Shown one piece after another: positions 1 to 64,000 of a DNA stretch of 64,000 bases; within the stretch, counting starts at the first letter, position 1, and the number at the start of each line of letters is the position of its first letter. The position numbers and the translations under genes were made by a program. This DNA comes from a phage. The notes beneath the pieces were generated by a model. That model was not told the DNA's origin and did not search any database. It was given only the letters and a program-made list of their open reading frames with translations. The stretch lies in the sequence record PX393108.1; one strand, written 5' to 3'.

Positions 1-1
1 A

Positions 2-706
2 TTTGACGTATCATATGCTGCTTTTTATACTTCTTCTAAAAGAGCTATTGCATTAGAGCATGTTAAACTAAGTAATAGAAAAAGCACAGATGATTATCAA
101 ACTATTTTAGATGTTGTATTTGACAGTTTAGAAGACGTTGGAGCTACGGGATTTCCTAAAAGAACATACGAAAGCGTTGAGCAATTTATGTCAGCAGTCG
201 GTGGAACTAATAACGAAATTGCGCGTCTACCAACTTCAGCTGCTATAAGTAAACTCTCTGATTATAATTTAATTCCTGGCGATGTTCTTTATCTTAAAGC
301 TCAGTTATATGCCGATGCCGATTTACTCGCGCTTGGAACTACAAATATATCTATCCGTTTTTATAATGCATCGAATGGATATATTTCTTCAACACAAGCT
401 GAGTTTACCGGGCAAGCTGGGTCTTGGGAATTAAAAGAAGATTATGTGGTTGTTCCAGAAAACGCTGTCGGATTTACGATATATGCACAAAGAACAGCAC
501 AAGCTGGTCAAGGTGGCATGAGAAATTTAAGCTTTTCTGAAGTGTCAAGAAATGGAGGTATTTCGAAACCTGCTGAATTTGGCGTCAATGGTATTCGTGT
601 TAATTATATCTGTGAATCTGCTTCACCTCCGGATATAATGGTACTTCCTACGCAAGCATCGTCTAAAACTGGTAAAGTGTTTGGGCAAGAATTTAGAGAA
701 GTTTAA
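2..706 (+). CDS. 35: Long tail fibre hinge/connector protein gp35, C-terminal part; 5' end lies upstream of the window
   Basis: Frame is open from position 2 with no stop; translation (FDVSYAAFYTSSKRAIALEH...GQEFREV) matches my recollection of T4 gp35 C-terminus; followed by 36-37-38-t in canonical order. Confidence 0.85.
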   Translation, partial: FDVSYAAFYTSSKRAIALEHVKLSNRKSTDDYQTILDVVFDSLEDVGATGFPKRTYESVEQFMSAVGGTNNEIARLPTSAAISKLSDYNLIPGDVLYLKAQLYADADLLALGTTNISIRFYNASNGYISSTQAEFTGQAGSWELKEDYVVVPENAVGFTIYAQRTAQAGQGGMRNLSFSEVSRNGGISKPAEFGVNGIRVNYICESASPPDIMVLPTQASSKTGKVFGQEFREV

Positions 707-710
707 ATTG

Positions 711-738
711 AGGGAGCCTTCGGGTTCCCTTTTTCTTT
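711..738 (+). terminator. Stem-loop (GGGAGCC-UUCG-GGUUCCC) followed by U-run; putative rho-independent terminator after gene 35
   Basis: Hairpin with UUCG tetraloop immediately 3' of gene 35 stop, followed by TTTTTCTTT. Confidence 0.5.
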
Positions 739-745
739 ATAAATA
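738..745 (+). promoter_or_regulatory. T4-type late promoter core TATAAATA upstream of gene 36
   Basis: Exact TATAAATA octamer about 24 nt upstream of the gene 36 ATG; T4 late promoters (gp55-dependent) have this consensus. Confidence 0.55.
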
Positions 746-768
746 CTATTAAAATAAAGGGGCATACA

Positions 769-1428
769 ATGGCTGATTTAAAAGTAGGTTCAACAACCGG
801 AGGCTCTGTCATTTGGCATCAAGGAAATTTTCCATTGAATCCAGCCGGTGACGATGTACTCTATAAATCATTTAAAATATATTCAGAATATAATAAACCA
901 CAAGCTGCTGATAACGATTTCGTTTCTAAAGCTAATGGCGGTATTTATCTAAACCGAGTTACCTTTAACAAGGGTATTCAAGTCCCGGGAGCTGGCAATG
1001 GTCTGACCGGGATGTTTGTTGGGCCAGGTGATGGAGCAACTTATGATAATGTTAACCTTGATATAATATCTTGGTATGGTATAGGATTTAAATCATCTCA
1101 AGGAACAGGACCTAGGACAATTGTTTTTAACGTTCGTGACGGTGAAATTTCGGCCCGTGGTAATATAAATTCACAGCGTCAGGTGCGAGCCGAAGCCGCA
1201 GCGCCCATTGCCGCAAATGATCTTACTAGAAAAGACTATGTTGATGGAGCAATAAATACTGTTACGGCAAATGCGAACTCTAGAGTGTTACGATCTGGCG
1301 ACACTATGACGGGTAACTTAACCGCACCAAACTTTTTTTCACAGAATCCTGCATCTCAACCTTCACACGTTCCACGATTTGACCAAATCGTAATTAAGGA
1401 TTCTGTTCAAGATTTCGGCTATTATTAA
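769..1428 (+). CDS. 36: Long tail fibre distal-half proximal subunit gp36
   Basis: 219 aa; sequence MADLKVGSTTGGSVIWHQGNF... matches T4 gp36 (about 221 aa); synteny. Confidence 0.9.
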   Translation: MADLKVGSTTGGSVIWHQGNFPLNPAGDDVLYKSFKIYSEYNKPQAADNDFVSKANGGIYLNRVTFNKGIQVPGAGNGLTGMFVGPGDGATYDNVNLDIISWYGIGFKSSQGTGPRTIVFNVRDGEISARGNINSQRQVRAEAAAPIAANDLTRKDYVDGAINTVTANANSRVLRSGDTMTGNLTAPNFFSQNPASQPSHVPRFDQIVIKDSVQDFGYY

Positions 1429-1436
1429 GAGGACTT

Positions 1437-4400
1437 ATGGCTACTTTAAAACAAATACAATTTAAAAGAAGCAAAACCGCAGGTGCACGTCCTGCTGCTT
1501 CAGTATTAGCCGAAGGTGAATTGGCTATAAACTTAAAAGATAGAACAATTTTTACTAAAGATGATTTAGGAAATATCATTGACTTAAGCATTTCTGCTGG
1601 CGGTAGTATCAGTGGAAATATCACTCAAACTGGCGATTATTTACAAAATGGAACATATAATCTTAATGGAAACCAGTTTGTTTATGCAGGAAAATATATT
1701 GAATTTTTACCTAAAACTGCTGGTAATGGTGCTTGGGCAAACCAACATAAAAATAAAGCTCCTATCTTTACAGATTTAAGTTCAACTACTTCTACTTCAG
1801 AATACCATCCGCTAATTAAGCAGCGTTACAAAGATGGGACTTTTTCTGTTGGTACGTTAGTAAATGAAGGAAGTTTTAAAATTCATTATATTAATGAATC
1901 GGGAACTTCAAAATATTGGACATTTCGTAGAGATGGTGGATTTGTTGTTGATACAGGAAGTTTAACAGTAACAGATGGAAATATTTCTGCTTCTGGTAAT
2001 ATTAATTCGGCTACTGGGATAGTTTCTGCTCCGCGCGTCAATACAAAAAATATTAACCTGAGTTCTAAAACCTTTATACCGAATAATGACACGGGTTATG
2101 ACATTGTTTCTTTACCTACTTGGATTTATAATCCACCAGCAGATGGTTCTGACCGTGATACAAACGGATTGAACTACATGCGTAAAATGCGGGCTTCAAA
2201 TACTTCTAGCATTTTCCATGAAATAGTTGACTGTCGTTCGGGAAAACCACAAGAAATTTCTTGGTGGACCGGCGTAGGACCTTCATCTTTCCAGTGGGCG
2301 TTTGATACCTCTGGACGTATTACCGCAGGTAAATCTATTTCAGTAGGTCTTCCTGATAGTGGTACAAATGGTCGTTATCCTTTAGATTCTGCAATTTCTA
2401 TTGGTATTGCGATTGGCGATAACGATACCGGTATTAAATGGGTCCGCGATGGCGTTTATGACCTGATGGCTAACGGTATTTCATCCGCTACCATTTTGAA
2501 TAATGGTATTAATAGTACTAAAAAATTGATGGTTGGTTATAGTCGAGATTCCGGTTCTACTTGGGATTTCCCAAATAACAACCAAGCAATGTTTACTGCG
2601 CGTACAGATATTGATGGTAATAATAACGGCGATGGTCAGACTCATATTGGTTATAGCAGCAATTCTAAAATGTATCACTATTTCCGTGGCACGGGTCGTA
2701 TGTCTGTTAGCATGGGCGATGGACTTCTTGTTGAGCCAGGTATTTTAGACATTAAAACTGGGTCTAATAGAGTTGCTATTAGAGCAGATGGTACATTTGA
2801 CTCAACCCAACGTATTTCAATGCGTACTGGATTATTTTTATCAGGTGATGATAATACCAATGCTTTGTCATTTAAAGCGCCTACAGGTGTTGACGGGACA
2901 AAAACCATTAACTGGGATGCAGGCACTCGTAATGGTCAGAATAAAAATACTGTAACCATTAAAGCGTGGGGTAACTCATTTAACTCAACTCCAGGTAATA
3001 GAGAAACTGTATTCGAAGTTTCAGATTCACAAGGTTATTATTTCTACGCTCAACGTACTAATCCTGCGTCAGGTCAAACAGTAGGTCCTATTAATTTTAA
3101 ATTTAATGGTACTGTAGAAACTGGACATATTGTCGGGCTCGGAAATATAAGTGCCTCTGGTACAGGTTCTTTTGGTGGCAATGTTACTATGTCTAACGGT
3201 TTGTTTGTCCAAGGTGGTTCTTCTATTACTGGACAAGTTAAAATCGGCGGAACTGTTGATGCATTAAGAATTTGGAATGCTGAATACGGTGCTATTTTCC
3301 GTCGTTCAGAAGCATCTTTGCATATTATCCCGACTCCTAAAGATGCCGGTGAAAGTGGTGGAATAAGTAATCTTCGTCCGCTTAGTATCAGCCTTAATAA
3401 TGGTATGGTACAAATGCGTCATTCTGTCACGTTAGGCGATGACAGCAGAGGTGGCAATATGATTACTGTAGACAACGATAATAAACTTGTTGTTATTACT
3501 AGTCATAGTCGCATTTCTCCTAATTACCGTATGCAGTTAGGTCAGGCTGCGTACATTGATGCAGAATGTACTGATGCTGTTCGCCCTGCTGGTGCAGGTT
3601 CATTCGCTTCACAAAATAATGAAAACGTTCGTGCTCCGTTCTACATGAATATAGATAGAACCGATACAAGCACTTATGTTCCTATTTTGAAGCAACGTTA
3701 TGTCCAAGGTAATGGTTGCTATTCATTAGGAACTTTAATTAATAATGGTAACTTCAGGGTTCATTATCATGGTGGCGGAGATAACGGTTCTTCAGGACCA
3801 CAAACAGCTGATTTTGGATGGGAATTTATTAAAAACGGTGATTTTATTTCACCTCGCGATTTAATAGCAGGCAAAGTCAGATTTGATAGAACTGGTAATA
3901 TTACCGGTGGTTCTGGTAATTTTGCTAACTTAGATACGACTTTAAACCGTAAAGTAACTACCGGCTGGATTAACTATTCTTCTGTGAGTGGTTGGTATAA
4001 ATTGGCAACAGTAACTATGCCTCAAGGTGTAGCTACGGTCCAATTTAAAATAACAGGCGGTTCCGGTTTTAACGTTGGTATTTTCAAACAAGCAACAATT
4101 AATGAAATTGTATTACGCTCGGGTAATAATACACCTAAAGGAATTAATGGTGTTTTATGGCAGCGTGAAACAGATGCTATTAAAGATATTGCGTATATTA
4201 ATACCTCAGGCGATGAGTATGATGTTTATATTAGTTGTGGCACTTATTTAAATAGACTTACCATAGAATATAGCACTTCAGAAAATGCTTCTGTGGTAGT
4301 TCATGGATTATATGGGCCTACGCAATCGCCGGTAGAAGAGCTTCCTGTAGATATTGTTAAAGGTCGTGTTTTTAAACTTCTTAATAATAGCTCAGGCGTT

Positions 4401-5393
4401 TTTGACGCGGGTAGTTCTAATATTTCTACAAATGCAACTTTTGTGGCAAATACTACTATAGGATACCGTCACAAATCTAACGGCGACGAAAGTGGCTCTG
4501 CAGCTGCTCTGTTTTATAATGATGGTACTACGTTCCACATATTATTAACAGATAAAAATACCGATACTGATAAAACTAAAGCCTCGGGTTCTTATAATAG
4601 CTTGAGACCTTTTTCTATCAATATCGCTTCAGGTAAAGTAACTATTTCAAACTCTATGAGCGTTTCTGGGGTATCAGAGTTTTGGAATGGCCTTAACATC
4701 AAAAATAATGGAAGCATTAACTTTGATAAGTCTGGTGCTAACCCGAGAAATATGAGAATATTTCATGCTGGCGATGCTTCTCGCGGTAACCGCATTGAAA
4801 TTGCAGATGAAACTAACTATATTGCTTACTTTGAAAAAACTCCAGGTGGAGCTAACCGCTTTGTAGTAAATAATGCTACTGTAGCTGGTGTTAACCAAAT
4901 GAATTCATTTGGTATTAATATCAATAACGCACTTGGTGGAAATAGTATAGCATTTGGTGATAATGATACTGGAATTAAACAATCCGGTGACGGAATTCTT
5001 GATATCATTACTAACGCCGCACGCCGAATGAGATTCCAATCGGGTGACACTTATTCTGACATGAATATAAATGCACCAAACGTTTATATTCGTTCTGATA
5101 TTCGTTTGAAATCTAATTTCAGACCTATTGAAAATGCTCTTGAAAAGGTTGAACAGCTTGATGGTTTAATCTATGATAAAGCTGACTATATAGGCGGTGA
5201 AATTGTTCAGACTGAAGCGGGTATTGTGGCTCAAACACTGCAAGATGTTTTACCAGAAGCAGTTCGTGAAGTTGAAGATATTAAGGGTAATAAAATACTC
5301 ACTGTTTCTTCTCAATCCCAGATTGCTCTTCTAGTTGAAGCTGTGAAAACACTTTCTGCTCGTGTAAAAGAACTTGAATATAAACTTATGTAA
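1437..5393 (+). CDS. 37: Long tail fibre distal subunit gp37, T2/T6-like (1318 aa) with C-terminal intramolecular-chaperone-like domain
   Basis: Large Gly/Ser/Asn/Thr-rich fibre protein directly after gene 36; length differs from T4 gp37 (1026 aa); last ~110 aa (…IYDKADYIGGEIVQTEAGIVAQTLQDVLPEAVREVEDIKGNKILTVSSQSQIALLVEAVKTLSARVKELEYKLM) resembles the auto-cleaved C-terminal chaperone domain of fibre/endosialidase proteins. Confidence 0.9.
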   Translation: MATLKQIQFKRSKTAGARPAASVLAEGELAINLKDRTIFTKDDLGNIIDLSISAGGSISGNITQTGDYLQNGTYNLNGNQFVYAGKYIEFLPKTAGNGAWANQHKNKAPIFTDLSSTTSTSEYHPLIKQRYKDGTFSVGTLVNEGSFKIHYINESGTSKYWTFRRDGGFVVDTGSLTVTDGNISASGNINSATGIVSAPRVNTKNINLSSKTFIPNNDTGYDIVSLPTWIYNPPADGSDRDTNGLNYMRKMRASNTSSIFHEIVDCRSGKPQEISWWTGVGPSSFQWAFDTSGRITAGKSISVGLPDSGTNGRYPLDSAISIGIAIGDNDTGIKWVRDGVYDLMANGISSATILNNGINSTKKLMVGYSRDSGSTWDFPNNNQAMFTARTDIDGNNNGDGQTHIGYSSNSKMYHYFRGTGRMSVSMGDGLLVEPGILDIKTGSNRVAIRADGTFDSTQRISMRTGLFLSGDDNTNALSFKAPTGVDGTKTINWDAGTRNGQNKNTVTIKAWGNSFNSTPGNRETVFEVSDSQGYYFYAQRTNPASGQTVGPINFKFNGTVETGHIVGLGNISASGTGSFGGNVTMSNGLFVQGGSSITGQVKIGGTVDALRIWNAEYGAIFRRSEASLHIIPTPKDAGESGGISNLRPLSISLNNGMVQMRHSVTLGDDSRGGNMITVDNDNKLVVITSHSRISPNYRMQLGQAAYIDAECTDAVRPAGAGSFASQNNENVRAPFYMNIDRTDTSTYVPILKQRYVQGNGCYSLGTLINNGNFRVHYHGGGDNGSSGPQTADFGWEFIKNGDFISPRDLIAGKVRFDRTGNITGGSGNFANLDTTLNRKVTTGWINYSSVSGWYKLATVTMPQGVATVQFKITGGSGFNVGIFKQATINEIVLRSGNNTPKGINGVLWQRETDAIKDIAYINTSGDEYDVYISCGTYLNRLTIEYSTSENASVVVHGLYGPTQSPVEELPVDIVKGRVFKLLNNSSGVFDAGSSNISTNATFVANTTIGYRHKSNGDESGSAAALFYNDGTTFHILLTDKNTDTDKTKASGSYNSLRPFSINIASGKVTISNSMSVSGVSEFWNGLNIKNNGSINFDKSGANPRNMRIFHAGDASRGNRIEIADETNYIAYFEKTPGGANRFVVNNATVAGVNQMNSFGININNALGGNSIAFGDNDTGIKQSGDGILDIITNAARRMRFQSGDTYSDMNINAPNVYIRSDIRLKSNFRPIENALEKVEQLDGLIYDKADYIGGEIVQTEAGIVAQTLQDVLPEAVREVEDIKGNKILTVSSQSQIALLVEAVKTLSARVKELEYKLM

Positions 5394-5395
5394 AA

Positions 5396-5411
5396 GAGGG
5401 CTTCGGCCCTC
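5396..5411 (+). terminator. GC-rich UUCG-tetraloop hairpin (GAGGGC-UUCG-GCCCUC) after gene 37; weak terminator or RNA-stability element
   Basis: Perfect 6-bp stem with UUCG loop just 3' of the gene 37 stop; no strong U-tract. Confidence 0.35.
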
Positions 5412-5423
5412 TAAGGATTTTTA

Positions 5424-6209
5424 ATGGCAATTGTAGGTGTTCCTGGCTGGATTGGTGAATCTGCCGTGAATGAAACTGGACAACGTTGGATGGATGCTGC
5501 AATGAAAGCAGTTCGTGTTTCAGTTCCCGGTTGGATGAGCTCAATGGCTGGACAATCTAAAGAAGTATATTATAGCATTGGTGCTAGCAATTCTTATAAT
5601 AAAGACACACTAATAAATTGGATAAAAGCCCAAGGAAGTACTCCTGTTGTTATTACAATTACAGGCAATATCGTTTCTTCATCGACAGGTCAACCATGCT
5701 TAGATTTTCCTAGCTCATTAACTAATGCGTACGTGACACTTAATATCAATTCAGGTGTGCATGTTTGGGGTCGTGGAGGGAATGGTGGAAATAACTCTGC
5801 TGGTGGAGCAGGAGGAACTGCAATAAATAACGGAATTGGAACTAGATTACGTATTAACAACAACGGTGTTATCGCAGGAGGCGGTGGCGGCGGTGGCGGC
5901 GGATACTACTCTCCTTTTTCACAAATGAAATTGACTTTTGGCGGTGGCGGCGGTCGTCCATTTGGTGCTGCTGGCGGCTCTGCTAATATGGAACAAGGTG
6001 CTACCGCTGGTACTATTTCTGCACCCGGTAAAGGGTCTGTTAACGGTATCTATAATGGCGGGAATGGTGGTGATGCCGGAGCTGCAGGAGGTAAATGTAA
6101 TATTCGCGGCCAAGGATCAGAATATAACGGCGGCGCAGCAGGTAAAGCTGTTACTGGTAATGCTCCAACTTGGACTAAAGTTGGTACAATATACGGTTCA
6201 AGAGTATAA
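5424..6209 (+). CDS. 38: Receptor-recognising adhesin gp38 (T2-type, glycine-rich motifs)
   Basis: 261 aa with poly-Gly islands (GGGGGGGGGYY, FGGGGGRPFGAAGG) separated by variable segments; position after gene 37 and before t; T2-family gp38 is a tip adhesin of this architecture, unlike the 183-aa T4 gp38 chaperone. Confidence 0.85.
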   Translation: MAIVGVPGWIGESAVNETGQRWMDAAMKAVRVSVPGWMSSMAGQSKEVYYSIGASNSYNKDTLINWIKAQGSTPVVITITGNIVSSSTGQPCLDFPSSLTNAYVTLNINSGVHVWGRGGNGGNNSAGGAGGTAINNGIGTRLRINNNGVIAGGGGGGGGGYYSPFSQMKLTFGGGGGRPFGAAGGSANMEQGATAGTISAPGKGSVNGIYNGGNGGDAGAAGGKCNIRGQGSEYNGGAAGKAVTGNAPTWTKVGTIYGSRV

Positions 6210-6239
6210 TTTGAATAAATATCCTTAAAAGGAGGGTCT

Positions 6240-6896
6240 ATGGCAGCACCTAGAATATCATTTTCGCCCTCTGATATTCTGTTGGGTGTTCTAGATCGCT
6301 TGTTCAAAGATAATGCTACCGGGAAAGTTCTTGCTTCCCGGGTAGCTGTCGTAATTCTTTTGTTTATAATGGCGATTGTTTGGTATAGGGGAGATAGTTT
6401 CTTTGAGTACTATAAGCAATCAAAGTATGAAACATACAGTGAAATTATTGAAAAGGAAAGAAATGCACGCTTTGAATCTGTCGCCCTGGAACAACTCCAG
6501 ATAGTTCATATATCATCTGAGGCAGACTTTAGTGCGGTGTATTCTTTCCGCCCTAAAAACTTAAACTATTTTGTTGATATTATAGCATATGAAGGAAGAC
6601 TACCTTCAACAATAACCGAAAAATCACTTGGAGGATATCCTGTTGATAAAACTATGGATGAATATACCGTTCATTTAAATGGACGTCATTATTATTCCAA
6701 CTCAAAATTTGCTTTTTTACCGACTAAAAAGCCTACTCCCGAAATAAATTACATGTACAGTTGTCCATATTTTAATTTGGATAATATCTATGCTGGAACA
6801 ATAACCATGTACTGGTATAGAAATGATCATATAAGTAATGACCGCCTTGAATCAATATGTTCTCAGGCGGCCAGAATATTAGGAAGGGCTAAATAA
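6240..6896 (+). CDS. t: Holin t
   Basis: 218 aa; N-terminal TM segment (VAVVILLFIMAIVWY) and large periplasmic domain; matches T4 holin T length and sequence as I recall it. Confidence 0.95.
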   Translation: MAAPRISFSPSDILLGVLDRLFKDNATGKVLASRVAVVILLFIMAIVWYRGDSFFEYYKQSKYETYSEIIEKERNARFESVALEQLQIVHISSEADFSAVYSFRPKNLNYFVDIIAYEGRLPSTITEKSLGGYPVDKTMDEYTVHLNGRHYYSNSKFAFLPTKKPTPEINYMYSCPYFNLDNIYAGTITMYWYRNDHISNDRLESICSQAARILGRAK

Positions 6897-7169
6897 TTAT
6901 TTGTTTGTATACATCTCTAGATATCGATATACACCCTCAAAACCCTCGTTGAATTCGTCGATGAGGGTTTTCTTATCTTCTTGGGTTAATTCAGAAACAA
7001 TTTTACGGAATGAATTCTGATTTAATTTTCTACCTTCATGCGTTACTCCAATCTCATTCAGAAATGCAATAAAATTAGCACGATTCTCAACAATATCTTC
7101 TCTGGAAAATTTAATCAAAATGGACGCAACAGTAATAATTTCACGAACTGTATCAATGTTTTTATTCAT
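6897..7169 (-). CDS. asiA: Anti-sigma-70 factor AsiA
   Basis: 90 aa, MNKNIDTVREIITVASILIKFSREDIVENRANFIAFLNEIGV... matches T4 AsiA. Confidence 0.95.
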   Translation of the reverse strand: MNKNIDTVREIITVASILIKFSREDIVENRANFIAFLNEIGVTHEGRKLNQNSFRKIVSELTQEDKKTLIDEFNEGFEGVYRYLEMYTNK

Positions 7170-7181
7170 TAACTATACCAC

Positions 7182-7334
7182 TCAATTAGTTGACTTTATT
7201 ATAATATCATCAGACGCTTGATTTGTAAACTGGTCTGTGTTATTTTCTTCAAAAATTTTTTCTACGAATTCCTTGAACGACTTACGTTCCTGAGCTACAT
7301 TATGCTCGATTACCTTTTCAAGATTATGACTCAT
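7182..7334 (-). CDS. Small hypothetical protein (50 aa), start overlaps arn stop (ATGA)
   Basis: Hand-translated ORF MSHNLEKVIEHNVAQERKSFKEFVEKIFEENNTDQFTNQASDDIIIKSTN in the arn-asiA gap; below the ORF-track size cut-off. Confidence 0.3.
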   Translation of the reverse strand: MSHNLEKVIEHNVAQERKSFKEFVEKIFEENNTDQFTNQASDDIIIKSTN

Positions 7335-7609
7335 TCGAAATAATCTTCAATTTCGTAATCATGGACATAAATCATTATAGTTTTTAATACATCATCAATA
7401 CTTTTTCCTGGAGCTGGAATTACGTAAAAATATCCCGCCTTTGAGTTATCTTTATAAGTTCCAATCAAGAAATCATTATTCTCGAGATGCAGTTCTTCAA
7501 CTAATTCATTAACAATTGAGTGGTATAAATTTGGTAGAAACTTATATAGCTTTTCTAGAATATCAATTTTGATTGTATATTGAACCACAGATTGAGAATC
7601 AATAATCAT
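7331..7609 (-). CDS. arn: Anti-restriction nuclease Arn (McrBC inhibitor)
   Basis: 92 aa, acidic; length and position next to asiA consistent with T4 Arn. Confidence 0.8.
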   Translation of the reverse strand: MIIDSQSVVQYTIKIDILEKLYKFLPNLYHSIVNELVEELHLENNDFLIGTYKDNSKAGYFYVIPAPGKSIDDVLKTIMIYVHDYEIEDYFE

Positions 7610-7692
7610 AGACCTTCCCCTTATGTTTCTGTTTGCGATTAGATTCTTTAAACGCTTTCTTCTTATCCTTATGAACAGAAGCTTTATTAAAA

Positions 7693-7911
7693 TTATGTTT
7701 TGCGACTAAATTGTTCATAGTGCTGAATTACCTCTCTTAAACATTTGCATGTGAATGAAAACTTTTTAGCTACACCACATTCAAATATATGTTCTCTTAA
7801 ATCACGTGTATCAGTATATCCCATCTCAACGATAAAATGCCGTATTAGATTTTTATCTTTATCATTAAGAGAATTAAAATAATCGGATTTTGAATTAATT
7901 TCCCTGGCCAA
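7693..7911 (-). CDS. Hypothetical early protein (72 aa)
   Basis: ORF with tight stop/start coupling to neighbours; no recognisable motif. Confidence 0.5.
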   Translation of the reverse strand: MAREINSKSDYFNSLNDKDKNLIRHFIVEMGYTDTRDLREHIFECGVAKKFSFTCKCLREVIQHYEQFSRKT

Positions 7912-8191
7912 ATTGAATCACCTTCAGTTGACGTTTTAGTTCTTTTATCATCTCTTCGTTCATCGCAATATAAAGATCGCGTAAAGCAGGCTTTAGCATT
8001 CCATTTACTGGAGAACTAAATGGGCATACATAATCTTTTCCTACGAGCTTTTTAGTGAATTCCATATTACAGAACTGAAATGCCGGTTCATTGGCATAAA
8101 TTCCCCATTTGGTTGACATCATTTTATTGGCATATTCTAATGCCTGGATTTGATTCATAATTCCATCAATTTGAAACTTTTTAATATTCAT
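7895..8191 (-). CDS. Hypothetical early protein (98 aa)
   Basis: ORF packed in the same-strand operon between arn and motA. Confidence 0.55.
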   Translation of the reverse strand: MNIKKFQIDGIMNQIQALEYANKMMSTKWGIYANEPAFQFCNMEFTKKLVGKDYVCPFSSPVNGMLKPALRDLYIAMNEEMIKELKRQLKVIQFGQGN

Positions 8192-8652
8192 TAGTAAAGG
8201 TCCTCAGAGTAAAGTTCTTTTTCACTACCACCACGTTCAATACGCACTTGTCCAGCATAAGTTGCAATAATCATTGCTTCTTCACGTGTCCAATAATTAC
8301 TATATTGGTCAATAAACCCTTGGTCATCATCACAAACTTGTTGAGTAACTAATTGAGGTTTAACTGCATCTAAAACTGCTGCCATATCTTTAGAATAATG
8401 ACGAGCACCTGGAATAACAAGAGTTCGTCCATCTTTTAATTTAAAACGGTTGGCTGCGCAAACAATTCGTCGTTGATACTTTTGGTTTTCATCCCAGTAT
8501 GCAGTCTGCCAACAGATTTCAGGAACTTCATCTAAAACATTTTGTTCTGTGTATTCACCACTGTAAGAAGCTAATTTAGCCGCCAAACTTTCTGGAGTCT
8601 CACGTGACAAAGCTTTATCTAACAGAGCTAAACGTTCTTTAAAAGTTTTCAT
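8191..8652 (-). CDS. Hypothetical early protein (153 aa)
   Basis: ORF with 1-nt stop/start overlap to the downstream gene; no motif recognised. Confidence 0.6.
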
Positions 8653-8993
8653 TTAAACCATCCTTTAATACGCTGCCACAAAGTTTTCTGTTGAGCTTTG
8701 TTAACACCAATTGAGCGAATAACTGGTTGAGATTCCTGGAATTCTTTATAATCAGCAAGGTAAATTTCGTAAGCTGCATCCGTAAATGAACTTATCGCTG
8801 CCATGAAGTTTTTACGTACACCGCCAGGAGCTACTCCGTTGGGTAATTCAGAATTTTCACGAATAATTAAATATAACCCAGCTCTAACCTTAACAATAGT
8901 TCCAAGATAAGCTCCATGGTACCAGATATCCCACCCCTCTTGAGTGGGTTCTGCACAACGACGAAGTTCATTGATAATTTCTAACTTGTTCAT
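8649..8993 (-). CDS. Hypothetical early protein (114 aa)
   Basis: ORF overlapping the downstream start by 4 nt (translational coupling). Confidence 0.6.
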
Positions 8994-9003
8994 TATTTAT
9001 TCC

Positions 9004-9639
9004 TCACAGTTCAGATGCTACGGTGATTACTGCTTCAATGTTTTCTGCCGAGCGTTTAATGTCAAGATACACATTACCATTTTTAGCGATTTTACATGAC
9101 ATTCCGATATCAGTAAATTTCTGAATATGATGTTCCATCATTTTGTATCCAAAAATTCGCATATTTCCATTGTTGTTAATTTCAAAATTACGAATTCCGT
9201 GAGTGCGTTTTTCTAAAATAGCGAGATAGTTACTACGATAAGTTTCAACCTTTTTAAGAACAAATCCATTTTCATCTAAAAGTTTTAACATGAAGTCTTT
9301 ATCTTCTTCCATATCAGAAGTAATCTCACGAGCTTTACGAGTTGCTCGTTTTTTCAGTAGTTCCGGAGCATTTTCCTGTGCGTATAAAGTTGCTGCATTT
9401 GAAATAATATCCTGAGCTTCACCAGTAATGATTAATCCATCACCAGATTTCTCCACCAGGCCTTTTTTAATCAATACCCCAATATTACTATTAACTACTG
9501 CATTACCTAAATCTGGATGCACCTCACGAACTTCTGCAGCTGTAATGAAATCTTTCTTAGCAATGGTAATTAAAATCGCAGCAGTTTTTTCATTCAGAAC
9601 ATCGTTAGAAGCTTTGATGATGTAAGTTACTTTAGACAT
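9004..9639 (-). CDS. motA: Middle-transcription activator MotA
   Basis: 211 aa, MSKVTYIIKASNDVLNEKTAAILITIAKKDFITAAEVREVHPDLGN... matches T4 MotA. Confidence 0.95.
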   Translation of the reverse strand: MSKVTYIIKASNDVLNEKTAAILITIAKKDFITAAEVREVHPDLGNAVVNSNIGVLIKKGLVEKSGDGLIITGEAQDIISNAATLYAQENAPELLKKRATRKAREITSDMEEDKDFMLKLLDENGFVLKKVETYRSNYLAILEKRTHGIRNFEINNNGNMRIFGYKMMEHHIQKFTDIGMSCKIAKNGNVYLDIKRSAENIEAVITVASEL

Positions 9640-9674
9640 TTTCTAATCTCCGTAATTCTGTATCAGTAGTTGAT

Positions 9675-9735
9675 AGTTGTATAGTACCACAGTATGCTTT
9701 GGTTGTAAACCGTTTTGTGAAAAAAATTTTGAAAT
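9675..9735 (-). promoter_or_regulatory. T4-type early promoter upstream of motA (-35 TTTACA, 17-nt spacer, -10 TACTAT, A/T-rich UP region)
   Basis: Minus-strand sequence ...CACAAAACGGTTTACAACCAAAGCATACTGTGGTACTATACAACTATCAACTACTGATAC...; member of a repeated element family in this window. Confidence 0.6.
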
Positions 9736-9741
9736 AAAAAA

Positions 9742-9761
9742 GGGAGAGCCTCGGCTCTCCC
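9742..9761 (-). terminator. Rho-independent terminator (GGGAGAG...CTCTCCC hairpin + T-run on minus strand) after gene 52
   Basis: Inverted repeat GGGAGAGCCTCGGCTCTCCC followed on the minus strand by TTTTTTATTTC. Confidence 0.5.
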
Positions 9762-9767
9762 TAAAAT

Positions 9768-9917
9768 TTACTGCATGACTGTGATAACTGTCATGATAAC
9801 ACGTTGAATTCCGAACGCAAGAAGACCTCCTGCTACGGCTGGAACAACACCTAAACCCGCCAGTAAAATGCAACCGGATACTAATGCAGCGCCTGTAATA
9901 CCTATGAATGGACTCAT
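9768..9917 (-). CDS. Small hydrophobic peptide (49 aa), start overlaps gene 52 stop
   Basis: Hand-translated MSPFIGITGAALVSGCILLAGLGVVPAVAGGLLAFGIQRVIMTVITVMQ; ATGA overlap with gene 52 stop; ends just before the terminator hairpin. Confidence 0.35.
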   Translation of the reverse strand: MSPFIGITGAALVSGCILLAGLGVVPAVAGGLLAFGIQRVIMTVITVMQ

Positions 9918-11242
9918 TTGATTTCCTCTAAATCTTTGGTGTATTCTGTAACTACATCAGTAGTTTTCCAATATTCGTTTTCTTCTTTTTTAGCTTTAGC
10001 TTCTTCAGCAAGTTTCTTTGCTTCGTCGGAAGTCATATGAAAAATATTCATTCCGACTAGTTTATCAACATAAGAAGAATACATATCAATTTTAGAAAGT
10101 TCTTCAGTCAGTTCTTTGCGAGTTTTACCCTGTACAACGATTTCACCTGAAATTACTTTCTTAATGAAATGTGCCTTGGCAAAGGCTAAACGAAATGCCG
10201 ATTCAGTTTCTTTGATTTTGTTATCAATTCGTTTTTGGACATAAGTTTTACGAACTTCAACGAAGTCTTTAATTAAATCAACTACGTTATCGTAAACTTG
10301 TAGTTTTCCTTTCTCATTAATAACGGTAATATTCTGGGAACGACGCTCAATCAACCCGAAGTCTTTCATGATTTTTGCATGGCGTTCTTCTTCGTTATCG
10401 CTCAAGGAATATTCTTTACGGAATTTAACTTTGAAGCCAAAACCATGCTCACCGCAAGCATCATCCCACGTAATGAAGCCTTTATCTTCAAGCGGGTCTA
10501 AGATTTTACTCACATAAGTTTCACGATCATACTTATACGGAATCTCAGTGATATTCATTTGAGTTCGTGAGGTAAACTTGTACGTTCCACGAATTTCATA
10601 TTGACCGTCAATTTCAACGACTTCACCGCGAAATTCTGGGAATTCTACCTTCGGTTTAGTTACTTTCTTTCCTTGAAGAGCTTGTAGTACAGCTTTCTTG
10701 ACAGAAGAAACGCTATGAGGAAGAATGTAAGTTGCATAACCAGTTGCAATACCGGAAACACCATTAAGAAGAACGGTAGGAATAATAGGCAAATAGAAAG
10801 CAGGCGGAATGTGTTCTTTATCTTGATGTACCGGAGCATATTCAGTATCTTTATATACGTTATAGAAATTTTTACTTACACGAGCAAAAATATAACGACT
10901 TGCCGCTGCTTTTTGAACAGTACGAGAACCAAAGTTTCCTTGACCATCTAACAAAGGAAAGTTATTATTCCAAGTATTAGCCATCAAAGCCCCCGCATCT
11001 TGCGCAGAGTTTTCGCCATGATGATATCCAAGGTCCGCTACACCGCCTGCAATAGAAGCGAGTTTGTGAAACTTATCTTTATTTCCTCGTGCCAAATCAA
11101 GAGCTCGAGCGATAACAAATCGTTGAACTGGCTTAAATCCATCAATCATATTTGGAATAGCACGATTTTCAACCGTGTACATAGCATAAGCCAGTGCTTC
11201 ATTATCAATGATACTTTTTAAATCGCGATTATTCAGTTGCAT
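9914..11242 (-). CDS. 52: DNA topoisomerase II medium subunit gp52
   Basis: 442 aa; gyrase-A/ParC-like motifs; T4 gp52 length and position. Confidence 0.95.
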   Translation of the reverse strand: MQLNNRDLKSIIDNEALAYAMYTVENRAIPNMIDGFKPVQRFVIARALDLARGNKDKFHKLASIAGGVADLGYHHGENSAQDAGALMANTWNNNFPLLDGQGNFGSRTVQKAAASRYIFARVSKNFYNVYKDTEYAPVHQDKEHIPPAFYLPIIPTVLLNGVSGIATGYATYILPHSVSSVKKAVLQALQGKKVTKPKVEFPEFRGEVVEIDGQYEIRGTYKFTSRTQMNITEIPYKYDRETYVSKILDPLEDKGFITWDDACGEHGFGFKVKFRKEYSLSDNEEERHAKIMKDFGLIERRSQNITVINEKGKLQVYDNVVDLIKDFVEVRKTYVQKRIDNKIKETESAFRLAFAKAHFIKKVISGEIVVQGKTRKELTEELSKIDMYSSYVDKLVGMNIFHMTSDEAKKLAEEAKAKKEENEYWKTTDVVTEYTKDLEEIK

Positions 11243-11246
11243 AAAT

Positions 11247-11387
11247 TTACCATACTAGTGAATGTAGTGCCATAATAACATCAGAAATGAAAAGCACGAC
11301 TTGAATTAATCCGAACATTACTCCATAATATAGTGCTATCAATAAAATAGCAAGGGCTAATAAATAGCCCAAGATTTTCTTAATCAT
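11247..11387 (-). CDS. Small hydrophobic peptide (46 aa) immediately upstream of gene 52
   Basis: Hand-translated MIKKILGYLLALAILLIALYYGVMFGLIQVVLFISDVIMALHSLVW; overlaps the ac stop; single TM helix. Confidence 0.35.
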   Translation of the reverse strand: MIKKILGYLLALAILLIALYYGVMFGLIQVVLFISDVIMALHSLVW

Positions 11388-11538
11388 TAGTAGATAACAA
11401 CACAAATGTTAAATATGCACACATACCCTGAGCTAAAGCTTGTGAAAACACACTGCTAGCATCGATGCAGATAGTTAAAACACATGCTACTATCCAACAA
11501 ATAAATGAAATAACTCCTAATAATTTTGCAATATTCAT
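11380..11538 (-). CDS. ac: Small membrane protein, positional equivalent of T4 ac (acriflavine resistance)
   Basis: Hand-translated 52 aa MNIAKLLGVISFICWIVACVLTICIDASSVFSQALAQGMCAYLTFVLLSTND; lies between stp and 52 as ac does in T4. Confidence 0.5.
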   Translation of the reverse strand: MNIAKLLGVISFICWIVACVLTICIDASSVFSQALAQGMCAYLTFVLLSTND

Positions 11539-11545
11539 ATTTTCC

Positions 11546-11626
11546 TCACTGGCGTCCGAAGACGCCTTTAGTTTTAAGATTGTTACGATAGAACTGCATC
11601 ACGTGTTCGTTATGGAAATTACTCAT
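11546..11626 (-). CDS. stp: Stp peptide (26 aa)
   Basis: Hand translation gives [26 protein letters not shown], identical to the T4 Stp peptide as I recall it; start overlaps the ndd stop (TAATG). Confidence 0.8.
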
Positions 11627-12084
11627 TAGTATGCCTGCAAAACAAATTTAAAGTTATCAGCCAACATACGGTTCATTTCTTCAAGCGTTTGATACTCAGA
11701 ATGATGATTACGAGTAAACGCCAAAGCTAACTGACCTTTTCCAAATCCCGTCGTCAGAGGTTTCATCTTAGAAGCAGGTAAATAAAATACCGTGTATGTA
11801 ACATTGTTATTTGCAATAGTACGCGCAAGCTGAGACCGACGCTGGCGAATATGACTTAGAACTGCACTGAATCCTTGCTTAGAACGCTGATTACCTACAT
11901 AAAATCGTGCAGACACACATGGATTACTAAATAGACGACCATCTAATTTACTTACTAAAAAGTAAAATCCAGGGTTAGACAAAATGTCTTTATGCGGAGT
12001 TCCAAAAACCCATTCACCGCCCTTGATTGTACCAATAACAGTTGCGCCTGCATTATTCAGATCAGTAACAGTCATATATTTCAT
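11626..12084 (-). CDS. ndd: Nucleoid disruption protein Ndd
   Basis: ORF-track 168-aa frame trimmed to internal Met ([18 protein letters not shown]...), giving about 151 aa matching T4 Ndd. Confidence 0.9.
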
Positions 12085-12144
12085 TTTAATTTCCTCTAAA
12101 TTATTTTCTACTCCAAGGCCGCATGAATACACACGGCCGATAAA

Positions 12145-12360
12145 TTAATCGTCGCAGTCGACGCTCAATTCCCAGAACTCTTCTACGGTATAAGTTTCAG
12201 TATCATTTTCAATACAGAAACGTTCATTGCTGTTATTTGCTAAAGTAGCGTTAACTGTCATTTTCTCGCTAGTGCTCTTAAGAGGTGAAATACGAATTAA
12301 CTGATCACCATTATCTAAACAGAAAATTTCACCAACTTTTACATCTTTAAAAATTTTCAT
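12145..12360 (-). CDS. Hypothetical protein (71 aa), ndd.1-like position
   Basis: ORF upstream of ndd on the same strand. Confidence 0.55.
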   Translation of the reverse strand: MKIFKDVKVGEIFCLDNGDQLIRISPLKSTSEKMTVNATLANNSNERFCIENDTETYTVEEFWELSVDCDD

Positions 12361-12475
12361 AATTCACCTCAAGGAGTATAAAATCCAAATGCAGTTGTTG
12401 ACCATCCCATCCAATATGGGAAATTTGCGCCAATATAAAACATAAGAATATAAAACCAACCGCTCAGCAAATTCA

Positions 12476-12673
12476 TCATTTTACACCATTCCAAATTGTT
12501 TCAACCACAGATTTTAAGCCATTTTGGTGAATATCCATTCCGACAACTGCCATCAAATAGATTCCAACTACAACTGAACCTAAGGCGAAAATCAACATGA
12601 AAATGAATAAAGCTGGAAAAATATTATCGAAAAACCATTCAATAAATGTAAAAGCACTACGTTTACGCTTCAT
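12476..12673 (-). CDS. Small membrane protein (about 65 aa)
   Basis: ORF trimmed to MKRKRSAF...; two hydrophobic segments. Confidence 0.45.
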   Translation of the reverse strand: MKRKRSAFTFIEWFFDNIFPALFIFMLIFALGSVVVGIYLMAVVGMDIHQNGLKSVVETIWNGVK

Positions 12674-12680
12674 ATTTTCC

Positions 12681-12794
12681 TCACATAAATCCAAAGTAAG
12701 CGTTTAATACATCAATCATTAAAACGATTGGGAATATACTCAAAACTACTAATATTATAACTACATTCCATATAGCTTTAACAATCTTTTTCAT
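12681..12794 (-). CDS. Small membrane peptide (37 aa)
   Basis: ORF-track frame extends upstream through an early promoter; real start taken as MKKIVKAIWNVVIILVVLSIFPIVLMIDVLNAYFGFM just downstream of that promoter. Confidence 0.4.
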   Translation of the reverse strand: MKKIVKAIWNVVIILVVLSIFPIVLMIDVLNAYFGFM

Positions 12795-12814
12795 TTTCTG
12801 TTCCTCCGTAGTTG

Positions 12815-12870
12815 ATAGGGTAATAATACCACAGAGGAACAGTCTTGTAAACAACTTTTTTAAAAATATT
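12815..12870 (-). promoter_or_regulatory. T4-type early promoter (-35 GTTTACA, -10 TATTAT)
   Basis: Minus strand AAAAAAGTTGTTTACAAGACTGTTCCTCTGTGGTATTATTACC. Confidence 0.55.
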
Positions 12871-13037
12871 CGTAATAAATGTGAATACCAACTACTACCG
12901 CTGAAACTTGTGCAACCCACCACGCACAAGCAATAAGTACAGAATTCAAAATTTTCATAATAACCTCATCACAAAAGTAAATACTAAACAAATCAATGGA
13001 ATACTAATTAACCAAACAAAACACCACCACAATGAAC

Positions 13038-13310
13038 TCATAGTTCAATCTCAGCGATTTTCATTTCATTACTATTAATAGCCGCTTTAAGACTATCTGA
13101 AAGAATTACATTCCAGTGGTCATTCATATGACCATTAACTAAACGTGTAATTTCTTCGGGAGTTGAAAAATAAGGCGTATCAGACTCCCAATGCGATAGT
13201 CCCAAGCGAGTATAAATCATACCTTCATCATCGCTAGAATATTCAACTGACACAAACTCATCAGTTATTTTATGTTTAGCGTAATAAAATTTAAATTTCA
13301 TTTTACTCAA
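13038..13310 (-). CDS. Hypothetical protein (90 aa)
   Basis: ORF with 4-nt overlap to the upstream gene. Confidence 0.55.
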   Translation of the reverse strand: MSKMKFKFYYAKHKITDEFVSVEYSSDDEGMIYTRLGLSHWESDTPYFSTPEEITRLVNGHMNDHWNVILSDSLKAAINSNEMKIAEIEL

Positions 13311-13513
13311 TAATCCGCTAAAAGATCGACGATTGCATCACGAAGACACTTATTCGCAATACGCTTAAGAGCAATTTCAGTTTCTGGAGCATTTTGAATA
13401 ATCATTGAATTCAATTCAGCCTCAGCAAACTGAAGTTCTTTAACTAATTCAGCTTTATATTTTCCTTGCCCTTTCTTAGCTTTTGCTCGTTTTAATTCAG
13501 CTGTAGTAAACAT
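13307..13513 (-). CDS. Hypothetical protein (68 aa)
   Basis: ORF-track frame trimmed to Met after the early promoter (MFTTAELKRAKAKKGQ...). Confidence 0.5.
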   Translation of the reverse strand: MFTTAELKRAKAKKGQGKYKAELVKELQFAEAELNSMIIQNAPETEIALKRIANKCLRDAIVDLLADY

Positions 13514-13544
13514 TTTGTTCTCCAAATCCGTATCAGTTGATAGT

Positions 13545-13595
13545 TGTATAGTACCACAGTCCTTGTGGTATGTAAACCGTTTTGTGAAAATTTTT
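13545..13595 (-). promoter_or_regulatory. T4-type early promoter (-35 TTTACA, -10 TACTAT) with conserved leader
   Basis: Minus strand TTCACAAAACGGTTTACATACCACAAGGACTGTGGTACTATACAACTATCAACTGATACGGATTTGGAGAAC. Confidence 0.55.
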
Positions 13596-14151
13596 AAATG
13601 GAAAGATACCATCCGTTGTAGTTGCTTTTTCTTACAACCTTACGAAGGTCTTCTCTATCACCGATGAACTTCGGAGTGTACTGGATGACACCTGGATGAA
13701 TTTCTTTAGTGTTGAATATAATTATACAGTCAGCGACCTGATGATTCAGAATGGGCCCTAGATTTATTCCAGAACCGTATGGATACTCTCCGCTGCATCC
13801 GGTTGTTACCGAAATCCAGCGTGAGTCAGTTTGGTGTGTTTTGACTTCTACACGAAGCCCGCAATATCTTGGATGCGCCAATACATCCCATGCATATGTA
13901 TACGGGTCATTAACATCCTCTTGGCCTTTGTTAACATACCCGCTCAACCAATCTGCTACAAAAAACTCTGCATACACAGCGATACGGCATCTTTCGATGA
14001 CTTCTGCTTTATCCTGATTAGGATTTTGTTTTAAAGAGTATCTTGCTGTATCAGCAATTTTGACCTTCATTTCACTAGTCAAGTCATTGTTCGATAGGGT
14101 AAATGTCGGAATCTGAAATAGTCTCTGTAAACCCGGATTCGTTTTCTGCAT
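13594..14151 (-). CDS. denB: Endonuclease IV DenB
   Basis: 185 aa; length and position between ndd and rIIB match T4 denB. Confidence 0.85.
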   Translation of the reverse strand: MQKTNPGLQRLFQIPTFTLSNNDLTSEMKVKIADTARYSLKQNPNQDKAEVIERCRIAVYAEFFVADWLSGYVNKGQEDVNDPYTYAWDVLAHPRYCGLRVEVKTHQTDSRWISVTTGCSGEYPYGSGINLGPILNHQVADCIIIFNTKEIHPGVIQYTPKFIGDREDLRKVVRKSNYNGWYLSI

Positions 14152-14214
14152 TGAACTTTCCTTTTACGTCGGAATCACTGATATTCATACAATAAATCAT
14201 AGTTTCCCTTAAAA

Positions 14215-14234
14215 CAAAAGGGCCGAAGCCCTTT
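14215..14234 (-). terminator. GGGC-CGAA-GCCC hairpin flanked by A/T runs; putative terminator after the rIIB-downstream ORF
   Basis: AAAGGGCCGAAGCCCTTT inverted repeat followed on the minus strand by TTTTGTTTT. Confidence 0.5.
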
Positions 14235-14237
14235 ATT

Positions 14238-14432
14238 TTATTTGAACTGTGCAATTCTTTTCTCTAAACAATCCGCGTAAGATTTCATTGAGATGAACTG
14301 CGAAAGCAACAGTTCTTGCTCAACTGCATTAACCGTTGAAAACTTTTCACTTTCTAAAAATTTGCTCAGTGCATTAATTTTGAGCATTAATTGATCGTAT
14401 TCTTCTTTTACTCGTGCTTGATAACCTAACAT
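14238..14432 (-). CDS. Hypothetical protein (64 aa) downstream of rIIB
   Basis: ORF between two stem-loops. Confidence 0.55.
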   Translation of the reverse strand: MLGYQARVKEEYDQLMLKINALSKFLESEKFSTVNAVEQELLLSQFISMKSYADCLEKRIAQFK

Positions 14433-14460
14433 AATTTTCCTTAGTTAAGGGCCGAAGCCC

Positions 14461-15399
14461 TTATTTAAATTGTTCAGTAACGTCTTCAACTACTTCGTAT
14501 TGGCAGGTACGCATTTTAGCATCGTTGTAATCAATCGGAATTGATACTACATCGCGAGGATGTACTTTAACTTTTACAACTCGGCTGGTTGAACTGCCAA
14601 AGTGACGAATATAAGATTTAGAACACACGTGCAGACCGCGAGAACAAGTTTGTGTATCATCGTCATTCACACGAGTACGTGGCATTTTAACTACTTTACC
14701 AGGGCTGTTATCAAAGGTATTTGAGTGACAGTCAAAGTAATTGCTGCGAACTACTTTCCAAGCATAGAAGTAGCCGTCTTCTGTAATTTCAATATCGTTT
14801 GCTACCAAGAAATCAAAGAGTCGAGATACCGCTTTTTGGCTCGGGTTTTCCAACAGATTTTCCAAGAACGGAAAATAAAATTCAAAGTTTTCGCCTTTTT
14901 CCATCGAATCGAGAATACGATCAACTAAACCAGACCGCAATTCAATATTTTGATAGAACAAGCTTCCACCTTCAATTCGAACATCACCGGAAATATATTT
15001 TTCAACAGCGCGCCGAACGTTAATTTTTTGCGCTGCTTCTTCCAATTTATCTGCAACAAGCAGATTAAGAATTTCTTGGAAGTTTGAATGAGTATTAGGA
15101 GTTGCGTTATAAGTTACGCCGTCAACGGTAATTGAAATGAATTTTTTAGATGCATTCCAAATAATGTCAGATTTAGCAACTGGAGCAATAGCTGCATCGC
15201 TCTTAACTGTAACTGTAATGTCACCGCTAATGGTAACTTTGGAACGCTCAGCTTCTTCAGCATTTTTCAAAACACGACGGATTGTGTCAACCGATACACC
15301 TTGCCAATCAGCCAATTCCTGTTGAGTGTAATTACCACTTGAATACAGTTTGACAATTTCAGCTTGTTCGTTTTTGGTCAGGCATTTAATATTGTACAT
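14461..15399 (-). CDS. rIIB: rIIB lysis-inhibition/exclusion protein
   Basis: 312 aa, MYNIKCLTKNEQAEIVKLYSSGNYTQQELADWQGVSVDTIRR...; T4 rIIB length and sequence. Confidence 0.95.
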   Translation of the reverse strand: MYNIKCLTKNEQAEIVKLYSSGNYTQQELADWQGVSVDTIRRVLKNAEEAERSKVTISGDITVTVKSDAAIAPVAKSDIIWNASKKFISITVDGVTYNATPNTHSNFQEILNLLVADKLEEAAQKINVRRAVEKYISGDVRIEGGSLFYQNIELRSGLVDRILDSMEKGENFEFYFPFLENLLENPSQKAVSRLFDFLVANDIEITEDGYFYAWKVVRSNYFDCHSNTFDNSPGKVVKMPRTRVNDDDTQTCSRGLHVCSKSYIRHFGSSTSRVVKVKVHPRDVVSIPIDYNDAKMRTCQYEVVEDVTEQFK

Positions 15400-15410
15400 A
15401 ATTTTCCTTA

Positions 15411-17588
15411 TTAGGCCGCAAGGGCCTTCATAGTTTTAGCGATTTGGGAAACTTCATCATCACTTAAAGAGTTGCGATAACCGATGAAGTCGGAAACAAT
15501 ACGGAATTTCTTGGTAAACTCAGCAACCATTTTATCACTGTTTTTTGAAGCATTATTTGATAGTACATCAAAAAGATTAGTTACTGTCCAGATGTCATGA
15601 CCGATGGTACCTTTTCCACCGTTGAAATATATGCCCTGCAATGAACTAACCATATTACCAAGGCGAGTATATTCTTCAGAAACTTCATCTACACTGAAGT
15701 ACTTCATCATAAAATCTAGTTCAGGATACTTGATAATTTTATCAATATATCGTTTAGCTGAACTTGAATAACCTACATACTTATCATAATCTACAGCATC
15801 AAAAGCATCTACATATAAATCACGTAGAGTTTCAAAAATACATTGACACTGACCGAGTTCTTTTACCTTTTTCTGCAAAAGCGGACGAATAACATAAAAT
15901 TCATTAATGCCAATAAGATTAGCCATACGAGTCAAAATACTCGTAGATGGATGACAAAGCGATGTAGTACCATCCATAGAGAAAATATCAGAACGATGCA
16001 TGTATGCTACGTAACCAGTAATTTCATCTGCTTCTGACGTAAGTGTAAACAATTCCTCTTTTTCCCAGCGCCCGTCTTTAATTTCAAACTTAAACGCAGT
16101 AGCAGCTTTAGGACGAGGAGCTTTACTTTTAACTGCCTTCGGAATATAACTTTTAACTAAAGCTTCAATTTCTGACAAATAATGAATGTTAACTTCATCA
16201 CTTTCAAACATTGCCATAATATCAGGGAGTAAATCAATCTGTGATTCTACTTCCGGATTAATAAACAGAAGCCGCTCATTGTGATGAATATTCAAAGTGT
16301 TATTAAATTCACTATCATCTAACGCGCGTGCTAATCCACGGACAATATTAACACGATTTTTAGTATTATCAATAACAATATTAATTTTTGTCGTATTAAT
16401 ACCAAACAGACGATAGCTTGATGCAACGGCTGAAGTTTCATGACTTTGCTTAATGCGTTTCAGTCGAGGATCAAGATTTACTTCATACACAACCCCTGCA
16501 TTGCATAACTTACTGTCAGGTTCAAACATGCTCTGCATCTTTTTATATGACAGATTTTTAGTCGTGAATTTGACTGAATTGCTAATCATATAATCTCGAG
16601 CAGAATATCCCATCTTCATCAATTCACGGTATGTATGACGAGGAGATGTAGATTCTTTAAATCGTTTTACATCTTCATTGAATGCCTTCTCACTAAGCTC
16701 TTTAACACGCTCAATAATATTTTTACGAGTACGATCATCCAGCGAAAGAGCCTCACGCGATGGAGCAATATCAAGTGAACCCATCGGAAACTTAATATAA
16801 TTCACTTCATTGCGAATGCTTAACCAGTTACGGTCTCTAATAACACCGTCAATAGGATAAACAATACCGCCATAGATAGCATACAATCCACCACGATCTG
16901 GCCAGTATCTTTCTGGATTTACGCCGTAATAATCATCAAAATCCGGAAAATAATCAATTTCACGGTCAAGACCATTAATGATAGCCAAATCTTTGAATGG
17001 TCGCATGATATAAGAAACTTCATAAGCAAAGTTTCTAAAGTCTTTTTCTTCAACTGGAACTACGATTTCAATGCCAGTTTTATCATCTGGACCCATTTCT
17101 TTTACGAATGTAGGTTTAATCTGTGGACCATCACCATCCATGTAAGCTACATAACCACGAATTTCACCTTTATGATATGAAGTAATACTAAATGTATCAG
17201 TATAACTAAACGGAGATTTAGAACCTAAACCAAATCCACCAATGAAATCATTAGATTCAGCCTTAGATGAACTGAAGTATGAATTATACAACCCAGGAGA
17301 ATTATCATCACCTTGAATATCAAAATCGCTCATACCTGGACCAAAATCTCGACAAACAAATCGCGGATCTAATCGTCCTGGAACTTGAATGATAAATTTT
17401 TCAGGATTTCCATTGAGAGCATGAGCATCAATCATGTTGGTAATCAATTCACGGACTACTGCGCGAATCTTGTTTGTATACAAATCAGATGACAGAATTT
17501 TAAATACTTTAAGAGACGCTGTGATGCTAAATGCTTTTGATTTAGAACCATTACCAAGAATTGTTTCTTTTTCAGTGGTGATAATCAT
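15411..17588 (-). CDS. rIIA: rIIA protein
   Basis: 725 aa; ATPase-like motifs; T4 rIIA length and synteny. Confidence 0.95.
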
Positions 17589-17598
17589 AATTTCCTCA

Positions 17599-17802
17599 TT
17601 AATTCATATTGCGTTTAATAACTTCAGCAACTTCTAGTAGTTCATCTTTAGTTGCGGTGTCGGATTGAATTTTATCTCTAATATCCTTAAAGCGGTTTTT
17701 AAACTCTTCGGCTTCTCCCATATCGAAAAAGCGTTGAATGATTCTATATTCTCGATGAACTGCTTTATCAAAAAGTTCTAAATTTACTTTATATGATTTC
17801 AT
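17599..17802 (-). CDS. Small protein rIIA.1-like (67 aa)
   Basis: ORF between the early promoter and rIIA. Confidence 0.6.
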
Positions 17803-17820
17803 TTCAATATCCTCATTTGC

Positions 17821-17860
17821 CCAATTAATTATACCACATCCTTGTGGTAAAGTAAACTAT
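17821..17860 (-). promoter_or_regulatory. T4-type early promoter (-35 GTTTACT, 17 nt, -10 TATAAT) overlapping the gene 39 stop
   Basis: Minus strand GTTTACTTTACCACAAGGATGTGGTATAAT. Confidence 0.6.
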
Positions 17861-19677
17861 TGGCTCATCCATTCTTTACGAAGGTCAGCATTATCTCCCA
17901 TGAGCATTTCAAAAAGCTCTTTCCAGTTCTCAGGAAGTTTAACAACATCATATACTGGGTTTTGAATCATCTCACGATATTCAGATTTTTCCAAAGAGCC
18001 AAGTCCCTTAATATAACGGATGCTATGTTTAGGTAGAGCATCTTTAGCACTCTCATATTCAGCGACTGTATAAAACCATTCTTGTTTTTTACCGACCTGA
18101 GCGATGATTACAGGAGTTTTGACAAAGCGAATTCTTCCTTGTTCAAACAGTTCTGGCCAATTACTAAAAAATCCGAGCAGAGAAGGATAAATGCTTCCTA
18201 GACCATCATGGTCAGCATCGGTCATAATAGCAATATTATGATAATTCAAGTTTTCGGCTTTTTCACCAAGAACTAATCCAGTGATTGCGCAAATATCAAA
18301 CAGTTCTTTGTTTTTAAGCATATCAGCATATGACATACCCCAACTGTTGAGAACTTTACCACGTAATGGATAACCACCATGAAGTTCTTTATCACGAACA
18401 TCAATAAGATACCCAATAGCCGAATCACCCTCAGTCAAGAAAAGAGTAGTGTCAGCATCTTTACCACAAAGATTCGCTTTAATATGTTTATGAACCTTAG
18501 CTTTAGAAGCCTTTTTAGCTGCTTTAGTTTCTGCTGCTTTTTCTGCCGCCAATTTACGAGCCAAAGCAGCTTCAATGATTGGCATTAAAATTGCTTCATT
18601 ATTTAAAATAGCACGTGAAATCTTTTTAGCATCAAGCTGAATATGACTACGAATTTCACCAAATGGAGAAGTCAAACGCTCTTTAGTTTGAGAATCAAAT
18701 CGCATGTTTTTCATATCACGGACAAACATAACGATAGTCAAACATTCTTTAACACGTGCTTTAGTTACATCAATTTTGAACTTACGTTTGATTTGTGGAA
18801 TAAGGTCTTCACAAATATCATCCATAACACAGTCAATGTGATGACCACCATTCTTAGTATGAATGTTATTGACGTATGTTAATTGACGAAAACCATCCGG
18901 TGAACGACCAACCGCAATAGAGCAATTTTCCTGTTCTTGAACGATAGCATGCTCATCATATTGGCGTGCATATTTCTTAAAATTACCTTGAACCTTTTTG
19001 CCATTAAAGGTAAATTGAATATCAGGATAAACTACTGCAAGTGTCTGGAGACGATCTAGTGTAATGTCAAGATAAACTTGAGATAGCTCATTAGTTTCAA
19101 ATGACATAAAATCAGGAATGAAAGTAACGCGAGTTCCTTTCCATTTTCCAGGAATAGTTTCCCATGATTTATTTTCCATGCCGTTTGAACAACGAACTAC
19201 AATATTATTTTGACCGTCGCCAGTTTCACCGACAAACATCACAGAAAAAATGTTAGTTAAACTAGAGCCAACACCGTTCATACCGCCAGTGACGCGTTCT
19301 TTGTCATCGCCGAAGTTACCACCTGCTTTTGGAATAGTCCAGGCAGCAACAGGACCAGGAATTTCTTCACCGGTAGGTGTTTTAACCATCGCCTGTGGAA
19401 TACCACGACCGTTATCTTCAACTGTTACTTGATTGTTTTTGATAGTAACATTAATTTTATTCGCGAATTTAAACTTAGTACGAATACCTTCATCTACTGA
19501 GTTATCGATAATTTCATCAATAAGCTTAACAAGACCAGGTACATACTGAACACTTTCCCATTTACCAAACAGAAAGCGCTCATGCATTTCATTAGCAGAA
19601 GAGCCAATATACATGCCGCTACGCTTTTTGATATGTTCAATATCGCTCAGAATTTTAATTTCATTCTTAATCATCAC
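17857..19677 (-). CDS. 39: DNA topoisomerase II large (ATPase) subunit gp39, uninterrupted
   Basis: 606 aa GyrB-like protein; contains in one reading frame what T4 splits into genes 39 and 60. Confidence 0.95.
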   Translation of the reverse strand: MMIKNEIKILSDIEHIKKRSGMYIGSSANEMHERFLFGKWESVQYVPGLVKLIDEIIDNSVDEGIRTKFKFANKINVTIKNNQVTVEDNGRGIPQAMVKTPTGEEIPGPVAAWTIPKAGGNFGDDKERVTGGMNGVGSSLTNIFSVMFVGETGDGQNNIVVRCSNGMENKSWETIPGKWKGTRVTFIPDFMSFETNELSQVYLDITLDRLQTLAVVYPDIQFTFNGKKVQGNFKKYARQYDEHAIVQEQENCSIAVGRSPDGFRQLTYVNNIHTKNGGHHIDCVMDDICEDLIPQIKRKFKIDVTKARVKECLTIVMFVRDMKNMRFDSQTKERLTSPFGEIRSHIQLDAKKISRAILNNEAILMPIIEAALARKLAAEKAAETKAAKKASKAKVHKHIKANLCGKDADTTLFLTEGDSAIGYLIDVRDKELHGGYPLRGKVLNSWGMSYADMLKNKELFDICAITGLVLGEKAENLNYHNIAIMTDADHDGLGSIYPSLLGFFSNWPELFEQGRIRFVKTPVIIAQVGKKQEWFYTVAEYESAKDALPKHSIRYIKGLGSLEKSEYREMIQNPVYDVVKLPENWKELFEMLMGDNADLRKEWMSQ

Positions 19678-19727
19678 TTATCCTCGTTTGGTTTCGGAAA
19701 TATTATACTCCAGTAATCATAAAGCTA

Positions 19728-19745
19728 AAGGCCCGAAGGCCTTTT
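19728..19745 (-). terminator. GGCC-CGAA-GGCC hairpin flanked by A/T runs
   Basis: AAAGGCCCGAAGGCCTTTT immediately 3' of the lipoprotein gene stop; could act bidirectionally. Confidence 0.35.
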
Positions 19746-20004
19746 ATTTAAAGCGGATAGTCGAATCCTTGAAGAATAGACCAGAACATACGGTTCCTTC
19801 TACTTTCTGCCCGGTAGGTCCAATAGCACGAAATCCAGTATGTTGGAAATCATTTTCAGAGCAACCGAACCAATTATATCCAGTGATTTCAATATTAGTA
19901 AAACCACTTGAAGACAAAACTTTGGTTGCATTATCAGCATCAGTACATCCTACTAAAGATACTGCTAATACTAATGCCGCGATAGAACGATTAACATATT
20001 TCAT
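19744..20004 (-). CDS. Putative lipoprotein (about 86 aa)
   Basis: N-terminus MKYVNRSIAALVLAVSLVGC has signal peptide plus lipobox (LVGC); start trimmed to the second Met. Confidence 0.5.
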   Translation of the reverse strand: MKYVNRSIAALVLAVSLVGCTDADNATKVLSSSGFTNIEITGYNWFGCSENDFQHTGFRAIGPTGQKVEGTVCSGLFFKDSTIRFK

Positions 20005-20008
20005 AATT

Positions 20009-20386
20009 TCACTCAAATTTAATGGCTTGAAGGAGACTAATAATTCTCAAGCGACTTCTTTCATCTTTAACTGTAAAAGAAAGAGGGTCACCAGATTTCA
20101 TAGTGATGGTGCATCCAAAATCAAAATCTTCTGTAACTTCTTCGAATAGGTCAAACTCTTCATCATAAATTAGAACATTACTCTGAAAACTGTGAAGAAT
20201 TTTTCCATCATTTCCAGATGCTGTACTAATCATTGTAACATTATGGCCTTTCATATCTTCAACGGTAAATTCGCTTGTAGATATTACGGCATTAATAGAA
20301 CCATTCCTATAAATAGAAGAAAGCAGATATTTCTTTTCTTCACCTTCGCGAACACGATATTTCTTACCAATTTTAAACATAATCAC
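20009..20386 (-). CDS. Hypothetical protein (125 aa)
   Basis: ORF in same-strand array. Confidence 0.6.
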   Translation of the reverse strand: MIMFKIGKKYRVREGEEKKYLLSSIYRNGSINAVISTSEFTVEDMKGHNVTMISTASGNDGKILHSFQSNVLIYDEEFDLFEEVTEDFDFGCTITMKSGDPLSFTVKDERSRLRIISLLQAIKFE

Positions 20387-20559
20387 CCTTTAAGTAAGTC
20401 GTAAAATCCACCATTCACATGCTTAGGAGCAGAAGGCCGACGAGTAGACAAACGATGACATTTAGGGCAAACATCATTTTCTCGTTCAGAAATCTTTTTA
20501 ATTTTTTCATATTCATGCCCGCAATCTTCGGATTGGCATTTATAATCATACATTGGCAT
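20383..20559 (-). CDS. Small zinc-ribbon protein (58 aa), FmdB-like CxxC...CPKC
   Basis: Hand-translated MPMYDYKCQSEDCGHEYEKIKKISERENDVCPKCHRLSTRRPSAPKHVNGGFYDLLKG; below ORF-track cut-off. Confidence 0.45.
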   Translation of the reverse strand: MPMYDYKCQSEDCGHEYEKIKKISERENDVCPKCHRLSTRRPSAPKHVNGGFYDLLKG

Positions 20560-20561
20560 AA

Positions 20562-20855
20562 TTATTCCTTAAAATGTGCTTTCAACATCTGATACAAGGA
20601 CCACGCATGTTCATTATTTTCAATAGTAACTTTCATTACCGGGAATTCTGTGAAATCTTCTATCTGTTCTTGCTCTTCAGAAGCTTGGTATGGATTTTCC
20701 ACTTCATCAAAGAACTCAGCTTCGTTAGTAGAGAGCCAGATAAAGTTTTCGTCAAGGATATCAGCGCCGGCACAACGTTTGAGTACACCTGTGGATGTCA
20801 CAATTTTAGTAGGACGACTGAGATGGTCAACATCTAAAATTTTAAAAGGTTCCAT
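20562..20855 (-). CDS. Hypothetical acidic protein (97 aa)
   Basis: ORF; acidic composition. Confidence 0.55.
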
Positions 20856-20965
20856 ACCTAAACGTCGTGCGTAGATTCCGTTATCAGTATGGTCTTTAAT
20901 AAAAGCTTCTTAAGCTTGTTTATTTTTAAATTGATACCATTTATTAACTTCAAATCTAATAGCCA

Positions 20966-21181
20966 TTAATAAATTTCCTTCCAGTAAGTTGTACCGTCTT
21001 CAGTGATTTCACGGAATACACCATAAATCGGTTGTTTATCACCAACCTTTTCATACACATAAACTGAAGTCAAGTGAGTAAACTTAACGGTATGTTCTTT
21101 TTGAACTACTACCAAATCTGGATCAAATAATACATCTTCAAATTCGTCATTAGTGCAATTCTGAACAATTTTACGTTTCAT
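20966..21181 (-). CDS. Hypothetical protein (71 aa); size and position compatible with T4 cef
   Basis: Positional inference only. Confidence 0.45.
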   Translation of the reverse strand: MKRKIVQNCTNDEFEDVLFDPDLVVVQKEHTVKFTHLTSVYVYEKVGDKQPIYGVFREITEDGTTYWKEIY

Positions 21182-21194
21182 TACAATATCCTCA

Positions 21195-21476
21195 TTAATT
21201 AAACAGTGGAGCGATGCGTTTCAGAAGAGTAGCAGCACCTTTGGCAAATTTTACATCATGAAAAACAGTTTCTTCTTCCGTTACAACACGAACTTTAATG
21301 TTTTCACAATCCCAATTTTTACGAACAATCTTCAAAAGCTGCAGTAAATCTTTACATTCAGCAATATCGATAACACATCCACGAGAATCTTCCATTATCG
21401 CACGATAACCATAAGCCATACCATAATCGTTGAAAGATTGTTCGATGATAATTAAGTTTTCCATTTTATTCTCCAA
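21195..21476 (-). CDS. Hypothetical protein (93 aa)
   Basis: ORF preceded by conserved early leader. Confidence 0.55.
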   Translation of the reverse strand: MENKMENLIIIEQSFNDYGMAYGYRAIMEDSRGCVIDIAECKDLLQLLKIVRKNWDCENIKVRVVTEEETVFHDVKFAKGAATLLKRIAPLFN

Positions 21477-21561
21477 GTTGTTTTCTGTATCAGTAGTTGA
21501 TATTGATATAATACCATAATCAACTACTGATGTATATAGTTTTATGAAAAAAATTTAAACT

Positions 21562-22059
21562 TTATGCACAGCGAGCTTTGCTATAATGTTTAATCCAACT
21601 TTCAGGAATGACTTTGTATGTTCCTAAAAATACCGCGTTGTACAGCTTAACACCATCTTCTACCCACTGATCGGTAATGTACGCGCACATAGCACGAGTA
21701 CGGCGTTTTTGAACAACCCCTTCCTCATCTTCAGTAAATTCGAATTCATAAGGAGCAACGAACTTAATAGCTTGACCGAGTTTCCACTTAAAGTCTACAC
21801 CTACATGTGAAGTATCAATCGTTTCAATTCCTTTAGCAGGAACAGCTTTCAAAAACGCAGACTCAAGAAATTTCGCACGAACATAGCCAAACTGAGGTTT
21901 AGACTTTCCATCTTTAGGAATGATACGCACTTTTACTTCAGAATCTTCATCTTTAACGCCATGTTTAAGCTGAATGCTTACAATTTCGACCAATTTTCCT
22001 GCTGCTTTAGAGCGGGATTTATCAGATACACGAGCTAATTCACCAATATTAATAATCAT
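21562..22059 (-). CDS. MotB-like protein (165 aa), paralogue of the adjacent ORF
   Basis: Size and position match T4 motB (about 162 aa); C-terminal ~60 aa (…ITDQWVEDGVKLYNAVFLGTYKVIPESW…) is shared with the ORF at 22133-22567. Confidence 0.55.
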   Translation of the reverse strand: MIINIGELARVSDKSRSKAAGKLVEIVSIQLKHGVKDEDSEVKVRIIPKDGKSKPQFGYVRAKFLESAFLKAVPAKGIETIDTSHVGVDFKWKLGQAIKFVAPYEFEFTEDEEGVVQKRRTRAMCAYITDQWVEDGVKLYNAVFLGTYKVIPESWIKHYSKARCA

Positions 22060-22094
22060 AGTTATTTCTCACTTGTTAAAAAGATTTTATACTC

Positions 22095-22140
22095 CGCGGG
22101 ACCATTATACTCTGGTCCCAAGAGTTTGTAAACTAGCTTA
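22095..22140 (-). promoter_or_regulatory. T4-type early promoter (-35 GTTTACA, 17 nt, -10 TATAAT)
   Basis: Minus strand GTTTACAAACTCTTGGGACCAGAGTATAAT overlapping the stop of the upstream paralogue. Confidence 0.55.
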
Positions 22141-22567
22141 CACGAACATTAATCACTGCGCTGCGAGGAACGACAGAATACTCTCCAGCATGAACTACAT
22201 TAAGAAGTTCAACGCCATCTTCAATCCACTGGTCAGTTACCCAACCGCCAATCGGATTCGCGAATGGACGACGAATATAAACTGCCTTACACAACAAATC
22301 AGTCGGGTCTTCAGGTTTTTCAATTTCTGTCAATAGATTAAAATCTTCTTCATAGATGATGAATGATGATACCCTTCCATAATAGTTTCTAATTTCCATG
22401 TACACTGTACCAATGAGAATTCCGCTATTAACACTAATAACAGTAAAAGGATATCCGCCAGTTGTACCAAGAAGTTCCCAAAACTTGCTATCAGTCGTAT
22501 TCGACATTGTCTGAAAATCAATTTCAGACGGTTTTTTCATTTGATACGTAGTATTAATTTTAATCAT
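22133..22567 (-). CDS. Hypothetical protein (144 aa), paralogue of the MotB-like ORF
   Basis: Shares C-terminal motif …VTDQWIEDGVELLNVVHAGEYSVVPRS… with 21562-22059. Confidence 0.55.
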   Translation of the reverse strand: MIKINTTYQMKKPSEIDFQTMSNTTDSKFWELLGTTGGYPFTVISVNSGILIGTVYMEIRNYYGRVSSFIIYEEDFNLLTEIEKPEDPTDLLCKAVYIRRPFANPIGGWVTDQWIEDGVELLNVVHAGEYSVVPRSAVINVRVS

Positions 22568-22577
22568 AATTTTCTCT

Positions 22578-23081
22578 TTAGTCTAAGGTAATAAAGCCTT
22601 TTAATTCAGCATGCGATTTGCGGAACATTACTTGGTGCCCGCCAATGATAACTTCATCTTCAGGAACTTCGTATACAGCAAGATAAAATCCTTTAGAAGC
22701 TAATTCTTCACGCTCTTCTCGTGTGAACCATCTCATCATATCATATTCACTAGCGAAAGCAAAATGATAAAGAGCTATAAACCATCCTGGAATATAGTGA
22801 TCTACGCCTACATATTCCTCTTTCTCAAATTTAGTATTAATTGCTATATTAGCATTTTTAACTAATAATTTGTCTTCGCGCGGAAGAGGAATTCTTTTGT
22901 TATCATTACTATGATGTGTAAAATTAGGTCTATCATAACCTACGTGTAATAACCACTCTTCGCTCCATGAATCTATTATACTCCTGTATGGCGTTATTTG
23001 AACACAAAGATTTCGACGTATTGTTATAGCATCTTCACAATTAAGAATACTAAACGATGATTCAACACGATAAATTTTCAT
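22578..23081 (-). CDS. Hypothetical protein (167 aa)
   Basis: ORF downstream of an early promoter. Confidence 0.6.
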   Translation of the reverse strand: MKIYRVESSFSILNCEDAITIRRNLCVQITPYRSIIDSWSEEWLLHVGYDRPNFTHHSNDNKRIPLPREDKLLVKNANIAINTKFEKEEYVGVDHYIPGWFIALYHFAFASEYDMMRWFTREEREELASKGFYLAVYEVPEDEVIIGGHQVMFRKSHAELKGFITLD

Positions 23082-23099
23082 TTTATTATCCTCAGTAGC

Positions 23100-23145
23100 T
23101 ATGGTGTTATAATACCATAACTAACCGAGGAAGTAAACAACTTTT
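23100..23145 (-). promoter_or_regulatory. T4-type early promoter (-35 GTTTACT, -10 TATTAT)
   Basis: Minus strand AAAAAGTTGTTTACTTCCTCGGTTAGTTATGGTATTAT. Confidence 0.55.
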
Positions 23146-23828
23146 TATCGTTTTGTTGGAAGGGATAGAGGATCGCAATCTTCCTCTGACGGAGCATCTT
23201 CAAGACCCATAGCATATCGCAAAGCATACTTCATCATCAGGATGTCTTTCGCACAGTCATGAATAGAATCATGTGCAACGAATCCATCTAAAGTTCCCTT
23301 TGGAAGAGGACATGTGGTCATATCACGAACAAGCAAAAGTGCTTCAATTCTAGTACGAATATCACGTTGATTCCAGAATTTACATGGTTCTAACTTAAAT
23401 GTATCAAGCTCATTCTCAGAAACGCCATTAAGACGTTGAATATCGCGAATGAGATCGACTAAAATTGGAAAATCAAACGACATTCCACGGCACCAGCCTT
23501 GAGATTTCCAAGGATCGATGTTATGTGCATTGATGTAATCATTAAATTTTGCAATACCATCGATAGTGCTTACATCTTCATCTGATGGCGCAATATTTTT
23601 TCGAGCTTCAGGAGACTGATTTTTCCACCATTCGATGGTGCTTTTAGTAAAAAGACGATGTCCTTTTTGGCTTTTTAAATCAAACTTGATTTTAATGCCG
23701 CGTGAAACTAATTCATCAAATGTTTCAACTACTTCTGGATTAGGGTCAAAGGCAATAACAGCTAAGTCAATAACAGCTGCCTTTTCACCGCTTCCCATTG
23801 TTTCAAAATCTATAATAAAATCAAACAT
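23145..23828 (-). CDS. dexA: Exonuclease A DexA
   Basis: 227 aa; DEDD-type 3'-5' exonuclease motifs (FETMG…, H-D); T4 DexA length. Confidence 0.85.
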   Translation of the reverse strand: MFDFIIDFETMGSGEKAAVIDLAVIAFDPNPEVVETFDELVSRGIKIKFDLKSQKGHRLFTKSTIEWWKNQSPEARKNIAPSDEDVSTIDGIAKFNDYINAHNIDPWKSQGWCRGMSFDFPILVDLIRDIQRLNGVSENELDTFKLEPCKFWNQRDIRTRIEALLLVRDMTTCPLPKGTLDGFVAHDSIHDCAKDILMMKYALRYAMGLEDAPSEEDCDPLSLPTKR

Positions 23829-24103
23829 TAAATTTTCCTCGCTAAATCGCGAATTTGACCTACAGTATAATCTTGGATATAAACTTTATTAATGGGCTCA
23901 TCAATAAATTTTGCCATAGATTCAATATCTTTTTGTATCTCTTCAAGACTGTATACTATCTTTAAAGCTTTTTCGCGAATAGTAACATTATCAGGTCCTG
24001 AATTTTCTTGAATGACAGCTTTAACATTTGTCATAAGAGATTTAAACTGTTGCAAACTTAATTCAATCATTAATAACCGCCTTATAAAGATGGCTAATTT
24101 CAC
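23828..24103 (-). CDS. Hypothetical protein (91 aa)
   Basis: ORF. Confidence 0.5.
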   Translation of the reverse strand: MKLAIFIRRLLMIELSLQQFKSLMTNVKAVIQENSGPDNVTIREKALKIVYSLEEIQKDIESMAKFIDEPINKVYIQDYTVGQIRDLARKI

Positions 24104-24323
24104 CTAAAACATAATCACTGATTGTAACAGTTTTCACTTCACCGCAAAAGAATTCTAACGCAATCAAATCTCGTTCAATTTCTTCCAATTGAAGCATTAA
24201 CTTGCCTGATTCAATTTTCACGTTTTTGCGATTTTTACTATAAGCTATTTCATAAATTTCGCTCACTTTATCTTGGAGCAGATAAAACTGGTCTTTGGTT
24301 ATTTCCACGAATAGCTTCCTCAA
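24063..24323 (-). CDS. Hypothetical protein (86 aa)
   Basis: ORF. Confidence 0.5.
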   Translation of the reverse strand: MRKLFVEITKDQFYLLQDKVSEIYEIAYSKNRKNVKIESGKLMLQLEEIERDLIALEFFCGEVKTVTISDYVLGEISHLYKAVIND

Positions 24324-24329
24324 ATTTAA

Positions 24330-25649
24330 TCATACATAAAACACATCATAACGACCACGTGTTACACCAACATAAAGAAGCTGCTGAGCCAATTCAGCGT
24401 CTGCATAATGAATACAAGGCGTATAGATGAAAGCACGGTCTACAGACATACCCTGTGCTTTATGGAATGTTGATGCAGGAAGTGCTTTCACTTTACTAAA
24501 CTGTGATTTAGCATCCCAAAAATCACTCCACGGAGCTTTTCCACCTTTATTCCAATTTTTATAAGTTTCTGCCGTTTTACCTAAAAATAAGTTAAACTTA
24601 TACAGCTCTTCATCAGATGAAATTATTTTAATCTTTTCACGATAATATTCATCATCGCCGTAAGTTTCTACTGTTAAATCCCAATGACGAATTAGATATT
24701 CTCCAGAAACACCACGAGCTTTAACAAATGTTGATGTATACTCTGCTTCTATAATACGAACTAATTGTCCGTTATTAAAAATAATTTCTGACACAGGCTT
24801 TCCATCAATTTTATATGTTTTAATTAATGGTTCCTGCATTACAATAATTTCACCGACAATAAAATCTTTATCAGTTTCAAAAATCTTTTTGCGAATAATG
24901 CTGTTTAACTTGTCAACAGATTTATTCGTAAATGCCATTACACGATTTTCAAACAAATCATCCAGTGATTTTACGATTGAAAAATAATTTACCATAAAAT
25001 CGCGTAAAGCGGTATCACCAGTAAATCCACGTACTCCATGTCCGTCAACAATTTTATCATAAATCCACTTACCATTACGAACATCAGTAGCTACATCAAT
25101 AATAGGAGCATTACTACGTTTAACTTCAGTGAGTTCACACTGATAAAAATCTTTGTGTGTAAAGAATGGACTGATATAAGCAGTGTTTTCTCCTGGGTCA
25201 ACAGGTCTAATTTGCTTATTATCGCCTATTCCAATTATAGTACACCACGGCGGGATAGTTGAAAGCAGAATTTTAAATAGCTTTCTATCATACATTGATA
25301 CTTCATCGCAGATTAATACCCTGCATTTAGCTAAATCCGGTACTTCTTTTTGTTCAAAAAGAACGTTTTCTTCATATGTTACCGGGTTAATTTTGAGAAT
25401 ACTGTGAATAGTACTCGCTTCTTTCCCTGACAGTTTTGAAAGAATCTTTTTAGCTGCATGAGTAGGAGCTGCTAAAATAATGCCAGTTTCGCCCGTAGAT
25501 ATTAAGGCTTCAATGATGAACTTGGTAAGAGTAGTCTTACCAGTACCAGCAGGTCCATTAATAGTTACATGATGTTTCTTTTCTTTAATAGCCCTCATAA
25601 CGATGTTAAAGGCATTTTTCTGGCCTTCGGTCAAATCATCAAATGTCAT
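24330..25649 (-). CDS. dda: DNA helicase Dda (SF1B)
   Basis: 439 aa; Walker A GPAGTGKTT; matches T4 Dda. Confidence 0.95.
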   Translation of the reverse strand: MTFDDLTEGQKNAFNIVMRAIKEKKHHVTINGPAGTGKTTLTKFIIEALISTGETGIILAAPTHAAKKILSKLSGKEASTIHSILKINPVTYEENVLFEQKEVPDLAKCRVLICDEVSMYDRKLFKILLSTIPPWCTIIGIGDNKQIRPVDPGENTAYISPFFTHKDFYQCELTEVKRSNAPIIDVATDVRNGKWIYDKIVDGHGVRGFTGDTALRDFMVNYFSIVKSLDDLFENRVMAFTNKSVDKLNSIIRKKIFETDKDFIVGEIIVMQEPLIKTYKIDGKPVSEIIFNNGQLVRIIEAEYTSTFVKARGVSGEYLIRHWDLTVETYGDDEYYREKIKIISSDEELYKFNLFLGKTAETYKNWNKGGKAPWSDFWDAKSQFSKVKALPASTFHKAQGMSVDRAFIYTPCIHYADAELAQQLLYVGVTRGRYDVFYV

Positions 25650-25957
25650 CGTAAATTCCCTGCAATTGGTATACTAACAATACGCCCAGTATCTAAAATT
25701 CGCCGATATAATCTTTGTGTGTCTACATCAGGCTTAACATGTTTAACTTCTATTTTATTAAACCAAAACTTGCGTGGAGTCTCAACTAATCTCGGAATTC
25801 CCATACCTAAAGCTAGTCGATACTGCTCTTTAAGAGTTGTAAAAACTTTATCGGCAATCTCCCTTTCAAAAAATACAGCAGGACGATGTTCATCAAGAGG
25901 AACAGGCACCGCAAATCCATCTTTATCTCTATACACTATCGCATATACATAAAACAT
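25646..25957 (-). CDS. Hypothetical protein (103 aa), dda.1-like position
   Basis: ORF with 4-nt overlap to dda. Confidence 0.6.
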   Translation of the reverse strand: MFYVYAIVYRDKDGFAVPVPLDEHRPAVFFEREIADKVFTTLKEQYRLALGMGIPRLVETPRKFWFNKIEVKHVKPDVDTQRLYRRILDTGRIVSIPIAGNLR

Positions 25958-25958
25958 A

Positions 25959-26705
25959 TTATCCTCGGATAAGTTTAAAAATTGAACAATTTAGCGGGTA
26001 TCCTCTTTTCAGTTTAAGTTTATCAATAAAAGACAAGTTTTGATACCGCTCTACACCTTGAATAATTTTATCACACATATCATATTGCATTTCTGCTTCT
26101 GACAACTTTTTCACAGTTTTCCAATCAGAGCCTTTAAGAAGAACGTTCAATTTAACAACTTCAGCGCCTTCTGCTATACGAGAACCATCAATACGAGCTT
26201 TGAGTGCTATAATCGTTAGCTTAACGTCAGAAGTTTGTTTTGATTTAGAAAGCTGAGAAATGTGCTCAATTCGGTTTTCACGTTTTTTCTGTATAGCTTT
26301 AATTTGATTATAAGTCTTTTTGATTTTAGCCCATTTCTTTTCATCTAAATTTAGTTTATGAACTTTTTTCGCAGATGAACGACCAATTCGCAAAGCAAAT
26401 AAATCACGCTTTTCAATCAACTCTTCTAAAGTATAATCAGAACGAAATGTATTGTACTTTTTCTTTACTGCAATAACATTCCCTTTAATGTATCCAACGT
26501 TATTATCAAAACGTTCTAATGATAATTTCTCTCCTTCAATACGATTATCAAAAGGTTCTCCTGAGTAAGCGCAAACTTTCTGATCTAAAATGTTCTTAAT
26601 GTAATTGAAGTCTAAGTTAAAATCTTTAGAACGTCTTTTAGCTGATGCCTGAGTATGCTCTAGACGACGTGTAATTTTACGAATTTGATTTTTAGACAGT
26701 TTCAT
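25959..26705 (-). CDS. Srd-like early protein (248 aa) with a degenerate HNH-like motif
   Basis: Size and position between dda and modA match T4 srd; segment CAYSGEPF…ERFDNNVGYIKGNVIAVKKKYN resembles an HNH core lacking the catalytic His. Confidence 0.5.
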   Translation of the reverse strand: MKLSKNQIRKITRRLEHTQASAKRRSKDFNLDFNYIKNILDQKVCAYSGEPFDNRIEGEKLSLERFDNNVGYIKGNVIAVKKKYNTFRSDYTLEELIEKRDLFALRIGRSSAKKVHKLNLDEKKWAKIKKTYNQIKAIQKKRENRIEHISQLSKSKQTSDVKLTIIALKARIDGSRIAEGAEVVKLNVLLKGSDWKTVKKLSEAEMQYDMCDKIIQGVERYQNLSFIDKLKLKRGYPLNCSIFKLIRG

Positions 26706-26714
26706 ATTTTTCTC

Positions 26715-26765
26715 ACGGACGGGTTAACTACTTATACTATAACATTTTTACTTCAGCTTGTAAAC
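26715..26765 (-). promoter_or_regulatory. T4-type early promoter (-35 GTTTACA, 17 nt, -10 TATAGT)
   Basis: Minus strand GTTTACAAGCTGAAGTAAAAATGTTATAGT. Confidence 0.55.
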
Positions 26766-26821
26766 AACTTTATGAAAAATGCTTTAAAACTTTCATGGTA
26801 TAATGAATCTAAGTCCTTCCA

Positions 26822-27424
26822 TTATAGATTAAATCCTTCAAAATCAAGAGTATAGATAGTGTATGTTGAATACTTTTTATACTCGTATCTATCCGCAATT
26901 CTAAATACACTTCCAGCTGGTATCATTACTTCTTGTTCATCTGAAACTAATTCCATATTACGATAACGATGGCTATCCGGAAATTTAAAACTCGGACTAT
27001 ATTCTTTACAACGTAGAGCTTTTATAGCATACTCCTGAAAATTAAATACCATAGGAGCTTTGAATTCAAAAATAACTTGCGTGTTGTATTCTAATCCAGA
27101 AGCAAAATGCAGAGCTATATTTTTATCATATGAAGCTGATACTACTTTATCGAATGTAATAATATCAATTCCTTGATTTAACACCTGTTTAGTCTCAACT
27201 GGAACACCTCTCCAAAGAGGTTTATCGTTTGGAACCAAACGAGATTTGATTATTTCATTTAACCAAGAATGATCGTCTGGCTTATTAGTAATACAATGAA
27301 TTAAAAGTTCAATTTCTGATAAATTAAATCCTTCAGAAAGTAATTCTTCGCGAATAGAAGCACGCACAGATGCATCCATTGATTTGATTTTAAAATCTTT
27401 TAATTGCATTGCTGAATATTTCAT
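26822..27424 (-). CDS. modA: ADP-ribosyltransferase ModA
   Basis: 200 aa; tandem with a 211-aa paralogue; T4 modA/modB arrangement after srd. Confidence 0.8.
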   Translation of the reverse strand: MKYSAMQLKDFKIKSMDASVRASIREELLSEGFNLSEIELLIHCITNKPDDHSWLNEIIKSRLVPNDKPLWRGVPVETKQVLNQGIDIITFDKVVSASYDKNIALHFASGLEYNTQVIFEFKAPMVFNFQEYAIKALRCKEYSPSFKFPDSHRYRNMELVSDEQEVMIPAGSVFRIADRYEYKKYSTYTIYTLDFEGFNL

Positions 27425-28056
27425 TCAACTACCTCAATATCATACACTTTAAATGTTCCAAATGAATCGTGTAATTTTTCTTTTGAAATAGAAGTTATTT
27501 TATACTTTCCAATTGGAATCATCCATTCTTGTTCACGCACAATCATCATTAAGTTATCAGTACGTTCTGAATCTAATCCATCAGTATCTTCATATGTATA
27601 CTTAAACTCAGTATTAGGAGAAGAAAGTATAATATCGCTGATATGGTCAGAGTAATTAAAAGCTTTATCAGTTTTTAAGCGAAGTACTATTTCAGTGAAA
27701 TATTCAGCATAAGAAAAAGAACACGCTGTATGCAAACTAGTAGTAAATGAATCTACTCTGTTCGTTGAAAACACTTCTCCGACTTGTAAATCTTTAATGA
27801 GTTCTTTTGTCGATTTTGATATACCACGATATAACTGATAAGGTGATTCAGTTAAATGCTTTTTAATGATTTTATTCAACTGCCGATGAAGAGCTTCATT
27901 CTTTTTGGCTTCCATACATTGCCAAAGAACTGACTGTTCAAAGTCAGTAAATTTTTCACAGACCTTTTTATACATATCATATTGAAAATCGACACTTTCA
28001 GCTTTTATAGATAACTGTTCAACATCTGCGAGATTAATAATCATGATAGCCTCCAT
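27421..28056 (-). CDS. modB: ADP-ribosyltransferase ModB
   Basis: 211 aa; 4-nt overlap with modA. Confidence 0.8.
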   Translation of the reverse strand: MEAIMIINLADVEQLSIKAESVDFQYDMYKKVCEKFTDFEQSVLWQCMEAKKNEALHRQLNKIIKKHLTESPYQLYRGISKSTKELIKDLQVGEVFSTNRVDSFTTSLHTACSFSYAEYFTEIVLRLKTDKAFNYSDHISDIILSSPNTEFKYTYEDTDGLDSERTDNLMMIVREQEWMIPIGKYKITSISKEKLHDSFGTFKVYDIEVVE

Positions 28057-28064
28057 ATACTTCA

Positions 28065-28105
28065 GAAGCTATCATATCATTGTTAGGAAGGAAAGTAAAC
28101 AACTT
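28065..28105 (-). promoter_or_regulatory. T4-type early promoter (-35 GTTTACT, 17 nt, -10 TATGAT)
   Basis: Minus strand GTTTACTTTCCTTCCTAACAATGATATGAT. Confidence 0.5.
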
Positions 28106-28111
28106 TTTGAA

Positions 28112-28294
28112 TTATTTTGCCCAGGGAGCCCAGGGCGGAGGGTCAAGATGGTATGAAGCTAGTTCTTCTAGAAGAGCATCTGGGGCTTCAATTCCATAAT
28201 TCTGTAATACTATACGGTACTCTTTCTTATAATCACTAGAATCATTCTGGATATTCGTAGAATGATTATCTTCTAACATCTCAAATAAATCCAT
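28112..28294 (-). CDS. Hypothetical acidic protein (60 aa)
   Basis: ORF. Confidence 0.45.
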   Translation of the reverse strand: MDLFEMLEDNHSTNIQNDSSDYKKEYRIVLQNYGIEAPDALLEELASYHLDPPPWAPWAK

Positions 28295-28302
28295 ATTAAT
28301 TC

Positions 28303-28773
28303 CTAGCGATAAAAACCAAATTGACGATTAGCTTCAATAATCTTTCTTTCTTCTTCGGACATTCTCCAGCGTAGTCCAACATCAAAATGAGCCCAGACCA
28401 TCTTAACGAATGCATTTATATCTTTAATATCTTCAATAATGAATGTTTTACTTTTAGAAGGTTGACTCGCTAATTTAACTTTATCGTCTTCAAACAGGTC
28501 AAAAAGACCATATTCATGAGCTCTTTTATAGCCTTTAATAGTTAAAGCTTCAGAAGAAGAAAATGGTGAATCAGTATTCTGCAAAATATCTTCAGTATGC
28601 TTTATAATTAGAATAACATTTTCTGGATATTTTCTTTCTTTTATATCTTTAATTAAAATATCCGGATTTTCTGCTAAAGGAATAATTAATGAGCACTTTT
28701 TATCAAGTGTATTTACTGATTTACCTTCTTTAGACATAAATTCTATTGAATAATGTTTTGCTACTTCAATCAT
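28303..28773 (-). CDS. Hypothetical protein (156 aa); position compatible with T4 mrh
   Basis: Positional inference. Confidence 0.5.
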
Positions 28774-28926
28774 GTGATTTCCTCTTGCCTACTAATGGGC
28801 CGTCAGGAATTTTGTTTTCCTGGATATATTTCTCATTTTCTTCCATCATTTTACTGCCAATTTTAAGAAGCAAATCCAATGCTTCATTTGCTTTAGCCTT
28901 GGCCTCTTCTAGCGTCATATCTCTGT

Positions 28927-29130
28927 TCACGATTTATCCCCATAGATGTCTCTCATCAATTTAAGCGCTGAGCGTTCTAATTTCTTTTCTTTCTCAACGC
29001 TAATCATTGATTTCATCCATTCTTCTGATTCGTTCTGCATTTCTTTATTTGCTTGTTCAACCCAACCATCATCAATGTACATTGAGTTTGGTCTATTGAA
29101 CCATTCAAACATTTTCTTCAGAACTTTCAT
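28927..29130 (-). CDS. Hypothetical protein (67 aa)
   Basis: ORF. Confidence 0.45.
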
Positions 29131-29623
29131 TTGTTTTACCTAAAACAACAGTAGGAGCATCATCAAATTCATGAATTTTTAGCAAATTTGGATGTAAACT
29201 ATTCCACACAGAAGAAATAAAGTATGATAAAGCATCTTCACTCACAATTATAAATTTATTTCCTTTATCTATTTTCCAACTATATAGTGAATCGTACGAA
29301 TAAAAAGATAAAGGATTATCATTATATTGTTCTGCGCTAACATTAATGTATTCGGATTTAGTAAATGCTTCAATTGCTCTAAATGGAATATTTGGTACAG
29401 TTTCAATGATACCAATCTTTTTAAGCTTTATTTCAGCATCTTCTGGAACTGGCATTGAAACGAAATTTTCTACGAGATACATTGGGTCACAATAACCCTT
29501 ATCAATCATTACTGCTACGGTAATTGGAACGTCTTTAGCAAACGACATGCTATTACTGCTAATATACATTTCAAACAAAATCGCTTCCATAATTTTCCTC
29601 AATCGCAAGATGTAGATGAACAA
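29105..29623 (-). CDS. Hypothetical protein (172 aa)
   Basis: ORF. Confidence 0.6.
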
Positions 29624-29940
29624 CTAGAATCACAAGAACTTCCACACGAATCGCCCGTCCATACATGAACAGGAACATTAGTGTCATATGAATCAGAACT
29701 AGACTGTGTATTCTGTGTATTAGATGATGTAGTAGGTGTTGACCAGCGCCAAGGATTTTTATAATATTCTTGGGCTTCTTCATAAGTCATAGTAACTGCT
29801 TCTACTGTTCCATCTCCCATATAAACATATTCAACTACAGTTAAAGGAAGGTAGTCATTTGAAATAGGAACTACACCTTCTCCGGGAGTCGTAGAGAAAA
29901 AATCCGTAAAGAAGCTTTTAAACCAATTAAAGATAAACAT
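29599..29940 (-). CDS. Hypothetical protein (113 aa) with Ser/Cys/Asp-rich C-terminal tail
   Basis: C-terminus …[20 protein letters not shown]. Confidence 0.5.
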
Positions 29941-30146
29941 TACAAAAAGCCTCTCTTGAATTCGACTTGCTTCTCGCCATAATCATATCGAATCTCTGAA
30001 TTAAATTCGACAGAACCATCTGCGTACATCATAAATGAATGCACAACAACTTCTGTAGACCATGGCTGTAGTTCATATTTCTTCATTACATGCCGTGAAA
30101 TGATAATATCTAAATCTTCATTTGGTTTAATCCAGCGATTTAACAT
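29940..30146 (-). CDS. Hypothetical protein (68 aa)
   Basis: ORF. Confidence 0.5.
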   Translation of the reverse strand: MLNRWIKPNEDLDIIISRHVMKKYELQPWSTEVVVHSFMMYADGSVEFNSEIRYDYGEKQVEFKRGFL

Positions 30147-30210
30147 AGTGCTCTCCTCTATAAGATAATTCTATTATACCATACTCATTTTAGAAAGTAA
30201 ACCGGTAAAA

Positions 30211-30238
30211 TGAAAAAAGGACTCCCGGAGGAGTCCTT
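30211..30238 (-). terminator. Rho-independent terminator after soc (GGACUCC-UCCG-GGAGUCC + U-run)
   Basis: Inverted repeat GGACTCCCGGAGGAGTCC followed on the minus strand by TTTTTTCATTTT. Confidence 0.6.
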
Positions 30239-30242
30239 GAAA

Positions 30243-30488
30243 TTATTCACCAGTTACTTTCCACAAATCTTCGTTTGCAGTAATCCATTCAGTACGTTGA
30301 TTTTCTTCATATACTGTAGAATATGCTGCTTTTTCTGAAGGGAATGTCTGGTAATGAGAGCCAGAAATTTTGTGAACGTCAGAATAAAGAGGGAAAGCTA
30401 CAGAAATTTCCTTTCCTTCAATTTTCTTATTTCCATCTAATTTCTGCTCAAACGTTTTGATATTAACATAACCGCGAGTACTAGCCAT
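30243..30488 (-). CDS. soc: Small outer capsid protein Soc
   Basis: 81 aa, MASTRGYVNIKTFEQKLDGNKKIEGKEISVAFPLYSDVHKISG… matches T4 Soc. Confidence 0.95.
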   Translation of the reverse strand: MASTRGYVNIKTFEQKLDGNKKIEGKEISVAFPLYSDVHKISGSHYQTFPSEKAAYSTVYEENQRTEWITANEDLWKVTGE

Positions 30489-30504
30489 GTAATTCTCCTT
30501 TTAT

Positions 30505-30714
30505 TTAAATTACATGATTATTTATAATAAATTCTCGTGGAACGCTAAAATATCCAATTTTAGTTAATATAACAACATCACCGTTAATAACTACCGGAGA
30601 ATAATCGTCTGGAGCATTAAACTTCCAATGAGCTCTAATATTATATCCATCAGAACCAAATGCTCGACTAGCCGGTCTCCCGGCTTTTTGCCATGCATAA
30701 AAATCAAATTTCAT
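30505..30714 (-). CDS. Hypothetical protein (69 aa)
   Basis: ORF. Confidence 0.5.
   Translation of the reverse strand: MKFDFYAWQKAGRPASRAFGSDGYNIRAHWKFNAPDDYSPVVINGDVVILTKIGYFSVPREFIINNHVI
30519..30526 (-). promoter_or_regulatory. Late promoter TATAAATA upstream of soc
   Basis: Minus-strand TATAAATA about 30 nt upstream of the soc ATG. Confidence 0.5.
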
Positions 30715-30911
30715 TTTGAATGCTCTATAATTAATTTTAAGGCTTCTTCATGCACCTTACCTAATTGTATATGTCCAGTTTTAATTGTGTAAGCTTTGTG
30801 GAGCTGATTAGATAAGAGCTCACATACGAGCTCCTTGTCATAATTTTTAAATAGCTGGTCAATACGTTTCTTGTGGGCTTTCTTAAGCTGGCGTTTATTT
30901 AAACGAGCCAT
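30711..30911 (-). CDS. Hypothetical basic protein (66 aa)
   Basis: ORF with 4-nt overlap. Confidence 0.5.
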   Translation of the reverse strand: MARLNKRQLKKAHKKRIDQLFKNYDKELVCELLSNQLHKAYTIKTGHIQLGKVHEEALKLIIEHSK

Positions 30912-31429
30912 TAATAACCTCGGTCTTGACGAGCGAAGTTTTCAGCATTTTTCAGATAATAAAGTTTAAAGATTTCTTCAGCAGTAAGGCCGAGACCTTG
31001 GAACATGTTCAGAACGAAATGAAGAATATCAATCATTTCGAATTTAATTTCCAACTGGTCTTGAGGAGACAAATCAGTAATTAGAGTTTCACGACGTTCA
31101 CCATGCTGCGACTTCCAAGGCTTCCATACAGCAGATGCATCTTTTTCACCATTGCTCATACCACCAAGAGAAGTCAGAAGTTCACGGAATTCATCATCAA
31201 TGTAATCTTTCTGATTACGCAGCCAATCGACAACTTCGCCTGCAGTAGCCAAATCATCAGGATGACGGTTATATTCAGGTTTATCTTTAGCTAAACGAAC
31301 CTGCAAAGATTTCTGCATATCAAGCATAACTTGCAGTGGGTCTTTTTCGTCACCGAGAATATCCCAGTATTCATTTTGAGCTTTATCAGCGCCTTCGATC
31401 AGTTGCGAACATTCATTAAAGTAAGCCAT
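30911..31429 (-). CDS. 56: dCTP/dCDP pyrophosphatase gp56
   Basis: ORF-track frame trimmed to MAYFNECSQLIEGADKAQ… (172 aa); MazG-like; T4 gp56 is 171 aa. Confidence 0.9.
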   Translation of the reverse strand: MAYFNECSQLIEGADKAQNEYWDILGDEKDPLQVMLDMQKSLQVRLAKDKPEYNRHPDDLATAGEVVDWLRNQKDYIDDEFRELLTSLGGMSNGEKDASAVWKPWKSQHGERRETLITDLSPQDQLEIKFEMIDILHFVLNMFQGLGLTAEEIFKLYYLKNAENFARQDRGY

Positions 31430-31500
31430 TATTTTTCCTTTCAATTCATGGGTTAGTAGATTAATTATACAATAAATATATAAAGCAATAAGGAGGACAT

Positions 31501-31701
31501 ATGGTACAAAAATTAATGGCACTTGTTAATGCCATAAAAGGTAATAAAAAACGTATAGCTTTTACTATTTCTGCTATGGTAGGAATTTTACTTTGGAATT
31601 TTGTTTTATCACCAATTGCTATTGCTCATGGTGTTAATATTCCAGTAATTACTCTTGATACATTCGTAGATTTAGCATTTGCTTTAGTTGGGTTAATTTA
31701 A
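31501..31701 (+). CDS. Small membrane protein (66 aa) on the opposite strand in the 56-61 gap
   Basis: Strong Shine-Dalgarno AAGGAGG 6 nt before the ATG; two hydrophobic helices. Confidence 0.45.
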   Translation: MVQKLMALVNAIKGNKKRIAFTISAMVGILLWNFVLSPIAIAHGVNIPVITLDTFVDLAFALVGLI

Positions 31702-32726
31702 ATCTTAGCATATTTAGATAGCCGCATTTTAGCCATCAACCCCTGGGCAATATTATTTTTCATATATTCCATAATTTGTTCAGGGGTTGCACCTTCCTTT
31801 CTAATCATATCATTAACATCTTTTGATTTCCAGGGAGATTTGTCCCAAAACATAACCCTTTCTCCTGCATCAACTAATTTAGTCATTCGTTTAATAGTGT
31901 CAGGATGACGAGGTTCATTATCTAAAACCCACACACGTCTATCTTTAAATGGAACAATTTCTAGGTCTAATTGACCACCTGTAATAGCTATACCATTTTC
32001 AATAAAAAGTGAATCTATAGGTCCTTCTAGAACATATACATCACCATCTTTAACTCGTTCAACGCCATAGATTTTTGTTGCTTCAGGATAAGCTTTGATG
32101 GTGATATATTTTTGAGGAGCATCTTTCTTTAATGCACGTCCTTGAAAAGACTCAGCTTTTCCATTAGCATTATAAATTGGAATAACAAGACGAGGCTCAG
32201 GTATTTCCTTTTTATATGTTCCCGGTGCTATGCTATTAACTAATTTAGGCCATTCGGTTGTAAACCAAAGATATTTCCATTTATCCTTTGGAATACAACG
32301 AGCTTTTACATATTTTATAATTGGATGGTCTTCCGCCAGTTTATCTAATCTAATGCATGACGGAAGAGATTTAATTATTTTCTTCTCAGGTTGTTTAGGA
32401 AGTTCTTTAGGTTTTTCTACTGGACGACTTTTACCTTTTTCTTTTCTTATTTCAAAGATATACTCACGATATAAATCAGGTTCAAACTCCTTTAAATATA
32501 TTCCGATTGGTGCATGATAGTTGCAATTATAACAATGAATATTTCCTTCATTATTATCGCCATAATACCATCCACGGGCTTTATTTTGGTCGGTTTTTGA
32601 ATCTCCACAAACAGGGCATCTAAACCGCAATTTAAAAGTTGAACTATTATTTACTTGTGTGAATTTAGGTAAATGAGCTAATGCACGGTATGCAAACTCA
32701 TTATCAATCCAAGGTATTGATGACAT
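31698..32726 (-). CDS. 61: DNA primase gp61
   Basis: 342 aa; zinc-ribbon CPVCGDSK…CYNC and TOPRIM-like region; matches T4 gp61. Confidence 0.95.
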   Translation of the reverse strand: MSSIPWIDNEFAYRALAHLPKFTQVNNSSTFKLRFRCPVCGDSKTDQNKARGWYYGDNNEGNIHCYNCNYHAPIGIYLKEFEPDLYREYIFEIRKEKGKSRPVEKPKELPKQPEKKIIKSLPSCIRLDKLAEDHPIIKYVKARCIPKDKWKYLWFTTEWPKLVNSIAPGTYKKEIPEPRLVIPIYNANGKAESFQGRALKKDAPQKYITIKAYPEATKIYGVERVKDGDVYVLEGPIDSLFIENGIAITGGQLDLEIVPFKDRRVWVLDNEPRHPDTIKRMTKLVDAGERVMFWDKSPWKSKDVNDMIRKEGATPEQIMEYMKNNIAQGLMAKMRLSKYAKI

Positions 32727-32894
32727 TTTTACTCTTCTTTTTCTTTAGATTCCTCTTTTTTCTTTTTAGGAATCTGTTCAGGACCTTTATTTACTACAGC
32801 ACCTGACGTTGTTCCAGTAGAGATATTTTCAGGATTACCACCCGAATCTCCAGCTACCATATCTTCTTTAATAAATTCTTTATATGTTTTCATA

Positions 32895-33251
32895 TTAACC
32901 TCTATTCATAAAAGCATTAAAAATTTGGTCATCAATCGATGGAATAGCAACCTTTTCGGCATCATTTAGCAAATCATTAATTTCATCAGATAGCATAACG
33001 CATGTACCTTTATTTCCTGTAATTGTTACTGCGCAATTACGAACGTTTTCTTTATCAAATTTTAGGTTAATATTTTCGTAGTGAAAATCCTTTAATGCCG
33101 AATATATCTTTAAAATGAAATTGTCTTTTACTACAATAAACCCAACTTCACTATTAAAACGTGGTTCATGGAAACTGTAATAAACCTTTTCATCTATAAA
33201 ATCGTATGAAATTTTTTCCATTTTTAAATATGAAAATTCAGAACTATACAT
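32895..33251 (-). CDS. Hypothetical protein (118 aa), 61.1-like position
   Basis: ORF. Confidence 0.55.
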   Translation of the reverse strand: MYSSEFSYLKMEKISYDFIDEKVYYSFHEPRFNSEVGFIVVKDNFILKIYSALKDFHYENINLKFDKENVRNCAVTITGNKGTCVMLSDEINDLLNDAEKVAIPSIDDQIFNAFMNRG

Positions 33252-33263
33252 ACTAACCTCTAA

Positions 33264-33557
33264 TTACTCACCTACCACTTCAGCGATGATATTTTTATTA
33301 TTGAAGTTTTTATCACAATACAGAACGTAATTATACTGCATTACACCACCAGACTTAAGCTGTTTTTGCACTTCAGCTTTCATTTCAGGACGATCACGCT
33401 CAACGATATTCATAATATCCGCTTCAATTTGAGTTTCAACTTCAGTCTGATCTGCAGTCATAGACCATTCACACAAATCTTTGTCATAACCCGCCATAGC
33501 AGGCTGAGCAGCGCAAGAAGATAAAGCAAAAATTGCAGCAAAGATAAATTTTTTCAT
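33264..33557 (-). CDS. sp: Periplasmic protein Spackle (superinfection exclusion, lysozyme inhibitor)
   Basis: 97 aa with cleavable signal peptide MKKFIFAAIFALSSCAAQPAMA; size and position between 61 and dmd match T4 sp. Confidence 0.7.
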   Translation of the reverse strand: MKKFIFAAIFALSSCAAQPAMAGYDKDLCEWSMTADQTEVETQIEADIMNIVERDRPEMKAEVQKQLKSGGVMQYNYVLYCDKNFNNKNIIAEVVGE

Positions 33558-33660
33558 GATAATCTCCTCAGTAGTTTATGTTTATAGTATCTCAATTTTC
33601 AACAAAAGTAAACACTAGTAGAAGCAAACAGACAAATTGCAATAATTGGTGATTTCAGTT

Positions 33661-33855
33661 TCATTCTTCTCCTCCTTCATGTTGATGAACATATTCTTTT
33701 TCAAGTCTAGAGCACAAGTTTTCATATTCAACTAATAAAAATGAATCAAGTGCGTTATTTCTATGCTGACACCGTTCTTGTAAAGAATCCATCTCTGAAC
33801 GTTGTTCTTGTGTTAATAATTGATAACCTGATACTTTAGACATTTTGTTCTCCAT
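33661..33855 (-). CDS. Hypothetical protein (64 aa)
   Basis: ORF downstream of an early promoter. Confidence 0.5.
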   Translation of the reverse strand: MENKMSKVSGYQLLTQEQRSEMDSLQERCQHRNNALDSFLLVEYENLCSRLEKEYVHQHEGGEE

Positions 33856-33864
33856 TTACTCGTT

Positions 33865-33910
33865 TGTTTTGATAGGTCTATAATAACATGTTTAAAACAA
33901 AAGTAAACTA
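33865..33910 (-). promoter_or_regulatory. T4-type early promoter (-35 GTTTACT, -10 TATTAT)
   Basis: Minus strand GTTTACTTTTGTTTTAAACATGTTATTAT. Confidence 0.5.
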
Positions 33911-34162
33911 TTTTATTTCCTCAAGTTCGTTAATCAATAAAAGTTCTCTGGCGCTAAAAACAAAGAAAAATGTGTTCCCATCAACCAGAGCATGACCGCT
34001 AATAGAACACCCTCTGCGGAATTTAGAAACTTCACAATCTAGAACTGTAAAGGGTTTTAATCCTATGACTTTAGCTGTGCGTCTATTCAGTTCACAACCA
34101 CTCGCGAATTTTTCCAAATCTTCTTCTGATTTAAACTGATATTCTCTATTAACTAGCATCAT
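33908..34162 (-). CDS. Hypothetical protein (84 aa)
   Basis: ORF downstream of an early promoter. Confidence 0.5.
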   Translation of the reverse strand: MMLVNREYQFKSEEDLEKFASGCELNRRTAKVIGLKPFTVLDCEVSKFRRGCSISGHALVDGNTFFFVFSARELLLINELEEIK

Positions 34163-34189
34163 TTTCTTTTCTCCGCGATTAGCTGATAG

Positions 34190-34230
34190 AATTACTATAA
34201 CACAACTCTATCAGCTTGTAAACTACTATT
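34190..34230 (-). promoter_or_regulatory. T4-type early promoter (-35 GTTTACA, 17 nt, -10 TATAGT)
   Basis: Minus strand GTTTACAAGCTGATAGAGTTGTGTTATAGT. Confidence 0.55.
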
Positions 34231-34483
34231 TTAAAACTTCTGTATAATCACATGTTACAAACTGTTTCTCTAACTTGACGATTTTACGAAAGTATCTTTT
34301 GCATTGGCGAATCTGCCGCTTTGTAGGGCGCACAGCAAACTTAATAAATTCCACTCGACCAAATGGAGGGCTTTCTTCTGCTGGAATATCTAATACCAAT
34401 TCCCACGTATCTGCGATAAGTGCTTTGAATTGAGTATTTTTCCTGACGTTATACGGAGTAGGTTTAAATAAAACAATATGCAT
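34226..34483 (-). CDS. Basic protein (about 85 aa) in the position of T4 61.4 (tifA-like)
   Basis: ORF trimmed to the Met immediately after the dmd stop; lies directly downstream of dmd as 61.4 does in T4. Confidence 0.45.
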   Translation of the reverse strand: MHIVLFKPTPYNVRKNTQFKALIADTWELVLDIPAEESPPFGRVEFIKFAVRPTKRQIRQCKRYFRKIVKLEKQFVTCDYTEVLK

Positions 34484-34484
34484 A

Positions 34485-34667
34485 TTATCCTCGGCAATCC
34501 ACTTCGCATACTTTCTTGTCATCAATGAAAGCTTTAACTAGCGCTTTATTAACTTCAGCATATTGAGTAGTAGCCCATTGAACGTCATCTTTCATCATTG
34601 TGATTTCTTTAGTAAACATGCTTTCATTCTTAAACCACCCCATAAAAACTACCTTTACCAATTCCAT
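34485..34667 (-). CDS. dmd: Dmd, antitoxin against host RnlA/LsoA
   Basis: 60 aa, MELVKVVFMGWFKNESMFTKEITMMKDDVQWATTQYAEVNKALVKAFIDDKKVCEVDCRG; matches T4 Dmd in size and sequence as I recall it. Confidence 0.8.
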   Translation of the reverse strand: MELVKVVFMGWFKNESMFTKEITMMKDDVQWATTQYAEVNKALVKAFIDDKKVCEVDCRG

Positions 34668-34694
34668 AAAAATCTCCTCATTTAACCAACAAGA

Positions 34695-34735
34695 CTACTA
34701 TACCATAGTCTTGTCGGCTTGTAAACTAAAATTTT
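34695..34735 (-). promoter_or_regulatory. T4-type early promoter for dmd (-35 GTTTACA, 17 nt, -10 TATAGT), overlapping the gene 41 stop
   Basis: Minus strand GTTTACAAGCCGACAAGACTATGGTATAGT. Confidence 0.55.
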
Positions 34736-36153
34736 AATTCATTTGCCAAAGCATCTAACTGAGCTCGAGCGGATTCGTTTCTTTGATAGCGATTCTGTTC
34801 AGCCTGAATCTGCTGTGAACCTGCTACTTCGTTCACTTCAGTTGGAGTAGAATCTTGTTCAATTTCTACCCATTTCTGATTTCCTTTTTGAACACCCATC
34901 AAAAACTTATTCCATTTATTCTTATCACCGTATCGTGATTTGATTTGCTTAATGAGTTGTTGTTCAGCAGCTGCTAACTCCTCGGTTTCAATGACCGCAA
35001 GCATAAAATCGGCTGTTGCTGGAAGACCGGCAGATTCTGCAATATCGCTCATGTTAACATCAGAAGAATCCCAAGCTTGTTTACCAACCTGTGCTGCAGT
35101 CCAAAGAACAGTTTCGGTTTCAACAGCCAGAGCACGCAATTCCTCTGCGATAGCTTTAACAGTTGTGTAACTATTTTCTGAATAAACTCTGATGCGACAA
35201 GATTTACAAATACCTAGATAGTCAACAATAATGATTGTTGGAACAAAATTCTTCTTGAGCTTTAATTCGTTTAAAAGCGATCGAAATGTATTAGCGTCTG
35301 CTCCACCAGTAGGATACTGTTTAACGATTAAACGTCCAAGAGTAGATTTCTCACGCCATTTTTCCATTTTTCCTTTATATTCAGCGTAAGAAATATGCCC
35401 ATCATCAATGTCATCAAGAGAAACGTCAAGCATATTAGCATCAATACGTTTAGCACAGACTTCTTCTGCCATTTCCATGGAAATGTAAAGAACATTGTGT
35501 CCGAGCTGCAAATAATCTGCTGCCAATGAACACAATCCTAATGACTTACCAACGTTAACACCAGCCATTAAAACGTTCAGTGTTCCAGTCTCAGCTCCGC
35601 CTTTAGTAATTTTATTTAGAATTTTGAGTTTAAATGGAACCTTACGAGCTTTATTCATATAAGATAGCCAACGTGCTTCGTAGTCATCCATCCAATCATG
35701 ACCAACGTAGCTATCAAATGAAATTGATAATGCTTGGCGCATGATGTCAGGAATAGCACCTACATCTGGCATTTTCTTATTTCGTTTTTCCGGAGGAAGC
35801 TCAGCATTAGTTTGAATTTCAATTATTTTAGATGTGGCGTTAAACATCGCCCTTTGCTGAACATATTTTTCTGTTTCTTTTACTAACCAGCTATGGTCTT
35901 CCGGAGAATCGGCCAGTTTTGAAATAAGTGTTTTTACACCAGAATATTCTGTTTCAGTAAATGAACTATTTTCTAATGCAACATTTAACGCATTAATAGA
36001 TGGAACGCTATGGTATTCATTAACATGAGATTTAATTAATTTGAATGTATTTTTAGCTGGACCACTTTCAAAATATTCTGAATCCATATATGGCCAAACT
36101 TTTGAAAAATAAGCTTGATCAAATATGAGATGAGAAAGAATAATTTCTACCAC
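34726..36153 (-). CDS. 41: Replicative DNA helicase gp41 (DnaB family)
   Basis: 475 aa; Walker A GVNVGKS; matches T4 gp41. Confidence 0.95.
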   Translation of the reverse strand: MVEIILSHLIFDQAYFSKVWPYMDSEYFESGPAKNTFKLIKSHVNEYHSVPSINALNVALENSSFTETEYSGVKTLISKLADSPEDHSWLVKETEKYVQQRAMFNATSKIIEIQTNAELPPEKRNKKMPDVGAIPDIMRQALSISFDSYVGHDWMDDYEARWLSYMNKARKVPFKLKILNKITKGGAETGTLNVLMAGVNVGKSLGLCSLAADYLQLGHNVLYISMEMAEEVCAKRIDANMLDVSLDDIDDGHISYAEYKGKMEKWREKSTLGRLIVKQYPTGGADANTFRSLLNELKLKKNFVPTIIIVDYLGICKSCRIRVYSENSYTTVKAIAEELRALAVETETVLWTAAQVGKQAWDSSDVNMSDIAESAGLPATADFMLAVIETEELAAAEQQLIKQIKSRYGDKNKWNKFLMGVQKGNQKWVEIEQDSTPTEVNEVAGSQQIQAEQNRYQRNESARAQLDALANELKF

Positions 36154-36162
36154 ACTTACTCC

Positions 36163-36525
36163 TTAAAAGAATTTAAATTTTTTCTTTGACCTTTTATTAA
36201 ATGCATCTTGTAGTTGCATTGTAATACATTTTTCTACATGAGGAGCTAACTCAGCTTTTCTTTCTTGGTCAAGAACAGCAAAGTCCATTACGACTTTTCC
36301 ATCAACCCAATCTAATTTTGTCACATACACAATGTGTGTAGAACCGTCTTCTAGTTTAATGACAATCTCCTGGATAACATTTTCCATGGCAGATTTAATT
36401 ATCTTAAGAGATTCATTAAAAAGACGTTCTTTTCTTTCTTCTTCCCCCTCCGAAGAGGGGGATTCATCGATAATTTCTAGATCTAAATCTAAATCATCTT
36501 TATTCATTAAATTCTTCCATATCAC
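36163..36525 (-). CDS. 40: gp40-like protein
   Basis: Small ORF between 41 and uvsX; start uncertain (overlaps uvsX 3' end). Confidence 0.55.
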   Translation of the reverse strand: MIWKNLMNKDDLDLDLEIIDESPSSEGEEERKERLFNESLKIIKSAMENVIQEIVIKLEDGSTHIVYVTKLDWVDGKVVMDFAVLDQERKAELAPHVEKCITMQLQDAFNKRSKKKFKFF

Positions 36526-37681
36526 TTAACTGATCTAGGTCAGTTTCTAAATCAGCTGCTGATTTACTTTTACTTTCTGGAGATTTAAATTTTTCAACCT
36601 TTGAGTTAATCAATTCATCAACTTCAGCTTCAACAATTTCATTACTATCAATAGCACCTAACTGATAAGCGCGTTTAATAGCATCTCGGAATGGTTGATG
36701 CTTAAATAAAGGACCCCAGAATGTAGTACAGTTGGTATCTTTTGCGCGCCAAGATTTTTCTTCGCGAATCATCTCGCCGGTTTCTTCATCAAGAAATTCA
36801 CGAGCATACCAGCCATTTTTAGGTTTTACTACAAATCCTAATTCAAGAGCCATATCTAACAATCCAGAATAAGGATCGATGCCACCGTCAAATTTAACAT
36901 CAATAAAGAATTTACTTTTTTCTTTAACTGTACGAGATTTTTCTACATTTAGAACAAATTGATACCCCTGAAGATCAGAACCATCTTTAATCTGGCGCTT
37001 ACCGATAATGAATACAGTATCAGCCGAATACATTACGCCTGTACCACCTGTCATCACGGTTTTACTAAACATTTCAATTGTTTCAATTGTATGGTTAACC
37101 GCAACGCACGGAATGTTTTTAATACTAAAATAAGGAGTAACAATACGGAATAATGACTTCAGTGATTTAGCACGAGTCATATCTGCCACAGATTTTTCAT
37201 TCAAGGCATCTTCCGTTTCTTTCTTAGAAGCCATATTACCGATTGAGTCGATGAATACAATAACTTTTTCACCGCGCTCAATAGCTTCAAGCTGATTCAC
37301 CATATCAATTTTCAGTTGTTCAACTGACTGGATTGGTGTATGAATTACACGTTCCGGGTCAACTCCCATGGATCGCAAATAAGCTGGAGTAATACCAAAT
37401 TCGCTATCATAGAATAAACAAACCGCATCAGGATATTTGTTCAAATACGCCGCAACCATAGTCAAAGACATATTTGATTTAAAGTGTTTAGAAGGACCTG
37501 CAAAAATGGTTAAACCAGACTGCATACCACCATCAATCGCGCCGGAAATAGCGATATTGAGCATTGGAATTTTTGTACGGATTACATCCTTTTCATTAAA
37601 GAATTTAGATGTAGTCAGTTCAGCAGTCATTTTAGAAGTGGAAGCTTTAATCAAACGGGATTTTAAATCTGCAATAGACAT
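36500..37681 (-). CDS. uvsX: Recombinase UvsX (RecA-like)
   Basis: 393 aa; Walker A GPSKHFKS; matches T4 UvsX. Confidence 0.95.
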   Translation of the reverse strand: MSIADLKSRLIKASTSKMTAELTTSKFFNEKDVIRTKIPMLNIAISGAIDGGMQSGLTIFAGPSKHFKSNMSLTMVAAYLNKYPDAVCLFYDSEFGITPAYLRSMGVDPERVIHTPIQSVEQLKIDMVNQLEAIERGEKVIVFIDSIGNMASKKETEDALNEKSVADMTRAKSLKSLFRIVTPYFSIKNIPCVAVNHTIETIEMFSKTVMTGGTGVMYSADTVFIIGKRQIKDGSDLQGYQFVLNVEKSRTVKEKSKFFIDVKFDGGIDPYSGLLDMALELGFVVKPKNGWYAREFLDEETGEMIREEKSWRAKDTNCTTFWGPLFKHQPFRDAIKRAYQLGAIDSNEIVEAEVDELINSKVEKFKSPESKSKSAADLETDLDQLSDMEEFNE

Positions 37682-37758
37682 TCATTTTTTCCATAGGCAT
37701 CATTATATTTTCCTCACTGGTTAAAGATAGAGTAATTATAACACAATAAATTTAGGCA

Positions 37759-38601
37759 TTAATCAACTGCTATTGGATGAATAGCATTAAACTTATGAAA
37801 CGCTTCTGATTTTTCTTTGCGCGAAACACACATGCGAAGAACCTTTAATGGCTCGTCTTCTTCACCTAATGATTTTCGTTTTTCAATATTAGAAGTTTTC
37901 CAACGAGCTTGCTCTGGAAACTCTCTATTGATTTGCTCAAGAGCTCTATTATGTTTTGAATTACTACGAATTGAACTACATCCGCCTGGAGCTTGTGCTT
38001 TTCCAGATACAACCAGATATTTGAACAAGGCCAAATGCGGATAACCTTGATTAATTAAATTGAGAAATGCATACATATCTTCGCATAAATCAATTTTTCC
38101 ATACCCAATTTGTTCTGTTGTAAGTTTTCCAAGGTCATACCATGTATTCGTGAATCCATATGAATTTTCACGATAATTACCCCAAGATGAAGTAATTTTA
38201 AAAATAGGTAGACGAGCATGACCGTGATAATACCCGCAATCCATGGCATCTTCAACGTATTGAATCAATTCATAGAACTGTTCACGAGTTAACTGATTAA
38301 TTTTATCTACGCAGCGACGATCATCTTTCTTTCGCATTGAACTCATACGAATAGTAGTATCATCGTCAATCATCCAAATTCGTTGACCTGCATACATATC
38401 AGTAATTGCTTTACGAGTACCAGCAATTCCGTTAACATCATCAGGAATAGTTATAATTTTAGCTCTAGACCCGTAAGCGTCATAATAAGCTTTTTCTTCG
38501 TGTTCACGTACTACAATATGAGGTTCATAATCAGATGGAAACATATCAAGGGCAGAAACTGCCCCTACGCGTTGATAGCTTGGAATTACGAATTGAATCA
38601 T
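37759..38601 (-). CDS. Glycosyltransferase at the beta-gt locus, probably beta-glucosyl-HMC-alpha-glucosyltransferase (T2/T6 type)
   Basis: About 280 aa with DxD-like motif (WMIDDDTT); occupies the uvsX-42 interval where T4 has the 351-aa beta-gt; start trimmed to Met overlapping the gene 42 stop (ATGA). Confidence 0.55.
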   Translation of the reverse strand: MIQFVIPSYQRVGAVSALDMFPSDYEPHIVVREHEEKAYYDAYGSRAKIITIPDDVNGIAGTRKAITDMYAGQRIWMIDDDTTIRMSSMRKKDDRRCVDKINQLTREQFYELIQYVEDAMDCGYYHGHARLPIFKITSSWGNYRENSYGFTNTWYDLGKLTTEQIGYGKIDLCEDMYAFLNLINQGYPHLALFKYLVVSGKAQAPGGCSSIRSNSKHNRALEQINREFPEQARWKTSNIEKRKSLGEEDEPLKVLRMCVSRKEKSEAFHKFNAIHPIAVD

Positions 38602-39338
38602 TTCCACTCACCGTTATAATCTTTTTTCGCAATATGGGTTTCGCCAGTTTTCCACCAATGGTCAACCAAATAAAAATGACGGGAATACACATGAAGGCTC
38701 CCGACATTCCATATAATGGAACCTGCTTTATACTGACGAGTTGAATCACCTGCATTCAAATCAGATACTAATTTATCTAGTACGTATTTTTGCCATGCAT
38801 AATCATTACGGAATCCGAAGACCACGTCATTTGAACGCATGTTAACCACTGCATTAATTTTCTTATCACGAATCAGGTACTGTACTGTATTAGTACACAT
38901 GAAATCTGACATGCCATCTTTATTGTAGTCAAATTGCATGGATGGACGAGTATAAATCATGATACCACGTCGAGAATCAGGATTTTGACCAAGTTCAGCT
39001 AAACACATATCATACTGGGCATAGTTATCTTCTGACCAGATGGCCCAACCATAATTCGAGTTAATTTCGCCTTTAGAAGATGCTACCTGCTGCCAAATCT
39101 TTGGTGTTTCACCTGGAATATCTTTAACAAACAGACTTTGAGACTTATACCATTCAAGTTCACGCTGAATGTATTCATCATTAAGAGCGCCAAAAATAAA
39201 AGGTTCATCTGCTACAAATGATGCACCAATAATTTCAATAGTTTTAACACCGGTTTTATCAATTACGAAATCTTTTTCCTTTAATGCAATTCCCAAATGA
39301 AGACGGATTTCTTCAACTGTCATAGAATCATTAATCAT
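38598..39338 (-). CDS. 42: dCMP hydroxymethylase gp42
   Basis: 246 aa; thymidylate-synthase-like fold; near-identical to T4 gp42 as I recall it. Confidence 0.95.
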   Translation of the reverse strand: MINDSMTVEEIRLHLGIALKEKDFVIDKTGVKTIEIIGASFVADEPFIFGALNDEYIQRELEWYKSQSLFVKDIPGETPKIWQQVASSKGEINSNYGWAIWSEDNYAQYDMCLAELGQNPDSRRGIMIYTRPSMQFDYNKDGMSDFMCTNTVQYLIRDKKINAVVNMRSNDVVFGFRNDYAWQKYVLDKLVSDLNAGDSTRQYKAGSIIWNVGSLHVYSRHFYLVDHWWKTGETHIAKKDYNGEWK

Positions 39339-39491
39339 TTAAACCTCAATTGATACATTCATATTTAACTTGTAACAGTAATAAACTCCACCCTATAATA
39401 AGCGTTGGAATCATACAAGGAACTGCTACGCTATAGTATATACTTATTATAATCATCAAGATTAAAAGCAATACTGCTAAAATTTTGCTTT

Positions 39492-39743
39492 TCATTCCTT
39501 CTCTCTGATGATAATTACTTGATTTTGCTGTACAGATTTTTTAGTTTCACCCGCAATTGACCAAATAAAGGTAATAAACCAACCAATAATTGACCAGTTA
39601 AACAGTAAAGATGTGAAAAAGATTCCTACTGTCGATTTTGACCCACGCATCAAGGCGATGAACCATGGAAGCATGTATATAATAATAGCCAACATGCCTG
39701 AAACTAAAACCATAAAAATTGAACCTGCTACTAAAGTTTCCAT
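39492..39743 (-). CDS. imm: Immunity protein Imm (superinfection exclusion), inner-membrane
   Basis: 83 aa with two hydrophobic helices; T4 imm size and position beside gene 43. Confidence 0.8.
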   Translation of the reverse strand: METLVAGSIFMVLVSGMLAIIIYMLPWFIALMRGSKSTVGIFFTSLLFNWSIIGWFITFIWSIAGETKKSVQQNQVIIIREKE

Positions 39744-39750
39744 ATTTTCC

Positions 39751-40131
39751 TCACTTAGTCAAATTTTTTACACATGAATTATAAGAATTCACTACATACT
39801 CCATCGGAGCATTTTTACCTGTACGCCATTGGTAATTATTAGCCCAATTAGCCCAAAGCTCAGCGCAGTAGTTTTCAATTTTTTCTTCACGCGTAATTAC
39901 ATCTGAATTACGATATGCTTGCGCAGATTCATCTGGACGAATAGCTTCGTCAAAATTCGCCTGCATCTGTTCTACTGTCTGTTTTGGAGCCTCTTTATAG
40001 CACTTGACGTTAGGATTATAAAATTTGCTTGAACAGTTTACAATTTTTCCTACATCAGATTGATTTACTACCGGTCCTTGAGCTACACAGCCAGTAAGAC
40101 CTAATGCAATAACCAAAATAGCGATTTTCAT
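39751..40131 (-). CDS. Putative lipoprotein (126 aa)
   Basis: N-terminus MKIAILVIALGLTGC (signal peptide + lipobox LTGC); several Cys. Confidence 0.55.
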   Translation of the reverse strand: MKIAILVIALGLTGCVAQGPVVNQSDVGKIVNCSSKFYNPNVKCYKEAPKQTVEQMQANFDEAIRPDESAQAYRNSDVITREEKIENYCAELWANWANNYQWRTGKNAPMEYVVNSYNSCVKNLTK

Positions 40132-40141
40132 AACAATTTCC

Positions 40142-40378
40142 TCAAATACAAGTAGTAATTACTCCAGTAGTGCTTACACAGGTATTACCTAATTGAACAC
40201 CCAACGTTCCATTAGTATTCATATGAAGATTATCATCAATTTTTGTTGATACTTTACCATTCATGTGAATAATAGTATTAGATTCAATCACATTCTGAGT
40301 GTCATTTTCAATATCAATAAATGGAACAGCTGCTAATGCAACTAAACACACTGCTAAACAACCATAAACAATTTTCAT
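40142..40378 (-). CDS. Small secreted protein (about 78 aa)
   Basis: ORF-track frame runs upstream through the early promoter; real start taken at MKIVYGCLAVCLVALAAV (signal peptide); exact start coordinate uncertain by 1-2 nt. Confidence 0.45.
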   Translation of the reverse strand: MKIVYGCLAVCLVALAAVPFIDIENDTQNVIESNTIIHMNGKVSTKIDDNLHMNTNGTLGVQLGNTCVSTTGVITTCI

Positions 40379-40399
40379 TTTATTCTCCAAATCCGTATC

Positions 40400-40450
40400 A
40401 GTTGATAGTTGTATAGTACCATGGAAGAACAGGGATGTAAATAGTTTTGT
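40400..40450 (-). promoter_or_regulatory. T4-type early promoter (-35 TTTACA, 17 nt, -10 TACTAT) with conserved leader
   Basis: Minus strand CACAAAACTATTTACATCCCTGTTCTTCCATGGTACTATACAACTATCAACTGATACGGATTTGGAG. Confidence 0.55.
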
Positions 40451-40524
40451 GAAAAAATTTTTAATGAATTTAAAGGACCTAGAATCATCTATTTTTCCTA
40501 AGTATAGATTTATATTACTTGTAT

Positions 40525-40546
40525 GAAAAAGGGACCCGGAGGTCCC
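40525..40546 (-). terminator. Rho-independent terminator after gene 43 (GGGACC-UCCG-GGUCCC + U-run)
   Basis: GGGACCCGGAGGTCCC followed on the minus strand by TTTTTCATAC. Confidence 0.6.
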
Positions 40547-40559
40547 TAGATTTATTCTA

Positions 40560-43256
40560 TCAGCCAAACAGGAAGTCTAACGAAGCTTTTTCTTCATAGT
40601 CCATACCCGCCGATTCACACATACCCGCAAGCGGTTTAACAAACGATTTTTGGAACAAAGTTGAGTAGTCAATCCAAGATAGTACATCAGAACGAATTTC
40701 TTTTGGAAGTTCCGTACCCGATGGCCAAGCAATGCACTTGTCACCAAATGGATTTCCCTCACGTAACGGAAGAACCATTACCTTATTTCCATCCAAAATT
40801 GGAGCTACACCTAAACCGCTAACAGCTCGACGATAAGTTAGCACCCCACGAATATGGAACGGGCATTTAAACCCTGGCCAACCTTTATCGTCATATTTCG
40901 CTATATCGTTCGCGGTTTTTACTTCAGCAATAACTTTATAGTCAAGTTGACGGTATTCTTTCTCAAAGTTCTTATAGTATTCTTGGACAGACTCTTCGCC
41001 TTCCTGAAGAATACGACGAATACTTTCTTCGAGAGCTTCTTGTACTGCTTTTGGCGTTGAACTCTGCTGAGTTTCCATACCCATGATTTTTAGATGTGGT
41101 TCAGCAAATCGCTTATCTTCCATATCATAAACGTTCAGAGCATAACGTTTTTTCGCTTTCCAAAATCCACCAACACCCTTTGAACCAAGTGGAGGGCAAG
41201 AAATAGCTTCACGGTCCATATGCATCAGATGCTCGCGGTTATTCATATAATCACATAACTCACGATATGCAACATCAATCATAGGTTCCATCTTTTTCTT
41301 ACCAAACTGATTCATGAATTCAACTAAATCATTTTGTTCTTTAAAGCGGTCAAGACCTACTTTTTCAATTACTTTATCTACACAAACATATACCGAATCA
41401 GTATCACCCGCGGCGATGAAATCTTCACCATCAGTTCCACATACTTTATTCAGATATTCATTAATTTTACGAGCAATCCACTGAATACCAACTTGACCAA
41501 AAATTGTGATAGCAGTAGCATTTCGCAAATCATAGTAACGGAAATGAATATTACCAAGAGCACCATAAAGACTGTTAATAAGAATTTTACGGTTCAGCTG
41601 ATTTGTGTTAGCAAGTGTAGCTGCTTTTTCACATTCTTCGATCAGACTATTAAGAACAGATTCGGTGTAATTCGATAATTCGTTTAAGAAATCATCACTG
41701 AACTTAACATATCGTTCAACTTCTGGTTTAGTTGAACAAGACCCTGCACCTTTCATAATAATCTTTTTAATAGCTTCGGCATTCATTTCTTCAGCGAACA
41801 TTTTCTTTTTCCAATCTTTACGCTGGAAAAATACTTTAGCGATTTCCTTTGGAATGATACCTTCTTGGTGCTTATCATACATCCATCCATTCGGAGAGCA
41901 AGAATATTCATCACTTGGCTTAGGAGCTGTTCCTGCGATATATTCATGAATTGGATGAACTTTAAATTGTCCACGAATAGTCTCAGGACTAATGTTAACC
42001 TGACGAATAATGCTAGGATACAGAGACGTCAAGTCAAAACTCATAATGTATCGACGAGCAATCGGTTTAGGTTCAAATACAAATGCACCTGGAAAACTCT
42101 GTTTAACGTGCGAACCTTGTTGAGGAATAACCTTATGTTCACCTTTCAGTGAGTTAAAAATAATAGCGTCCCAAGTTTTAATAGGACTCATTACACCAGA
42201 AAAAGGCATTTTAGCGTAATAAGACATACTTAAAACTAGATCGATAAACCCACGAATTTTATCAATTGCTTGAACTGATTCTACGTCAATGATGTTATAA
42301 CTAATGTATCGTTGATGATTAGTCTCACGAAGTTTATTAATAGGACCATCGTACGGCAATTTACCTTTTTTGGTTTCGTGCTGAGCAACTGATTCCAAAG
42401 AGAATGATGGCAAATTAGTAAATGCGAATTTCTTGTATAAATCTAAATAATCAAGAATAGATACGCCATCAATAGAATAAATTTCTTTGCTACCGTACAT
42501 ATTTTGAATTAGTTTAGATTTTACTCGACCGATTGGGGAGAAGCGTTTCATACTGCGTTCACCGAGAACCATTTTAACGCGATTCATGATATACGGAACG
42601 TCAAATCCCTCAATATTCCAACCGGTAAAAATAGCAGGTCGTTTCTGTTCCCAGAGATTAATATATTCCATGAGCATATCACGCTCATTATCGAATGGCA
42701 TATAAATTACTCGGTCAAGAATTTCTTGAGGAACTTCATCACCACCTTCACAGTCAAGCTTAGCAGCTAACTTTGCATCCCATTTTGATACTGAACCGTA
42801 CATTGAATTCAACAAATCAAAGACGTAAAAACGGTCGTCAATTGAATCATAATGAGTGATAGCATCAATTTCATATTCTGCTTTCATTGGGTCAGGAAAT
42901 TTATCACCAGTAACCTCAATGTCACAGTTAGCTACACGAACAAATTTTCGGTCATAAACAATTTCTGAACCATATGTATCACTGATATAAGCGAGTTTAA
43001 AATCGTTCATACCGAGAGCTTCGAGACCGATGTCTTCCATTCGTTTCATCCAATCTCGTGCATCTTTCATTGATGGAAATTTTTGAGGAGCGCAATTTTT
43101 ACCGTAAATGTCTTTGTACTTTGACTCTTCCTTACAATGCCTAAACATAGTCGGAAGATATTCTACTTCACGAGTACGTTCCTTTCCGTTTTCATCAATA
43201 TAACGCTCAACAATATTATTTCCGACTGTTTCGATAGAGATATAAAATTCTTTCAT
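40560..43256 (-). CDS. 43: DNA polymerase gp43 (family B)
   Basis: 898 aa; exonuclease and polymerase motifs (…YGDTDS…); matches T4 gp43 length. Confidence 0.97.
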   Translation of the reverse strand: MKEFYISIETVGNNIVERYIDENGKERTREVEYLPTMFRHCKEESKYKDIYGKNCAPQKFPSMKDARDWMKRMEDIGLEALGMNDFKLAYISDTYGSEIVYDRKFVRVANCDIEVTGDKFPDPMKAEYEIDAITHYDSIDDRFYVFDLLNSMYGSVSKWDAKLAAKLDCEGGDEVPQEILDRVIYMPFDNERDMLMEYINLWEQKRPAIFTGWNIEGFDVPYIMNRVKMVLGERSMKRFSPIGRVKSKLIQNMYGSKEIYSIDGVSILDYLDLYKKFAFTNLPSFSLESVAQHETKKGKLPYDGPINKLRETNHQRYISYNIIDVESVQAIDKIRGFIDLVLSMSYYAKMPFSGVMSPIKTWDAIIFNSLKGEHKVIPQQGSHVKQSFPGAFVFEPKPIARRYIMSFDLTSLYPSIIRQVNISPETIRGQFKVHPIHEYIAGTAPKPSDEYSCSPNGWMYDKHQEGIIPKEIAKVFFQRKDWKKKMFAEEMNAEAIKKIIMKGAGSCSTKPEVERYVKFSDDFLNELSNYTESVLNSLIEECEKAATLANTNQLNRKILINSLYGALGNIHFRYYDLRNATAITIFGQVGIQWIARKINEYLNKVCGTDGEDFIAAGDTDSVYVCVDKVIEKVGLDRFKEQNDLVEFMNQFGKKKMEPMIDVAYRELCDYMNNREHLMHMDREAISCPPLGSKGVGGFWKAKKRYALNVYDMEDKRFAEPHLKIMGMETQQSSTPKAVQEALEESIRRILQEGEESVQEYYKNFEKEYRQLDYKVIAEVKTANDIAKYDDKGWPGFKCPFHIRGVLTYRRAVSGLGVAPILDGNKVMVLPLREGNPFGDKCIAWPSGTELPKEIRSDVLSWIDYSTLFQKSFVKPLAGMCESAGMDYEEKASLDFLFG

Positions 43257-43334
43257 AGATATTCCTTAGTTTATAGCCCGAGTTATTAGGCTCTTGATAT
43301 ATTATACTCCAAATAAGGGGCCGAAGCCCCTTGC

Positions 43335-43556
43335 TTAAATTAATACCATTTGTCGGTGAAAAATTGTCAATCCATCTGCATTAATTGACTTAACCACTGC
43401 GGTAAAGTGTTTTTGTTCTGGGTGAACTAATTTTTGAAATTCTACCTGAAATTTTAGTTGGAGATTTTCTGGTAAATCAAAAAGTGTTTCTGTTGCAGAA
43501 AGATTATATTTTTCTTTAAGAGACGCCATGTATTCTTGCGGGGTTATAGCAGTCAT
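43335..43556 (-). CDS. Hypothetical protein (73 aa) between regA and gene 43
   Basis: ORF trimmed to the Met right after the regA stop; ends in a GGGGC-CGAA-GCCCC hairpin. Confidence 0.45.
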   Translation of the reverse strand: MTAITPQEYMASLKEKYNLSATETLFDLPENLQLKFQVEFQKLVHPEQKHFTAVVKSINADGLTIFHRQMVLI

Positions 43557-43557
43557 A

Positions 43558-43926
43558 TTAATTACCAATCGTATATTTAGGAACGAGTTTCCATTCATGT
43601 TTTTGTTTAAAAGAAATAACTCGGAAGTTATTGGTTAAATCTTTCATAAAAGTTCTTTGACCAGGAACGATTTCAATCAGTCCCCAATCTTCTAACAACC
43701 ATGCAATCGAATCACGACGAACTTCATCTTCTTCTGTCATTTCAACCTGACGGCCATCCATACGAAGCATTTCTTTAAAATGAACGATATAGTATAGTCC
43801 TTTTTTCTGAAGAATGTGGCAGGACTGATACAGAACTTTATCTTTATTATTAGCAATTCCCATGCGAGTCAAAGTTTCTTTTACTTTCAGAAAATCTTCA
43901 GGTTTTTTAAGAGTAATTTCAATCAT
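43558..43926 (-). CDS. regA: Translational repressor RegA
   Basis: 122 aa, MIEITLKKPEDFLKVKETLTRMGIANNKDKVLYQSCHILQKKGLYYIVHFKEM…; matches T4 RegA. Confidence 0.95.
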   Translation of the reverse strand: MIEITLKKPEDFLKVKETLTRMGIANNKDKVLYQSCHILQKKGLYYIVHFKEMLRMDGRQVEMTEEDEVRRDSIAWLLEDWGLIEIVPGQRTFMKDLTNNFRVISFKQKHEWKLVPKYTIGN

Positions 43927-43927
43927 T

Positions 43928-44491
43928 TTACCATTCCAATGCTAGTTTTTTGAGTTGTTTCTGTTCTTTTACGTTCTTAGTCACTTCTTTCAAAAAATCA
44001 TCCGTGACTAAACCTTTTAGTTCTTTTAATACTAAAGGAAGTTTTCCATTTTTAGTAAGAATTGATTTATAGTTAATTGCATCATTTGTATTAACTTGAT
44101 ACCGCTTAGCAAGTAACTTAATAATCAATACTTCGGTAGAATCTTCAACCAGTTTTGCCCATTTACCATATCTTTTACCCCGAGGAACAGCAGCCATCAG
44201 ATAATTAAAATGGGCTTCATCGCTTAAACCTGATCCAATTAAATTCATAGCATATACAGCTGGCATGCACTCAGGAAATTGTGATAATGCATTCTCAACC
44301 ATGTATTTTGAATAATCTTTTTGAGCAATAGAGCATTTAGTTTTATTATTAATAGCTCCAATTATTTCAAAAAATTCATTTTCAGCTTTTTCCTTAAAAG
44401 AATCAGCAGCAGATTGGACAGCTGTCCAATCTTTTGAATACCAAGCAACTTGATGCTCGTTTAATTGAATATCATCTTCAAATAAGCTCAT
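43928..44491 (-). CDS. 62: Clamp-loader subunit gp62
   Basis: 187 aa; position between regA and 44. Confidence 0.9.
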
Positions 44492-44492
44492 A

Positions 44493-45467
44493 TCACTTCC
44501 ACTGCATTTCGCATGCCAATTGAATGAAAAGATATGCTAAATGTAATTCCGTATTAGCCGCAATTCCATGATACTGGTTATTTTCACCAACAATTTCATA
44601 CATACGAATAATACTTTGCGGAGTTACGCGTGTATAAATTTCTTCGGCAAGTTTACCAACGAACCACGAATAATCAGCTGCATATTTTGGTGCTAAAGCT
44701 CTGAGCTGTTTAACATCTTTATTTTTGAGAGACTCAAGAACATCATCAATAGCACCACGATCGTTAGTAACCAGTGATAAAATACCAGCATCCAAAACAC
44801 CTTTAGACGAATAACTATCGAGCTCGCCAATAGTTTTACGAAAATCAGGAAAATTCTTTTTAACCAAAGCTGCTACAACTTTCATATCAGCTATAGCAAT
44901 TCCTTCATGCTTACAGATTTCAGTCAATCGACGAATCATCTGCTTCATCATTTCAATTTTATCTTCATCGGTTGGTTGACCGAACGTAATAACTCGGCAG
45001 CGTGACTGAAGCGGTTTAATAATACCATCAATATTGTTAGCAGTAATAATAATACTACAGTTTGAACTATAAGCTTCCATAAAGGAACGAAGATGTCGCT
45101 GAGACTCTGCTAGCCCTGAGCGGTCAAATTCATCAATAACAATTACTTTTTGACGACCATCAAATGAAGCTGCACTAGCAAAATTAGTCAAAGGACCACG
45201 AACGAAATCAATTTTACAATCTGACCCATTCACAAACATCATATCAGCATTTACATCATGACACAATGCTTTCGCTACGGTTGTTTTACCTGTTCCTGGA
45301 GAAGGAGAATGAAGAATAATATGTGGAATTTTACCTTTACTTGTAATAGATTTAAAGGTTTCTTTATCAAAGGCGGGAAGAATACATTCATCGATAGTAG
45401 ATGGACGATATTTCTGTTCAAGAATGTGTTCTTTTTCATTTACAGTAATCATAATTTCCTCATTCAA
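44493..45467 (-). CDS. 44: Clamp-loader ATPase subunit gp44 (AAA+)
   Basis: 324 aa; Walker [11 protein letters not shown]. Confidence 0.95.
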
Positions 45468-45485
45468 GTTTTAGTGTAAATTATA

Positions 45486-45502
45486 AAGGGCCGAAGCCCT
45501 CT
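45486..45502 (-). promoter_or_regulatory. GGGC-CGAA-GCCC hairpin in the 45-44 intergenic region (RNA structure; processing or translational control)
   Basis: AAGGGCCGAAGCCCT directly 3' of the gene 45 stop and 5' of the gene 44 RBS; no U-tract. Confidence 0.4.
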
Positions 45503-45503
45503 A

Positions 45504-46190
45504 TTAAAAATCGTGGGTAGAATCAGCTTCAAGAGCTACTACATAATTCGCGTGTTCACCTTCAAATTTAGCAGCGCCTTGTTTACCTTTTGCCCAGAGC
45601 AGAAGTTTATAATTTCCTGGTTGCATTTTCATATTTGCCATATTGATAATGAAATTAAATGTATTTTCACCATCATAATCACCAAGAGTCAAAGAATATT
45701 TAACACGGGTCAAAGCAGAATCTTCTACTTTATTAAAACCGTTAATTACGATTTTACCTTCTTTTACTGTGATAGCAATTGTATCAATTTGCAGACCACG
45801 AGATACACGCAACAACTGTTGAAGGTCTTCAGCTTTAATTTCAGTAACAACAGATGCTACCGGGAATGGAATTGGTTTATTAGGAGCAACTACTGTACTC
45901 GGATCGGCTGCTGGCCAAAAAATTGTTGAACGGGCATCAGCAATTTTAATATTACCATCTTCTGACTGGGAAATTTCTGCATCATCATTAACGAGAGACA
46001 GAATACCAAGAAAACCGTTCAAATCGTAAATCGCTACATCAAAATCAATAGTGTCAGAAATATTTGCTTCTGCATAAGTTGTACCATTAACCGCGCGAGT
46101 CATAATAAATTGACCAGATTTAAGCATAATACCAGAGTTAATAGTAGCGAAATTTTTGAGCAGAGCAGTAGTATCTTTAGACAGTTTCAT
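45504..46190 (-). CDS. 45: Sliding clamp gp45
   Basis: 228 aa; matches T4 gp45 length and position. Confidence 0.95.
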   Translation of the reverse strand: MKLSKDTTALLKNFATINSGIMLKSGQFIMTRAVNGTTYAEANISDTIDFDVAIYDLNGFLGILSLVNDDAEISQSEDGNIKIADARSTIFWPAADPSTVVAPNKPIPFPVASVVTEIKAEDLQQLLRVSRGLQIDTIAITVKEGKIVINGFNKVEDSALTRVKYSLTLGDYDGENTFNFIINMANMKMQPGNYKLLLWAKGKQGAAKFEGEHANYVVALEADSTHDF

Positions 46191-46219
46191 GTAATTTCCT
46201 TCAATTCAAATGAGATTTA

Positions 46220-46248
46220 ATTTTATAACTAATTTAATAAAGCAATTA
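46220..46248 (-). promoter_or_regulatory. Putative MotA-dependent middle promoter for gene 45 (MotA box ATTGCTTTA about 12 nt upstream of -10 TATAAA)
   Basis: Minus strand ATTGCTTTATTAAATTAGTTATAAAAT; geometry fits the T4 middle-promoter consensus. Confidence 0.4.
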
Positions 46249-46635
46249 ACGATTAAAATCAGCAGCAATTGTTTCCGCAACAATTTGAGCAGCAACAATT
46301 AGACGTTCATCTGCATTACCACAATAACCATCTTCAAGGCGTTCACCACATGAAGTCATAATAAATTTAGCACCAGCATTTAGAGATTCTGCCGTATGTT
46401 TGCGCATCAGTTCAATCCATTTATCACTCACTTCACGATCGATAGCTTCATAATACGCATGACGAGCAGGTGCAGATTTAATTTTGCTCTGAATAACTTC
46501 CATTGCGTTATCAGAAAGAGACAAAACCCATGCTCGACGAATTTTATTTTGGTTTTGTGGATTTGAATCAGAACGCACGTGTTTTGGCTGAATATCTTTT
46601 ACATCAACAGTATAATTCACAGTAATTTTAGTCAT
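46246..46635 (-). CDS. rpbA: RNA polymerase-binding protein RpbA
   Basis: 129 aa; position between 45 and 46. Confidence 0.75.
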
Positions 46636-46644
46636 AATACACCT

Positions 46645-46833
46645 TTAGTCATAATAATCAGTAACAGTCCAAGCTTCATTTCTGTTGGACATTATTTTCG
46701 TATATTCTGATTTAAATGCATTCTTAAGCATAGATTCAGTAACTATATGCTCTTCATTAGAAAAATTATTTCTCAGAATATATCGTTTTATTTCAGGAAT
46801 AGTTAATAGATGCTGTCCAGTTGAATATTCCAT
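46645..46833 (-). CDS. Hypothetical protein (62 aa)
   Basis: ORF. Confidence 0.5.
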   Translation of the reverse strand: MEYSTGQHLLTIPEIKRYILRNNFSNEEHIVTESMLKNAFKSEYTKIMSNRNEAWTVTDYYD

Positions 46834-46888
46834 GTTTTTCCTCCATAGAGATTATACTCTAATAAATTAAAGCATAATCTCTTATAAA

Positions 46889-48571
46889 TTAAACCATTAC
46901 AGTAAATCGACCAACTTTCTTCATTTGAAGATGCTGACCATATGCTTGTGGGTCATGGTCTCTATGCGAAATAACAAAAACATTAGTATTTTTTAAACTA
47001 TCTAAAATAGTTGAAATAGCTTTTACGCCTTCAACATCAGTTGCTGAATCAAAAACTTCATCAAGAATTAGTGTGTTTATTTTAACACCTGAAACTTTTT
47101 CAGCAATATCACGCCAAGTAAATAAAAGAGCAATATCAATTCGTGCTTTTTCGCCTTGACTAAATGAAGCATAACTAAAATCTTCACGACCACGGGATTT
47201 AATTGTCTCATTAAATTCTTCATCTAATGTAAACACATAATCCGCTTCCATTATTTTAAGATAATGGTTAATCTGCTTATTAAATAATGGAATGTACTTT
47301 TTAATAATAGCACCTTTAATACCAGAATCTTTGAGCATATCAGTCAAAATTCCTCTGTGGTATTTTTCCATTACTAAATTAGTTTTTGTCTTAACAATTT
47401 TATCAAGTTCTTCTTGAAGCAGTGCTATTTCATCAGCATGGTCAATAAACTCAGATGATGCTTTTTCTATAGCTGCTTTAACTTTTTTAGCTTTATCTAC
47501 AGTCGTGATTAGAGATTGCTTTTTATTGCGAATATCATTTGCCAACGTCTGCTGGGTTTTAATATTATCTCGGTATTCATCAACAAGAACTTTTAAATTA
47601 TCACGATGTGTTGAAAGCTGTTCAAATGAATGCGTGCATTCAGAAACTTTATCTTTAATTTTAGAAACAACTTTATCACCGGAACTTAATTGTGACAAAC
47701 AGGTTGGACATAATCCACCTTCGTGATACATATTAATAACTTTATTATACGAGTCAATTTTTGATTTAATTAAAAATGCTTCTTGACCGATTTTATTAAA
47801 TGCATCAGTCGGGTCTTCATCCAAAACAATATTAACTAATCTTTCATTAGCTTCTTCTATTTCCGATTTTAGCGTTCTAGCTTCTTTTGCTAAATCATCA
47901 TACATATTCTGCAGACGAGTAAGATTATCACCAGTTAATTTTTTCTGGCGTTCAACGTTATCATTATATATTTTAATTTGCTGGATAATACTATCTTTTT
48001 TAACATCAAGCACTTGGTTTTGTGAATTTAATTCACGTATTAGTGCTTTATTAAGCTTATCCATTTCAGCTAATGTTCCTACCTCGAGCAGGTCTTCCAC
48101 AAGCTTTCTTCGCGCAGGGGTCGACAAACCCATGAAAGGGGTATACCCTGCTGTACCAAGGACAACAATCTGCTTGAAACTGGCATATGACATTCCGATA
48201 AGCTGTTCAAATTCTGCTTGGAAATCTTTACTGCTGGCAGATTCATTAAGACGTGTACCGTTAACGGTGATTTCGAAAACGTTTGGTTTTTGTCCTCTTT
48301 TGATATAGTACTTTTTCTCATCATATTCCATCCACAATTCAACTAAAAGTTCTTTCTTATTTGTGCTGTTTATTAATTGACCTTTCTTTACATCACGAAA
48401 TGGCTTGCCAAAAAGCCCAAATGTGATGGCTTCTAACATAGTAGACTTACCACCGCCATTTCGTCCAGTAATAAGAGTTTTTTGAACCTTATCTAGTTGA
48501 ATGTCAATAGGATTTCCACCTACTGACATTATATTTTGATACCTAACTCGGTTTAGTTTAAAATTCTTCAC
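46889..48571 (-). CDS. 46: Recombination endonuclease subunit gp46 (Rad50/SbcC-like ATPase)
   Basis: 560 aa; Walker A GRNGGGKST, long coiled coil, CxxC hook, Walker B LILDEVFD. Confidence 0.95.
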   Translation of the reverse strand: MKNFKLNRVRYQNIMSVGGNPIDIQLDKVQKTLITGRNGGGKSTMLEAITFGLFGKPFRDVKKGQLINSTNKKELLVELWMEYDEKKYYIKRGQKPNVFEITVNGTRLNESASSKDFQAEFEQLIGMSYASFKQIVVLGTAGYTPFMGLSTPARRKLVEDLLEVGTLAEMDKLNKALIRELNSQNQVLDVKKDSIIQQIKIYNDNVERQKKLTGDNLTRLQNMYDDLAKEARTLKSEIEEANERLVNIVLDEDPTDAFNKIGQEAFLIKSKIDSYNKVINMYHEGGLCPTCLSQLSSGDKVVSKIKDKVSECTHSFEQLSTHRDNLKVLVDEYRDNIKTQQTLANDIRNKKQSLITTVDKAKKVKAAIEKASSEFIDHADEIALLQEELDKIVKTKTNLVMEKYHRGILTDMLKDSGIKGAIIKKYIPLFNKQINHYLKIMEADYVFTLDEEFNETIKSRGREDFSYASFSQGEKARIDIALLFTWRDIAEKVSGVKINTLILDEVFDSATDVEGVKAISTILDSLKNTNVFVISHRDHDPQAYGQHLQMKKVGRFTVMV

Positions 48572-48831
48572 AAAAGATTCCTTTTAATGTATCTTTTAGA
48601 CCATTCTATCATATCATCATAATCTAAAAAGTATTCATCAAATTCAGCCATGCAAACAACACCTTGTGCTGCTTTTGATGTGATATAAATTATTCCAACA
48701 TATCTAGAATCTTCTTCGGTGTAATCAATATTTGCTATGAATTCATCGTTAATGTCAAATGTCGAAAACTTCACAGTATGCATCCTTAATACAAGATACA
48801 GCCATATCTTGTAATGATTTAGGTGTGTCAT
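48568..48831 (-). CDS. Hypothetical protein (87 aa)
   Basis: ORF. Confidence 0.5.
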   Translation of the reverse strand: MTHLNHYKIWLYLVLRMHTVKFSTFDINDEFIANIDYTEEDSRYVGIIYITSKAAQGVVCMAEFDEYFLDYDDMIEWSKRYIKRNLL

Positions 48832-49018
48832 TATCTAAAATGTTGAAGTTAAAAGATACAGCCCAGTCAGTGCAGACCGTGACCTTTTTAATACAATTAT
48901 CTTCAACCTCTAGCGGTTCAAACCAATATTCAATAATTTCTTTATGCCCAATATCATCTTTTACTTCGCATTCAAAATGCTGACTCATCATAGCATTTTT
49001 AAATTCATCAAAAGTCAT
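48755..49018 (-). CDS. Hypothetical protein (87 aa)
   Basis: ORF; overlaps the downstream ORF in another frame, start uncertain. Confidence 0.45.
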   Translation of the reverse strand: MTFDEFKNAMMSQHFECEVKDDIGHKEIIEYWFEPLEVEDNCIKKVTVCTDWAVSFNFNILDNDTPKSLQDMAVSCIKDAYCEVFDI

Positions 49019-50034
49019 TGTGTTGCCTCTACATATAACTGATTTGCATATTGAATAAGTGCTTCGCGGTCAGAATCAGTGATGTCTGGAATTGCATTAA
49101 TGTATTCTTCCATCAGCGTCTGAAGAGATTGAACTTCAACTTCTTCACTATCATCTGACTCAACAGAGTTATCAATCTTTGACACAACTCGTAATGAATG
49201 CACAACTTTTTCTAGTTCAGATTCGAACTTCGTCAGATTTTTGTCTACCTCAGTTACTATAACACGTACTGATAGATTTGTAAAATCTTTATAGTCAATT
49301 TTTCCCTTAAATGGATATTGAATTCGACGATGCCAGGTAGTGTTGTTTGGAATAAATTCCATTCGTTCTGTTTCTGTATCAAACATCCAGAACCCGCGAG
49401 GGTCATTCTCGTCACCTGCAGTTAGTGTCCATGGTGTCCCAATATATCTGACGTTAGCAGCCTCAGAGATAGTATGGAAGTGACCAGACCACACTTCTTT
49501 ATAAGTCTTAAGGAAATCAGGTTCAAGACCGTGAGATTTCATTCCTTTATAAAAATAAAATCCATTCAGCTCCCAGTGACCGACACAAAAAGAAGCAGAT
49601 GAAGTTTTGATGTGTTCAAGAATTTCACCAGTATTTTCTTCACACATCCAAGGAATTAAATCAATCAAACATCCGTCAAAATCTACAGTAGTAGGCTTAT
49701 CATATACTTTAACATTAGGATATTTAGCCAAAAGCTCAGTAGAAGCATTTGGAGTTAAAGTATTTTTAAAGTGCATATCATGGTTTCCTACAACAGTATG
49801 CAGGGTAATACCAGCATCATCAAGCATTTGAACTATTTCACGGGCGAACTCCATAGTTTTATGCGTGATTGCTTTTCGCACATCAAAAATATCACCGTAT
49901 TGAATCCATGTAGTAATTCCATTTTTCTTAGAATATTCTATTGCTTGTTTAATTCCATCCAACTGAATAGATTGAACCCACTCATCATCGGCTTTAACAC
50001 CTAAATGCCAATCACCTAAATTTAAAATTTTCAT
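49015..50034 (-). CDS. 47: Recombination nuclease subunit gp47 (Mre11/SbcD-like)
   Basis: 339 aa; phosphoesterase motifs (DWH…GNHD…GHWH). Confidence 0.95.
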   Translation of the reverse strand: MKILNLGDWHLGVKADDEWVQSIQLDGIKQAIEYSKKNGITTWIQYGDIFDVRKAITHKTMEFAREIVQMLDDAGITLHTVVGNHDMHFKNTLTPNASTELLAKYPNVKVYDKPTTVDFDGCLIDLIPWMCEENTGEILEHIKTSSASFCVGHWELNGFYFYKGMKSHGLEPDFLKTYKEVWSGHFHTISEAANVRYIGTPWTLTAGDENDPRGFWMFDTETERMEFIPNNTTWHRRIQYPFKGKIDYKDFTNLSVRVIVTEVDKNLTKFESELEKVVHSLRVVSKIDNSVESDDSEEVEVQSLQTLMEEYINAIPDITDSDREALIQYANQLYVEATQ

Positions 50035-50171
50035 ATATCAAGAACCGTCATTGAAATGCAAAATAAAATTATTGAAATAAATCCATCTGGAGTGCTAAAG
50101 AACCCAATCCAGCATGCTCTAGTGAATAGATAAAATGCGAGAAAAAGTATCACATATCCAAGAAATATCAT
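50031..50171 (-). CDS. Small hydrophobic peptide (46 aa) upstream of gene 47
   Basis: Hand-translated MIFLGYVILFLAFYLFTRACWIGFFSTPDGFISIILFCISMTVLDI; ATGA overlap with the gene 47 start. Confidence 0.3.
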   Translation of the reverse strand: MIFLGYVILFLAFYLFTRACWIGFFSTPDGFISIILFCISMTVLDI

Positions 50172-50210
50172 TATATCAAACTCCGTATAAAGCTAAAGGG
50201 CCGAAGCCCT

Positions 50211-51413
50211 TTATTTTGTAATAATGTCAAACTGCTCTTTAAAGCAGAAGCTTGAATCTTGATGCTGATACAAAAATTCATAAGCTTTTTCACGTTCACG
50301 GTCATAAAGAGCTCGGTCAGATGACAGTTCTTTAATACGTTCAAATGTTGATTCCATGTCATTTTCATCAAACCAAACGATACCGCTATCATGAGAAATT
50401 AACGGAGTATTATCAACACGGAATTTTAAATTTTCGCCAGTAGATTTCCAAAATACTGGAATTGTTCCACATGCACCAAGCTCGAGATGAGTATATTCTA
50501 AAGAACGTTGTAGATATTTTTTATCTAATTTACTCAGCTGATAACCAAATCCGGATTTACTCATGCGTTCAAGCATTTCGCTATTTACATAACGGTCGAG
50601 AATTTGCGTTGGCAAATTAGGAGCAATTTTAATTTGGTCTACTTGATGAAGACGATAATACTCGTATGGAATTCCTTTTTCTTTAATAGGAATGAACGCT
50701 GGAGAACGTTCCAGACCTTCCATAATAGTACTTAGTCCTGCAGGTTTAAGATGTTTTTCGTGAAAATCAAACATCTGATAAAAACCTTTCCATGTAGTCG
50801 TACGACCAATCCAACGGTTGATATTCATGTTAATTTCAGAAACATCTTTCCAGTAGGTTGATCGAACCTTCGCAATATCCATAGGAGGCTGAAAGTTATA
50901 TACGGTCGGTGCTTCTTCAATATCATCAAACAAAGAAACTGTTTCTGGATACCATTCTTTCATCAAAACTTTATTAAAGTCACCATTGTCAGAATGACTA
51001 AAAATAACATCAGCTCGACGAACAGTTTCTTCTAATCCCAAATTTCGGCGCAAAGAAAGAGAAGAATGGTCATGTTGATAAACTACAACACGAACCGAAG
51101 GTTTAATGTTATCAATAATTTTTTTATAGTTATTAATTGTGTCTTCTTCAACTGAAGTAGCAGGAACTGAATTGATAATTAGAATATCACAATCATTTAC
51201 CAGCTTAAGTGTTTTATCGTATTCTTTTGCCAATAAAACCGGAATTGAAAATGACTTATAATCATGTGCGCAATTACGAGTAAATGATTTATCTTTAGCA
51301 TAAACCAAAGTTACTTCATGACCATTTTTAATAAACCAATCACGTTGCTCAAGAGAAAATTTAGTTACACCACAACCTTCAAGACCTCGAGCCATAAAAA
51401 TACATACTTTCAT
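50211..51413 (-). CDS. agt: DNA alpha-glucosyltransferase
   Basis: 400 aa; position between 47 and 55; T4 a-gt length. Confidence 0.85.
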   Translation of the reverse strand: MKVCIFMARGLEGCGVTKFSLEQRDWFIKNGHEVTLVYAKDKSFTRNCAHDYKSFSIPVLLAKEYDKTLKLVNDCDILIINSVPATSVEEDTINNYKKIIDNIKPSVRVVVYQHDHSSLSLRRNLGLEETVRRADVIFSHSDNGDFNKVLMKEWYPETVSLFDDIEEAPTVYNFQPPMDIAKVRSTYWKDVSEINMNINRWIGRTTTWKGFYQMFDFHEKHLKPAGLSTIMEGLERSPAFIPIKEKGIPYEYYRLHQVDQIKIAPNLPTQILDRYVNSEMLERMSKSGFGYQLSKLDKKYLQRSLEYTHLELGACGTIPVFWKSTGENLKFRVDNTPLISHDSGIVWFDENDMESTFERIKELSSDRALYDREREKAYEFLYQHQDSSFCFKEQFDIITK

Positions 51414-51429
51414 TTAATATCCTCATTGT

Positions 51430-51481
51430 TTTGGTTTATTTTACCAAAAATTTATAAAGCAATATAGGAGCCGAAGCTCCT
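51430..51481 (-). promoter_or_regulatory. Hairpin (GGAGC-CGAA-GCUCC) followed by MotA-box-like ATTGCTTTA and A/T-rich -10; putative middle promoter for agt
   Basis: Minus strand GGAGCTTCGGCTCCTATATTGCTTTATAAATTTTTGGTAAAAT. Confidence 0.35.
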
Positions 51482-51656
51482 ATCCGCATAATACACCGTA
51501 CAGAGGCTCATTAGAGCTTCTAAATTTTATACGCTTATATGTTATAGTTCCTTCTGCTTTAGCTTTATCATGAGACTCTTTAAAGCGCCTCATCATTTCT
51601 ACTTTAGAGGAACGAATTTTATTATAATCTATTTCAGAAGTCTGGGTGTTCATCTT

Positions 51657-51863
51657 TCACAGTTGCCACCATTTTTTGACTTGATAGGAATCAACCCACA
51701 CTTTCATATTAGGGTCTGCTCTTACAATAGGAGGATTAACTTCTTTAATTGAACTATCATGGTATTCTTTTTCAGAAATTTTCACGCAAAGATGACCATT
51801 CAAAGATTCAGTAAATCCTGCATTAATTTTAAGACGCTTGAATTTTACGTGTGTAAGCATCAA
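51657..51863 (-). CDS. Hypothetical protein (68 aa)
   Basis: ORF. Confidence 0.4.
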   Translation of the reverse strand: MMLTHVKFKRLKINAGFTESLNGHLCVKISEKEYHDSSIKEVNPPIVRADPNMKVWVDSYQVKKWWQL

Positions 51864-52146
51864 TCATATCCTCAATCTGCGATCTAGTAGTCTTCCAAAG
51901 AATACTAATGAGTTCATCGTTATATGGCTGTTTTAGAATATCCCGACTTTTCTTGATAGCATATTCGTATTGAGCAAAATTATTGTTTTCAGCTGCAATC
52001 TGAGCGTGTTTATAAAGACGGTTCAGTTCGCGTTTGTTTTTAGACAATAACTTATTTGCTTTTCTTTCTGCTTCAAGACGGTTCTTTTCTTCAATAGAAG
52101 AAATAAGCTTTTCCACTTCATCATTAATTTCGGGTTTATCAGTCAT
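51829..52146 (-). CDS. Hypothetical coiled-coil protein (105 aa)
   Basis: ORF. Confidence 0.5.
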   Translation of the reverse strand: MTDKPEINDEVEKLISSIEEKNRLEAERKANKLLSKNKRELNRLYKHAQIAAENNNFAQYEYAIKKSRDILKQPYNDELISILWKTTRSQIEDMIDAYTRKIQAS

Positions 52147-52147
52147 A

Positions 52148-52366
52148 TTATTTCTCTAATATAAAATAAAAATCATCATCTGTTAAATGATACCGATAGT
52201 TTAATTCTACACCATTAGATTTAAAAGCGGTATCATACGGATTTTCTGGATCAATATCAATGTCAAGAGCTAAAACTTCCCTGAGATACATTTTAAGTAA
52301 ATAGGGAATAGCTTCAACTTCAGGTATTTCTTCCAAGAATCCGGAGAGGTTAATCGTTAGCCTCAT
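52148..52366 (-). CDS. Hypothetical protein (72 aa)
   Basis: ORF. Confidence 0.5.
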
Positions 52367-52907
52367 ATAAAAAATCCAAACTAGGAGAATCGTCTACAAC
52401 ACTTTTCTTTTCAGCCCCCGGTGTTCTATAGGTTGATTCTTCGTAATGCGTCATTTTATCGTAGATGTCTTGAATAAAAGTTTCATCTACTAACGCAACC
52501 ATATCGTCGTCACGACTGTCATAGACATTGTGAACGAAGTAACTATATTTCTTTGCAACTTCCTTACGTTCTTTTTTAATACGTTGGACGAATGCATTAA
52601 AACAAGCTTGAGTTATATATGCATGTGGGTTTTTATATTTCGTTTCATCAAAATTATGAAGCCCCTTAATAGAAGCTTCTATACCATCTGCAATCATTTC
52701 TTGTTTCCAAGATTGGGTGTATCCTGAAAAGTTGAAACGTTTAGATAAGCCTTCTGCGATAAGCATAATGGCTAATCCGATAGTATCATTCTGACGAACT
52801 ACTTTATTTGGGTCTTTATTATTTGCTAATTCTGTTTTCCAATCAATAATAGCCTGTAAAAGCTCTTTATTGTTTACGTAATTATATTTAGGCTTAGTTT
52901 CTGACAT
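52350..52907 (-). CDS. 55: Late-transcription sigma factor gp55
   Basis: [24 protein letters not shown]… about 185 aa; matches T4 gp55. Confidence 0.95.
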
Positions 52908-52985
52908 TTTCACCTCTTAGCTCAATTCATAGATCTATTATATCATAATATTTGAAGATCTATCTTAAAGCATAGAGGATATCAG

Positions 52986-53255
52986 TTATCTAATTAAACA
53001 GTATGCTTGGAACACTTTCTCCATCATCTTTTTAAATTCATGAATATCTATGTAATGACTAGTTAAATCAGCATGATATAAAAAGTCTAAAAACTTTTCA
53101 TGTGTGCTAACATATTCGCTTTCATTTAATTCAGAAACATGGCTTTCCCAATATCCAACACCAGTCTTATTTGGGAAAAATGAAATTTTCATGTATTGGT
53201 CAACATAGAAAATTCCATAATTTTCAATAGTAATAGAAATATTAATAAATTTCAT
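52986..53255 (-). CDS. Hypothetical protein (89 aa)
   Basis: ORF. Confidence 0.5.
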   Translation of the reverse strand: MKFINISITIENYGIFYVDQYMKISFFPNKTGVGYWESHVSELNESEYVSTHEKFLDFLYHADLTSHYIDIHEFKKMMEKVFQAYCLIR

Positions 53256-53473
53256 ACATTCATCAACTTAGCCGCTTCAAGAGCTGCATCTAGTGAATCA
53301 AACTGGTCAACGTATTCAATCAATTCGCCATAATTAGCGTATAACCACCATTGGCTAAATTCATACTCAAGGATGAATCCATTTCCTTCAATTTGAGTTA
53401 AACCAATGCCATTTGTATTTACTTCATATCCAGCAAGACGTAAATCGTTAATAAGAGCTTCGTTCATATTCAT
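53252..53473 (-). CDS. Hypothetical protein (73 aa)
   Basis: ORF with 4-nt overlap. Confidence 0.5.
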   Translation of the reverse strand: MNMNEALINDLRLAGYEVNTNGIGLTQIEGNGFILEYEFSQWWLYANYGELIEYVDQFDSLDAALEAAKLMNV

Positions 53474-53796
53474 ACCTTAGCAATTTTCAGGTCAGCAAAT
53501 TTTTTCTTGCGTTGATTTTTCATACGACGAATAGTTTTATCAGAAATTTCGTGCTTTTGATAAGCTTTAGATTCTACACCAAAAGCTTTAACATCAAATT
53601 CTGACAAGATATATTGAACCAACAATTCACGGACAGTATTGCGCCCAATTTTCTGATCATTCTGTTTCATCGTCTGATGAAGCTCTTTTTCCCATTTATC
53701 CAAAATTTGAGGAGTTACAATATCGCCTTTTTCTAGCAAAGAAACTACTTTATCATATGCATAAGAATTGATGGCGTTTTTAATTTGAATAGTCAT
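53470..53796 (-). CDS. Hypothetical protein (108 aa)
   Basis: ORF with 4-nt overlap. Confidence 0.55.
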   Translation of the reverse strand: MTIQIKNAINSYAYDKVVSLLEKGDIVTPQILDKWEKELHQTMKQNDQKIGRNTVRELLVQYILSEFDVKAFGVESKAYQKHEISDKTIRRMKNQRKKKFADLKIAKV

Positions 53797-53829
53797 ACAT
53801 TATCCTCAATTGCATTAAAATTTTATTAT

Positions 53830-53851
53830 CCAAAAAGGGCCGAAGCCCTTA
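53830..53851 (-). terminator. GGGC-CGAA-GCCC hairpin followed by U-run on the minus strand
   Basis: AAGGGCCGAAGCCCTT then TTTTTGGATAAT. Confidence 0.45.
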
Positions 53852-54049
53852 GCTAAACTGTTTGGCACCCTTCCAGCCTTCGTACATCATTGCAGCTGAT
53901 ATTAATATTGCTCCTGCGCATTTTGAATATTTGTGATTCCAAAACCAGTTCAGAAAAACTTCGTCATCAATACCCTGGGCTATCATATTTTCAAAGAACT
54001 GGCGACGAGCTTCAGCAATTCGTTGCGATAATTTAGATTCAGGATTCAT
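53849..54049 (-). CDS. Hypothetical protein (66 aa)
   Basis: ORF. Confidence 0.5.
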   Translation of the reverse strand: MNPESKLSQRIAEARRQFFENMIAQGIDDEVFLNWFWNHKYSKCAGAILISAAMMYEGWKGAKQFS

Positions 54050-54265
54050 TTAAATTTTCCAGTTACCGTTTTCATCAATGAATTTAATCCAGTCATTTAC
54101 TGACCACTTGGTCGTATCGCCTTTTGGAGCAATATTTAAAGTGTATAATCCTTGTTTAAAAAGCATGCGTTTGATATTCATATTTTCCTCAGCTGTAACG
54201 ATAGCACTCGTTTGATTTACGCTTAGCAACTCGTTGAGAAGTATTGTAATCAAAATCATCGTCAA
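54050..54265 (-). CDS. Hypothetical protein (up to 71 aa; likely starts at an internal Met giving about 43 aa)
   Basis: ORF overlapping the upstream gene. Confidence 0.35.
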   Translation of the reverse strand: MTMILITILLNELLSVNQTSAIVTAEENMNIKRMLFKQGLYTLNIAPKGDTTKWSVNDWIKFIDENGNWKI

Positions 54266-54482
54266 TGTAAACTGATTTTTTCAACTTTCTTACTTCACCG
54301 CGTAATTGACGATTTAACTCATCTTTAACTTCTGAATCAATGCCTTTCATTCTACGCCATTTATCAGAGCGAAAAATGTTTTCAACCATATCTTTATGAC
54401 TTACACCATCAGGAGCTTTACGCTTTCCGAAATAGTCATAATCACGTACTTTTAAATCTTTACGACGATACGTTTTACCCAT
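54189..54482 (-). CDS. Hypothetical basic protein (about 97 aa)
   Basis: ORF trimmed to MGKTYRRKDLKVRDYDYFGKRK…. Confidence 0.5.
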   Translation of the reverse strand: MGKTYRRKDLKVRDYDYFGKRKAPDGVSHKDMVENIFRSDKWRRMKGIDSEVKDELNRQLRGEVRKLKKSVYIDDDFDYNTSQRVAKRKSNECYRYS

Positions 54483-54657
54483 GGAGTTTAATTTCCTTAG
54501 CAACTGAACTAAATACAGCACGATCACAAATCATCTGTTTATGTAACTTGAGTATAAGATAATAAACTTCAAAACCGTTTACATAAGTAACACGAACAAC
54601 ATTACCATTAATAAAATAATATTGTCCCTTTTTAATTTCTTTATCAACCAAAACCAT
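54475..54657 (-). CDS. Hypothetical protein (60 aa)
   Basis: ORF downstream of an early promoter. Confidence 0.5.
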   Translation of the reverse strand: MVLVDKEIKKGQYYFINGNVVRVTYVNGFEVYYLILKLHKQMICDRAVFSSVAKEIKLHG

Positions 54658-54684
54658 ATCAAATCCTCAAAGGCAATTCATATG

Positions 54685-54725
54685 TTAATAATACCACAGT
54701 TTAAACTTCTTGTAAACAACTTTGT
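54685..54725 (-). promoter_or_regulatory. T4-type early promoter (-35 GTTTACA, 17 nt, -10 TATTAT)
   Basis: Minus strand GTTTACAAGAAGTTTAAACTGTGGTATTAT. Confidence 0.55.
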
Positions 54726-54795
54726 GAAAATTATTTTAGGGAATGATAAGAAGGGAACGATAGCTTAGAATGGTAATATACAGAATGTGAGAAAG

Positions 54796-54814
54796 AAAGG
54801 CCCAGAGGGCCTGT
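54796..54814 (-). terminator. AGGCCC-AGA-GGGCCU hairpin after nrdH
   Basis: Inverted repeat followed on the minus strand by TTCTTTCTC. Confidence 0.4.
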
Positions 54815-54815
54815 C

Positions 54816-55124
54816 TTAGTCTTCTATGATATCTCTATCATATCCAAGTGAAATGAGAGTTTCTTTGAAGTGTTTAATGTTCTTTTGTCTAGAATCATTG
54901 ATGAAAATGACTGGATAACGAATGTTAAGAGATGTGAATCCAGCGCGTTTAGCAAGAGATACAATCAGTGGACGATCATACTCAATCTTACCATTATTTG
55001 TAAGAACTTTATAGAAAGTAAAAGGAGCATTGAGCTCCTTTAGAAGTTTTGTAACTGATTGACATCCAGGACAACGACCTACTTCATCTGGAATTCCATA
55101 GACTTCAATCTTGTTTTGTTTCAC
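54816..55124 (-). CDS. nrdH: Glutaredoxin-like protein NrdH
   Basis: 102 aa with CPGC redox motif; adjacent to nrdG/nrdD. Confidence 0.7.
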   Translation of the reverse strand: MKQNKIEVYGIPDEVGRCPGCQSVTKLLKELNAPFTFYKVLTNNGKIEYDRPLIVSLAKRAGFTSLNIRYPVIFINDSRQKNIKHFKETLISLGYDRDIIED

Positions 55125-55126
55125 AA

Positions 55127-55363
55127 CTATTCCTTACTAAGAGCAGCATTCAGCTTATTAGTAATTTTATCCAGACGCTCATTGAACTCACTAGAAGATA
55201 GTCCTTTTTCTGGAGAAATCAAACTAATCACGAAAAATATAGCAATAAAAGGAATAAGGAAAATAGCTCCAACTGCCATAAACAAAAAGAATGTTACGGT
55301 TGTAAGAAAATCAGCTAAACCTTTACGAAATTTATACATATTTACCCTTAATTGATTAACCAA
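55127..55363 (-). CDS. Small membrane protein (78 aa)
   Basis: Long hydrophobic segment FFLFMAVGAIFLIPFIAIFFVISLI. Confidence 0.5.
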   Translation of the reverse strand: MVNQLRVNMYKFRKGLADFLTTVTFFLFMAVGAIFLIPFIAIFFVISLISPEKGLSSSEFNERLDKITNKLNAALSKE

Positions 55364-55453
55364 GCATTGATAAGCACTAAACTATATTGCGAATAAAATT
55401 CTGGACCAAAATGAAAAATCATATCATTTATAGTGTCCATAATATAATTCAAT

Positions 55454-55924
55454 TTAATCATGTTTCCACACCCCATCGGTATTTGACCAAAGTCGCTGAT
55501 TATCTGAACCTCGCCACAGCTTTTTGGTCGGAAGATTTTTCTCATACTTCCCATCAATAATAACATCAACATATTTAAGCATTTCTAGTTGTTTAATATC
55601 TTCAAACTTATATCCTGTCCACAACCAAATGCTTTTATTCGGATAAAGATTTTTTACTGTTTGAACAATGCAATGAACAACATCTCGGTTATCAGGATAA
55701 AGAGGGTCTCCTCCAGTTATAGTTAATCCTTCTATATAATCATTATTCAAACATTCAATTAATTGTTCTAGTGTTTCACCAGTGAATGGAACGCCATTTC
55801 TAGCATTCCACGTTGATTTATTATAACACCCTTCGCATTTATGCAAACAACCTGTAACGAAAAGAACGACCCTGCATCCAGGGCCATTCACAAAATCACA
55901 GGGATAAAATCTATCGTAATTCAT
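55454..55924 (-). CDS. nrdG: Anaerobic ribonucleotide reductase activating protein NrdG (radical SAM)
   Basis: 156 aa; CxxxCxxC motif (CLHKCEGCYNK). Confidence 0.9.
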   Translation of the reverse strand: MNYDRFYPCDFVNGPGCRVVLFVTGCLHKCEGCYNKSTWNARNGVPFTGETLEQLIECLNNDYIEGLTITGGDPLYPDNRDVVHCIVQTVKNLYPNKSIWLWTGYKFEDIKQLEMLKYVDVIIDGKYEKNLPTKKLWRGSDNQRLWSNTDGVWKHD

Positions 55925-57738
55925 TGGTGTTTAACCCTATGCATGATTTCTTTATTTTTGCCGAGATTAAATCCGCGTTCATTCGGATTTCCCAAATAAC
56001 CACAAGTTCTTCTTATTGTGTTCATCTTTTTAGGATCAGTTTCTCCACAAATAGAACAAACAAATCCGTTTTCAGTAGGAGTCATTTCATGGGTACTTCC
56101 ACACGTAAAACATTTATCTACTGGCATGTTAACGCCAAAATAATCTAAATGTTGCGCAGCATAATCCCATACAGCCTCAAGACCTTTTAGGTTATTTTTC
56201 ATATCAGGAAGTTCAACATAAGAAATGTGACCACCTGTCGCAATGAAATGATATGGTGCTTCACGAGAAATCTTTTCAAACGGAGTGATATTTTCTTCTA
56301 CTGAAACATGGAAACTGTTAGTGTACCAGCCTTTATCAGTAACATCTTTTACACTTCCATATTTTTCGGTATCAAGTTTACAGAAGCGATAGCACAGGTT
56401 TTCAGCAGGTGTAGAATACAAGCTAAAAGCAAAACCAGTTCTTTCAGTCCACTGCTTAAGACGAGCATTCATTTTAGTTAAAATTTCCTGTCCAATATCA
56501 CGACCGACAAGAATATTCAATTCGTGAATACCAATGTATCCTAAGGACACTGAACTTCTACCGTTTTTAAATAACTCAATTATATCGTCATCAGGTTTAA
56601 GACGAACCCCGAATGCACCTTCTTGGTAAAGAATAGGAGCAACAGTAGCTTTAACTCCTTTTAAGGAACTAATTCTACACATCAATGCTTCAAAACATAA
56701 ATCCATTCTCTCATTGAACAATTCGGCAAATTTCTGTTCATTGAACTGTGTTCCAATATAAGAATCTAGTGCAATGCGAGGAAGATTCAGTGTTACAACA
56801 CCAAGATTATTACGTCCATCAAGAATTTCATTACCAGTCGAATCTTTCCATACACCCAAGAAACTACGACAACCCATTGGAGAAACAGGAATAGATGAAC
56901 CGGTGATAGCTTTATTGTTCTTAGCCGAAATGATGTCAGGATACATTCTTTTACTTGCACATTCTAGAGCAAGCTGCTTAATATCATAGTTCGGATCGTC
57001 TTTATAAAGATTAACACCTTCTTCAACGAACATAACAAGCTTAGGGAAAATAGGAGTTATCCCATCACGACCAAGGCCTTTAATACGATTTTTCAGAATT
57101 GCTTTCTGAATCATTCGTTCAGTCCAGTCAGTTCCCGTACCAAATGTAATTGTTACAAAAGGCGTTTGTCCGTTTGAACTAAAGAGAGTATTTACTTCGT
57201 ATTCATAAGCTTGGAATGCATCGTATACATCTTTTTCTGTTTTAGATTGGGCATAATTCAACGCATCAGCGATTTGCCATTTTTCTGCGTCCTCAATATG
57301 TTTTGCATAGGTGCGTTTAACATAAGGAGAAAGTACTTTGTCTACATTCGCAAAAGTCGTTCCACCATATTGATGGGAAGCAACCTGTGCAGTAATTTGC
57401 GCCATAATTGCAGTAGCAACACCGATTGATTTAGGAGTTTCAATCTGTGCATTACCGAGCTTAAATCCGTTCTCAAGCATTCCTTTTAAATCTACTAAAC
57501 AGCAATTAGTAAATGGAAGAGCAGGGGAATAATCAATATCATGGAAATGAATAATTCCGCTTTCATGCGCTTTCATAATAAAAGACGGGACCATATTTTT
57601 GGCAATGTGTTTAGACACAATACCAGCCATAAGGTCCCGTTGAGTTGGAAAAACACGAGAATCTTTATTAGCATTCTCGTTTAAAAGGTCTTTATTAGTT
57701 TTATGAATCAATCCTTCAATTTCTTTTTCAATTGTCAT
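55921..57738 (-). CDS. nrdD: Anaerobic ribonucleoside-triphosphate reductase NrdD, intron-less
   Basis: 605 aa; C-terminal zinc ribbon and glycyl-radical motif (RRTCGYLG); continuous reading frame. Confidence 0.95.
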   Translation of the reverse strand: MTIEKEIEGLIHKTNKDLLNENANKDSRVFPTQRDLMAGIVSKHIAKNMVPSFIMKAHESGIIHFHDIDYSPALPFTNCCLVDLKGMLENGFKLGNAQIETPKSIGVATAIMAQITAQVASHQYGGTTFANVDKVLSPYVKRTYAKHIEDAEKWQIADALNYAQSKTEKDVYDAFQAYEYEVNTLFSSNGQTPFVTITFGTGTDWTERMIQKAILKNRIKGLGRDGITPIFPKLVMFVEEGVNLYKDDPNYDIKQLALECASKRMYPDIISAKNNKAITGSSIPVSPMGCRSFLGVWKDSTGNEILDGRNNLGVVTLNLPRIALDSYIGTQFNEQKFAELFNERMDLCFEALMCRISSLKGVKATVAPILYQEGAFGVRLKPDDDIIELFKNGRSSVSLGYIGIHELNILVGRDIGQEILTKMNARLKQWTERTGFAFSLYSTPAENLCYRFCKLDTEKYGSVKDVTDKGWYTNSFHVSVEENITPFEKISREAPYHFIATGGHISYVELPDMKNNLKGLEAVWDYAAQHLDYFGVNMPVDKCFTCGSTHEMTPTENGFVCSICGETDPKKMNTIRRTCGYLGNPNERGFNLGKNKEIMHRVKHQ

Positions 57739-58208
57739 TTTAAACTCTTTCTAAGCTGCTTCTTAAATGAAGCTATTAATTGTGTTTTAGTGTCAGATTC
57801 ATTATATTCAAATCCTCTTTGAAGCATCTCAGCCATCATTTCCTCTTTTCCTAAACGAGAAAATTCCTTTGATTTATCTCCAACGAAGTTAGGGTGAATA
57901 TTATTTTGGGTGTAATCGGATTTTAAATAAGTAAGTAAATTTTCTAACCATTCAAGATAATCAACACCTTGTCCCTTTAAGCCAGAACGATTAAATTTAT
58001 GCTTCATTTGACCTTCCGCAGCATTGCAGAGATTACAGAGCAATCCACGTACCTTTCCTGCTTTTGGTCCATTTAATTCATGGTCATGGTCAAGGTGATT
58101 AGCTTGAACATCAGGATTTAGTTCTCGTTGGCAAATTAAGCATTTACCGTTTTGTGCATTATAAAATTTTTGTTTTTCTTCTTTGTATAATTTGCCAGTC
58201 AATAACAT
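57735..58208 (-). CDS. 49: Endonuclease VII (Holliday-junction resolvase) gp49
   Basis: 157 aa; zinc-binding Cys cluster and HNH-like core; matches T4 gp49. Confidence 0.9.
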   Translation of the reverse strand: MLLTGKLYKEEKQKFYNAQNGKCLICQRELNPDVQANHLDHDHELNGPKAGKVRGLLCNLCNAAEGQMKHKFNRSGLKGQGVDYLEWLENLLTYLKSDYTQNNIHPNFVGDKSKEFSRLGKEEMMAEMLQRGFEYNESDTKTQLIASFKKQLRKSLK

Positions 58209-58239
58209 AATAAAACCCTTACCTTAAATAGATAAGGGT

Positions 58240-58416
58240 ATTTATTATTTTCAAGTATTGTAAAACATTCGATGCAATCGCTTATATTGTCGAATCATCT
58301 TTTTAGTAGGACGAGAATAAGTTCCTATACAAGTGGTCATATTAGGGTCAGTAGGACTTCCTTTAATAAAAAGTTTCCAAACCTTACCACCATTTAACTT
58401 TTCAGTATAAATTAAT
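58240..58416 (-). CDS. Small hypothetical protein (58 aa)
   Basis: Hand-translated ORF MKTELIYTEKLNGGKVWKLFIKGSPTDPNMTTCIGTYSRPTKKMIRQYKRLHRMFYNT. Confidence 0.3.
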
Positions 58417-58426
58417 TCGGTTTTCA

Positions 58427-58873
58427 TTAAAACGCTCGGTCAGAAAAAGAAATTTGAGTTTCAAGCCATTCAATATATTCTGCCGCAGCTTGCATCAGGT
58501 TACCTTCATAACCATCGTTATTTTCTTGTGCAGCTAATTTAGCTAATGCATATGAAATGCGTTCACCTTGAAAAGCGGCTTTAGGTTTATGAATAACTTG
58601 ATCAACTCGTTCTACGACCTCTTCAATTTCGCCATTTTCTGCGGATTCAGTATTCCACAAGCACCAATACGTAATTGGCTTATCATAGATGTTAATAATC
58701 TTTCCATCAGAAAGTTCAATTTCAATAATTCCAGTATCAGGTTCTATATCATCTTCGCATTCTTTTGCGAGTTCACGAACTTTAAAGACAGTACCTGCAC
58801 TAAGTTCTGGCCAATAATTACATAGCCCTTTATCAGCACGATTAATTCTAAACCACTTATCTACTGTAATCAT
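58427..58873 (-). CDS. Hypothetical protein (about 148 aa); position compatible with T4 pin
   Basis: Positional inference only; start trimmed to the second Met. Confidence 0.45.
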   Translation of the reverse strand: MITVDKWFRINRADKGLCNYWPELSAGTVFKVRELAKECEDDIEPDTGIIEIELSDGKIINIYDKPITYWCLWNTESAENGEIEEVVERVDQVIHKPKAAFQGERISYALAKLAAQENNDGYEGNLMQAAAEYIEWLETQISFSDRAF

Positions 58874-58996
58874 GTCCCATCTCCATATCAATTAAGTCAT
58901 TTATCGTTGGTTCATTATATACTGTTTCTTCATCAGTGTAAACCGGTTCTTCCGGTTCTGGCTCTACTGTTTCCCATCTAGCCGCCCACCAAGGTT

Positions 58997-59317
58997 TTAT
59001 AGCGTAATCCATTCTCGTACTGTCTGAGTTACTACACGTTCACGGGGCTCGACTAGTTCAACAGTCGGAACTGCATAATACCAGTCAGAATGGTAAGAAC
59101 CTGAGCGAGATTCATTTACAGACACATGAACGTTATGTTTTGGACTAAAATAAACACACTGACGATATTGGCATTTGCCATCTTGTACCCAATCTTCTAT
59201 TTCGACAGGTTTAAGATAATCCGAAAAATCGAAATCATAATTTTCTGAAAATGCATCATGGTCTTCGATGATTTCACTCAGAACTGCATCAACATCTAAT
59301 TTATTTTCAATATTCAT
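58997..59317 (-). CDS. Hypothetical acidic protein (106 aa)
   Basis: ORF. Confidence 0.5.
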   Translation of the reverse strand: MNIENKLDVDAVLSEIIEDHDAFSENYDFDFSDYLKPVEIEDWVQDGKCQYRQCVYFSPKHNVHVSVNESRSGSYHSDWYYAVPTVELVEPRERVVTQTVREWITL

Positions 59318-59328
59318 TTTTCACCACT

Positions 59329-59538
59329 TTAATTTCGCAATTTATTAAGTTCTTCATAATCAATCCAGGATTCTAGTCCTGATGGCAAATCAGATTCAAT
59401 TTCCCAAAGAAGCTCTTCAATTTTCTGAAGACGATCTAATTCTTCGGCTGGAATAGTAACCATTGACGGAGTTCTTGATACACTAATATCGTAAATCATA
59501 TTTACCCCAGTTTGACCATGCAATCGCCGTATTTCCAT
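59329..59538 (-). CDS. Hypothetical protein (69 aa)
   Basis: ORF. Confidence 0.45.
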   Translation of the reverse strand: MEIRRLHGQTGVNMIYDISVSRTPSMVTIPAEELDRLQKIEELLWEIESDLPSGLESWIDYEELNKLRN

Positions 59539-59717
59539 TTAGAAATAGACTTTTCACCGTTAGAATAATAAACTTCGAGTTTAGCACGATTATTTTTAAT
59601 TTGAATAACCTTTGCTGTCATCAAAGTTCCATACCCGTAATAAACTGCAACCTCATCACCTACATATACCGCGCTTCCGCGGTAGTCATGGATATAATCA
59701 GTTCCTTCGAGCATCAT
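59502..59717 (-). CDS. Hypothetical protein (71 aa)
   Basis: ORF with 4-nt overlap to nrdC. Confidence 0.5.
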   Translation of the reverse strand: MMLEGTDYIHDYRGSAVYVGDEVAVYYGYGTLMTAKVIQIKNNRAKLEVYYSNGEKSISKWKYGDCMVKLG

Positions 59718-59977
59718 TTAAAGTATTCCCGCAATTGGTCAAATCCACCAATATGACTTCCATCAGGAGCAAATACTTGCGGCATTGTCAAACCAATTTG
59801 AGTATCACGACCTAGTTTCGTCAGAAGCTCAGCGATTTTCTCATCATCAAAAACACCTTTTTCCGGCATAATATTGATAAATTCAAACGGCTGTTTCTTC
59901 ACAGTCAAAAGACGTTTTGCATTATCGCAATACACACATTTGTGGATGTTGCTATCATAACCATATACTTTAAACAT
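59714..59977 (-). CDS. nrdC: Glutaredoxin/thioredoxin NrdC
   Basis: 87 aa with CVYC active site; matches T4 NrdC. Confidence 0.9.
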   Translation of the reverse strand: MFKVYGYDSNIHKCVYCDNAKRLLTVKKQPFEFINIMPEKGVFDDEKIAELLTKLGRDTQIGLTMPQVFAPDGSHIGGFDQLREYFK

Positions 59978-59978
59978 A

Positions 59979-60221
59979 TTATTCCTTAATTCCTAGTACT
60001 TGTTTAAAAGTCTCGTCGTAATCAAGACTTTGACCCGTTTGTTCTTTATGTTTGTATATAATATCACTTACTTCTGATAGCATATTTTTATATGAACGAG
60101 TTAAAGCAGATTTAAGCACGCTGTATCTATCAGGAAATTTACCGTGTTCATTATAATACGCTATTGCTAATTCACGGACTGCCTTTTCAGCAATCTCCAT
60201 ATATTCTTTACGCTTGGTCAT
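59979..60221 (-). CDS. Hypothetical protein (80 aa)
   Basis: ORF. Confidence 0.5.
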
Positions 60222-60525
60222 TTTCTTCTCGGTTAAATCGGTGTTTACAATGACGACATTTATAACGAAGATTACTAGTCTGCCAATGAATTAATTGAAC
60301 CTGTTCAGTACCACATTTTGGACAGTTCGGAACATTCTTAGAAACCCTTTCGCGGCGTTCAACCATAACCATAATGGCATCCCAGGCTGGAGGTTTAAAA
60401 TCTAAATCATCACAACCATGAATCTTTCCACGCATTTCCAGATCGTCTTCTTCACCAGCCATAATAATTTTAATTAGACTGGAATTACTTGAAGCTGCAA
60501 TATCTTCTAATAGACGCTTTTTCAT
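60208..60525 (-). CDS. Zinc-ribbon protein (105 aa)
   Basis: CPKCG…CRHCKHRF C4 motif. Confidence 0.55.
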
Positions 60526-61451
60526 TTCAATACCTCAATAGCATTACGTAAACCATTTGCTTTTGCATTAAGAGCTTTTAACAATTTAGTGTGTTCGGCA
60601 ATTTGGGCTTCAACTTCAATCAAACGAGCATTGAGATATTCGCGTTCTTCGCTCAAGCTATCAACCTTTTCTACTTTAGGTTCTTTTACAACTGGCTTAT
60701 ATGTATTAGGGTTCTTCAGTTTAATTAGAATACGTGAACTGTATAACATTGAACCATTATTTTCGATTTCGTCATACATTTCTACTACGTCCATGATTTT
60801 TAACATCATGCGGAGTTTATAAGATAACGAACGAATAGTTTTGTTGTGCTTATTAATTTCTCTAGCTGTCATGGTGCCGAGATTACGTGAGTAATAATAA
60901 GGAACCTGGATATTAATTAATACTGATGAACCACCTGGCTTGTGTGTTACTTCATCAGCAATAACCCAGTCCTTAACATGAACTGTATTTGTACGGTCAT
61001 CGCCCGCGGTAAATAGTTTACGAGCATGCTTAAAAAGCATATTCACTTGGTCATTGAATTGACAAGCAAATTTATCAGCAAATTTAGTTTCAGGAATGGT
61101 AGATAACCAATCAGCCAAATGGGTCTTTTTAACATCGTTAACAATAGTAAATTCAACCAAATCAGTTATAGATGTCTCAGATTTAATAAAGCTCGGCTTC
61201 ATAAAGTTTTTAATGTTATCGCGAGCTACAGTAGAAGATAACATACGAGAACGTTTAAACCATTGAAGCAAATTGCCCAACGAATGAGAATAAGCGTTCT
61301 GTGTATCTTTACAGATATGATTTTCCTGGCCAACATACTGAAGGAAATCACGAAGAATATTATTGATTACTGCTCTATGTCCTATCTGATAATTACGATG
61401 TTTAGTAATAAGACTGTCAAAATAATCAATATAATGTTTACGAGTTTTCAT
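60522..61451 (-). CDS. Hypothetical protein (309 aa) with C-terminal coiled coil; member of a 3-gene paralogous family
   Basis: N-terminus MKTRKHYIDYF… and heptad-rich tail resemble the two upstream ORFs. Confidence 0.6.
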   Translation of the reverse strand: MKTRKHYIDYFDSLITKHRNYQIGHRAVINNILRDFLQYVGQENHICKDTQNAYSHSLGNLLQWFKRSRMLSSTVARDNIKNFMKPSFIKSETSITDLVEFTIVNDVKKTHLADWLSTIPETKFADKFACQFNDQVNMLFKHARKLFTAGDDRTNTVHVKDWVIADEVTHKPGGSSVLINIQVPYYYSRNLGTMTAREINKHNKTIRSLSYKLRMMLKIMDVVEMYDEIENNGSMLYSSRILIKLKNPNTYKPVVKEPKVEKVDSLSEEREYLNARLIEVEAQIAEHTKLLKALNAKANGLRNAIEVLK

Positions 61452-61503
61452 GTTCTTCTCACTTGGTTAATGATTTATACTCCGAGCCATCCTTGGCTTT
61501 AAA

Positions 61504-62505
61504 TTACTTAATTAACTGTAAAGCTTGTTCCAAACGATCAAGGCGATTAACAGATTCTTCCCAAATCCTTTTAGCCTTCTCATATTCTTTCTGCGCTTTA
61601 TTAGAAATTTCTAGAACTTCTTTATAAGCTTTTTCTAGCGCAATAACTTCTGGACGAATTTCTACCGGTTCAGGCGAATCATCAAGATTATCCATTAGTT
61701 CCTCAAGTGTAGTTTCTTCTTTAGGAGTATTCACAATTTCATCACATTTTTGTTGGTAAATTTCTTTATCAGTCGGTGAGTACGTACGTTTCACTTCACG
61801 AAGGCTAATTATAATTTTATATCCTTCCCAACCACACATATTTTTGAAAGGATATGTATGAATACTTTTTACGGTTTCCATACAGCCCAAAGCCGCCTCT
61901 AATTGATAAGTTATAGTGCTAGCAATTGAGAAAAATTTATTAATATTCTTTTGGTTAGCGTTTGGTGTAAAAAATCCATAATTCACAAAAATAGCTACTT
62001 TATTTTTATCAAGCTCATATTCTTTTACGATAATCATATCAGAAGCCAAAGGATGAATTTGACGATAATCGCCATAACATAATTTAGAAGCTGATTTTAG
62101 AATCTGTCCTTTGAAAAGCCTGAAATTACTAATCCAACGACGAGTAAAAATATTCTCAGGGTCTTCTTTATTATTAAGATGATAAGAATTAACATCACCG
62201 AACCAATTATATCCTACTACATCTTTAGTTCGTTTAATTTCTTTCCCAAATTTACCAAGAATATCTCTGTTGACTAAGTATGAAAGAAGACGAGACCCTT
62301 TAAAGGTTTTCTTAATGTCATCTTTATCTGTACGACTAGAAATTTCACGAACTTCGTGAATAAATCTGCTGGAAGAAACAATGCTTACATCAATATTATT
62401 GAGCCATTGATTGATAATAGAAAGAACACTATTCTGACTAGACATAGGTTTAACTTTATCATCAATAACGCTATTGAATGATTTGATATATTCGTTACGA
62501 GTCAT
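61504..62505 (-). CDS. Hypothetical protein (about 333 aa) with C-terminal coiled coil; paralogous family
   Basis: ORF-track start lies inside an early promoter; trimmed to MTRNEYIKSF…. Confidence 0.6.
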   Translation of the reverse strand: MTRNEYIKSFNSVIDDKVKPMSSQNSVLSIINQWLNNIDVSIVSSSRFIHEVREISSRTDKDDIKKTFKGSRLLSYLVNRDILGKFGKEIKRTKDVVGYNWFGDVNSYHLNNKEDPENIFTRRWISNFRLFKGQILKSASKLCYGDYRQIHPLASDMIIVKEYELDKNKVAIFVNYGFFTPNANQKNINKFFSIASTITYQLEAALGCMETVKSIHTYPFKNMCGWEGYKIIISLREVKRTYSPTDKEIYQQKCDEIVNTPKEETTLEELMDNLDDSPEPVEIRPEVIALEKAYKEVLEISNKAQKEYEKAKRIWEESVNRLDRLEQALQLIK

Positions 62506-62529
62506 ATTAATCTCCTCAATAGAAAGTAA

Positions 62530-62565
62530 GAACATTATACCACATCCTTGTGGCAAAGTAAACTA
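62530..62565 (-). promoter_or_regulatory. T4-type early promoter (-35 GTTTACT, 17 nt, -10 TATAAT)
   Basis: Minus strand GTTTACTTTGCCACAAGGATGTGGTATAAT, the same core as the promoter at 17821-17860. Confidence 0.6.
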
Positions 62566-63591
62566 GTTTAGTGCATTTAGTGCATTGTTCAGTTTAGAAC
62601 GTTGCTTCGTAAGATTTTTGACTTTTTCTTGAGCTTTTTCTAGCATCTTTTCAGCTTCTAGCACTTCATTAGTTGCTTTAACGAGTTCATCATCTACTGC
62701 CTTGATAGACTTCTCAATCGCATCCGCGTGCCATTTTTCAACAGGTTTAAGACTCGGATTTTCAACAGGAAGAAAATTCACTTTATTGAATTTCCATGCA
62801 TCCTTATTACCTGAACTATACATCCAAAATTTAGGATCGTTTGATGAGTAATTGGATAAATTTAAATTTAAGTTATCTTGCACTTCTTGCTTTTTCTCTT
62901 GCGTGACTTCGTCCTTTCTCAAAAAATCGTATTTAAATGAAACGATCATATCAAGTTCATATGTTGTTGTGTCTAATTTAAATCGTTCGAAATGCTGTGA
63001 AATCTTAGACTGAACAGCAGCAACAACGTCCATATACTTAAATGCTTCTGTCAACTGTGATTTAAGGCATTCGCAAATTGAAAGAGAATTTTTTGTATTA
63101 GGTTTAAAGCTAATTCGTGCAGTTCTGTTATTTTCTTTTAATGGTCTTACTTCCATCTGAAGAGTATAACCATCAAATTTCAGATTCTTTAAGTTAATAT
63201 CAGAACCTTTTAATCGACTCGCAGTTGATAAAATTTGCTTTAATTGTCTACGGAACAGAGCAATAAATCTCCATTCAATACGATAATGATTTGGATTGAA
63301 AAATCCAGATGATAAATCGACCTTACTTTGACCAACGCCTTGAACAAATAGAGGATTTTTATAATCGATAGTTTTACAGAAATCGGTGAGCTGCTCACGA
63401 GCCGTCATTTGTGTAATATAACCCGCTTTACTAAAATTACGCACCCATTCACTGCTATTCGTATACTTAAAGTGATGAATAACACGATTAACTTTATCAG
63501 GGTCTAAATTATTTTCACACAAAAATGTCATAACATCACGAGTATAACTGGCATTACGAACCATATCTTCAATTTGAGAACGAGTTTTCAT
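62563..63591 (-). CDS. Hypothetical protein (342 aa) with C-terminal coiled coil; paralogous family
   Basis: N-terminus MKTRSQIEDMVRN…; tail …EVLEAEKMLEKAQEKVKNLTKQRSKLNNALNALN. Confidence 0.6.
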   Translation of the reverse strand: MKTRSQIEDMVRNASYTRDVMTFLCENNLDPDKVNRVIHHFKYTNSSEWVRNFSKAGYITQMTAREQLTDFCKTIDYKNPLFVQGVGQSKVDLSSGFFNPNHYRIEWRFIALFRRQLKQILSTASRLKGSDINLKNLKFDGYTLQMEVRPLKENNRTARISFKPNTKNSLSICECLKSQLTEAFKYMDVVAAVQSKISQHFERFKLDTTTYELDMIVSFKYDFLRKDEVTQEKKQEVQDNLNLNLSNYSSNDPKFWMYSSGNKDAWKFNKVNFLPVENPSLKPVEKWHADAIEKSIKAVDDELVKATNEVLEAEKMLEKAQEKVKNLTKQRSKLNNALNALN

Positions 63592-63599
63592 GGTATTCC

Positions 63600-64000
63600 T
63601 TAAGATTTAAGTAAATCAACAATTTTAATTAACTTTTCACGCTCAGATTTAGCTTTACTACTCAATCCAGATAGTCTGAAAATTTCATCGTCATATTGTT
63701 GAATAGAAATATTCAGCTCTTCAATCTGCTTATTAAAATAATCAATTTGTTCAGAATGTTTTTCGTTACTACGAACTGGTACAGGTTTTGTAGGCAATTT
63801 AGTTGAACTGGATTCATCCGGGCGATAAATTAAAATACAACTTGAACCAATAGGGCATTTTGCACCAGATGAATATTCTAATGTTCCAGCTTCTTTTAAA
63901 ACTTCAAAAGCTAAACAGAGATGATGCCCCATATTAACATAATCTGTAGAGTGAGCTCTGATATAATAATCATCTCCACGAATACTAAATTTAAAGCATT
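63600..64000 (-). CDS. Hypothetical protein, 3' portion; frame stays open to the window edge, so the start lies beyond position 64000
   Basis: No in-frame stop upstream of the first ATG through the end of the window; coiled-coil-like C-terminus. Confidence 0.5.
   Translation of the reverse strand, partial: CFKFSIRGDDYYIRAHSTDYVNMGHHLCLAFEVLKEAGTLEYSSGAKCPIGSSCILIYRPDESSSTKLPTKPVPVRSNEKHSEQIDYFNKQIEELNISIQQYDDEIFRLSGLSSKAKSEREKLIKIVDLLKS

What the first reader, a model, noticed from the sequence alone, without database searches (positions are those of the whole stretch)
33264..34667. Counter-defence / exclusion cluster between primase and helicase: sp, small early ORFs, a 61.4(tifA)-like ORF and dmd, each with its own early promoter
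dmd is recognisable by sequence (antitoxin to RnlA/LsoA), sp by signal peptide, size and position, and the basic 85-aa ORF immediately downstream of dmd is in the position of T4 61.4, which I recall as the ToxIN-inhibiting tifA. Three separate early promoters within about 900 bp feed this cluster. The flanking 64-aa and 84-aa ORFs are uncharacterised and are good candidates for additional anti-toxin or anti-defence factors.
Basis: partly seen in the sequence, partly recalled or inferred. Interest (0 to 1): 0.55.

Follow-up and report, generated by a model that had tools for sequence, protein, structure and literature searches.

The report
T4-type anti-toxin island with extra cassettes
This stretch is the already published "anti-toxin island" of T4-like phages (dmd, tifA and spackle, almost identical to T4), here carrying two extra small early genes of untested function, one of which is a short relative of the T4 protein GoF.

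Summary
On the minus strand between helicase gene 41 and primase gene 61 lie dmd (100% identical to T4), tifA/61.4 (98%), an 84-aa ORF, a 64-aa ORF (more likely 60 aa) and sp (97%). A strict T4 early-promoter pattern occurs 12 times in the 64-kb window against 0.05 expected. One of them (Srikant 2022) already calls this region an "anti-TA island", so the core is known.

Corrections: tifA has no promoter of its own and shares dmd's. T4 lacks both small ORFs. They are cassettes (early promoter, ribosome-binding site, small ORF) whose presence or absence breaks exactly at the GTTTAC -35 repeats.

New here: the 84-aa ORF is a stand-alone version of the N-terminal SH3/LSm-like barrel of GoF (hhalign 96.8%; AF2 pLDDT 85; Foldseek hit to T4 MotB.1). 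In three metagenomic T4-like contigs its homologue heads the tifA operon where dmd normally sits. The 60-aa ORF is an orphan predicted as one long acidic helix. An anti-defence role for either ORF is plausible by position only and is untested.

The parts
34697..34726 (-). Early promoter P_dmd (GTTTACA, 17-nt spacer, TGgTATAGT). It drives the dmd-tifA bicistron.
   Evidence: sequence. Srikant 2022 states that dmd and 61.4 are driven by one early T4 promoter upstream of dmd.
34686..34717 (-). 15-bp hairpin with the P_dmd -10 box in its loop and 3' arm. Only transcripts reading through from gene 41 could form it.
   Evidence: dG -21.8 kcal/mol, z -5.1; repeat I8
34485..34667 (-). dmd (60 aa), antitoxin against the RnlA and LsoA RNase toxins
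   Evidence: 100% identical to T4 Dmd; Pfam Dmd 1.6e-46; PDB 5HY3_B 'Antitoxin Dmd'
34226..34483 (-). tifA / 61.4 (85 aa, pI 9.8), inhibitor of the ToxN toxin. It has no promoter of its own and starts one base after the dmd stop.
   Evidence: 98% identical to T4 gp61.4; Pfam DUF7279 2.2e-20; PT motif followed by a basic stretch (RPTKRQIRQCKRYFRK) read in the sequence; papers
34194..34223 (-). Early promoter P_ORF84 (GTTTACA, 17-nt spacer, TGtTATAGT)
34181..34216 (-). 14-bp hairpin that encloses the -10 box of P_ORF84, immediately after the tifA stop codon
   Evidence: dG -18.0 kcal/mol, z -3.6; repeat I6
33908..34162 (-). ORF84: a stand-alone homologue of the GoF N-terminal domain (SH3/LSm-like beta-barrel). 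Absent from T4.
33880..33908 (-). Early promoter P_ORF64 (GTTTACT, 16-nt spacer, TGtTATTAT)
33661..33855 (-). ORF64, probably 60 aa from the ATG at 33843. An acidic orphan protein predicted as a single long helix. Absent from T4.
   Evidence: phrog_37915 1.2e-45 on residues 5-64; single 60-aa homologue cluster; 21 phage records, all at least 95% identical; AF2 helix 12-56, pLDDT 89.7
33584..33613 (-). Weaker early promoter P_sp (GTTTACT, 17-nt spacer, TACTAT, no TG). It corresponds to the promoter 'downstream of tifA' in T4.
   Evidence: conserved in T4; Srikant 2022 mentions a promoter downstream of tifA
33264..33557 (-). sp (spackle, 97 aa with a signal peptide), a periplasmic superinfection-exclusion protein
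   Evidence: 97% identical to T4 Sp; Pfam T4_Spackle 2.8e-45; PDB 6X6O, and 7CN6 starts at residue 23, consistent with a mature chain beginning after AMA
32895..33251 (-). 118-aa paralogue of the C-terminal half of AdfA (gp61.2).
   Evidence: Pfam AdfA 2.3e-8 on profile positions 113-211; 35% identity to T4 gp61.2 residues 109-208; coexists with full-length AdfA in GEP001 and Ozark
32729..32893 (-). 61.1 (54 aa), function unknown, abutting the primase gene
   Evidence: phrog_1823 7e-34; 96% identical to T4 61.1

Best explanation
This is the anti-toxin ('anti-TA') and exclusion island that T-even phages carry between helicase gene 41 and primase gene 61, in a variant with two more cassettes than T4.

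Shown by sequence. One early promoter drives dmd and tifA as a bicistron. Their products are identical and 98% identical, respectively, to the T4 proteins. In T4, Dmd neutralises the RNase toxins RnlA and LsoA, and TifA neutralises ToxN. Two monocistronic cassettes follow, each made of a T4-type early promoter, a Shine-Dalgarno site and a small ORF (ORF84, then ORF64/60). After them a weaker promoter precedes sp (periplasmic superinfection exclusion). The closely spaced 118-aa AdfA paralogue, 61.1 and gene 61 come next, separated by gaps of 12, 1 and 2 nt.

Also shown. The cassettes come and go by recombination between the repeated -35 regions. T4 lacks both cassettes, phage Ozark lacks only ORF64, and the breakpoints sit exactly on the GTTTAC(TTTTGTT) repeats.

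Inferred. All these genes are expressed in the first minutes of infection, before host toxins or abortive-infection systems act. ORF84 is a stand-alone SH3/LSm-like barrel of the GoF/MotB.1/Frd.2 family. It most likely binds an RNA or an RNA-processing protein. ORF60 is an acidic single helix that most likely works by binding a partner protein. Whether either one blocks a host defence is not shown.
For: Identity to T4 Dmd, TifA and Sp, Pfam hits and PDB matches.

tifA is 61.4 and the 'anti-TA island' concept is published (PMC9391042 and PMC10853763). AdfA is gp61.2.

Promoter pattern: 12 matches against 0.05 expected, three of them in this 847-bp stretch, plus P_sp.

Indel boundaries at the promoter repeats (direct repeat D4).

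The ORF84 family stays in this island across genera. In Gaprivervirus SP18 it sits directly after gene 41. In three metagenomic T4-like contigs it is the first gene of an overlapping ORF84h-(ORF50)-tifA-like operon behind one early promoter, and no dmd is found in the 41-61 interval.

All ORFs have T4-like GC content and GC3 and carry a Shine-Dalgarno site.
Against: No functional evidence exists for ORF84 or ORF64. They have no hit in PADLOC or NCBIfam, and only a sub-threshold chance Pfam match for ORF64. They do not appear in the accessory-gene screens whose supplements I searched.

Wild-type GoF itself has no known function, and its deletion has no phenotype under laboratory conditions. Family membership therefore says little about activity.

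ORF64 is known only from near-identical copies, so conservation cannot confirm that it is coding.

Sp is an exclusion factor rather than an anti-defence factor, so position in the island does not guarantee an anti-toxin role.
Confidence: 0.85

Rival explanations
1. ORF84, ORF64 or both are genuine additional anti-toxin or anti-defence factors, making a fourth or fifth member of the anti-TA island. ORF84 in particular would act like Dmd on an RNase-type toxin or abortive-infection nuclease.
For: They sit between tifA and sp, each behind its own strong early promoter. In contigs L011-L013 the ORF84 homologue heads the tifA-like operon at the position dmd holds in T4, and dmd is absent from that interval. 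The family belongs to the GoF lineage, which has been linked to mRNA stability. Patchy, cassette-like distribution is typical of counter-defence genes.
Confidence: 0.22
2. ORF84 and ORF64 are host-takeover or RNA-metabolism modulators, or phage-versus-phage factors, with no role against host immunity. Alternatively they are nearly neutral passengers spread by promoter-mediated cassette shuffling.
For: GoF-family proteins are early, abundant and dispensable, and no defence target is known for them. Their neighbour sp is an exclusion factor rather than an anti-defence factor. The PeSL papers describe orphan ORFs being moved around by promoter/stem-loop repeats irrespective of function. T4 grows well without either ORF.
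Against: The ORF84 family is retained within this one island in at least three gene arrangements and two genera, with 57-80% identical homologues. That argues for selection and for a functional link to the island.
Confidence: 0.5
3. ORF64 is not a real gene. It would be only spacer sequence between two early promoters.
For: All 21 database copies are at least 95% identical, so no evolutionary test is possible. It matches no domain family above threshold.
Against: It has its own extended -10 early promoter and a GGAG six bases before the ATG at 33843. GC3 is 0.15, as in neighbouring genes. PP01 differs by an in-frame 3-bp indel. AF2 predicts a confident amphipathic helix from almost no alignment. 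It was independently called as a 60-aa protein in metagenomes.
Confidence: 0.08

Closest known systems
T4 dmd-tifA(61.4) operon and the 'anti-TA island' (Srikant, Guegler & Laub 2022, eLife; Guegler et al. 2023/24, NAR)
   Same: Same genes (100% and 98% identical), same order, same early promoter with a near-identical sequence, and the same flanks (gene 41 upstream, sp downstream).
   Different: A 613-bp insertion between the tifA stop and the sp promoter carries two extra promoter-ORF cassettes. Full-length adfA (61.2) is missing and only the 118-aa paralogue is present.
GoF / MotB.1 / Frd.2 family of LSm-like (SH3-like) fold proteins of Tevenvirinae (Kim ... Hinton 2025, PMC12152347)
   Same: ORF84 aligns over its whole length to the GoF N-terminal domain. 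The predicted barrel has FeoA and IdeR among its neighbours, as reported for GoF, and it hits T4 MotB.1 in BFVD.
   Different: ORF84 has only the N-terminal domain (84 aa against 134-141 aa) and no linker or C-terminal domain. It lies in the 41-61 island rather than at the goF locus. It carries family-invariant C23, C43, C52 and H57, which GoF lacks.
PeSL (promoter-early stem-loop) cassettes of RB49/phi1 and other T4-like phages (Arbiol 2010; Comeau 2014)
   Same: Small orphan ORFs are each preceded by an early promoter. A stem-loop accompanies two of the four promoters. Insertion and deletion differences between relatives have breakpoints in the repeated promoter motif.
   Different: The promoters are of the T4 early type (GTTTAC) rather than plain sigma-70 consensus. 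The stems are A+T-rich and enclose the -10 box, with no polyG/polyC. This is the 'analogue' the authors describe for T-even internal-protein loci. No U-tract follows the stems, and the terminator scan found none.
T4 Spackle (Sp), an inhibitor of the gp5 tail lysozyme
   Same: 97% identical, with the same signal peptide and length.
   Different: Three conservative substitutions (T8A, A13S, K53E).

Membership tests
Dmd (PF17587) | Sequence match to T4 Dmd and to the Pfam model | tested here: met
   60/60 identical; Pfam 156.9 bits against a cut-off of 27; PDB 5HY3_B at 1.8e-37
Dmd (PF17587) | Neutralises the RnlA and LsoA toxins | not testable with these tools
   Inferred from 100% identity to the T4 protein that was tested experimentally (cited)
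TifA (gp61.4; DUF7279, PF23945) | Homology to T4 gp61.4 | tested here: met
   83/85 identical; Pfam 72.8 bits against a cut-off of 24.5
TifA (gp61.4; DUF7279, PF23945) | Conserved PT motif capping a basic C-terminal helix (Guegler 2023) | tested here: met
   The sequence reads ...FAVRPTKRQIRQCKRYFRKIVK..., identical to T4 in this stretch. The motif is described.
TifA (gp61.4; DUF7279, PF23945) | Co-transcribed downstream of dmd from the dmd early promoter | tested here: met
   There is a one-base gap between the dmd stop and the tifA ATG, and no promoter match lies between them
TifA (gp61.4; DUF7279, PF23945) | Inhibits ToxN and binds RNA | not testable with these tools
   TifA from T2 and T6 (over 96% identical to T4) rescued ToxN toxicity. 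This copy is 98% identical to T4 TifA.
Spackle (PF25676) | Sequence match plus an N-terminal signal peptide | tested here: met
   94/97 identical; Pfam 153.3 bits; the crystallised 7CN6 chain starts at residue 23, after AMA
GoF/MotB.1/Frd.2 LSm-like fold family (ORF84) | Sequence homology to the GoF N-terminal domain | tested here: met
   BLASTP E 2e-8 over 41 aa; hhalign probability 96.8%, E 2e-10; about 30% identity over 93% of ORF84 to many GoF proteins
GoF/MotB.1/Frd.2 LSm-like fold family (ORF84) | Bent five-stranded antiparallel beta-sheet (SH3/LSm-like) with FeoA, IdeR and Hfq-type structural neighbours | tested here: met
GoF/MotB.1/Frd.2 LSm-like fold family (ORF84) | Two-domain build: N-terminal domain, flexible linker, C-terminal domain | tested here: not met
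   ORF84 ends where the GoF N-terminal domain ends. It is a single-domain member.
GoF/MotB.1/Frd.2 LSm-like fold family (ORF84) | Effect on RNA stability or RNA binding | not testable with these tools
   Even for GoF, only the D25Y mutant has a measured effect
AdfA (gp61.2, PF23813), for the 118-aa ORF | Full-length match to AdfA (about 210 aa) | tested here: not met
   Only profile positions 113-211 match (34.1 bits against a cut-off of 27), with 35% identity to the T4 C-terminal half. True AdfA (72% identical to T4) coexists with this ORF in GEP001.
AdfA (gp61.2, PF23813), for the 118-aa ORF | Histidine at the position needed for DarT1 neutralisation (H164 in the paper's numbering) | tested here: inconclusive
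   In the BLASTP alignment, the His of the T4 stretch ENIINHIA aligns with a Cys (ENVRNCAV). That this is the critical His is my assumption from the description.
PeSL-type mobile promoter cassettes | Early promoter joined to a stem-loop, repeated between small orphan ORFs | tested here: met
   Four promoters. Significant hairpins occur at two of them (z -5.1 and -3.6). The other two are not significant.
PeSL-type mobile promoter cassettes | Indels between relatives have breakpoints in the repeated motif | tested here: met
   Window against T4, window against Ozark, and an 18-nt direct repeat flanking ORF64 (D4)
PeSL-type mobile promoter cassettes | G/C-rich (GGGG...CCCC) stem acting as a terminator; formation of mini-circles | tested here: not met
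   The stems are A+T-rich, no U-tract follows, and the scan found no terminator-like site. Mini-circles cannot be tested here.

The most novel reading that the evidence does not exclude
ORF84 defines a new class of small counter-defence proteins: a stand-alone GoF-type SH3/LSm-like barrel that can take the place of Dmd at the head of the tifA operon. It would neutralise an RNase-type toxin or abortive-infection nuclease, which would give the enigmatic GoF/MotB.1/Frd.2 family its first physiological function. The ORF60 helix could be a second new inhibitor.
Probability: 0.2. Interest if true: 0.55.

Novelty: new member of a known kind. Interest (0 to 1): 0.3.

Why it matters
The core (dmd, tifA, sp and early promoters) simply re-identifies a published island, so by itself it adds nothing. 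The useful outcome is a sharper experimental target. ORF84 is a minimal member of the GoF family, whose wild-type function is still unknown. It is tied to tifA in three different gene arrangements, including one where it sits in dmd's position. Testing it against RNase toxins could both extend the anti-TA island and give the GoF family a function. The locus is also a clean example of T-even early promoters acting as recombination joints for accessory-gene cassettes.

Tried and rejected
- PADLOC and NCBIfam scans of all the small ORFs gave nothing relevant.
- An Rfam scan of 32600-34900 at E up to 1 gave no hits.
- The terminator scan found none.
- An exhaustive HMMER search of 1.84 billion representatives with the ORF84 profile found one real relative (P0007). 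The other hits were eukaryotic C2H2 zinc-finger repeats. I reject these as spurious matches to the KPF..L.C....F....C....H string (WT1 at E 0.9).
- PDB sequence searches for ORF64, ORF84 and TifA found nothing.
- ORF64 was not sent to fold search, because a single helix gives meaningless matches.
- I tested the RefSeq label 'goF mRNA metabolism modulator' for ORF84. It is a paralogue holding the N-terminal domain only, not GoF. A separate goF locus lies at 20562-20966.
- I tested whether the 118-aa ORF is AdfA. It is a C-terminal paralogue, not the orthologue.
- I searched the supplements of two accessory-gene screens for the ORF64, ORF84 and TifA peptides. Only Dmd is present, as a control.
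- I could not check whether C23, C43, C52 and H57 of ORF84 cluster in three dimensions, because model coordinates are not exposed. No zinc site is claimed.
Full report
**What the window is**

The 2-kb stretch around the finding matches 522 phage records, nearly all Tequatrovirus. The best match is Shigella phage SH-1 at 99.1%, and PP01, ime09 and others cover it fully at about 97.6%. It is a T4-like phage but not T4 itself. All genes in the region are on the minus strand. In order of transcription they are:

- gene 41 helicase, 34726-36153
- dmd, 34485-34667
- an 85-aa ORF, 34226-34483
- an 84-aa ORF, 33908-34162
- a 64-aa ORF, 33661-33855
- sp, 33264-33557
- a 118-aa ORF, 32895-33251
- 61.1, 32729-32893
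- gene 61 primase, 31698-32726

**Checking the observation**

I compared the ORFs directly with the T4 reference (NC_000866).

| Protein | Identity to T4 |
|---|---|
| Dmd | 60/60 |
| 85-aa ORF vs gp61.4 | 83/85 |
| Sp | 94/97 |

- Pfam agrees: Dmd 1.6e-46, DUF7279 2.2e-20 and T4_Spackle 2.8e-45.
- Dmd matches PDB 5HY3_B, named 'Antitoxin Dmd'. Sp matches 6X6O, and the crystallised 7CN6 chain begins at residue 23, which fits a signal peptide cleaved after AMA.
Srikant et al. 2022 renamed 61.4 as tifA (ToxN inhibitory factor A). They state that dmd and 61.4 form a two-gene locus driven by an early promoter upstream of dmd.
- Guegler et al. describe the PT motif and basic helix of TifA. The window's copy has both (RPTKRQIRQCKRYFRK). 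Its only two differences from T4 lie in the last five residues.

**Promoters**

- The generic scan finds TTTACA-17-TATAGT with an upstream TG before dmd and before ORF84, and TTTACT-16-TATTAT before ORF64.
- A stricter T4-early pattern, GTTTAC-N14-15-TGnTATnnT, matches 12 times in the 64 kb. All matches are on the minus strand, and dinucleotide shuffles predict 0.05. Three of the 12 fall between 33880 and 34726.
- A relaxed pattern adds a weaker site before sp at 33584-33613, which has no TG. T4 conserves this site, and it corresponds to the 'promoter downstream of tifA' mentioned by Srikant et al..
The title's 'each with its own early promoter' is not right for tifA, whose ATG follows the dmd stop by one base with no promoter between.
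- The genes after sp also have no promoter match of their own. The gaps between them are 12, 1 and 2 nt.

**What differs from T4**

- T4 has only about 60 bp between sp and 61.4. Relative to T4, the window has a 613-bp insertion. It runs from just after the tifA stop (AAAATAG|TAGTTTACA...) to just before the -35 box of the sp promoter.
- Phage Ozark has ORF84 but not ORF64. There the ORF84 stop runs straight into a single GTTTACTTTTGTT that continues as the sp promoter.
- In the window, an 18-nt direct repeat (89% identical) containing this motif flanks ORF64 (repeat D4).
- Each small ORF is therefore a cassette of promoter, ribosome-binding site and ORF, gained or lost by recombination between -35 regions.
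- Arbiol and Comeau proposed this behaviour for PeSL elements and described an A+T-rich analogue based on T4 early promoters in T-even phages.
- Two of the four promoters, P_dmd and P_ORF84, lie inside strong hairpins whose loop and 3' arm carry the -10 box (dG -21.8 and -18.0 kcal/mol; z -5.1 and -3.6). Three other early promoters in the window look the same.
- No U-tract follows the hairpins and no terminator-like site was found. Their role (attenuator, 3'-end stabiliser or recombination site) is open.

**ORF84**

- RefSeq labels the PP01 copy 'goF mRNA metabolism modulator', and it hits phrog_2980.
- It is not GoF. A separate goF locus lies at 20562-20966, and the two share 37% identity over 41 N-terminal residues.
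- A profile-profile comparison of the ORF84 family with GoF gives 96.8% probability.
- In a 23-sequence alignment ORF84 aligns end to end with GoF residues 1-92, which is the N-terminal domain only.
- AlphaFold2 on that alignment gives pLDDT 84.9 and pTM 0.70, with five strands and two short helices.
- Foldseek against viral models finds the 82-aa homologue (TM 0.86) and T4 MotB.1 (P39415, E 3e-4). Most of the remaining named hits are uncharacterised T4-like phage proteins.
- ORF84 is thus a single-domain member of the GoF/MotB.1/Frd.2 LSm-like family.
- The family is narrow. About 71 Tequatrovirus records carry near-identical copies, a 57% homologue occurs in Gaprivervirus, and there are a few metagenomic relatives at 76-80%.

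**Where ORF84 homologues sit**

- In SP18 the homologue follows gene 41 directly. The same island there also holds dmd, sp, a 119-aa AdfA-C-like ORF and a DUF7279 (TifA-like) ORF, in a different order.
- In three metagenomic T4-like contigs the 76-80% homologues sit behind one hairpin-type early promoter. Each is the first gene of an operon with a TifA-like gene. In L011 the TifA-like gene starts directly after the ORF84 homologue's stop. In L012 and L013 it follows an intervening 50-aa ORF with overlapping stop and start codons.
- tblastn finds no dmd in these loci, and L012 spans the whole uvsX-to-primase interval.
- The ORF84 homologue therefore occupies the position that dmd has in T4. This is the strongest hint, though still circumstantial, that the family works alongside or in place of the RNase-toxin inhibitors.

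**ORF64**

- The second ATG (33843) has GGAG six bases upstream. The only database cluster is 60 aa long, and the PHROG profile covers residues 5-64. The product is probably 60 aa.
- It occurs in 21 phage records, all at least 95% identical, so it is an orphan.
- AlphaFold2 predicts one long helix (residues 12-56, pLDDT 89.7). The 64-aa form has pI about 4.9.
- Its own promoter, its Shine-Dalgarno site, T4-like GC3 and an in-frame 3-bp indel in PP01 all argue that it is a real gene.
- Nothing indicates its function.

**The left flank**

- The 118-aa ORF matches only the C-terminal half of Pfam AdfA and is 35% identical to T4 gp61.2 residues 109-208.
- GEP001 and Ozark carry this ORF plus a true AdfA that is 72% identical to T4. 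The window's phage therefore lacks adfA proper.
- Natural absence of adfA from some T-even phages, such as T2, is documented.

**Verdict**

Its core is the published T-even anti-TA island. What is not yet in the literature I could search is summarised below.

- ORF84 is a minimal member of the GoF N-terminal domain family.
- Its homologues persist in this island across gene arrangements, and in some phages one replaces dmd.
- ORF64 and ORF84 are cassettes gained and lost at the promoter repeats.

These points give testable hypotheses, not demonstrated functions. I rate the finding as a new member of a known kind, with modest interest.

Noticed in passing
window 20562-20966 (minus strand); stop codon at 20910-20912: The window's own goF gene carries an in-frame ochre stop: codon 19 is TAA where T4 has CAA. 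The three closest relatives at this locus (ECO07P2, FL23, JoYop) have an intact 134-aa goF. A 97-aa product from an internal ATG would lack the first part of the barrel. It could be a real loss, a laboratory mutation or a sequencing error.
   Followed up: partly
window 32895-33251: The 118-aa ORF is a paralogue of the C-terminal half of AdfA (anti-DarT factor), not AdfA itself. Full-length adfA is absent from this phage but sits next to the paralogue in GEP001 and Ozark. The His thought to be needed for DarT1 neutralisation aligns with a Cys.
   Followed up: partly
window 23109-23138, 22104-22133 and 12823-12852 (minus strand): Three more T4-type early promoters have a long hairpin that encloses the -10 box (dG -23.7, -19.7 and -15.4 kcal/mol; z -7.4, -5.2 and -4.2), like P_dmd and P_ORF84. 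About 5 of the 18 early-promoter-like sites in the window share this build. Its function is unknown.
   Followed up: partly
window 33833-33914: The ORF64 promoter region, together with the first codons of ORF64, is about 80-87% identical to a sequence at or next to motA in several hundred other T4-like phages (including Mosigvirus- and Klebsiella-phage-type genomes). This suggests the promoter module itself is repeated or mobile.
   Followed up: no
L011:4001-4483; L012:3940-4640; L013:1908-2547: In metagenomic T4-like contigs the ORF84 homologue heads a tightly packed operon with a TifA-like gene (abutting in L011, overlapping stop and start codons in L012 and L013), and dmd is absent from the 41-61 interval. 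A 253-aa protein with no Pfam or PHROG match lies between gene 41 and this operon (L012:3179-3940).
   Followed up: partly
window 33908-34162 (ORF84 residues C23, C43, C52, H57): Three Cys and one His are invariant in all seven ORF84-family sequences and absent from GoF. C23 aligns next to GoF D25, the site of the D25Y gain-of-function mutation. The string KPF..LDC....F..GC....H draws spurious hits to eukaryotic C2H2 zinc fingers. Whether these residues bind a metal could not be checked.
   Followed up: no
L001:3030-3272 (PP01); L009:2051-2293 (Ozark): In some relatives tifA has a different, shorter C-terminal end (80 aa). It diverges from the T4 and window sequence after residue about 75, just before the ORF84 cassette junction.
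   Followed up: no
whole window: All 12 strict early-promoter matches, and 17 of the 19 relaxed-pattern matches, are on the minus strand. This fits the leftward early transcription of this part of T4-type genomes.
   Followed up: no

Follow-up and report, generated by a model that had tools for sequence, protein, structure and literature searches.

A very probable T2/T6-type ba-gt gene, for a second glucose on alpha-glucosyl-hmC, between uvsX and gene 42 of a Tequatrovirus

In phage T4, the genomic slot between uvsX and gene 42 is taken up by segA and the gene for a 351-aa beta-glucosyltransferase (beta-gt). The 64-kb stretch of phage DNA analyzed here (the window) has an ORF of 280 aa in that slot, which raises the question of what its product does to the phage DNA and how thoroughly it does it. 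The first-pass annotation, made from the sequence, had noted an ORF of ~280 aa in this slot and had proposed it as a candidate beta-alpha-glucosyltransferase (ba-gt). The answer matters because the glucosyltransferase set of a T-even phage predicts its DNA chemistry, which in turn predicts its behavior towards modification-dependent defenses.

The locus and the ba-gt family

The ORF begins with ATG and ends with a stop codon at 37759..37761 (Table 1); an alternative in-frame GTG start at 38607, upstream of the ATG, would extend the product by two residues to 282 aa. The ATG overlaps the TGA of gene 42 as ATGA (the minus strand reads ...TGG AAA TGA TT...). Such an overlap is the usual T-even layout for translationally coupled genes, and coupling of this kind is probable for gene 42 and ba-gt. 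The spacer between uvsX and ba-gt is just 77 nt (37682-37758), whereas T4 has the GIY-YIG homing endonuclease gene segA at that junction; tblastn with T4 segA found no homologue in the whole 64-kb window, with no match below E = 2.3. A scan of 37400..39800 for promoter and terminator consensus sequences returned counts equal to those of shuffled controls. The ORF call and the Pfam assignments of both neighbors bear out the position and approximate length given in the first-pass annotation. The corresponding 843-nt coding sequence is annotated in related phages. Megablast with the locus returned 597 phage records and tblastn with the protein returned 690, and an ORF with homologues in that many records is no chance reading frame.

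Table 1. Positions of the ba-gt gene, its motifs, and the other genes discussed (coordinates of the 64-kb window)
Feature	Position	Strand	Basis or remark
ba-gt (ggt, TAGT), beta-glucosyl-HMC-alpha-glucosyltransferase, 280 aa	37759..38601	-	PHROG 842; PF20691; AlphaFold2 model
R11 codon (CGC), N-terminal IPSYQR motif	38569..38571	-	Family-invariant; His only in T2/SV76 records
D79-D80-D81, predicted DxD-type metal and nucleotide-sugar binding motif	38359..38367	-	Invariant; after strand E74-78
E174-D175 "ED" motif, candidate catalytic base	38077..38082	-	Conservation; weak alignment with eD of 9jma
Gene 42, dCMP hydroxymethylase, upstream neighbor	38598..39338	-	Pfam Thymidylat_synt; PHROG 160; annotated gene 42 in PP01 and T2
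uvsX recombinase, downstream neighbor	36500..37681	-	Pfam T4_UVSX_C and RecA
alpha-gt, DNA alpha-glucosyltransferase, 400 aa	50211..51413	-	Pfam AGT PF11440; PHROG 2888
Gene 56, dCTPase/dUTPase	30911..31429	-	PHROG 173 NTP pyrophosphohydrolase, E = 1.5e-46; syntenic with PP01 gene 56
DNA polymerase gp43	40560..43256		imm and imm.1 lie between gene 42 and gp43

The ORF product matched PHROG 842, "beta-glucosyl-HMC-alpha-glucosyltransferase," over its whole length (E = 1e-88). It also matched Pfam PF20691, the TET-associated glycosyltransferase (TAGT) family, with 38.8 bits (E = 1.3e-9; residues 3-207 against profile positions 2-205 of 205), above the gathering score of 27.5 bits for this model. 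The modest E value reflects the position of the T-even clade as a divergent branch of TAGT. No NCBIfam model covers the protein. Matches by tblastn came mainly from Tequatroviruses of Escherichia, Shigella, Yersinia, and Salmonella at identities of at least 95%, and a second cluster of homologues, in Klebsiella and Enterobacter phages, had ~65% identity. Where the gene is annotated, most records say beta-glucosyl-HMC-alpha-glucosyltransferase or "glucosyl transferase," and some loosely say "b-gt."

Over 24 kb, the best relatives were the Shigella phages SH-1 and SH-2 together with ime09 and PP01 (97 to 98% nucleotide identity), which places the window phage among the T2/T6-type Tequatroviruses. 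T2, T6, PP01, BGP, EL, Geo, CP, and Solly all share the gene order uvsX, ba-gt, 42, imm, 43. With the window protein as the reference, the PBM-1 protein was 100% identical, PP01 99.3%, Solly and CP 98.6 to 98.9%, and T6 97.5% over the full 280 aa, and T2 shared 275 of the 280 residues (98.2%). Taken together, the PHROG 842 and PF20691 matches, the ~98% identity to the annotated T2 and T6 proteins, the genomic slot, and the GT-A model described below support the candidate identity, and the ORF is very probably a T2/T6-type ba-gt (also called ggt or TAGT) that extends alpha-glucosyl-hmC to gentiobiosyl-hmC. As such it is an intact member of a known, experimentally characterized, and very common family. 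The gene itself is not new: ba-gt is annotated in hundreds of phage records, and T6 deletion mutants have been characterized.

Elsewhere in the window, gene 39 (topoisomerase large subunit; 17857-19677) forms one uninterrupted ORF of ~605 aa, judging by ORF length and the PP01 annotation; this matches PP01 and phages of the T2/T6 type, unlike the split gene 39 and gene 60 of T4. The nrdG gene adjoins nrdD directly (55454-57738), with no segH homing endonuclease between them, as in PP01, and a 285-aa extra ORF that lies between genes 46 and 47 of PP01 is missing here (48572-49014). The nrdG/nrdD and 46/47 differences are typical of the presence or absence of mobile elements among close relatives.

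Fold, conserved residues, and relation to T4 beta-gt

A profile search yielded 50 homologues with identities as low as ~15%, nearly all with PF20691, from which a 47-sequence alignment was made. Five residues (R11, R63, D79, D80, and D81) were invariant in 47/47 homologues, and I6, P7, R32, Y39, T62, and R212 were nearly invariant. Among the closer relatives, D175 was invariant and E174, G206, G207, S209, and R212 were invariant or nearly so. The window allele keeps every family-invariant residue. The DxD-type motif mentioned in the first-pass annotation is thus found as D79-D80-D81. By analogy with what is generally known of GT2 enzymes, E174 or D175 is a candidate for the base of an inverting GT-A enzyme.

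An AlphaFold2 model built on the homologue alignment (mean pLDDT of 93.4; pTM of 0.91) is a single alpha/beta domain with a Rossmann-like alpha/beta/alpha arrangement, in which the DDD motif directly follows strand 4 (E74-78). Foldseek comparison of the model with the PDB returned mostly GT-A structures of the GT2 type: WrtF, AvpGT, TarP, K4CP (chondroitin polymerase), RmlT, TarS, and SpsA. The best matches had E values of ~4e-6 to 3e-5 and TM scores of ~0.45 to 0.53, and weaker ones were sugar-nucleotidyltransferases of the same superfold. At the sequence level, a profile search against the PDB gave one marginal match, to the GT2-type entries 9jma/9jn3 (E = 0.047), in whose marginal alignment IPSYkR pairs with IPTYNR, DDD with DDD, and eD with eD; a single-sequence search of PDB sequences returned only noise. 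There appears to be no solved structure for the ba-gt family. The GT-A, GT2-like placement of our model agrees with AlphaFold3 modeling of the T6 TAGT, which placed it in a sister group of GT2 within the GT-A superfamily, with alpha-GT and beta-GT in GT-B (PMC13216743). With UDP-alpha-D-glucose as donor and a beta linkage in the product, the reaction would have to invert the anomeric configuration, which would presumably fit a GT2-like enzyme that uses a DxD-bound metal together with a carboxylate base.

These results also bear on whether the ORF might encode a diverged T4-type beta-glucosyltransferase (GT-B fold, CAZy GT63). All that points to such an enzyme is genome position and the loose "b-gt" label in some records. 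BLASTP of the ba-gt protein against T4 beta-gt found nothing (best E = 3.3), the Pfam beta-gt model had no match in the ORF protein, and tblastn with T4 beta-gt found no homologue in the 64-kb window, the part of the genome in view (best E = 2.3). Close relatives such as PP01 and T2 are described as being without a T4-type beta-gt (PMC13216743). The description of the protein as unrelated looking to T4 beta-gt was therefore apt, and full-length homology to T4 beta-gt, which the first-pass annotation had named as evidence against its proposal, was detected by neither BLASTP nor tblastn. Given also a model with a single GT-A domain rather than the two domains of GT-B, we rejected a diverged T4-type enzyme as having almost no likelihood.

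The acceptor and the extent of di-glucosylation

In the pathway that we propose for a T2/T6-type ba-gt, gene 42 would make hm-dCMP and gene 56 would keep unmodified cytosine out, such that all cytosines of the phage DNA would be 5-hydroxymethylcytosine (hmC). Alpha-gt would then add an alpha-linked glucose to about three quarters of the hmC, and ba-gt, using UDP-glucose of the host, would link a second glucose beta-1,6 to the first, yielding gentiobiosyl-hmC. The 64-kb window contains full-length copies of alpha-gt, gene 42, and gene 56. Alpha-gt, which the first-pass annotation had located correctly, matched Pfam AGT along the entire profile (1-355 of 355; E = 2.4e-236) and the PHROG alpha-glucosyltransferase family with E = 3.8e-222. 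Our own analysis covers which gene this is, its fold and motifs, its synteny, and the occurrence of these three genes; the chemistry and the phenotype of the T6 knockout are taken from the literature. There, ba-gt/TAGT is reported to add a beta-1,6-linked glucose to alpha-glucosyl-hmC (PMC6024577, PMC13216743), and the formation of gentiobiosyl-hmC in T2 and T6 by alpha-gt and a beta-1,6 transferase, which the first-pass annotation had invoked, accords with published work (PMC6024577, PMC11078745).

On the minus strand, the alpha-gt gene contains an A7 run (51119-51125) and an A6 run (50517-50522), and the gene is in frame. Homopolymer runs of at least six nucleotides have been described as slippage-prone "contingency loci," one of which, in T2 agt, toggles glucosylation (bioRxiv 10.1101/2025.10.21.683753).

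Occupation of the beta-gt slot could also mean that ba-gt glucosylates bare hmC directly and functionally replaces T4 beta-gt. A large number of TAGT homologues come from phages that have neither alpha-GT nor beta-GT, or are encoded beside TET, and these presumably act on hmC itself (PMC13216743). Against such an activity here, nucleoside analysis by HPLC/MS of 10 new Tequatroviruses, all of which encode alpha-GT and a TAGT syntenic with T4 beta-GT, detected beta-glucosyl-hmC in none (PMC13390438). Moreover, ~25% of the hmC is left bare in T2 and T6, and T6 delta-ba-gt keeps ~75% alpha-glucosyl-hmC (PMC11078745); these observations point to the first glucose as the acceptor. The DNA of T6 delta-ba-gt contains only alpha-glucosyl-hmC (PMC11078745; bioRxiv 10.64898/2026.02.25.707755). 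We consider direct glucosylation of bare hmC by the window enzyme very improbable and continue with alpha-glucosyl-hmC as the acceptor.

How much of the alpha-glucosyl-hmC is extended differs strongly among phages. Gentiobiosyl-hmC makes up 5% of the hmC in T2 and 72% in T6, formed by homologous ba-gt enzymes (PMC6024577), and the low level of ~5% in T2 is given elsewhere as well (PMC11078745). Among the Tequatroviruses studied by HPLC/MS, the DNA of Solly and CP consists of approximately one-third hmC and two-thirds gentiobiosyl-hmC, and a second Durham group (iii) has hmC, alpha-glucosyl-hmC, and gentiobiosyl-hmC at ~1:2:2 (PMC13390438). This range of 5% to 72% is seen among phages with 98% identical enzymes.

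We therefore compared the window allele with those of the characterized phages. Three substitutions, S23T, K92R, and I101V, are all that separate the Solly protein from the window protein, and CP has the same three plus V30A. The window residues S23, K92, and I101 differ from all characterized alleles compared. BGP, EL, and Geo, of the 1:2:2 group, share I50V, M89I, R95K, C97R, A202S, and Q203H, all six of which are absent from the window protein. Three independent T2 records agree in an allele that is the Solly allele with two changes, R11H and P251S; the window protein retains R11 and P251 and thus has neither of the T2-specific changes. We surveyed alleles of codon 11 in the GenBank phage collection by megablast with a 30-mer, requiring a 28-base exact seed that spans the codon. 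His11 (CAT) occurred in eight records, seven of T2 and one of SV76 (a T2-sized genome), compared with 216 records with Arg11 in the same 30-mer context (CGC in 111 and CGT in 105). Exact-pattern scans of IMG/VR found His11 in 0 contigs and Arg11 in 3, numbers too small to inform.

Since the window allele keeps R11 and P251 and is nearest to those of Solly and CP, we predict that the window phage is heavily di-glucosylated, like T6 and Solly and unlike T2, the level of activity being judged from the sequence. It might instead have the right enzyme in a weak form, as in T2, such that its DNA would be essentially mono-alpha-glucosylated with a few percent gentiobiosyl-hmC. The T2 protein is, after all, 98% identical, yet T2 is only ~5% gentiobiosylated (PMC6024577, PMC11078745), and Durham group iii is intermediate at ~1:2:2 (PMC13390438). 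However, both substitutions that separate T2 from Solly and CP are missing from the window, R11 is invariant in the 47 homologues with His11 limited to T2 and SV76, and the group iii substitutions are missing too, which makes a weak window enzyme unlikely. Under the preferred reading of an active ba-gt, a further idea, which we put forward tentatively and as somewhat short of probable, is that T2 carries a hypomorphic ba-gt allele (R11H/P251S) and that phages with R11 and P251, as here, would be fully gentiobiosylating. If true, the hypomorphic T2 allele would be an apparently unreported explanation for a 60-year-old observation, the 5% of T2 versus the 72% of T6. The research value of the locus lies in this hypothesis on T2 R11H and low di-glucosylation; for the window itself, the result is a routine annotation and marks the phage as T6-like, not T4-like.

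T6 is the reference gentiobiosyl phage, and the two public T6 genome records differ in ba-gt both from each other and from the consensus, each carrying a lesion. In MH550421, codon 10 is changed from CAG to TAG (amber; 7951-7953 of the retrieved segment), and the coding sequence is annotated from Met20. In AP018814 (4135-4974 of the retrieved segment), one GAT has been lost in frame from GATGATGAT, which encodes the invariant DDD, leaving DD. The two lesions may be stock-specific mutations or sequencing errors; that they differ hints that laboratory stocks may repeatedly lose ba-gt function. The window ba-gt has neither lesion.

The interval between genes 56 and 61 (31430-31697) lacks dam (DNA adenine methyltransferase) in the window, and T6 and PP01 agree with it in this; T2 and the Durham 1:2:2 phage BGP have dam and one extra ORF there. 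The presence of dam tracks the lower-gentiobiosyl group, as a correlation only (PMC13390438).

With respect to host defenses, gentiobiosyl-hmC in vitro withstands both Brig1, a glycosylase, and BapA, a deglucosylase, but is still cut by GmrSD/BrxU-type enzymes (PMC11078745, bioRxiv 10.64898/2026.02.25.707755, PMC13390438, PMC13216743). The DNA of T6 delta-ba-gt becomes a substrate of both Brig1 glycosylase and BapA (PMC11078745; bioRxiv 10.64898/2026.02.25.707755).

Comparison with known glucosyltransferases

The window gene resembles ba-gt of T2 and T6 in protein identity (97.5 to 98.2%), in its slot between gene 42 and uvsX, in the ATGA overlap, and in having alpha-gt as a partner. The T2 and T6 ba-gt genes were reportedly cloned by Winkler & Rueger in 1993 (NAR 21:1500, cited in PMC11946311). 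Relative to T2, the window protein has R11 instead of H11 and P251 instead of S251, in addition to S23, K92, and I101, and Y40, D55, and R106 set it apart from the T6 records. The TAGT of Solly and CP (PMC13390438) is alike in synteny and differs by three conservative substitutions, with V30A in addition in CP.

Within the broader PF20691 family, the match extends over the whole profile, and R11, R63, and DDD are invariant down to ~15% identity. The window enzyme is accompanied by no TET/JBP dioxygenase, the hmC being made by gene 42 at the nucleotide level, and its predicted acceptor is not the hydroxymethyl group of the base but a sugar that the base already carries. Bacterial GT2 transferases of the GT-A fold (TarP, TarS, SpsA, K4CP, and AvpGT) share the fold and the P-x-Y-x-R, DDD, and ED motifs but have only 10 to 15% sequence identity, and the acceptor here is borne on DNA.

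T4 beta-gt (PF09198) occupies the same genomic slot, uses the same donor, UDP-glucose, has the same beta outcome, and likewise acts on phage DNA after replication. It differs in having no sequence similarity to ba-gt and in its fold, which is GT-B as opposed to GT-A here (PMC13216743). The acceptors differ as well: the hydroxymethyl group of hmC for T4 beta-gt and the glucose O6 of alpha-glucosyl-hmC for ba-gt. Among 753 surveyed phage genomes, the common state was a TAGT together with either alpha-GT or beta-GT, and the T4-style pair of alpha-GT and beta-GT was found in only 6 genomes (PMC13216743). The combination of alpha-gt and TAGT seen in the window is thus the ordinary arrangement for T4-like coliphages, to which T4 is the exception.

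Follow-up and report, generated by a model that had tools for sequence, protein, structure and literature searches.

Phages T4 and T6 show classical superinfection exclusion. Cloned imm alone reportedly confers exclusion, as Lu and Henning are said to have described in 1989 and 1994, and no mechanism is, to our knowledge, established for the block that Imm imposes on DNA entry. T4 Spackle (Sp, gp61.3; PF25676) is a small periplasmic protein, made early, that acts as an inhibitor of gp5, the tail lysozyme of the superinfecting phage. T5 Llp and phi80/N15 Cor are exclusion lipoproteins that block the FhuA receptor. A phage lipoprotein, Ltp, also mediates exclusion in Streptococcus phage TP-J34 (PMC3952083). 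T4-type phages further carry mobile regulatory cassettes termed promoter-early stem-loops (PeSLs) (Arbiol et al. 2010, PMC2839356; Comeau et al. 2014, PMC4122927), for which the PST/T4 promoter consensus is TTTACW-N17-TAYWAT (PMC4122927). Here we analyze the interval between genes 42 and 43 in a 64,000-nucleotide stretch of phage DNA (record PX393108.1, hereafter the window). An original prediction had proposed that two genes next to imm in this interval are accessory additions that may extend superinfection exclusion to other steps at the envelope.

The interval is a standard Tequatrovirus early transcription unit with the order (ORF78)–imm.1–imm–42.1–42, a gene block that is already annotated in T-even genomes and is no discovery. 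It is bounded upstream by gene 43 (DNA polymerase; 40560–43256, minus strand), and the packed genes run downstream to gene 42 (dCMP hydroxymethylase; 38598–39338, minus strand). The intergenic gaps separating ORF78, imm.1, imm and 42.1 are 10, 7 and −4 nt, respectively, a Shine–Dalgarno sequence precedes each ORF, and gene 42 starts 7 nt past 42.1 with no terminator between the two. A terminator scan between ORF78 and gene 42 returned a single weak match, which lies within the ORF78 coding sequence. The three ORFs of the original prediction, encoding 83 aa (imm), 126 aa (a lipobox ORF) and 78 aa (ORF78), are all on the minus strand exactly where it had placed them, with an early promoter upstream. 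Each is conserved across hundreds of phage genomes, and this conservation, together with the dN/dS values given below, indicates that they are real genes and not chance ORFs. The claim that the interval encodes Imm plus further small envelope-directed proteins likewise held, on the evidence of a PF14373 match, a lipobox and an N-terminal hydrophobic signal, and the first four products of the block (ORF78, Imm.1, Imm and 42.1) are all cell-envelope-directed by sequence prediction.

The product of imm (39492–39743, minus strand; phrog_1039), an inner-membrane superinfection immunity protein, matches Pfam PF14373 (Imm_superinfect) with an E value of 7.9e-16 and 58.1 bits against a cutoff of 27.9. 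It is 95% identical to T4 Imm, which has the same length and position, and no notable difference distinguishes the two proteins. A fourth small membrane ORF, overlooked in the original prediction, follows directly: 42.1 (39346–39495, minus strand; phrog_3610) encodes 49 aa with two hydrophobic segments, and its start codon and the stop codon of imm share the sequence ATGA. We found 42.1 in 756 records, among which RB14, RB32 and VR7 give it this name, and its sequence is present in T4 although the T4 RefSeq record leaves the gene unannotated. The dN/dS values are 0.057 for imm and 0.36 for 42.1, compared with 0.011 for gene 43.

By sequence comparison, the 126-aa lipoprotein (39751–40131, minus strand) is the orthologue of T4 imm.1 and a core Tequatrovirus gene. 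It matches the Pfam profile PF17578 (DUF5481) with 239.2 bits (cutoff 27), and it is 99% identical to T4 imm.1 (NP_049661; record positions 26636–27013), with which it shares its position between imm and gene 43, its lipobox and its cysteines. The window version differs by one additional C-terminal residue, the result of a 1-nt indel that precedes the stop codon. Because T4 carries this near-identical orthologue, the gene is core and not extra, and the premise that no gene separates imm from gene 43 in T4 is mistaken. At least 95% identity to Imm.1 is retained in 502 Tequatrovirus-type records, and a dN/dS of 0.023 indicates very strong purifying selection. The original prediction had also raised the case of T4 orthologues with known, unrelated functions. 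A T4 orthologue, imm.1, does exist, but it carries no known function: our literature search found no functional study of imm.1, DUF5481 or ORF78, and superinfection exclusion is established for Imm and Sp only (PMC7677548, PMC6832632).

We assessed lipidation with a PS51257-style rule that requires [LVI][ASTVI][GAS]C at residues 15–35, an uncharged h-region before it and Lys or Arg in the first seven residues; 4 of the 177 window ORFs of at least 50 aa pass. Imm.1 is among them, with the segment ILVIALGLTGC, the lipobox LTGC, Cys15 and Val at +2. The rule also picks Spackle, which has been described as a soluble periplasmic protein (PMC7677548), and lipidation of Imm.1 is thus predicted only. 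In one Imm.1 relative (P0020), Phe replaces the lipobox Cys. Imm.1 does not have the inner-membrane retention signal Asp at +2, and by the +2 rule it is predicted to be of the outer-membrane type. RB69-type Imm.1 has lost C33 and C44 as a pair, and C89 and C120, in the helical C-terminal half, are invariant, a pattern compatible with periplasmic disulfides. The structure model of Imm.1 is poor (pLDDT 55.7), and a fold search returned a match for neither Imm.1 nor ORF78. We found no bacterial homologues of Imm.1; a ‘Bradyrhizobium’ match was rejected as contamination because it sits on a 514-bp contig that is 99% identical to phage. Like Llp, Cor and Ltp, Imm.1 is a predicted lipobox protein encoded by a phage, made in the infected cell and linked to an exclusion gene, but Pfam, NCBIfam and PHROG scans gave no sequence match to them. 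It further differs from Llp and Cor in its invariance across phages with different receptors, which disfavors a receptor block.

The segment between gene 43 and the first ORF of the block is a composite of terminator, early promoter and leader whose sequence identifies it as a PeSL-type cassette. An intrinsic-terminator-type hairpin (AGGGACCTCCGGGTCCCT followed by TTTTT; 40530–40547, minus strand), with a 7-bp stem containing five GC pairs and a T run, lies directly 3′ of the gene 43 stop codon; it is kept in T4, T2, AR1 and CT01, and the records of DalCa and fPS-90 label it a terminator. The promoter (40413–40441, minus strand) is of the sigma-70/T4-early type, with a −35 TTTACA, a 17-nt spacer, an upstream TG and a −10 TACTAT, and matches the PeSL consensus (PMC4122927); the fPS-90 record annotates its equivalent as a ‘predicted early promoter’. 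A transcribed leader with the Shine–Dalgarno sequence GGAG (ACAACTATCAACTGATACGGATTTGGAGAATAAA; 40379–40412, minus strand) completes the element. The window therefore contains the stem-loop, consensus promoter, Shine–Dalgarno sequence, start codon, adjacent variable ORF and genomic repetition by which PeSLs are recognized: the promoter/leader cassette is present in three copies, against 0.01 expected by chance, with the other two on the same strand at ~13.5 kb and 9.7 kb. The T4 promoter has identical −35 and −10 hexamers and three spacer differences, and it directly precedes imm.1, which there uses the Shine–Dalgarno sequence that serves ORF78 in the window. Because the matching promoter drives imm.1 directly in T4, these sequences indicate that the promoter serves the whole block and is not, as had been claimed, ORF78’s own.

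Within the block, only ORF78 is variable. A comparison of the 42–43 interval across T-even genomes, which the original prediction had called for, revealed a constant imm.1 throughout Tequatrovirus and an optional ORF78; the latter is present in about 326 Tequatrovirus records out of some 500 (about two-thirds). The slot is empty in T4, T6 and RB32; in T2, RB51 and RB27 it is occupied by an unrelated, non-secreted 83-aa gene of cytoplasmic type, found in 31 Tequatrovirus records; and in CT01 it holds a scrambled remnant with a duplicated promoter. The window differs from T4 by a clean ~247-bp indel bounded by ATGAAAAT, an 8-bp repeat that begins both ORF78 and imm.1. The junction of GGAGAATGAA with ATGAAAATCGC is common to T4, T6, RB32 and one metagenomic phage, and it consists of the ORF78 leader and first 8 nt fused to imm.1; the imm.1 Shine–Dalgarno region that ORF78 carriers share with T2 (GAGGAAATTRTT) differs from it. 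Because the T4-type junction joins the ORF78 leader to imm.1, the sequences argue that T4 lost ORF78 by deletion between the two ATGAAAAT repeats and that no insertion occurred in the window phage. Of the two genes that the original prediction had counted as extra relative to T4, ORF78 is indeed absent from T4 and the lipoprotein is not extra. As in described PeSLs, the cassette recurs in the genome and lies beside a site where a small orphan ORF is subject to indel or replacement, but the slot is bordered by one PeSL only, and it was a repeat at the two start codons, not a pair of flanking PeSLs, that the T4-type deletion used.

ORF78 (40142–40378, minus strand) encodes an orphan protein that evolves fast. 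It matches phrog_4189, a family confined to T-even phages, over its full length (E = 6.8e-28). A word-indexed search of 5.8 billion proteins returned only 15 clusters (at 90% identity), all T-even, a HMMER profile search of 1.84 billion representatives returned two matches, both within the family, and comparisons with Pfam, NCBIfam, PADLOC and PDB sequences gave nothing above noise. We discarded longer versions of 97–141 aa as products of reading through the promoter region; no Shine–Dalgarno sequence precedes them. The N-terminus carries Lys2 and a hydrophobic stretch, I3–I21 (19 residues, rich in Ala, Gly and Cys), which could be a cleavable signal peptide or a signal anchor; the protein may be secreted, and every family member, those from Dhakavirus included, keeps an ALA|AVP site. 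The protein fails the lipobox rule, as its Cys7 and Cys11 are unconserved and too close to the N-terminus. The model shows a small all-beta domain (pLDDT about 87) of ~57 aa, predicted to be periplasmic, and the protein has a conserved C-terminal Cys67/Cys77 pair. Among homologues the hydrophobic segment tolerates 7-residue duplications, whereas the reading frame, the signal, Cys77 and a LGVQ.GNT..STTG motif are retained even in another genus, at identities as low as about 60%. The dN/dS of 0.34 overall (0.63 in residues 18–45 and 0.18 in the C-terminal part) is no demonstration of positive selection. The Dhakavirus homologues are found at a distance from imm, in the neighborhood of e/nudE, where the gene downstream encodes a cytoplasmic-type protein of 228 aa; we rejected this protein as a partner because it has no signal sequence.

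ORF78 and Imm.1 resemble Spackle in being small, early, Cys-containing and, by prediction, periplasm-directed, and an imm.1-like gene, imm and sp are contiguous in Mosigvirus. However, neither protein has sequence or fold similarity to Spackle, and the PF25676 profile matched neither at E values up to 1. The window has its own sp at 33264–33557, 6 kb from the imm block.

The imm.1–imm pair is found in three genomic contexts: 43–imm.1–imm–42.1–42 in Tequatrovirus, dmd–promoter–imm.1-like–imm–spackle in Mosigvirus and frd.3–imm.1-like–imm–42.1 on a metagenomic contig (L021). At all further DUF5481 loci with sufficient flanking sequence, imm lies immediately downstream; adjacency within one syntenic block is partly inherited, and these observations are not independent. 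A lipobox protein adjoins imm in Gelderlandvirus and Jiaodavirus and lies two genes downstream of imm in Gaprivervirus and Dhakavirus, in both cases with no demonstrable homology to DUF5481. We rejected such homology because a full-length hhalign match (Prob 92%) drew its score from the signal peptides and was gone when the mature parts were aligned (E of 0.075 and 0.66). The lipoproteins of Gapriver- and Dhakavirus are homologous to those of Gelderland- and Jiaodavirus on their mature parts (hhalign Prob 93%, E = 2.5e-7). In Yersinia phage MHG19 and siphovirus Bas81, a signal-peptide protein takes the lipoprotein’s position by imm, and a Kagunavirus has imm without a secreted neighbor.

The explanation that we favor, with a probability of roughly 0.6, is that the interval is a standard PeSL-driven early unit in which ORF78 has been deleted from its slot in T4 and Imm has an envelope partner in Imm.1. 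That imm.1 acts together with Imm is plausible, and its conserved linkage to imm lends indirect support to the idea that it may extend exclusion. Imm.1 would be made from the same message and at the same time as Imm, and would be anchored in the outer membrane and face the periplasm, with Imm in the inner membrane. Together, the two proteins may change the route that a superinfecting T-even phage needs for its tail tube or DNA or, alternatively, may limit envelope damage from secondary adsorption. Because Imm.1 is near-invariant among Tequatroviruses with different receptors, a receptor is a less likely target for it than a conserved phage or host envelope component. If cloned imm suffices, as reported, Imm.1 is not strictly required for Imm activity. 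ORF78 would be a dispensable, rapidly evolving periplasmic accessory protein, adjacent to imm.1 mainly as a result of cassette shuffling at the promoter element; since T4 and T6 exclude without it, it is dispensable for exclusion. A wider formulation, which we regard as speculative and unlikely, would make Imm one half of a two-membrane device in T-even phages. Its partner would be an outer-membrane lipoprotein facing the periplasm, namely Imm.1/DUF5481 in Tequatro- and Mosigvirus and a second family, without demonstrable homology to the first, in Gelderland-, Jiaoda-, Gapriver- and Dhakavirus, and optional periplasmic proteins like ORF78 would be modifiers, particular to each lineage, that adjust the range of competitors kept out.

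Imm.1, ORF78 or both might instead act on the envelope for a purpose other than blocking DNA, such as resisting lysis from without or stabilizing lysis inhibition, masking receptors or debris in the manner of T5 Llp, or countering an envelope-level host defense. We judge this unlikely, although predicted early expression and envelope targeting would suit it, as would the single block formed by the imm.1-like gene, imm and sp in Mosigvirus. A review links Imm and Sp themselves to lysis-from-without resistance, secondary traumatization and the stability of lysis inhibition (PMC6832632). Receptor masking is disfavored by the invariance of Imm.1 noted above, and the expected phenotypes overlap with those of our favored explanation, as Imm itself has several.

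The reading of imm.1 and ORF78 as lineage-specific additions that extend exclusion to further envelope steps is improbable. Both products are envelope-directed and co-transcribed with imm, T4 truly lacks ORF78, and ORF78 evolves as fast as an arms-race factor might. However, the lipoprotein is T4’s own imm.1 and occurs in all 502 Tequatrovirus-type records, which refutes the idea for this protein. For ORF78, the absence from T4 reflects a deletion rather than an acquisition in the window phage, the Dhakavirus homologues are unlinked to imm, the T2 slot is filled by an unrelated non-secreted gene, and the dN/dS is no proof of positive selection.

We give very little credence to ORF78 as a regulator of lysis timing in the manner of the T4 antiholin RI, with a weakly hydrophobic, releasable N-terminal membrane segment and a periplasmic domain that binds a phage membrane protein: its architecture (78 aa, a 19-residue hydrophobic segment and a ~57-aa periplasmic domain) and the tolerated 7-residue duplications would fit, but it is similar in sequence or fold to no characterized protein, its canonical AXA cleavage motif is conserved, and T4 and T6 have full lysis inhibition without it. 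Nor do we give much credence to ORF78 as a shuffled orphan cassette of no consequence, riding the promoter element under weak selection and easily lost, as might be surmised from its loss or replacement in about a third of Tequatroviruses, its scrambling in CT01, its tiny family (15 clusters and two representatives) and its raised dN/dS in residues 18–45, because dN/dS is well under 1 overall and lower in the C-terminal part, the frame, signal, Cys77 and motif survive considerable divergence, and the beta domain is modeled confidently.

T4 represents a derived, deleted state at this cassette slot, which cautions against its use as the baseline for calling genes ‘extra’. The linkage of Imm to a constrained lipobox protein persists through translocation and changes in gene order.

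The window, part of a Tequatrovirus (T4-like) genome, carries these genes on the minus strand. Gene 43 (40560–43256) and gene 42 (38598–39338) form the upstream and downstream boundaries of a block of four small ORFs: ORF78 (40142–40378, 78 aa), a 126-aa ORF (39751–40131), imm (39492–39743, 83 aa) and a 49-aa ORF (39346–39495) that starts with an ATG overlapping the stop codon of imm. A Shine–Dalgarno sequence precedes each of them, with successive gaps of 10, 7, −4 and 7 nt. The original prediction described three genes here, with correct coordinates and sizes; all three are present, but the 49-aa ORF also lies in the interval. Directly 3′ of gene 43, a GC-rich hairpin with a T run (40547–40530, minus strand) is followed by a promoter, TTTACA-17-TACTAT with an upstream TG (40441–40413, minus strand). 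A terminator scan from ORF78 to gene 42 returned nothing except one weak match within the ORF78 coding sequence, so we read the block as a single early transcription unit. The interval is one early operon, headed by a cassette of the promoter-early stem-loop (PeSL) type, that encodes four envelope-directed proteins. Phage phiC600P9 is 98.4% identical over the 1.3-kb interval, which 521 phage records match. Beyond gene 42, whose end it overlaps with its start, a 282-aa glycosyltransferase (37759–38607, minus strand; PF20691 TAGT) occupies the place of T4 segA and β-glucosyltransferase; related records annotate it as a T2/T6-type β-glucosyl-HMC-α-glucosyltransferase.

The imm product matches Pfam Imm_superinfect (58 bits; cutoff 27.9) and is 95% identical to T4 Imm. 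The 126-aa ORF matches DUF5481 (239 bits) and is 99% identical to T4 imm.1, which the T4 record places between imm and gene 43. The view that imm lies directly beside gene 43 in T4 was therefore wrong, and the lipoprotein gene is not the accessory addition it was taken for. The T4 RefSeq entry NC_000866.4 names imm.1 (T4p046) ‘iduronate sulfatase’, an apparent annotation error; Pfam and PHROG scans detect DUF5481 alone. In the RB14, RB32 and VR7 annotations, the 49-aa ORF is called gene 42.1 (phrog_3610). It is found in 756 phage records from several genera and is present yet unannotated in T4 RefSeq (NC_000866 26227–26376; locus L001, 6228–6377), and its product contains two hydrophobic segments and is conserved at its C-terminus (…KYECIN).

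Imm.1 passes a PROSITE-style lipobox rule (…LGLTGC, Cys15) and, with Val at +2, is predicted by the E. coli +2 rule to sort to the outer membrane. Four of the 177 window ORFs of at least 50 aa pass the lipobox rule, including Spackle (Sp), which has been described as a soluble periplasmic protein (PMC7677548); we therefore treat the rule as suggestive rather than as proof of lipidation. The spackle gene (33264–33557, minus strand; PF25676, 153 bits) is 6 kb away from imm, and its signal sequence, which contains LSSC, passes the lipobox rule. A further small lipobox ORF (19744–20004, minus strand; 86 aa, MKYVNRSIAALVLAVSLVGC/TDAD…) has no Pfam match.

Most informative beyond the original prediction is that imm.1 travels with imm. 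Three genomic settings have a DUF5481 gene as the direct upstream neighbour of imm. In Tequatrovirus the pair sits between 43 and 42; in Mosigvirus it is flanked by dmd and spackle, and an annotated early promoter is followed by imm.1-like, imm, sp and adfA; on a metagenomic contig (L021), a frd.3-like gene is followed by imm.1-like, imm and 42.1. In Mosigvirus, 42.1 remains in the gene 43 region, and it is imm.1 and imm that have moved away. At every further DUF5481 locus with enough flank (eight from a metagenome scan, plus T2, T6 and RB32, fetched separately), imm is directly downstream. No Imm.1 (DUF5481) homologue was found in bacteria. Nei–Gojobori estimates of dN/dS over 12–14 phages were 0.011 for gene 43, 0.023 for imm.1, 0.057 for imm, 0.084 for gene 42 and 0.36 for 42.1. 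The genes imm.1 and imm are a conserved, strongly constrained pair.

Other T-even genera likewise place a lipobox or signal-peptide protein near imm. A lipobox protein is encoded upstream of imm in Gelderlandvirus and Jiaodavirus; in Gaprivervirus and Dhakavirus the lipobox gene is the second one downstream of imm and follows a 42.1 homologue. Yersinia phage MHG19 and siphovirus Bas81 have a signal-peptidase-I-type protein upstream. One Kagunavirus has imm with neither kind of neighbour. The lipobox proteins of these four genera constitute a second family of 147–167 aa (L035:1891–2394, L037:1879–2379, L036:1026–1472, L038:1017–1460, L042:1008–1454 and L040:1142–1492): in hhalign comparisons of profiles for the mature parts, the Gaprivervirus/Dhakavirus and Gelderlandvirus/Jiaodavirus proteins are homologous (Prob 93%, E 2.5e-7), and neither has a demonstrable relation to DUF5481 (E 0.075). 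We discarded an apparently significant full-length score for DUF5481, which came from the signal peptides.

In the 42–43 block, ORF78 is the only variable element, an optional cassette. Alignment of the window with T4 gives a single clean indel of ~247 bp, from the ORF78 ATG to the imm.1 ATG. In the INPHARED collection, ORF78 occurs in 326 records, against a base of 502 with Imm.1 at at least 95% identity. The slot between gene 43 and imm.1 holds an unrelated 83-aa gene without a signal sequence (phrog_18567) in 31 Tequatrovirus records, including T2, RB51 and RB27; the remaining ~30%, obtained by subtraction, include T4, T6 and RB32, whose slots are empty on inspection. The T2 gene (L023:3668–3919; AP018813 24667–24918), between imm.1 and 43, is labelled ‘tail tape measure protein’ in its record without any support, and phrog_18567 also has Dhakavirus homologues elsewhere in the genome.

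ORF78 and imm.1 both start with ATGAAAAT. The junction GGAGAATGAA/ATGAAAATCGC, common to T4, T6, RB32 and a metagenomic phage, consists of the ORF78 leader and Shine–Dalgarno sequence fused to imm.1, whereas in both ORF78 carriers and T2 imm.1 is preceded by another, common Shine–Dalgarno region, GAGGAAATTRTT. These junctions settle the direction: T4 lost ORF78, and the simplest history is a deletion between the two 8-bp repeats in the lineage to which T4 belongs. Of the two genes supposed to be extra relative to T4, ORF78 is indeed absent there, through loss, but the lipoprotein is present, so half of that premise does not hold. Shigella phage CT01 (L020:1300–1790) carries a scrambled ORF78 remnant with the promoter and imm.1 5′ end duplicated: the promoter and first 32 imm.1 codons run into the middle of ORF78, after which the −10 region and leader recur ahead of an intact imm.1. 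This slot looks like a recombinant of ORF78-carrying and ORF78-less alleles.

The sequence upstream of ORF78 fits a PeSL cassette, a mobile regulatory element of T4-type phages described as a recombination point for small orphan genes (Comeau, Arbiol and Krisch; PMC4122927), with the PST/T4 promoter consensus TTTACW-N17-TAYWAT (PMC4122927). The same promoter and leader (TTTTCACAAAAC..TTTACA…TGGTACTATACAACTATCAACTGATACGGATTTGGAG) occur three times in the window, at 40.4, 13.5 and 9.7 kb (40401–40420, 13536–13555 and 9669–9688, minus strand; ~80 nt of flank each), and the similarity runs well beyond the −10 element into the leader. The copies precede ORF78, a small ORF at ~13.5 kb and a putatively MotA-like 211-aa ORF (9004–9639). 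We infer that ORF78 owes its position more to cassette shuffling than to functional coupling.

ORF78 matches phrog_4189 only. It has Lys2, a hydrophobic stretch (I3–I21) and a conserved ALA/AVP site at its N-terminus, the motif LGVQ.GNT..STTG, and a Cys67/Cys77 pair conserved family-wide (Cys77 invariant, Cys67 in 11 of 12 sequences); an AlphaFold model gives residues 33–78 six short β-strands (pLDDT ~87). The family comprises only 15 clusters at 90% identity among 5.8 billion proteins and two representatives at 50% identity among 1.84 billion, and fold and sequence searches returned no relative of known function. The most divergent members (~60% identity) come from Dhakavirus, where the gene is found close to e/nudE/denV; a similar leader, in a copy of its own, precedes it, and the protein encoded downstream has no signal sequence. 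ORF78 makes up a narrow orphan family without a fixed partner. Its dN/dS (0.34 overall, 0.63 for residues 18–45, 0.18 for the C-terminal part) indicates a real but weakly constrained gene; no positive selection was demonstrated by Nei–Gojobori in the 12–14-phage sample. Alleles P0003 (HY01, ZN18; L011) and P0010 (L019) carry different 7-codon tandem duplications in the signal sequence, giving 85 aa. In P0003 the duplication generates a canonical LAAC lipobox at Cys18, so some alleles may be lipoproteins; UniRef labels this allele ‘Lipoprotein’. In Escherichia phage Killian, ORF78 is named ‘major tail protein’, an apparent annotation error; Pfam and PHROG scans give only phrog_4189.

A role for ORF78 in exclusion is at most possible. 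A strict need for the extra genes is disfavoured, because T4 and T6 exclude without ORF78 and cloned imm alone reportedly excluded in the 1989 work of Lu and Henning. The genes imm, imm.1 and 42.1 are already named in T-even phages, and hundreds of genomes annotate ORF78 as a hypothetical protein, with an identical copy in phiC600P9; as sequence, the finding was therefore already known. No functional study of the imm.1–imm pairing was found in the accessible literature. Imm and Sp confer superinfection exclusion and protect against secondary-adsorption damage (PMC7677548, PMC6832632). Imm.1 would be anchored in the outer membrane, face the periplasm and act as a partner or helper of inner-membrane Imm. 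It hardly varies among phages that use different receptors, so its target is likelier to be something conserved, such as a component of the host envelope or the machinery of the tail tip or DNA conduit, than a receptor. The imm.1–imm pairing is the part still worth following.

Follow-up and report, generated by a model that had tools for sequence, protein, structure and literature searches.

Tandem genes nrdC.3 to nrdC.6 of a Tequatrovirus, including the Dsr1 counter-measure gene nrdC.5, appear to form one diverged superfamily

The stretch of phage DNA analysed here (64,000 nucleotides of record PX393108.1, hereafter the window) comes from a Tequatrovirus, with 97.8% identity in megablast to phage GEP001 and to Tequatrovirus genomes carrying T4 gene names. 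The ORFs in its last part are the orthologues of T4 nrdC.2, nrdC.3, nrdC.4 and nrdC.5, together with the 3' part of nrdC.6. All five lie on the minus strand and are transcribed in the order nrdC.6, nrdC.5, nrdC.4, nrdC.3, nrdC.2. The features are as follows.

63600..64000, minus strand: nrdC.6, 3' part (last 133 residues of a 296-aa protein; the gene continues past the end of the window)
62563..63591, minus strand: nrdC.5 (342 aa; Pfam DUF7235)
62534..62562, minus strand: T4 early-type promoter GTTTACTTTGCCACAAGGATGTGGTATAATG, directly upstream of nrdC.4
61504..62505, minus strand: nrdC.4 (333 aa from ATG)
60522..61451, minus strand: nrdC.3 (309 aa; closest paralogue nrdC.4)
60208..60525, minus strand: nrdC.2 (105 aa; C4 zinc ribbon)

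These coordinates and lengths confirm the ORFs of 309, about 333 and 342 aa described in an earlier note on this DNA. The early promoter matches the consensus at 10 of 12 positions, carries a TG extension and heads the run nrdC.4-nrdC.3-nrdC.2-nrdC.1-nrdC; an early promoter is annotated at the equivalent site in phage SA20RB. An alternative TTG start of nrdC.4 (350 aa) falls within this promoter, and the ATG start is provided with a GAGGAG ribosome-binding site. The gene order nrdC.6-nrdC.5-nrdC.4 is that of T4, where nrdC.5 has been classed as an early gene (eLife 2022, PMC9391042), and the array occupies a syntenic position across genera. The location in a phage accessory region proposed in the earlier note is supported: nrdC.3 to nrdC.6 are early accessory genes of Tequatrovirus. 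Natural nrdC.5::nrdC.3 fusions exist and deletions across the region are also found in T4 clones (PMC9391042), showing the array genes to be dispensable and prone to deletion. The idea that they might be remnants of mobile elements is not supported: the position is syntenic, and in the family searches nothing rose above threshold for nuclease, mobile-element or known defence families (Pfam, NCBIfam, PADLOC).

A C4 zinc-ribbon gene had been said to precede the array. The zinc ribbon is indeed there, but nrdC.2 lies downstream in transcription, where its start shares the 4 nt ATGA with the stop of nrdC.3, the final member of the array. The protein consists of an acidic helical N-terminal part and a C-terminal ribbon with C68, C71, C90 and C93 (CPKC-x18-CRHC), two CxxC pairs at ribbon-length spacing whose four cysteines are invariant in four genera. 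Since every match to zinc-ribbon families of Pfam and NCBIfam fell under the cut-off, no specific family is given. An overlap of 1-4 nt with the preceding nrdC.3/4-type gene is kept in the four genera and, because the two genes are translationally coupled, nrdC.2 might act as a partner of nrdC.3.

Evidence for the relatedness of the four larger proteins comes from profile-profile comparison. nrdC.3 and nrdC.4 already match in BLASTP (E 7e-10); with hhalign they score 98% (E about 1e-13 to 4e-13), nrdC.5 against nrdC.3/4 scores 94.5% (E 7.5e-8), and nrdC.6 against a merged nrdC.3/4/5 profile scores 92.5% (E 4.8e-7), the latter value requiring the merged profile, as pairwise family comparisons of nrdC.6 give just E 5e-5 to 7e-3. 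The matches fall in the N-terminal domains (heads), run colinear, agree with one another from family to family, and persist when the last 60 residues are deleted before hhalign (E 2e-14 for nrdC.3 against nrdC.4; 87-92%, E 5e-7 to 4.5e-6, for nrdC.5; E 2.2e-5 for nrdC.6). Reversed-sequence controls and nrdC.10/nrdC.11 gave E values of at least 0.03. Thus, the all-against-all alignment and HMM comparison advised in the earlier note yield significant similarity in the N-terminal domains, tails removed or not. The nrdC.10/nrdC.11-type ORFs that had been named for comparison gave no BLASTP match, and hhalign E values of 0.07-0.5 against the superfamily profile; the genes are nrdC.3 to nrdC.6.

Motifs common to the proteins occur in the same order: K.SRLLS..V.RD.L..FGK, A[SA][RK]L..G.D and a helix with L..A...M..V. 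The similarity of N-termini noticed previously takes the form M(K)TR..[YI]I..F, in which T and R are invariant in the cross-genus alignments of nrdC.3/4 and of nrdC.5, and the codons ATG AAA ACT CGT are common to the starts of nrdC.3 and nrdC.5. In-register DNA vestiges are seen at gene starts and tails of array genes. These comparisons show nrdC.3 to nrdC.6 to be tandem paralogues that have diverged within one superfamily, with homology in the N-terminal domains, in agreement with the three, possibly four, consecutive paralogues first proposed; the partial ORF, nrdC.6, is the probable fourth. Alternatively, the ORFs could be unrelated accessory genes whose resemblance is merely compositional or due to coiled coils. 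In favour of this, most pairs give no significant BLASTP match, the types are split into three families in Pfam and PHROGs, and neither nrdC.5 nor nrdC.6 was retrieved when the nrdC.3/4 profile was used in an exhaustive HMM search. The persistence of the colinear head matches without tails, the behaviour of the controls and the common N-terminal TR motif speak against such a coincidence, which we regard as very improbable and, from these sequence comparisons, as already largely refuted.

The genes themselves were already known. The window proteins, or homologues 97-99% identical to them, match PF26897, PF26899 and PHROGs 1435, 2351 and 2257 full-length. Both nrdC.3 and nrdC.4 match phrog_1435 over their full length (E 1.8e-116 and 2.1e-165, respectively), and nrdC.4 homologues at 98-99% identity carry PF26897 (the nrdC.3/nrdC.4 type). 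nrdC.5 matches DUF7235 (PF23882) at positions 1-307 of 307 (E 9.3e-127, 423 bits with a cut-off of 30). For nrdC.6, the full-length sequence (296 aa) was taken from a 97.6%-identical relative, which matches phrog_2257 (E 1.3e-152); homologues at 97-98% identity carry PF26899. Whereas Pfam and PHROGs treat the three types as separate uncharacterised families, profile-profile comparison joins them here. No description of the four-way paralogy or of the superfamily was found in the literature searched, and the union of nrdC.3, nrdC.4, nrdC.5 and nrdC.6 in one superfamily is proposed here.

All four proteins follow one plan: the head, about 220-240 residues long, is basic and of alpha/beta type, a disordered linker follows, and the C-terminus forms an amphipathic helix with heptad pattern, about 45-60 residues in length. 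The AlphaFold model of nrdC.4 (mean pLDDT 83.9) has a helical N-terminal part (residues 1-84), an alpha/beta core (88-235), a low-confidence linker (240-284) and a tail helix (285-332). The nrdC.5 model is weak (pLDDT 48.5) and its tail helix, at about 283-341, belongs to this low-confidence model; the order of elements (beta-beta-alpha-beta-beta, linker, long helix) matches that of nrdC.4. As the nrdC.5 model is poor, identity with the nrdC.4 fold rests on the profile comparison and on secondary-structure order. The part of nrdC.6 inside the window comprises the linker and a heptad tail ending in ...KLIKIVDLLKS.

Coiled-coil tails had been claimed for every member. Long AlphaFold helices support them in nrdC.4 and nrdC.5, and the frequency of LIVM residues at a/d heptad positions relative to shuffled sequences supports them in nrdC.3 (p<0.0005), nrdC.5 (p=0.005) and nrdC.6 (p=0.017), the last result bearing out the view that the partial ORF has the same type of tail. 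The nrdC.4 tail fails this strict test because its core uses Ala, Tyr and Trp; it passes only if these residues are counted as core, a by-eye judgement. In every paralogue lineage, conservation is highest in the tail (tail against head: 80% vs 62% in nrdC.3, 70% vs 30% in nrdC.4, 41% vs 29% in nrdC.5 and 64% vs 41% in nrdC.6), and tails are unlike between paralogues (17.5% for nrdC.3 against nrdC.4). The head evolves far faster than neighbour genes: between genera, identity is 20-25% for nrdC.5, 32-46% for nrdC.6 and 45-53% for nrdC.4, whereas NrdC and endonuclease VII keep 82-90%, NrdC by itself 86-90%. Two classes of nrdC.3 allele occur inside a single genus, the one found here being about 60% identical to the T4 copy and 77% to Mosigvirus copies. 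Many T4 accessory genes diverge rapidly, and such divergence is no proof of an arms race.

Relatives outside this group come into view mainly through structure. Uncharacterised tandem proteins of about 300-370 aa from other Straboviridae (Acj61 p120/p121, Pectobacterium PM2, Klebsiella Mineola, Erwinia Cronus and Serratia PS2) match the nrdC.4 model in Foldseek with probability 1.0 and E 1e-7 to 1e-4. Their identity is as low as 10-19%, so that they lie at the edge of what sequence profiles can pick up (E 6e-3 with a single sequence, 3.5e-4 with a pair profile). Locus position was taken for Acj61, an Acinetobacter phage of another subfamily, in which p120 and p121 are neighbours in the interval from nrdC to nrdC.10 and both carry heptad tails. 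By these models the nrdC.4-type fold recurs in tandem genes at the equivalent locus of this distant phage, which points to where similar genes could sit in other Straboviridae. In the PDB the heads have no relative by sequence or fold, and they are without a solved or curated relative.

That the function of these genes was unknown, as the earlier note had it, is outdated for nrdC.5. T4 nrdC.5 is sufficient to overcome Dsr1, an NAD-depleting sirtuin defence (NADase), and, supplied in trans, it restores growth of a T4 deletion mutant on Dsr1-bearing cells (Srikant, Guegler and Laub, eLife 2022, PMC9391042). The window copy is the orthologue of this T4 protein (NP_049703), with 96% identity over the full length and an equivalent position, the activity itself having been seen by genetics for T4's own copy. 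NrdC.5, the only reported T4 counter-measure to Dsr1, was previously without recognised relatives and now becomes one of four tandem paralogues; nrdC.3, nrdC.4 and nrdC.6 are remote ones, sharing the head-linker-tail plan at 15-25% identity. The suggestion of an array directed at host defences therefore holds for nrdC.5 (PMC9391042), and this published role makes the other three good anti-defence candidates.

The Dsr1 sensor domain recognises the phage major capsid protein (PMC13581612), and recognition of phage capsid protein has also recently been shown for the related Avs7 sensors. We propose that the array proteins are produced early, ahead of the capsid protein, that they oligomerise via their lineage-specific coiled coils, and that their variable heads attach to a host immune sensor and so prevent it from being activated; the nrdC.5 head would target the Dsr1 sensor, and nrdC.3, nrdC.4 and nrdC.6 would act likewise on other targets. 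We give this picture of an early anti-defence array of tail-joined oligomeric binders about an even chance of being correct. A possible functional analogue of nrdC.5 is the DSR2 inhibitor DSAD1, described as a phage protein that binds the sirtuin sensor region and keeps a virion protein from activating it (PMC10973363, PMC10981675). A rival reading, in which the heads imitate virion proteins in soluble form and occupy, as decoys, the sensors of phage structural proteins, seems rather improbable.

Since the published evidence on nrdC.5 is purely genetic, its action could be indirect. The proteins might be early regulators that bind host or phage DNA or RNA together with nrdC.2, the anti-Dsr1 effect of nrdC.5 arising, for example, from a change in when, or how strongly, capsid protein or host genes are expressed. 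All four heads are basic (pI about 9.4, range 9.3-9.5); residues 30-86 of nrdC.3 weakly resemble, below threshold, the SAM-like DNA-binding domain that tyrosine recombinases carry at the N-terminus (Pfam E 0.063; NCBIfam XerD-type E 0.0014); the coupled nrdC.2 ribbon weakly resembles those of TFIIS, IS1595 and Cas12f; and the pairing of nrdC.2 with an nrdC.3/4-type gene is conserved in four genera. The nuclease or DNA-binding fold that the earlier note suggested looking for in the N-terminal domains did not emerge as a recognised one in Pfam, NCBIfam, PADLOC or PDB. On balance a regulatory role appears unlikely. In another alternative, nrdC.5 and its paralogues might counter NAD depletion enzymatically, restoring NAD+ or destroying a signal as in NARP pathways, instead of binding the sensor. 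Dsr1 is a NADase, and counteraction by phage systems that reconstitute NAD is known (PMC13464706), but none of Pfam, NCBIfam, PADLOC and PDB yields a match of the proteins to an enzyme family, a conserved His/Asp/Cys/Glu constellation was not found among the invariant residues, which are mostly hydrophobic, Gly or Arg/Lys, and head identity as low as 20-25% would be unusual for a metabolic enzyme. This explanation seems very improbable.

Sensor binding by the heads can be extended, tentatively, to the whole group. nrdC.3 to nrdC.6 and their structural relatives at the equivalent locus of other Straboviridae may constitute a single old and extremely diverged superfamily whose members are modular and act against immunity: the lineage-specific tail would oligomerise, the fast-evolving head would recognise the target, and each paralogue would neutralise a different bacterial pattern-recognition sensor (Dsr1 in the case of nrdC.5), possibly by virion-protein mimicry. 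We consider this possible, if doubtful; were it true, the array would be a phage counterpart of the bacterial defence island, readable from position alone. The combination of conserved tail and variable head means that head-tail domain swaps could locate the specificity determinant, and nrdC.3 (in its two allele classes), nrdC.4 and nrdC.6 are candidates for screening against defence systems. Finally, the label "thioredoxin" attached to these genes in GenBank is a widespread misannotation, corrected here.

The 59700-64000 interval matches 691 phage records, the best match being Escherichia phage GEP001 (97.8%), and the window is a segment of a Tequatrovirus genome. Gene names follow those of the annotated T4 reference and of phage SA20RB; the latter also supplied the full-length nrdC.6 sequence. 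The features are as follows:

60208-60525, minus strand: nrdC.2, 105 aa
60522-61451, minus strand: nrdC.3, 309 aa
61504-62505, minus strand: nrdC.4, 333 aa
62562-62534, minus strand: T4 early-type promoter, GTTTAC-N-TGGTATAAT
62563-63591, minus strand: nrdC.5, 342 aa
63600 to window end, minus strand: nrdC.6, last 133 of 296 residues

A 350-aa form of nrdC.4 initiating at a TTG codon was rejected: since this TTG falls within the early-type promoter and the ATG at 62505 lies behind a GAGGAG ribosome-binding site, the gene is assigned 333 aa. Transcription follows the order nrdC.6, nrdC.5, nrdC.4, nrdC.3, nrdC.2, nrdC.1, nrdC; thus, the zinc-ribbon gene nrdC.2 lies downstream of the array (nrdC.6 to nrdC.3) and not before it, as the earlier note had placed it. 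In every genus compared, nrdC.2 comes directly after the array, with an overlap of 1-4 nt. The C4 zinc ribbon read in its sequence (CPKC-x18-CRHC) holds up, all four cysteines being invariant across four genera. An Rfam scan of the region gave no family match. Many GenBank records label the equivalents of window 60208-64000 (nrdC.2 to nrdC.6) "thioredoxin"; a Pfam scan found no thioredoxin-family match in these genes, and the name seems to have been carried over from the adjacent nrdC gene.

Relatedness within the array is only partly visible to ordinary tools. BLASTP aligns nrdC.3 with nrdC.4 at 25% identity across 270 residues (E 7e-10) and gives just a hint for nrdC.4 and nrdC.5 (E 0.03). 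PHROGs groups nrdC.3 with nrdC.4 and keeps nrdC.5 and nrdC.6 each in a separate family, Pfam splits the array proteins into three families (PF26897, PF23882/DUF7235 and PF26899), and the nrdC.3/4 profile, in an exhaustive HMM search, produced no bridge to nrdC.5 or nrdC.6. Profiles spanning four Tevenvirinae genera and metagenomic homologues were compared with hhalign, at full length and with the C-terminal tails trimmed.

Profile comparisons (hhalign): full length; last 60 residues removed
nrdC.3 vs nrdC.4: 98%, E 4e-13; E 2e-14
nrdC.5 vs nrdC.3/4: 94.5%, E 7.5e-8, 157-167 columns; 87-92%, E 5e-7 to 4.5e-6
nrdC.6 vs nrdC.3/4 or nrdC.5 alone: E 5e-5 to 7e-3; E 4e-3 to 6e-3
nrdC.6 vs merged nrdC.3/4/5: 92.5%, E 4.8e-7, 164 columns; E 2.2e-5
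Reversed controls, nrdC.10 and nrdC.11: E at least 0.03; E at least 0.08

The alignments run colinearly and agree with one another (residue 87 of nrdC.6 pairs with residue 50 of nrdC.5 and residue 65 of nrdC.4) and have three motifs in common: K.SRLLS..V.RD.L..FGK, A[SA][RK]L..G.D and then a helix, L..A...M..V. At the level of sequence profiles, this argues that nrdC.3, nrdC.4, nrdC.5 and nrdC.6 are diverged paralogues whose similarity sits in the N-terminal heads and not in the tails alone. A family of three, possibly four, consecutive paralogues had been proposed; the tail-trimmed, controlled comparisons confirm it and extend it to four members. That the likeness is due to chance or composition is countered by these same comparisons without tails and appears extremely improbable. 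The similar N-termini described before are also found, Thr-Arg at positions 2-4 being invariant in cross-genus alignments of the nrdC.3/4 and nrdC.5 families; nrdC.3 and nrdC.5 even have their ATG AAA ACT CGT codons and upstream context in common. Kinship with nrdC.10 and nrdC.11, a comparison the earlier note had called for, was rejected, the full-length scores (E at least 0.03) being at control level.

The AlphaFold model of nrdC.4 is confident (mean pLDDT 83.9). Its helical N-terminal part (1-84) is followed by an alpha/beta core (88-235) built from beta-hairpins and helices, then by a low-confidence linker (240-284) and a tail helix (285-332). The nrdC.5 model is poor (pLDDT 48.5) because the alignment is too shallow; the order of elements is nonetheless as in nrdC.4. 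The tail is predicted as one long helix, at 285-332 in nrdC.4 and, in the poor model, at 283-341 in nrdC.5. When aliphatic residues at a/d positions were compared with 2000 shuffles, heptads were significant in nrdC.3 (p<0.0005), nrdC.5 (p=0.005) and nrdC.6 (p=0.017). The nrdC.4 tail does not pass this strict test because its core positions are occupied by Ala, Tyr and Trp. The coiled-coil tails ascribed to the whole family are borne out by long predicted helices in nrdC.4 and nrdC.5 and by aliphatic heptads in nrdC.3, nrdC.5 and nrdC.6.

Between genera, the array genes diverge far faster than their neighbours, and conservation within each paralogue lineage is highest in the tail. Between paralogues, the tails diverge (17.5% identity, nrdC.3 vs nrdC.4).

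Sequence identity between genera, with tail and core identities
nrdC.3: tail 80%, core 62%
nrdC.4: 45-53% between genera; tail 70%, core 30%
nrdC.5: 20-25% between genera; tail 41%, core 29%
nrdC.6: 32-46% between genera; tail 64%, core 41%
NrdC: 86-90% between genera
Endonuclease VII: 82-88% between genera

Judged by sequence, the families occur only in Tevenvirinae coliphage genera. The exhaustive search with the nrdC.3/4 profile recovered 9 proteins among 1.84 billion representatives; tblastn found 554-742 phage records for each gene, every one a Tevenvirinae coliphage, and with the most divergent members (P0122 and P0057) nothing outside the four genera. A related-locus search with nrdC.6 returned just four loci, near-identical. 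Tequatrovirus carries all four types, Mosigvirus the nrdC.6, nrdC.5 and nrdC.3 types, and Gaprivervirus and Dhakavirus the nrdC.6, nrdC.5 and nrdC.4 types. In the latter two genera, an extra 71-aa ORF separates the nrdC.6-type and nrdC.5-type genes (L007 5733-5948 and L008 5856-6071, respectively); it is not present in Tequatrovirus or Mosigvirus arrays.

Within Tequatrovirus, nrdC.3 is dimorphic. About 360 records are at least 90% identical to the window allele, and a second class, at ~60%, includes T4; the flanking genes are 87-100% identical. The window allele is nearer to the Mosigvirus copies (~77%; 75-78%) than to T4's, which suggests inter-genus exchange or balancing selection. The array is prone to deletion, and its paralogues may recombine with one another: in-frame nrdC.5::nrdC.3 deletion fusions occur naturally. 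In P0056, from a 167-kb contig, nrdC.5 residues 146 to ~271 are fused to nrdC.3 residues ~138-309 at a short ...FN..VN stretch common to both, and nrdC.4 is lost. In phage ACG-C40 (NC_019399/JN986846, ~47512-47923), nrdC.5 residues 1-69 are joined to nrdC.3 residues 238-309. Compared with window 63600-63800 and SA20RB (L002), nrdC.6 of the T4 reference (L001 10067-10894) has a 1-nt deletion (GAGCTG-ATATT vs GAGCTGAATATT) that shifts the frame of the last ~40 codons, abolishing the coiled-coil tail (275 aa vs 296 aa); its origin is either mutation in the laboratory strain or a mistake in old sequencing.

A T4 clone with a gene-loss deletion was unable to infect E. coli ECOR17; deletion of host dsr1 brought infection back, cloned dsr1 protected MG1655 against the clone, and expression of nrdC.5 by itself restored its infectivity (PMC9391042). 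Dsr1 is a sirtuin NADase; phage major capsid protein activates its sensor domain, which Avs7 also possesses (PMC13581612). The anti-Dsr1 effect was the single functional result found in the literature searched, which yielded no follow-up on nrdC.5, no mention of paralogy, and no function or study for nrdC.3, nrdC.4 or nrdC.6. Being known T4 genes, one with a published anti-defence role, the array genes are therefore not a new kind of system. New relative to that literature would be the joining of three unknown-function families, including the anti-Dsr1 protein, in one head/tail superfamily, together with its positional conservation; both open the way to concrete experiments.

The evidence shows what the genes are, their paralogy, architecture, pattern of conservation and early-promoter setting, and the activity of nrdC.5 is published as a genetic result; binding, oligomerisation and roles for the other three paralogues are inferred. 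On the likeliest reading, about as probable as not, the array proteins would be produced early, from the early promoter, oligomerise via their lineage-specific coiled coils, and use their variable heads to bind a host immune sensor ahead of its trigger. nrdC.5 would block the Dsr1 sensor much as DSAD1 blocks DSR2; nrdC.3, nrdC.4 and nrdC.6 would act on other targets, and nrdC.2 may partner the last paralogue. Pfam, NCBIfam and PADLOC scans returned nothing informative past DUF and PHROG names and no enzyme-like family match; when the PDB was searched by sequence with the two family profiles, the only matches were designed repeats of biased composition. Most invariant positions hold hydrophobic residues, Gly or Arg/Lys. 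No support emerged for nrdC.5 and its paralogues as an NAD-restoring enzyme. The suggestion of mobile-element remnants or nucleases was likewise dropped, there being no domain match and synteny being conserved. Residues 30-86 of nrdC.3 weakly match, below threshold, the SAM-like core-binding N-terminal domain of tyrosine recombinases (Pfam E 0.063; NCBIfam E 0.0014, 18 bits vs a cut-off of 279), which may be chance. Such matches, the coupled zinc ribbon and the basic heads (pI 9.3-9.5 in all four proteins, with neutral to acidic tails) would fit nucleic-acid-binding regulators, a role we consider unlikely. Mimicry of virion proteins by the heads, favoured by a weak resemblance to a tail terminator and nothing else, is less likely still.

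A comparison of the nrdC.4 model with predicted viral structures gave matches of probability 1.0 to uncharacterised proteins of ~300-370 aa from many Straboviridae. Two matches in Acinetobacter phage Acj61 (subfamily Twarogvirinae) are adjoining genes between nrdC and nrdC.10; in both proteins the tail heptads are significant (p<=0.001), and the array motifs are faintly discernible in unchanged order. Tandem head-plus-tail proteins at the nrdC locus thus appear to be an old Straboviridae feature, by now too diverged for ordinary sequence detection. Also in Acj61 (L010 6229-8938), a nicotinamide phosphoribosyltransferase gene adjoins one for ribose-phosphate pyrophosphokinase, a pair that could help rebuild NAD+.

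Elsewhere in the window, nrdD (55921-57738) is a single unbroken 605-aa ORF; in T4 and SA20RB it is interrupted by a group I intron encoding the I-TevII homing endonuclease. Small ORFs of 58, 69 and 71 aa (58251-58427 and 59329-59717) lie beside pin and replace T4 gene 49.3, a local swap of accessory genes among close relatives.
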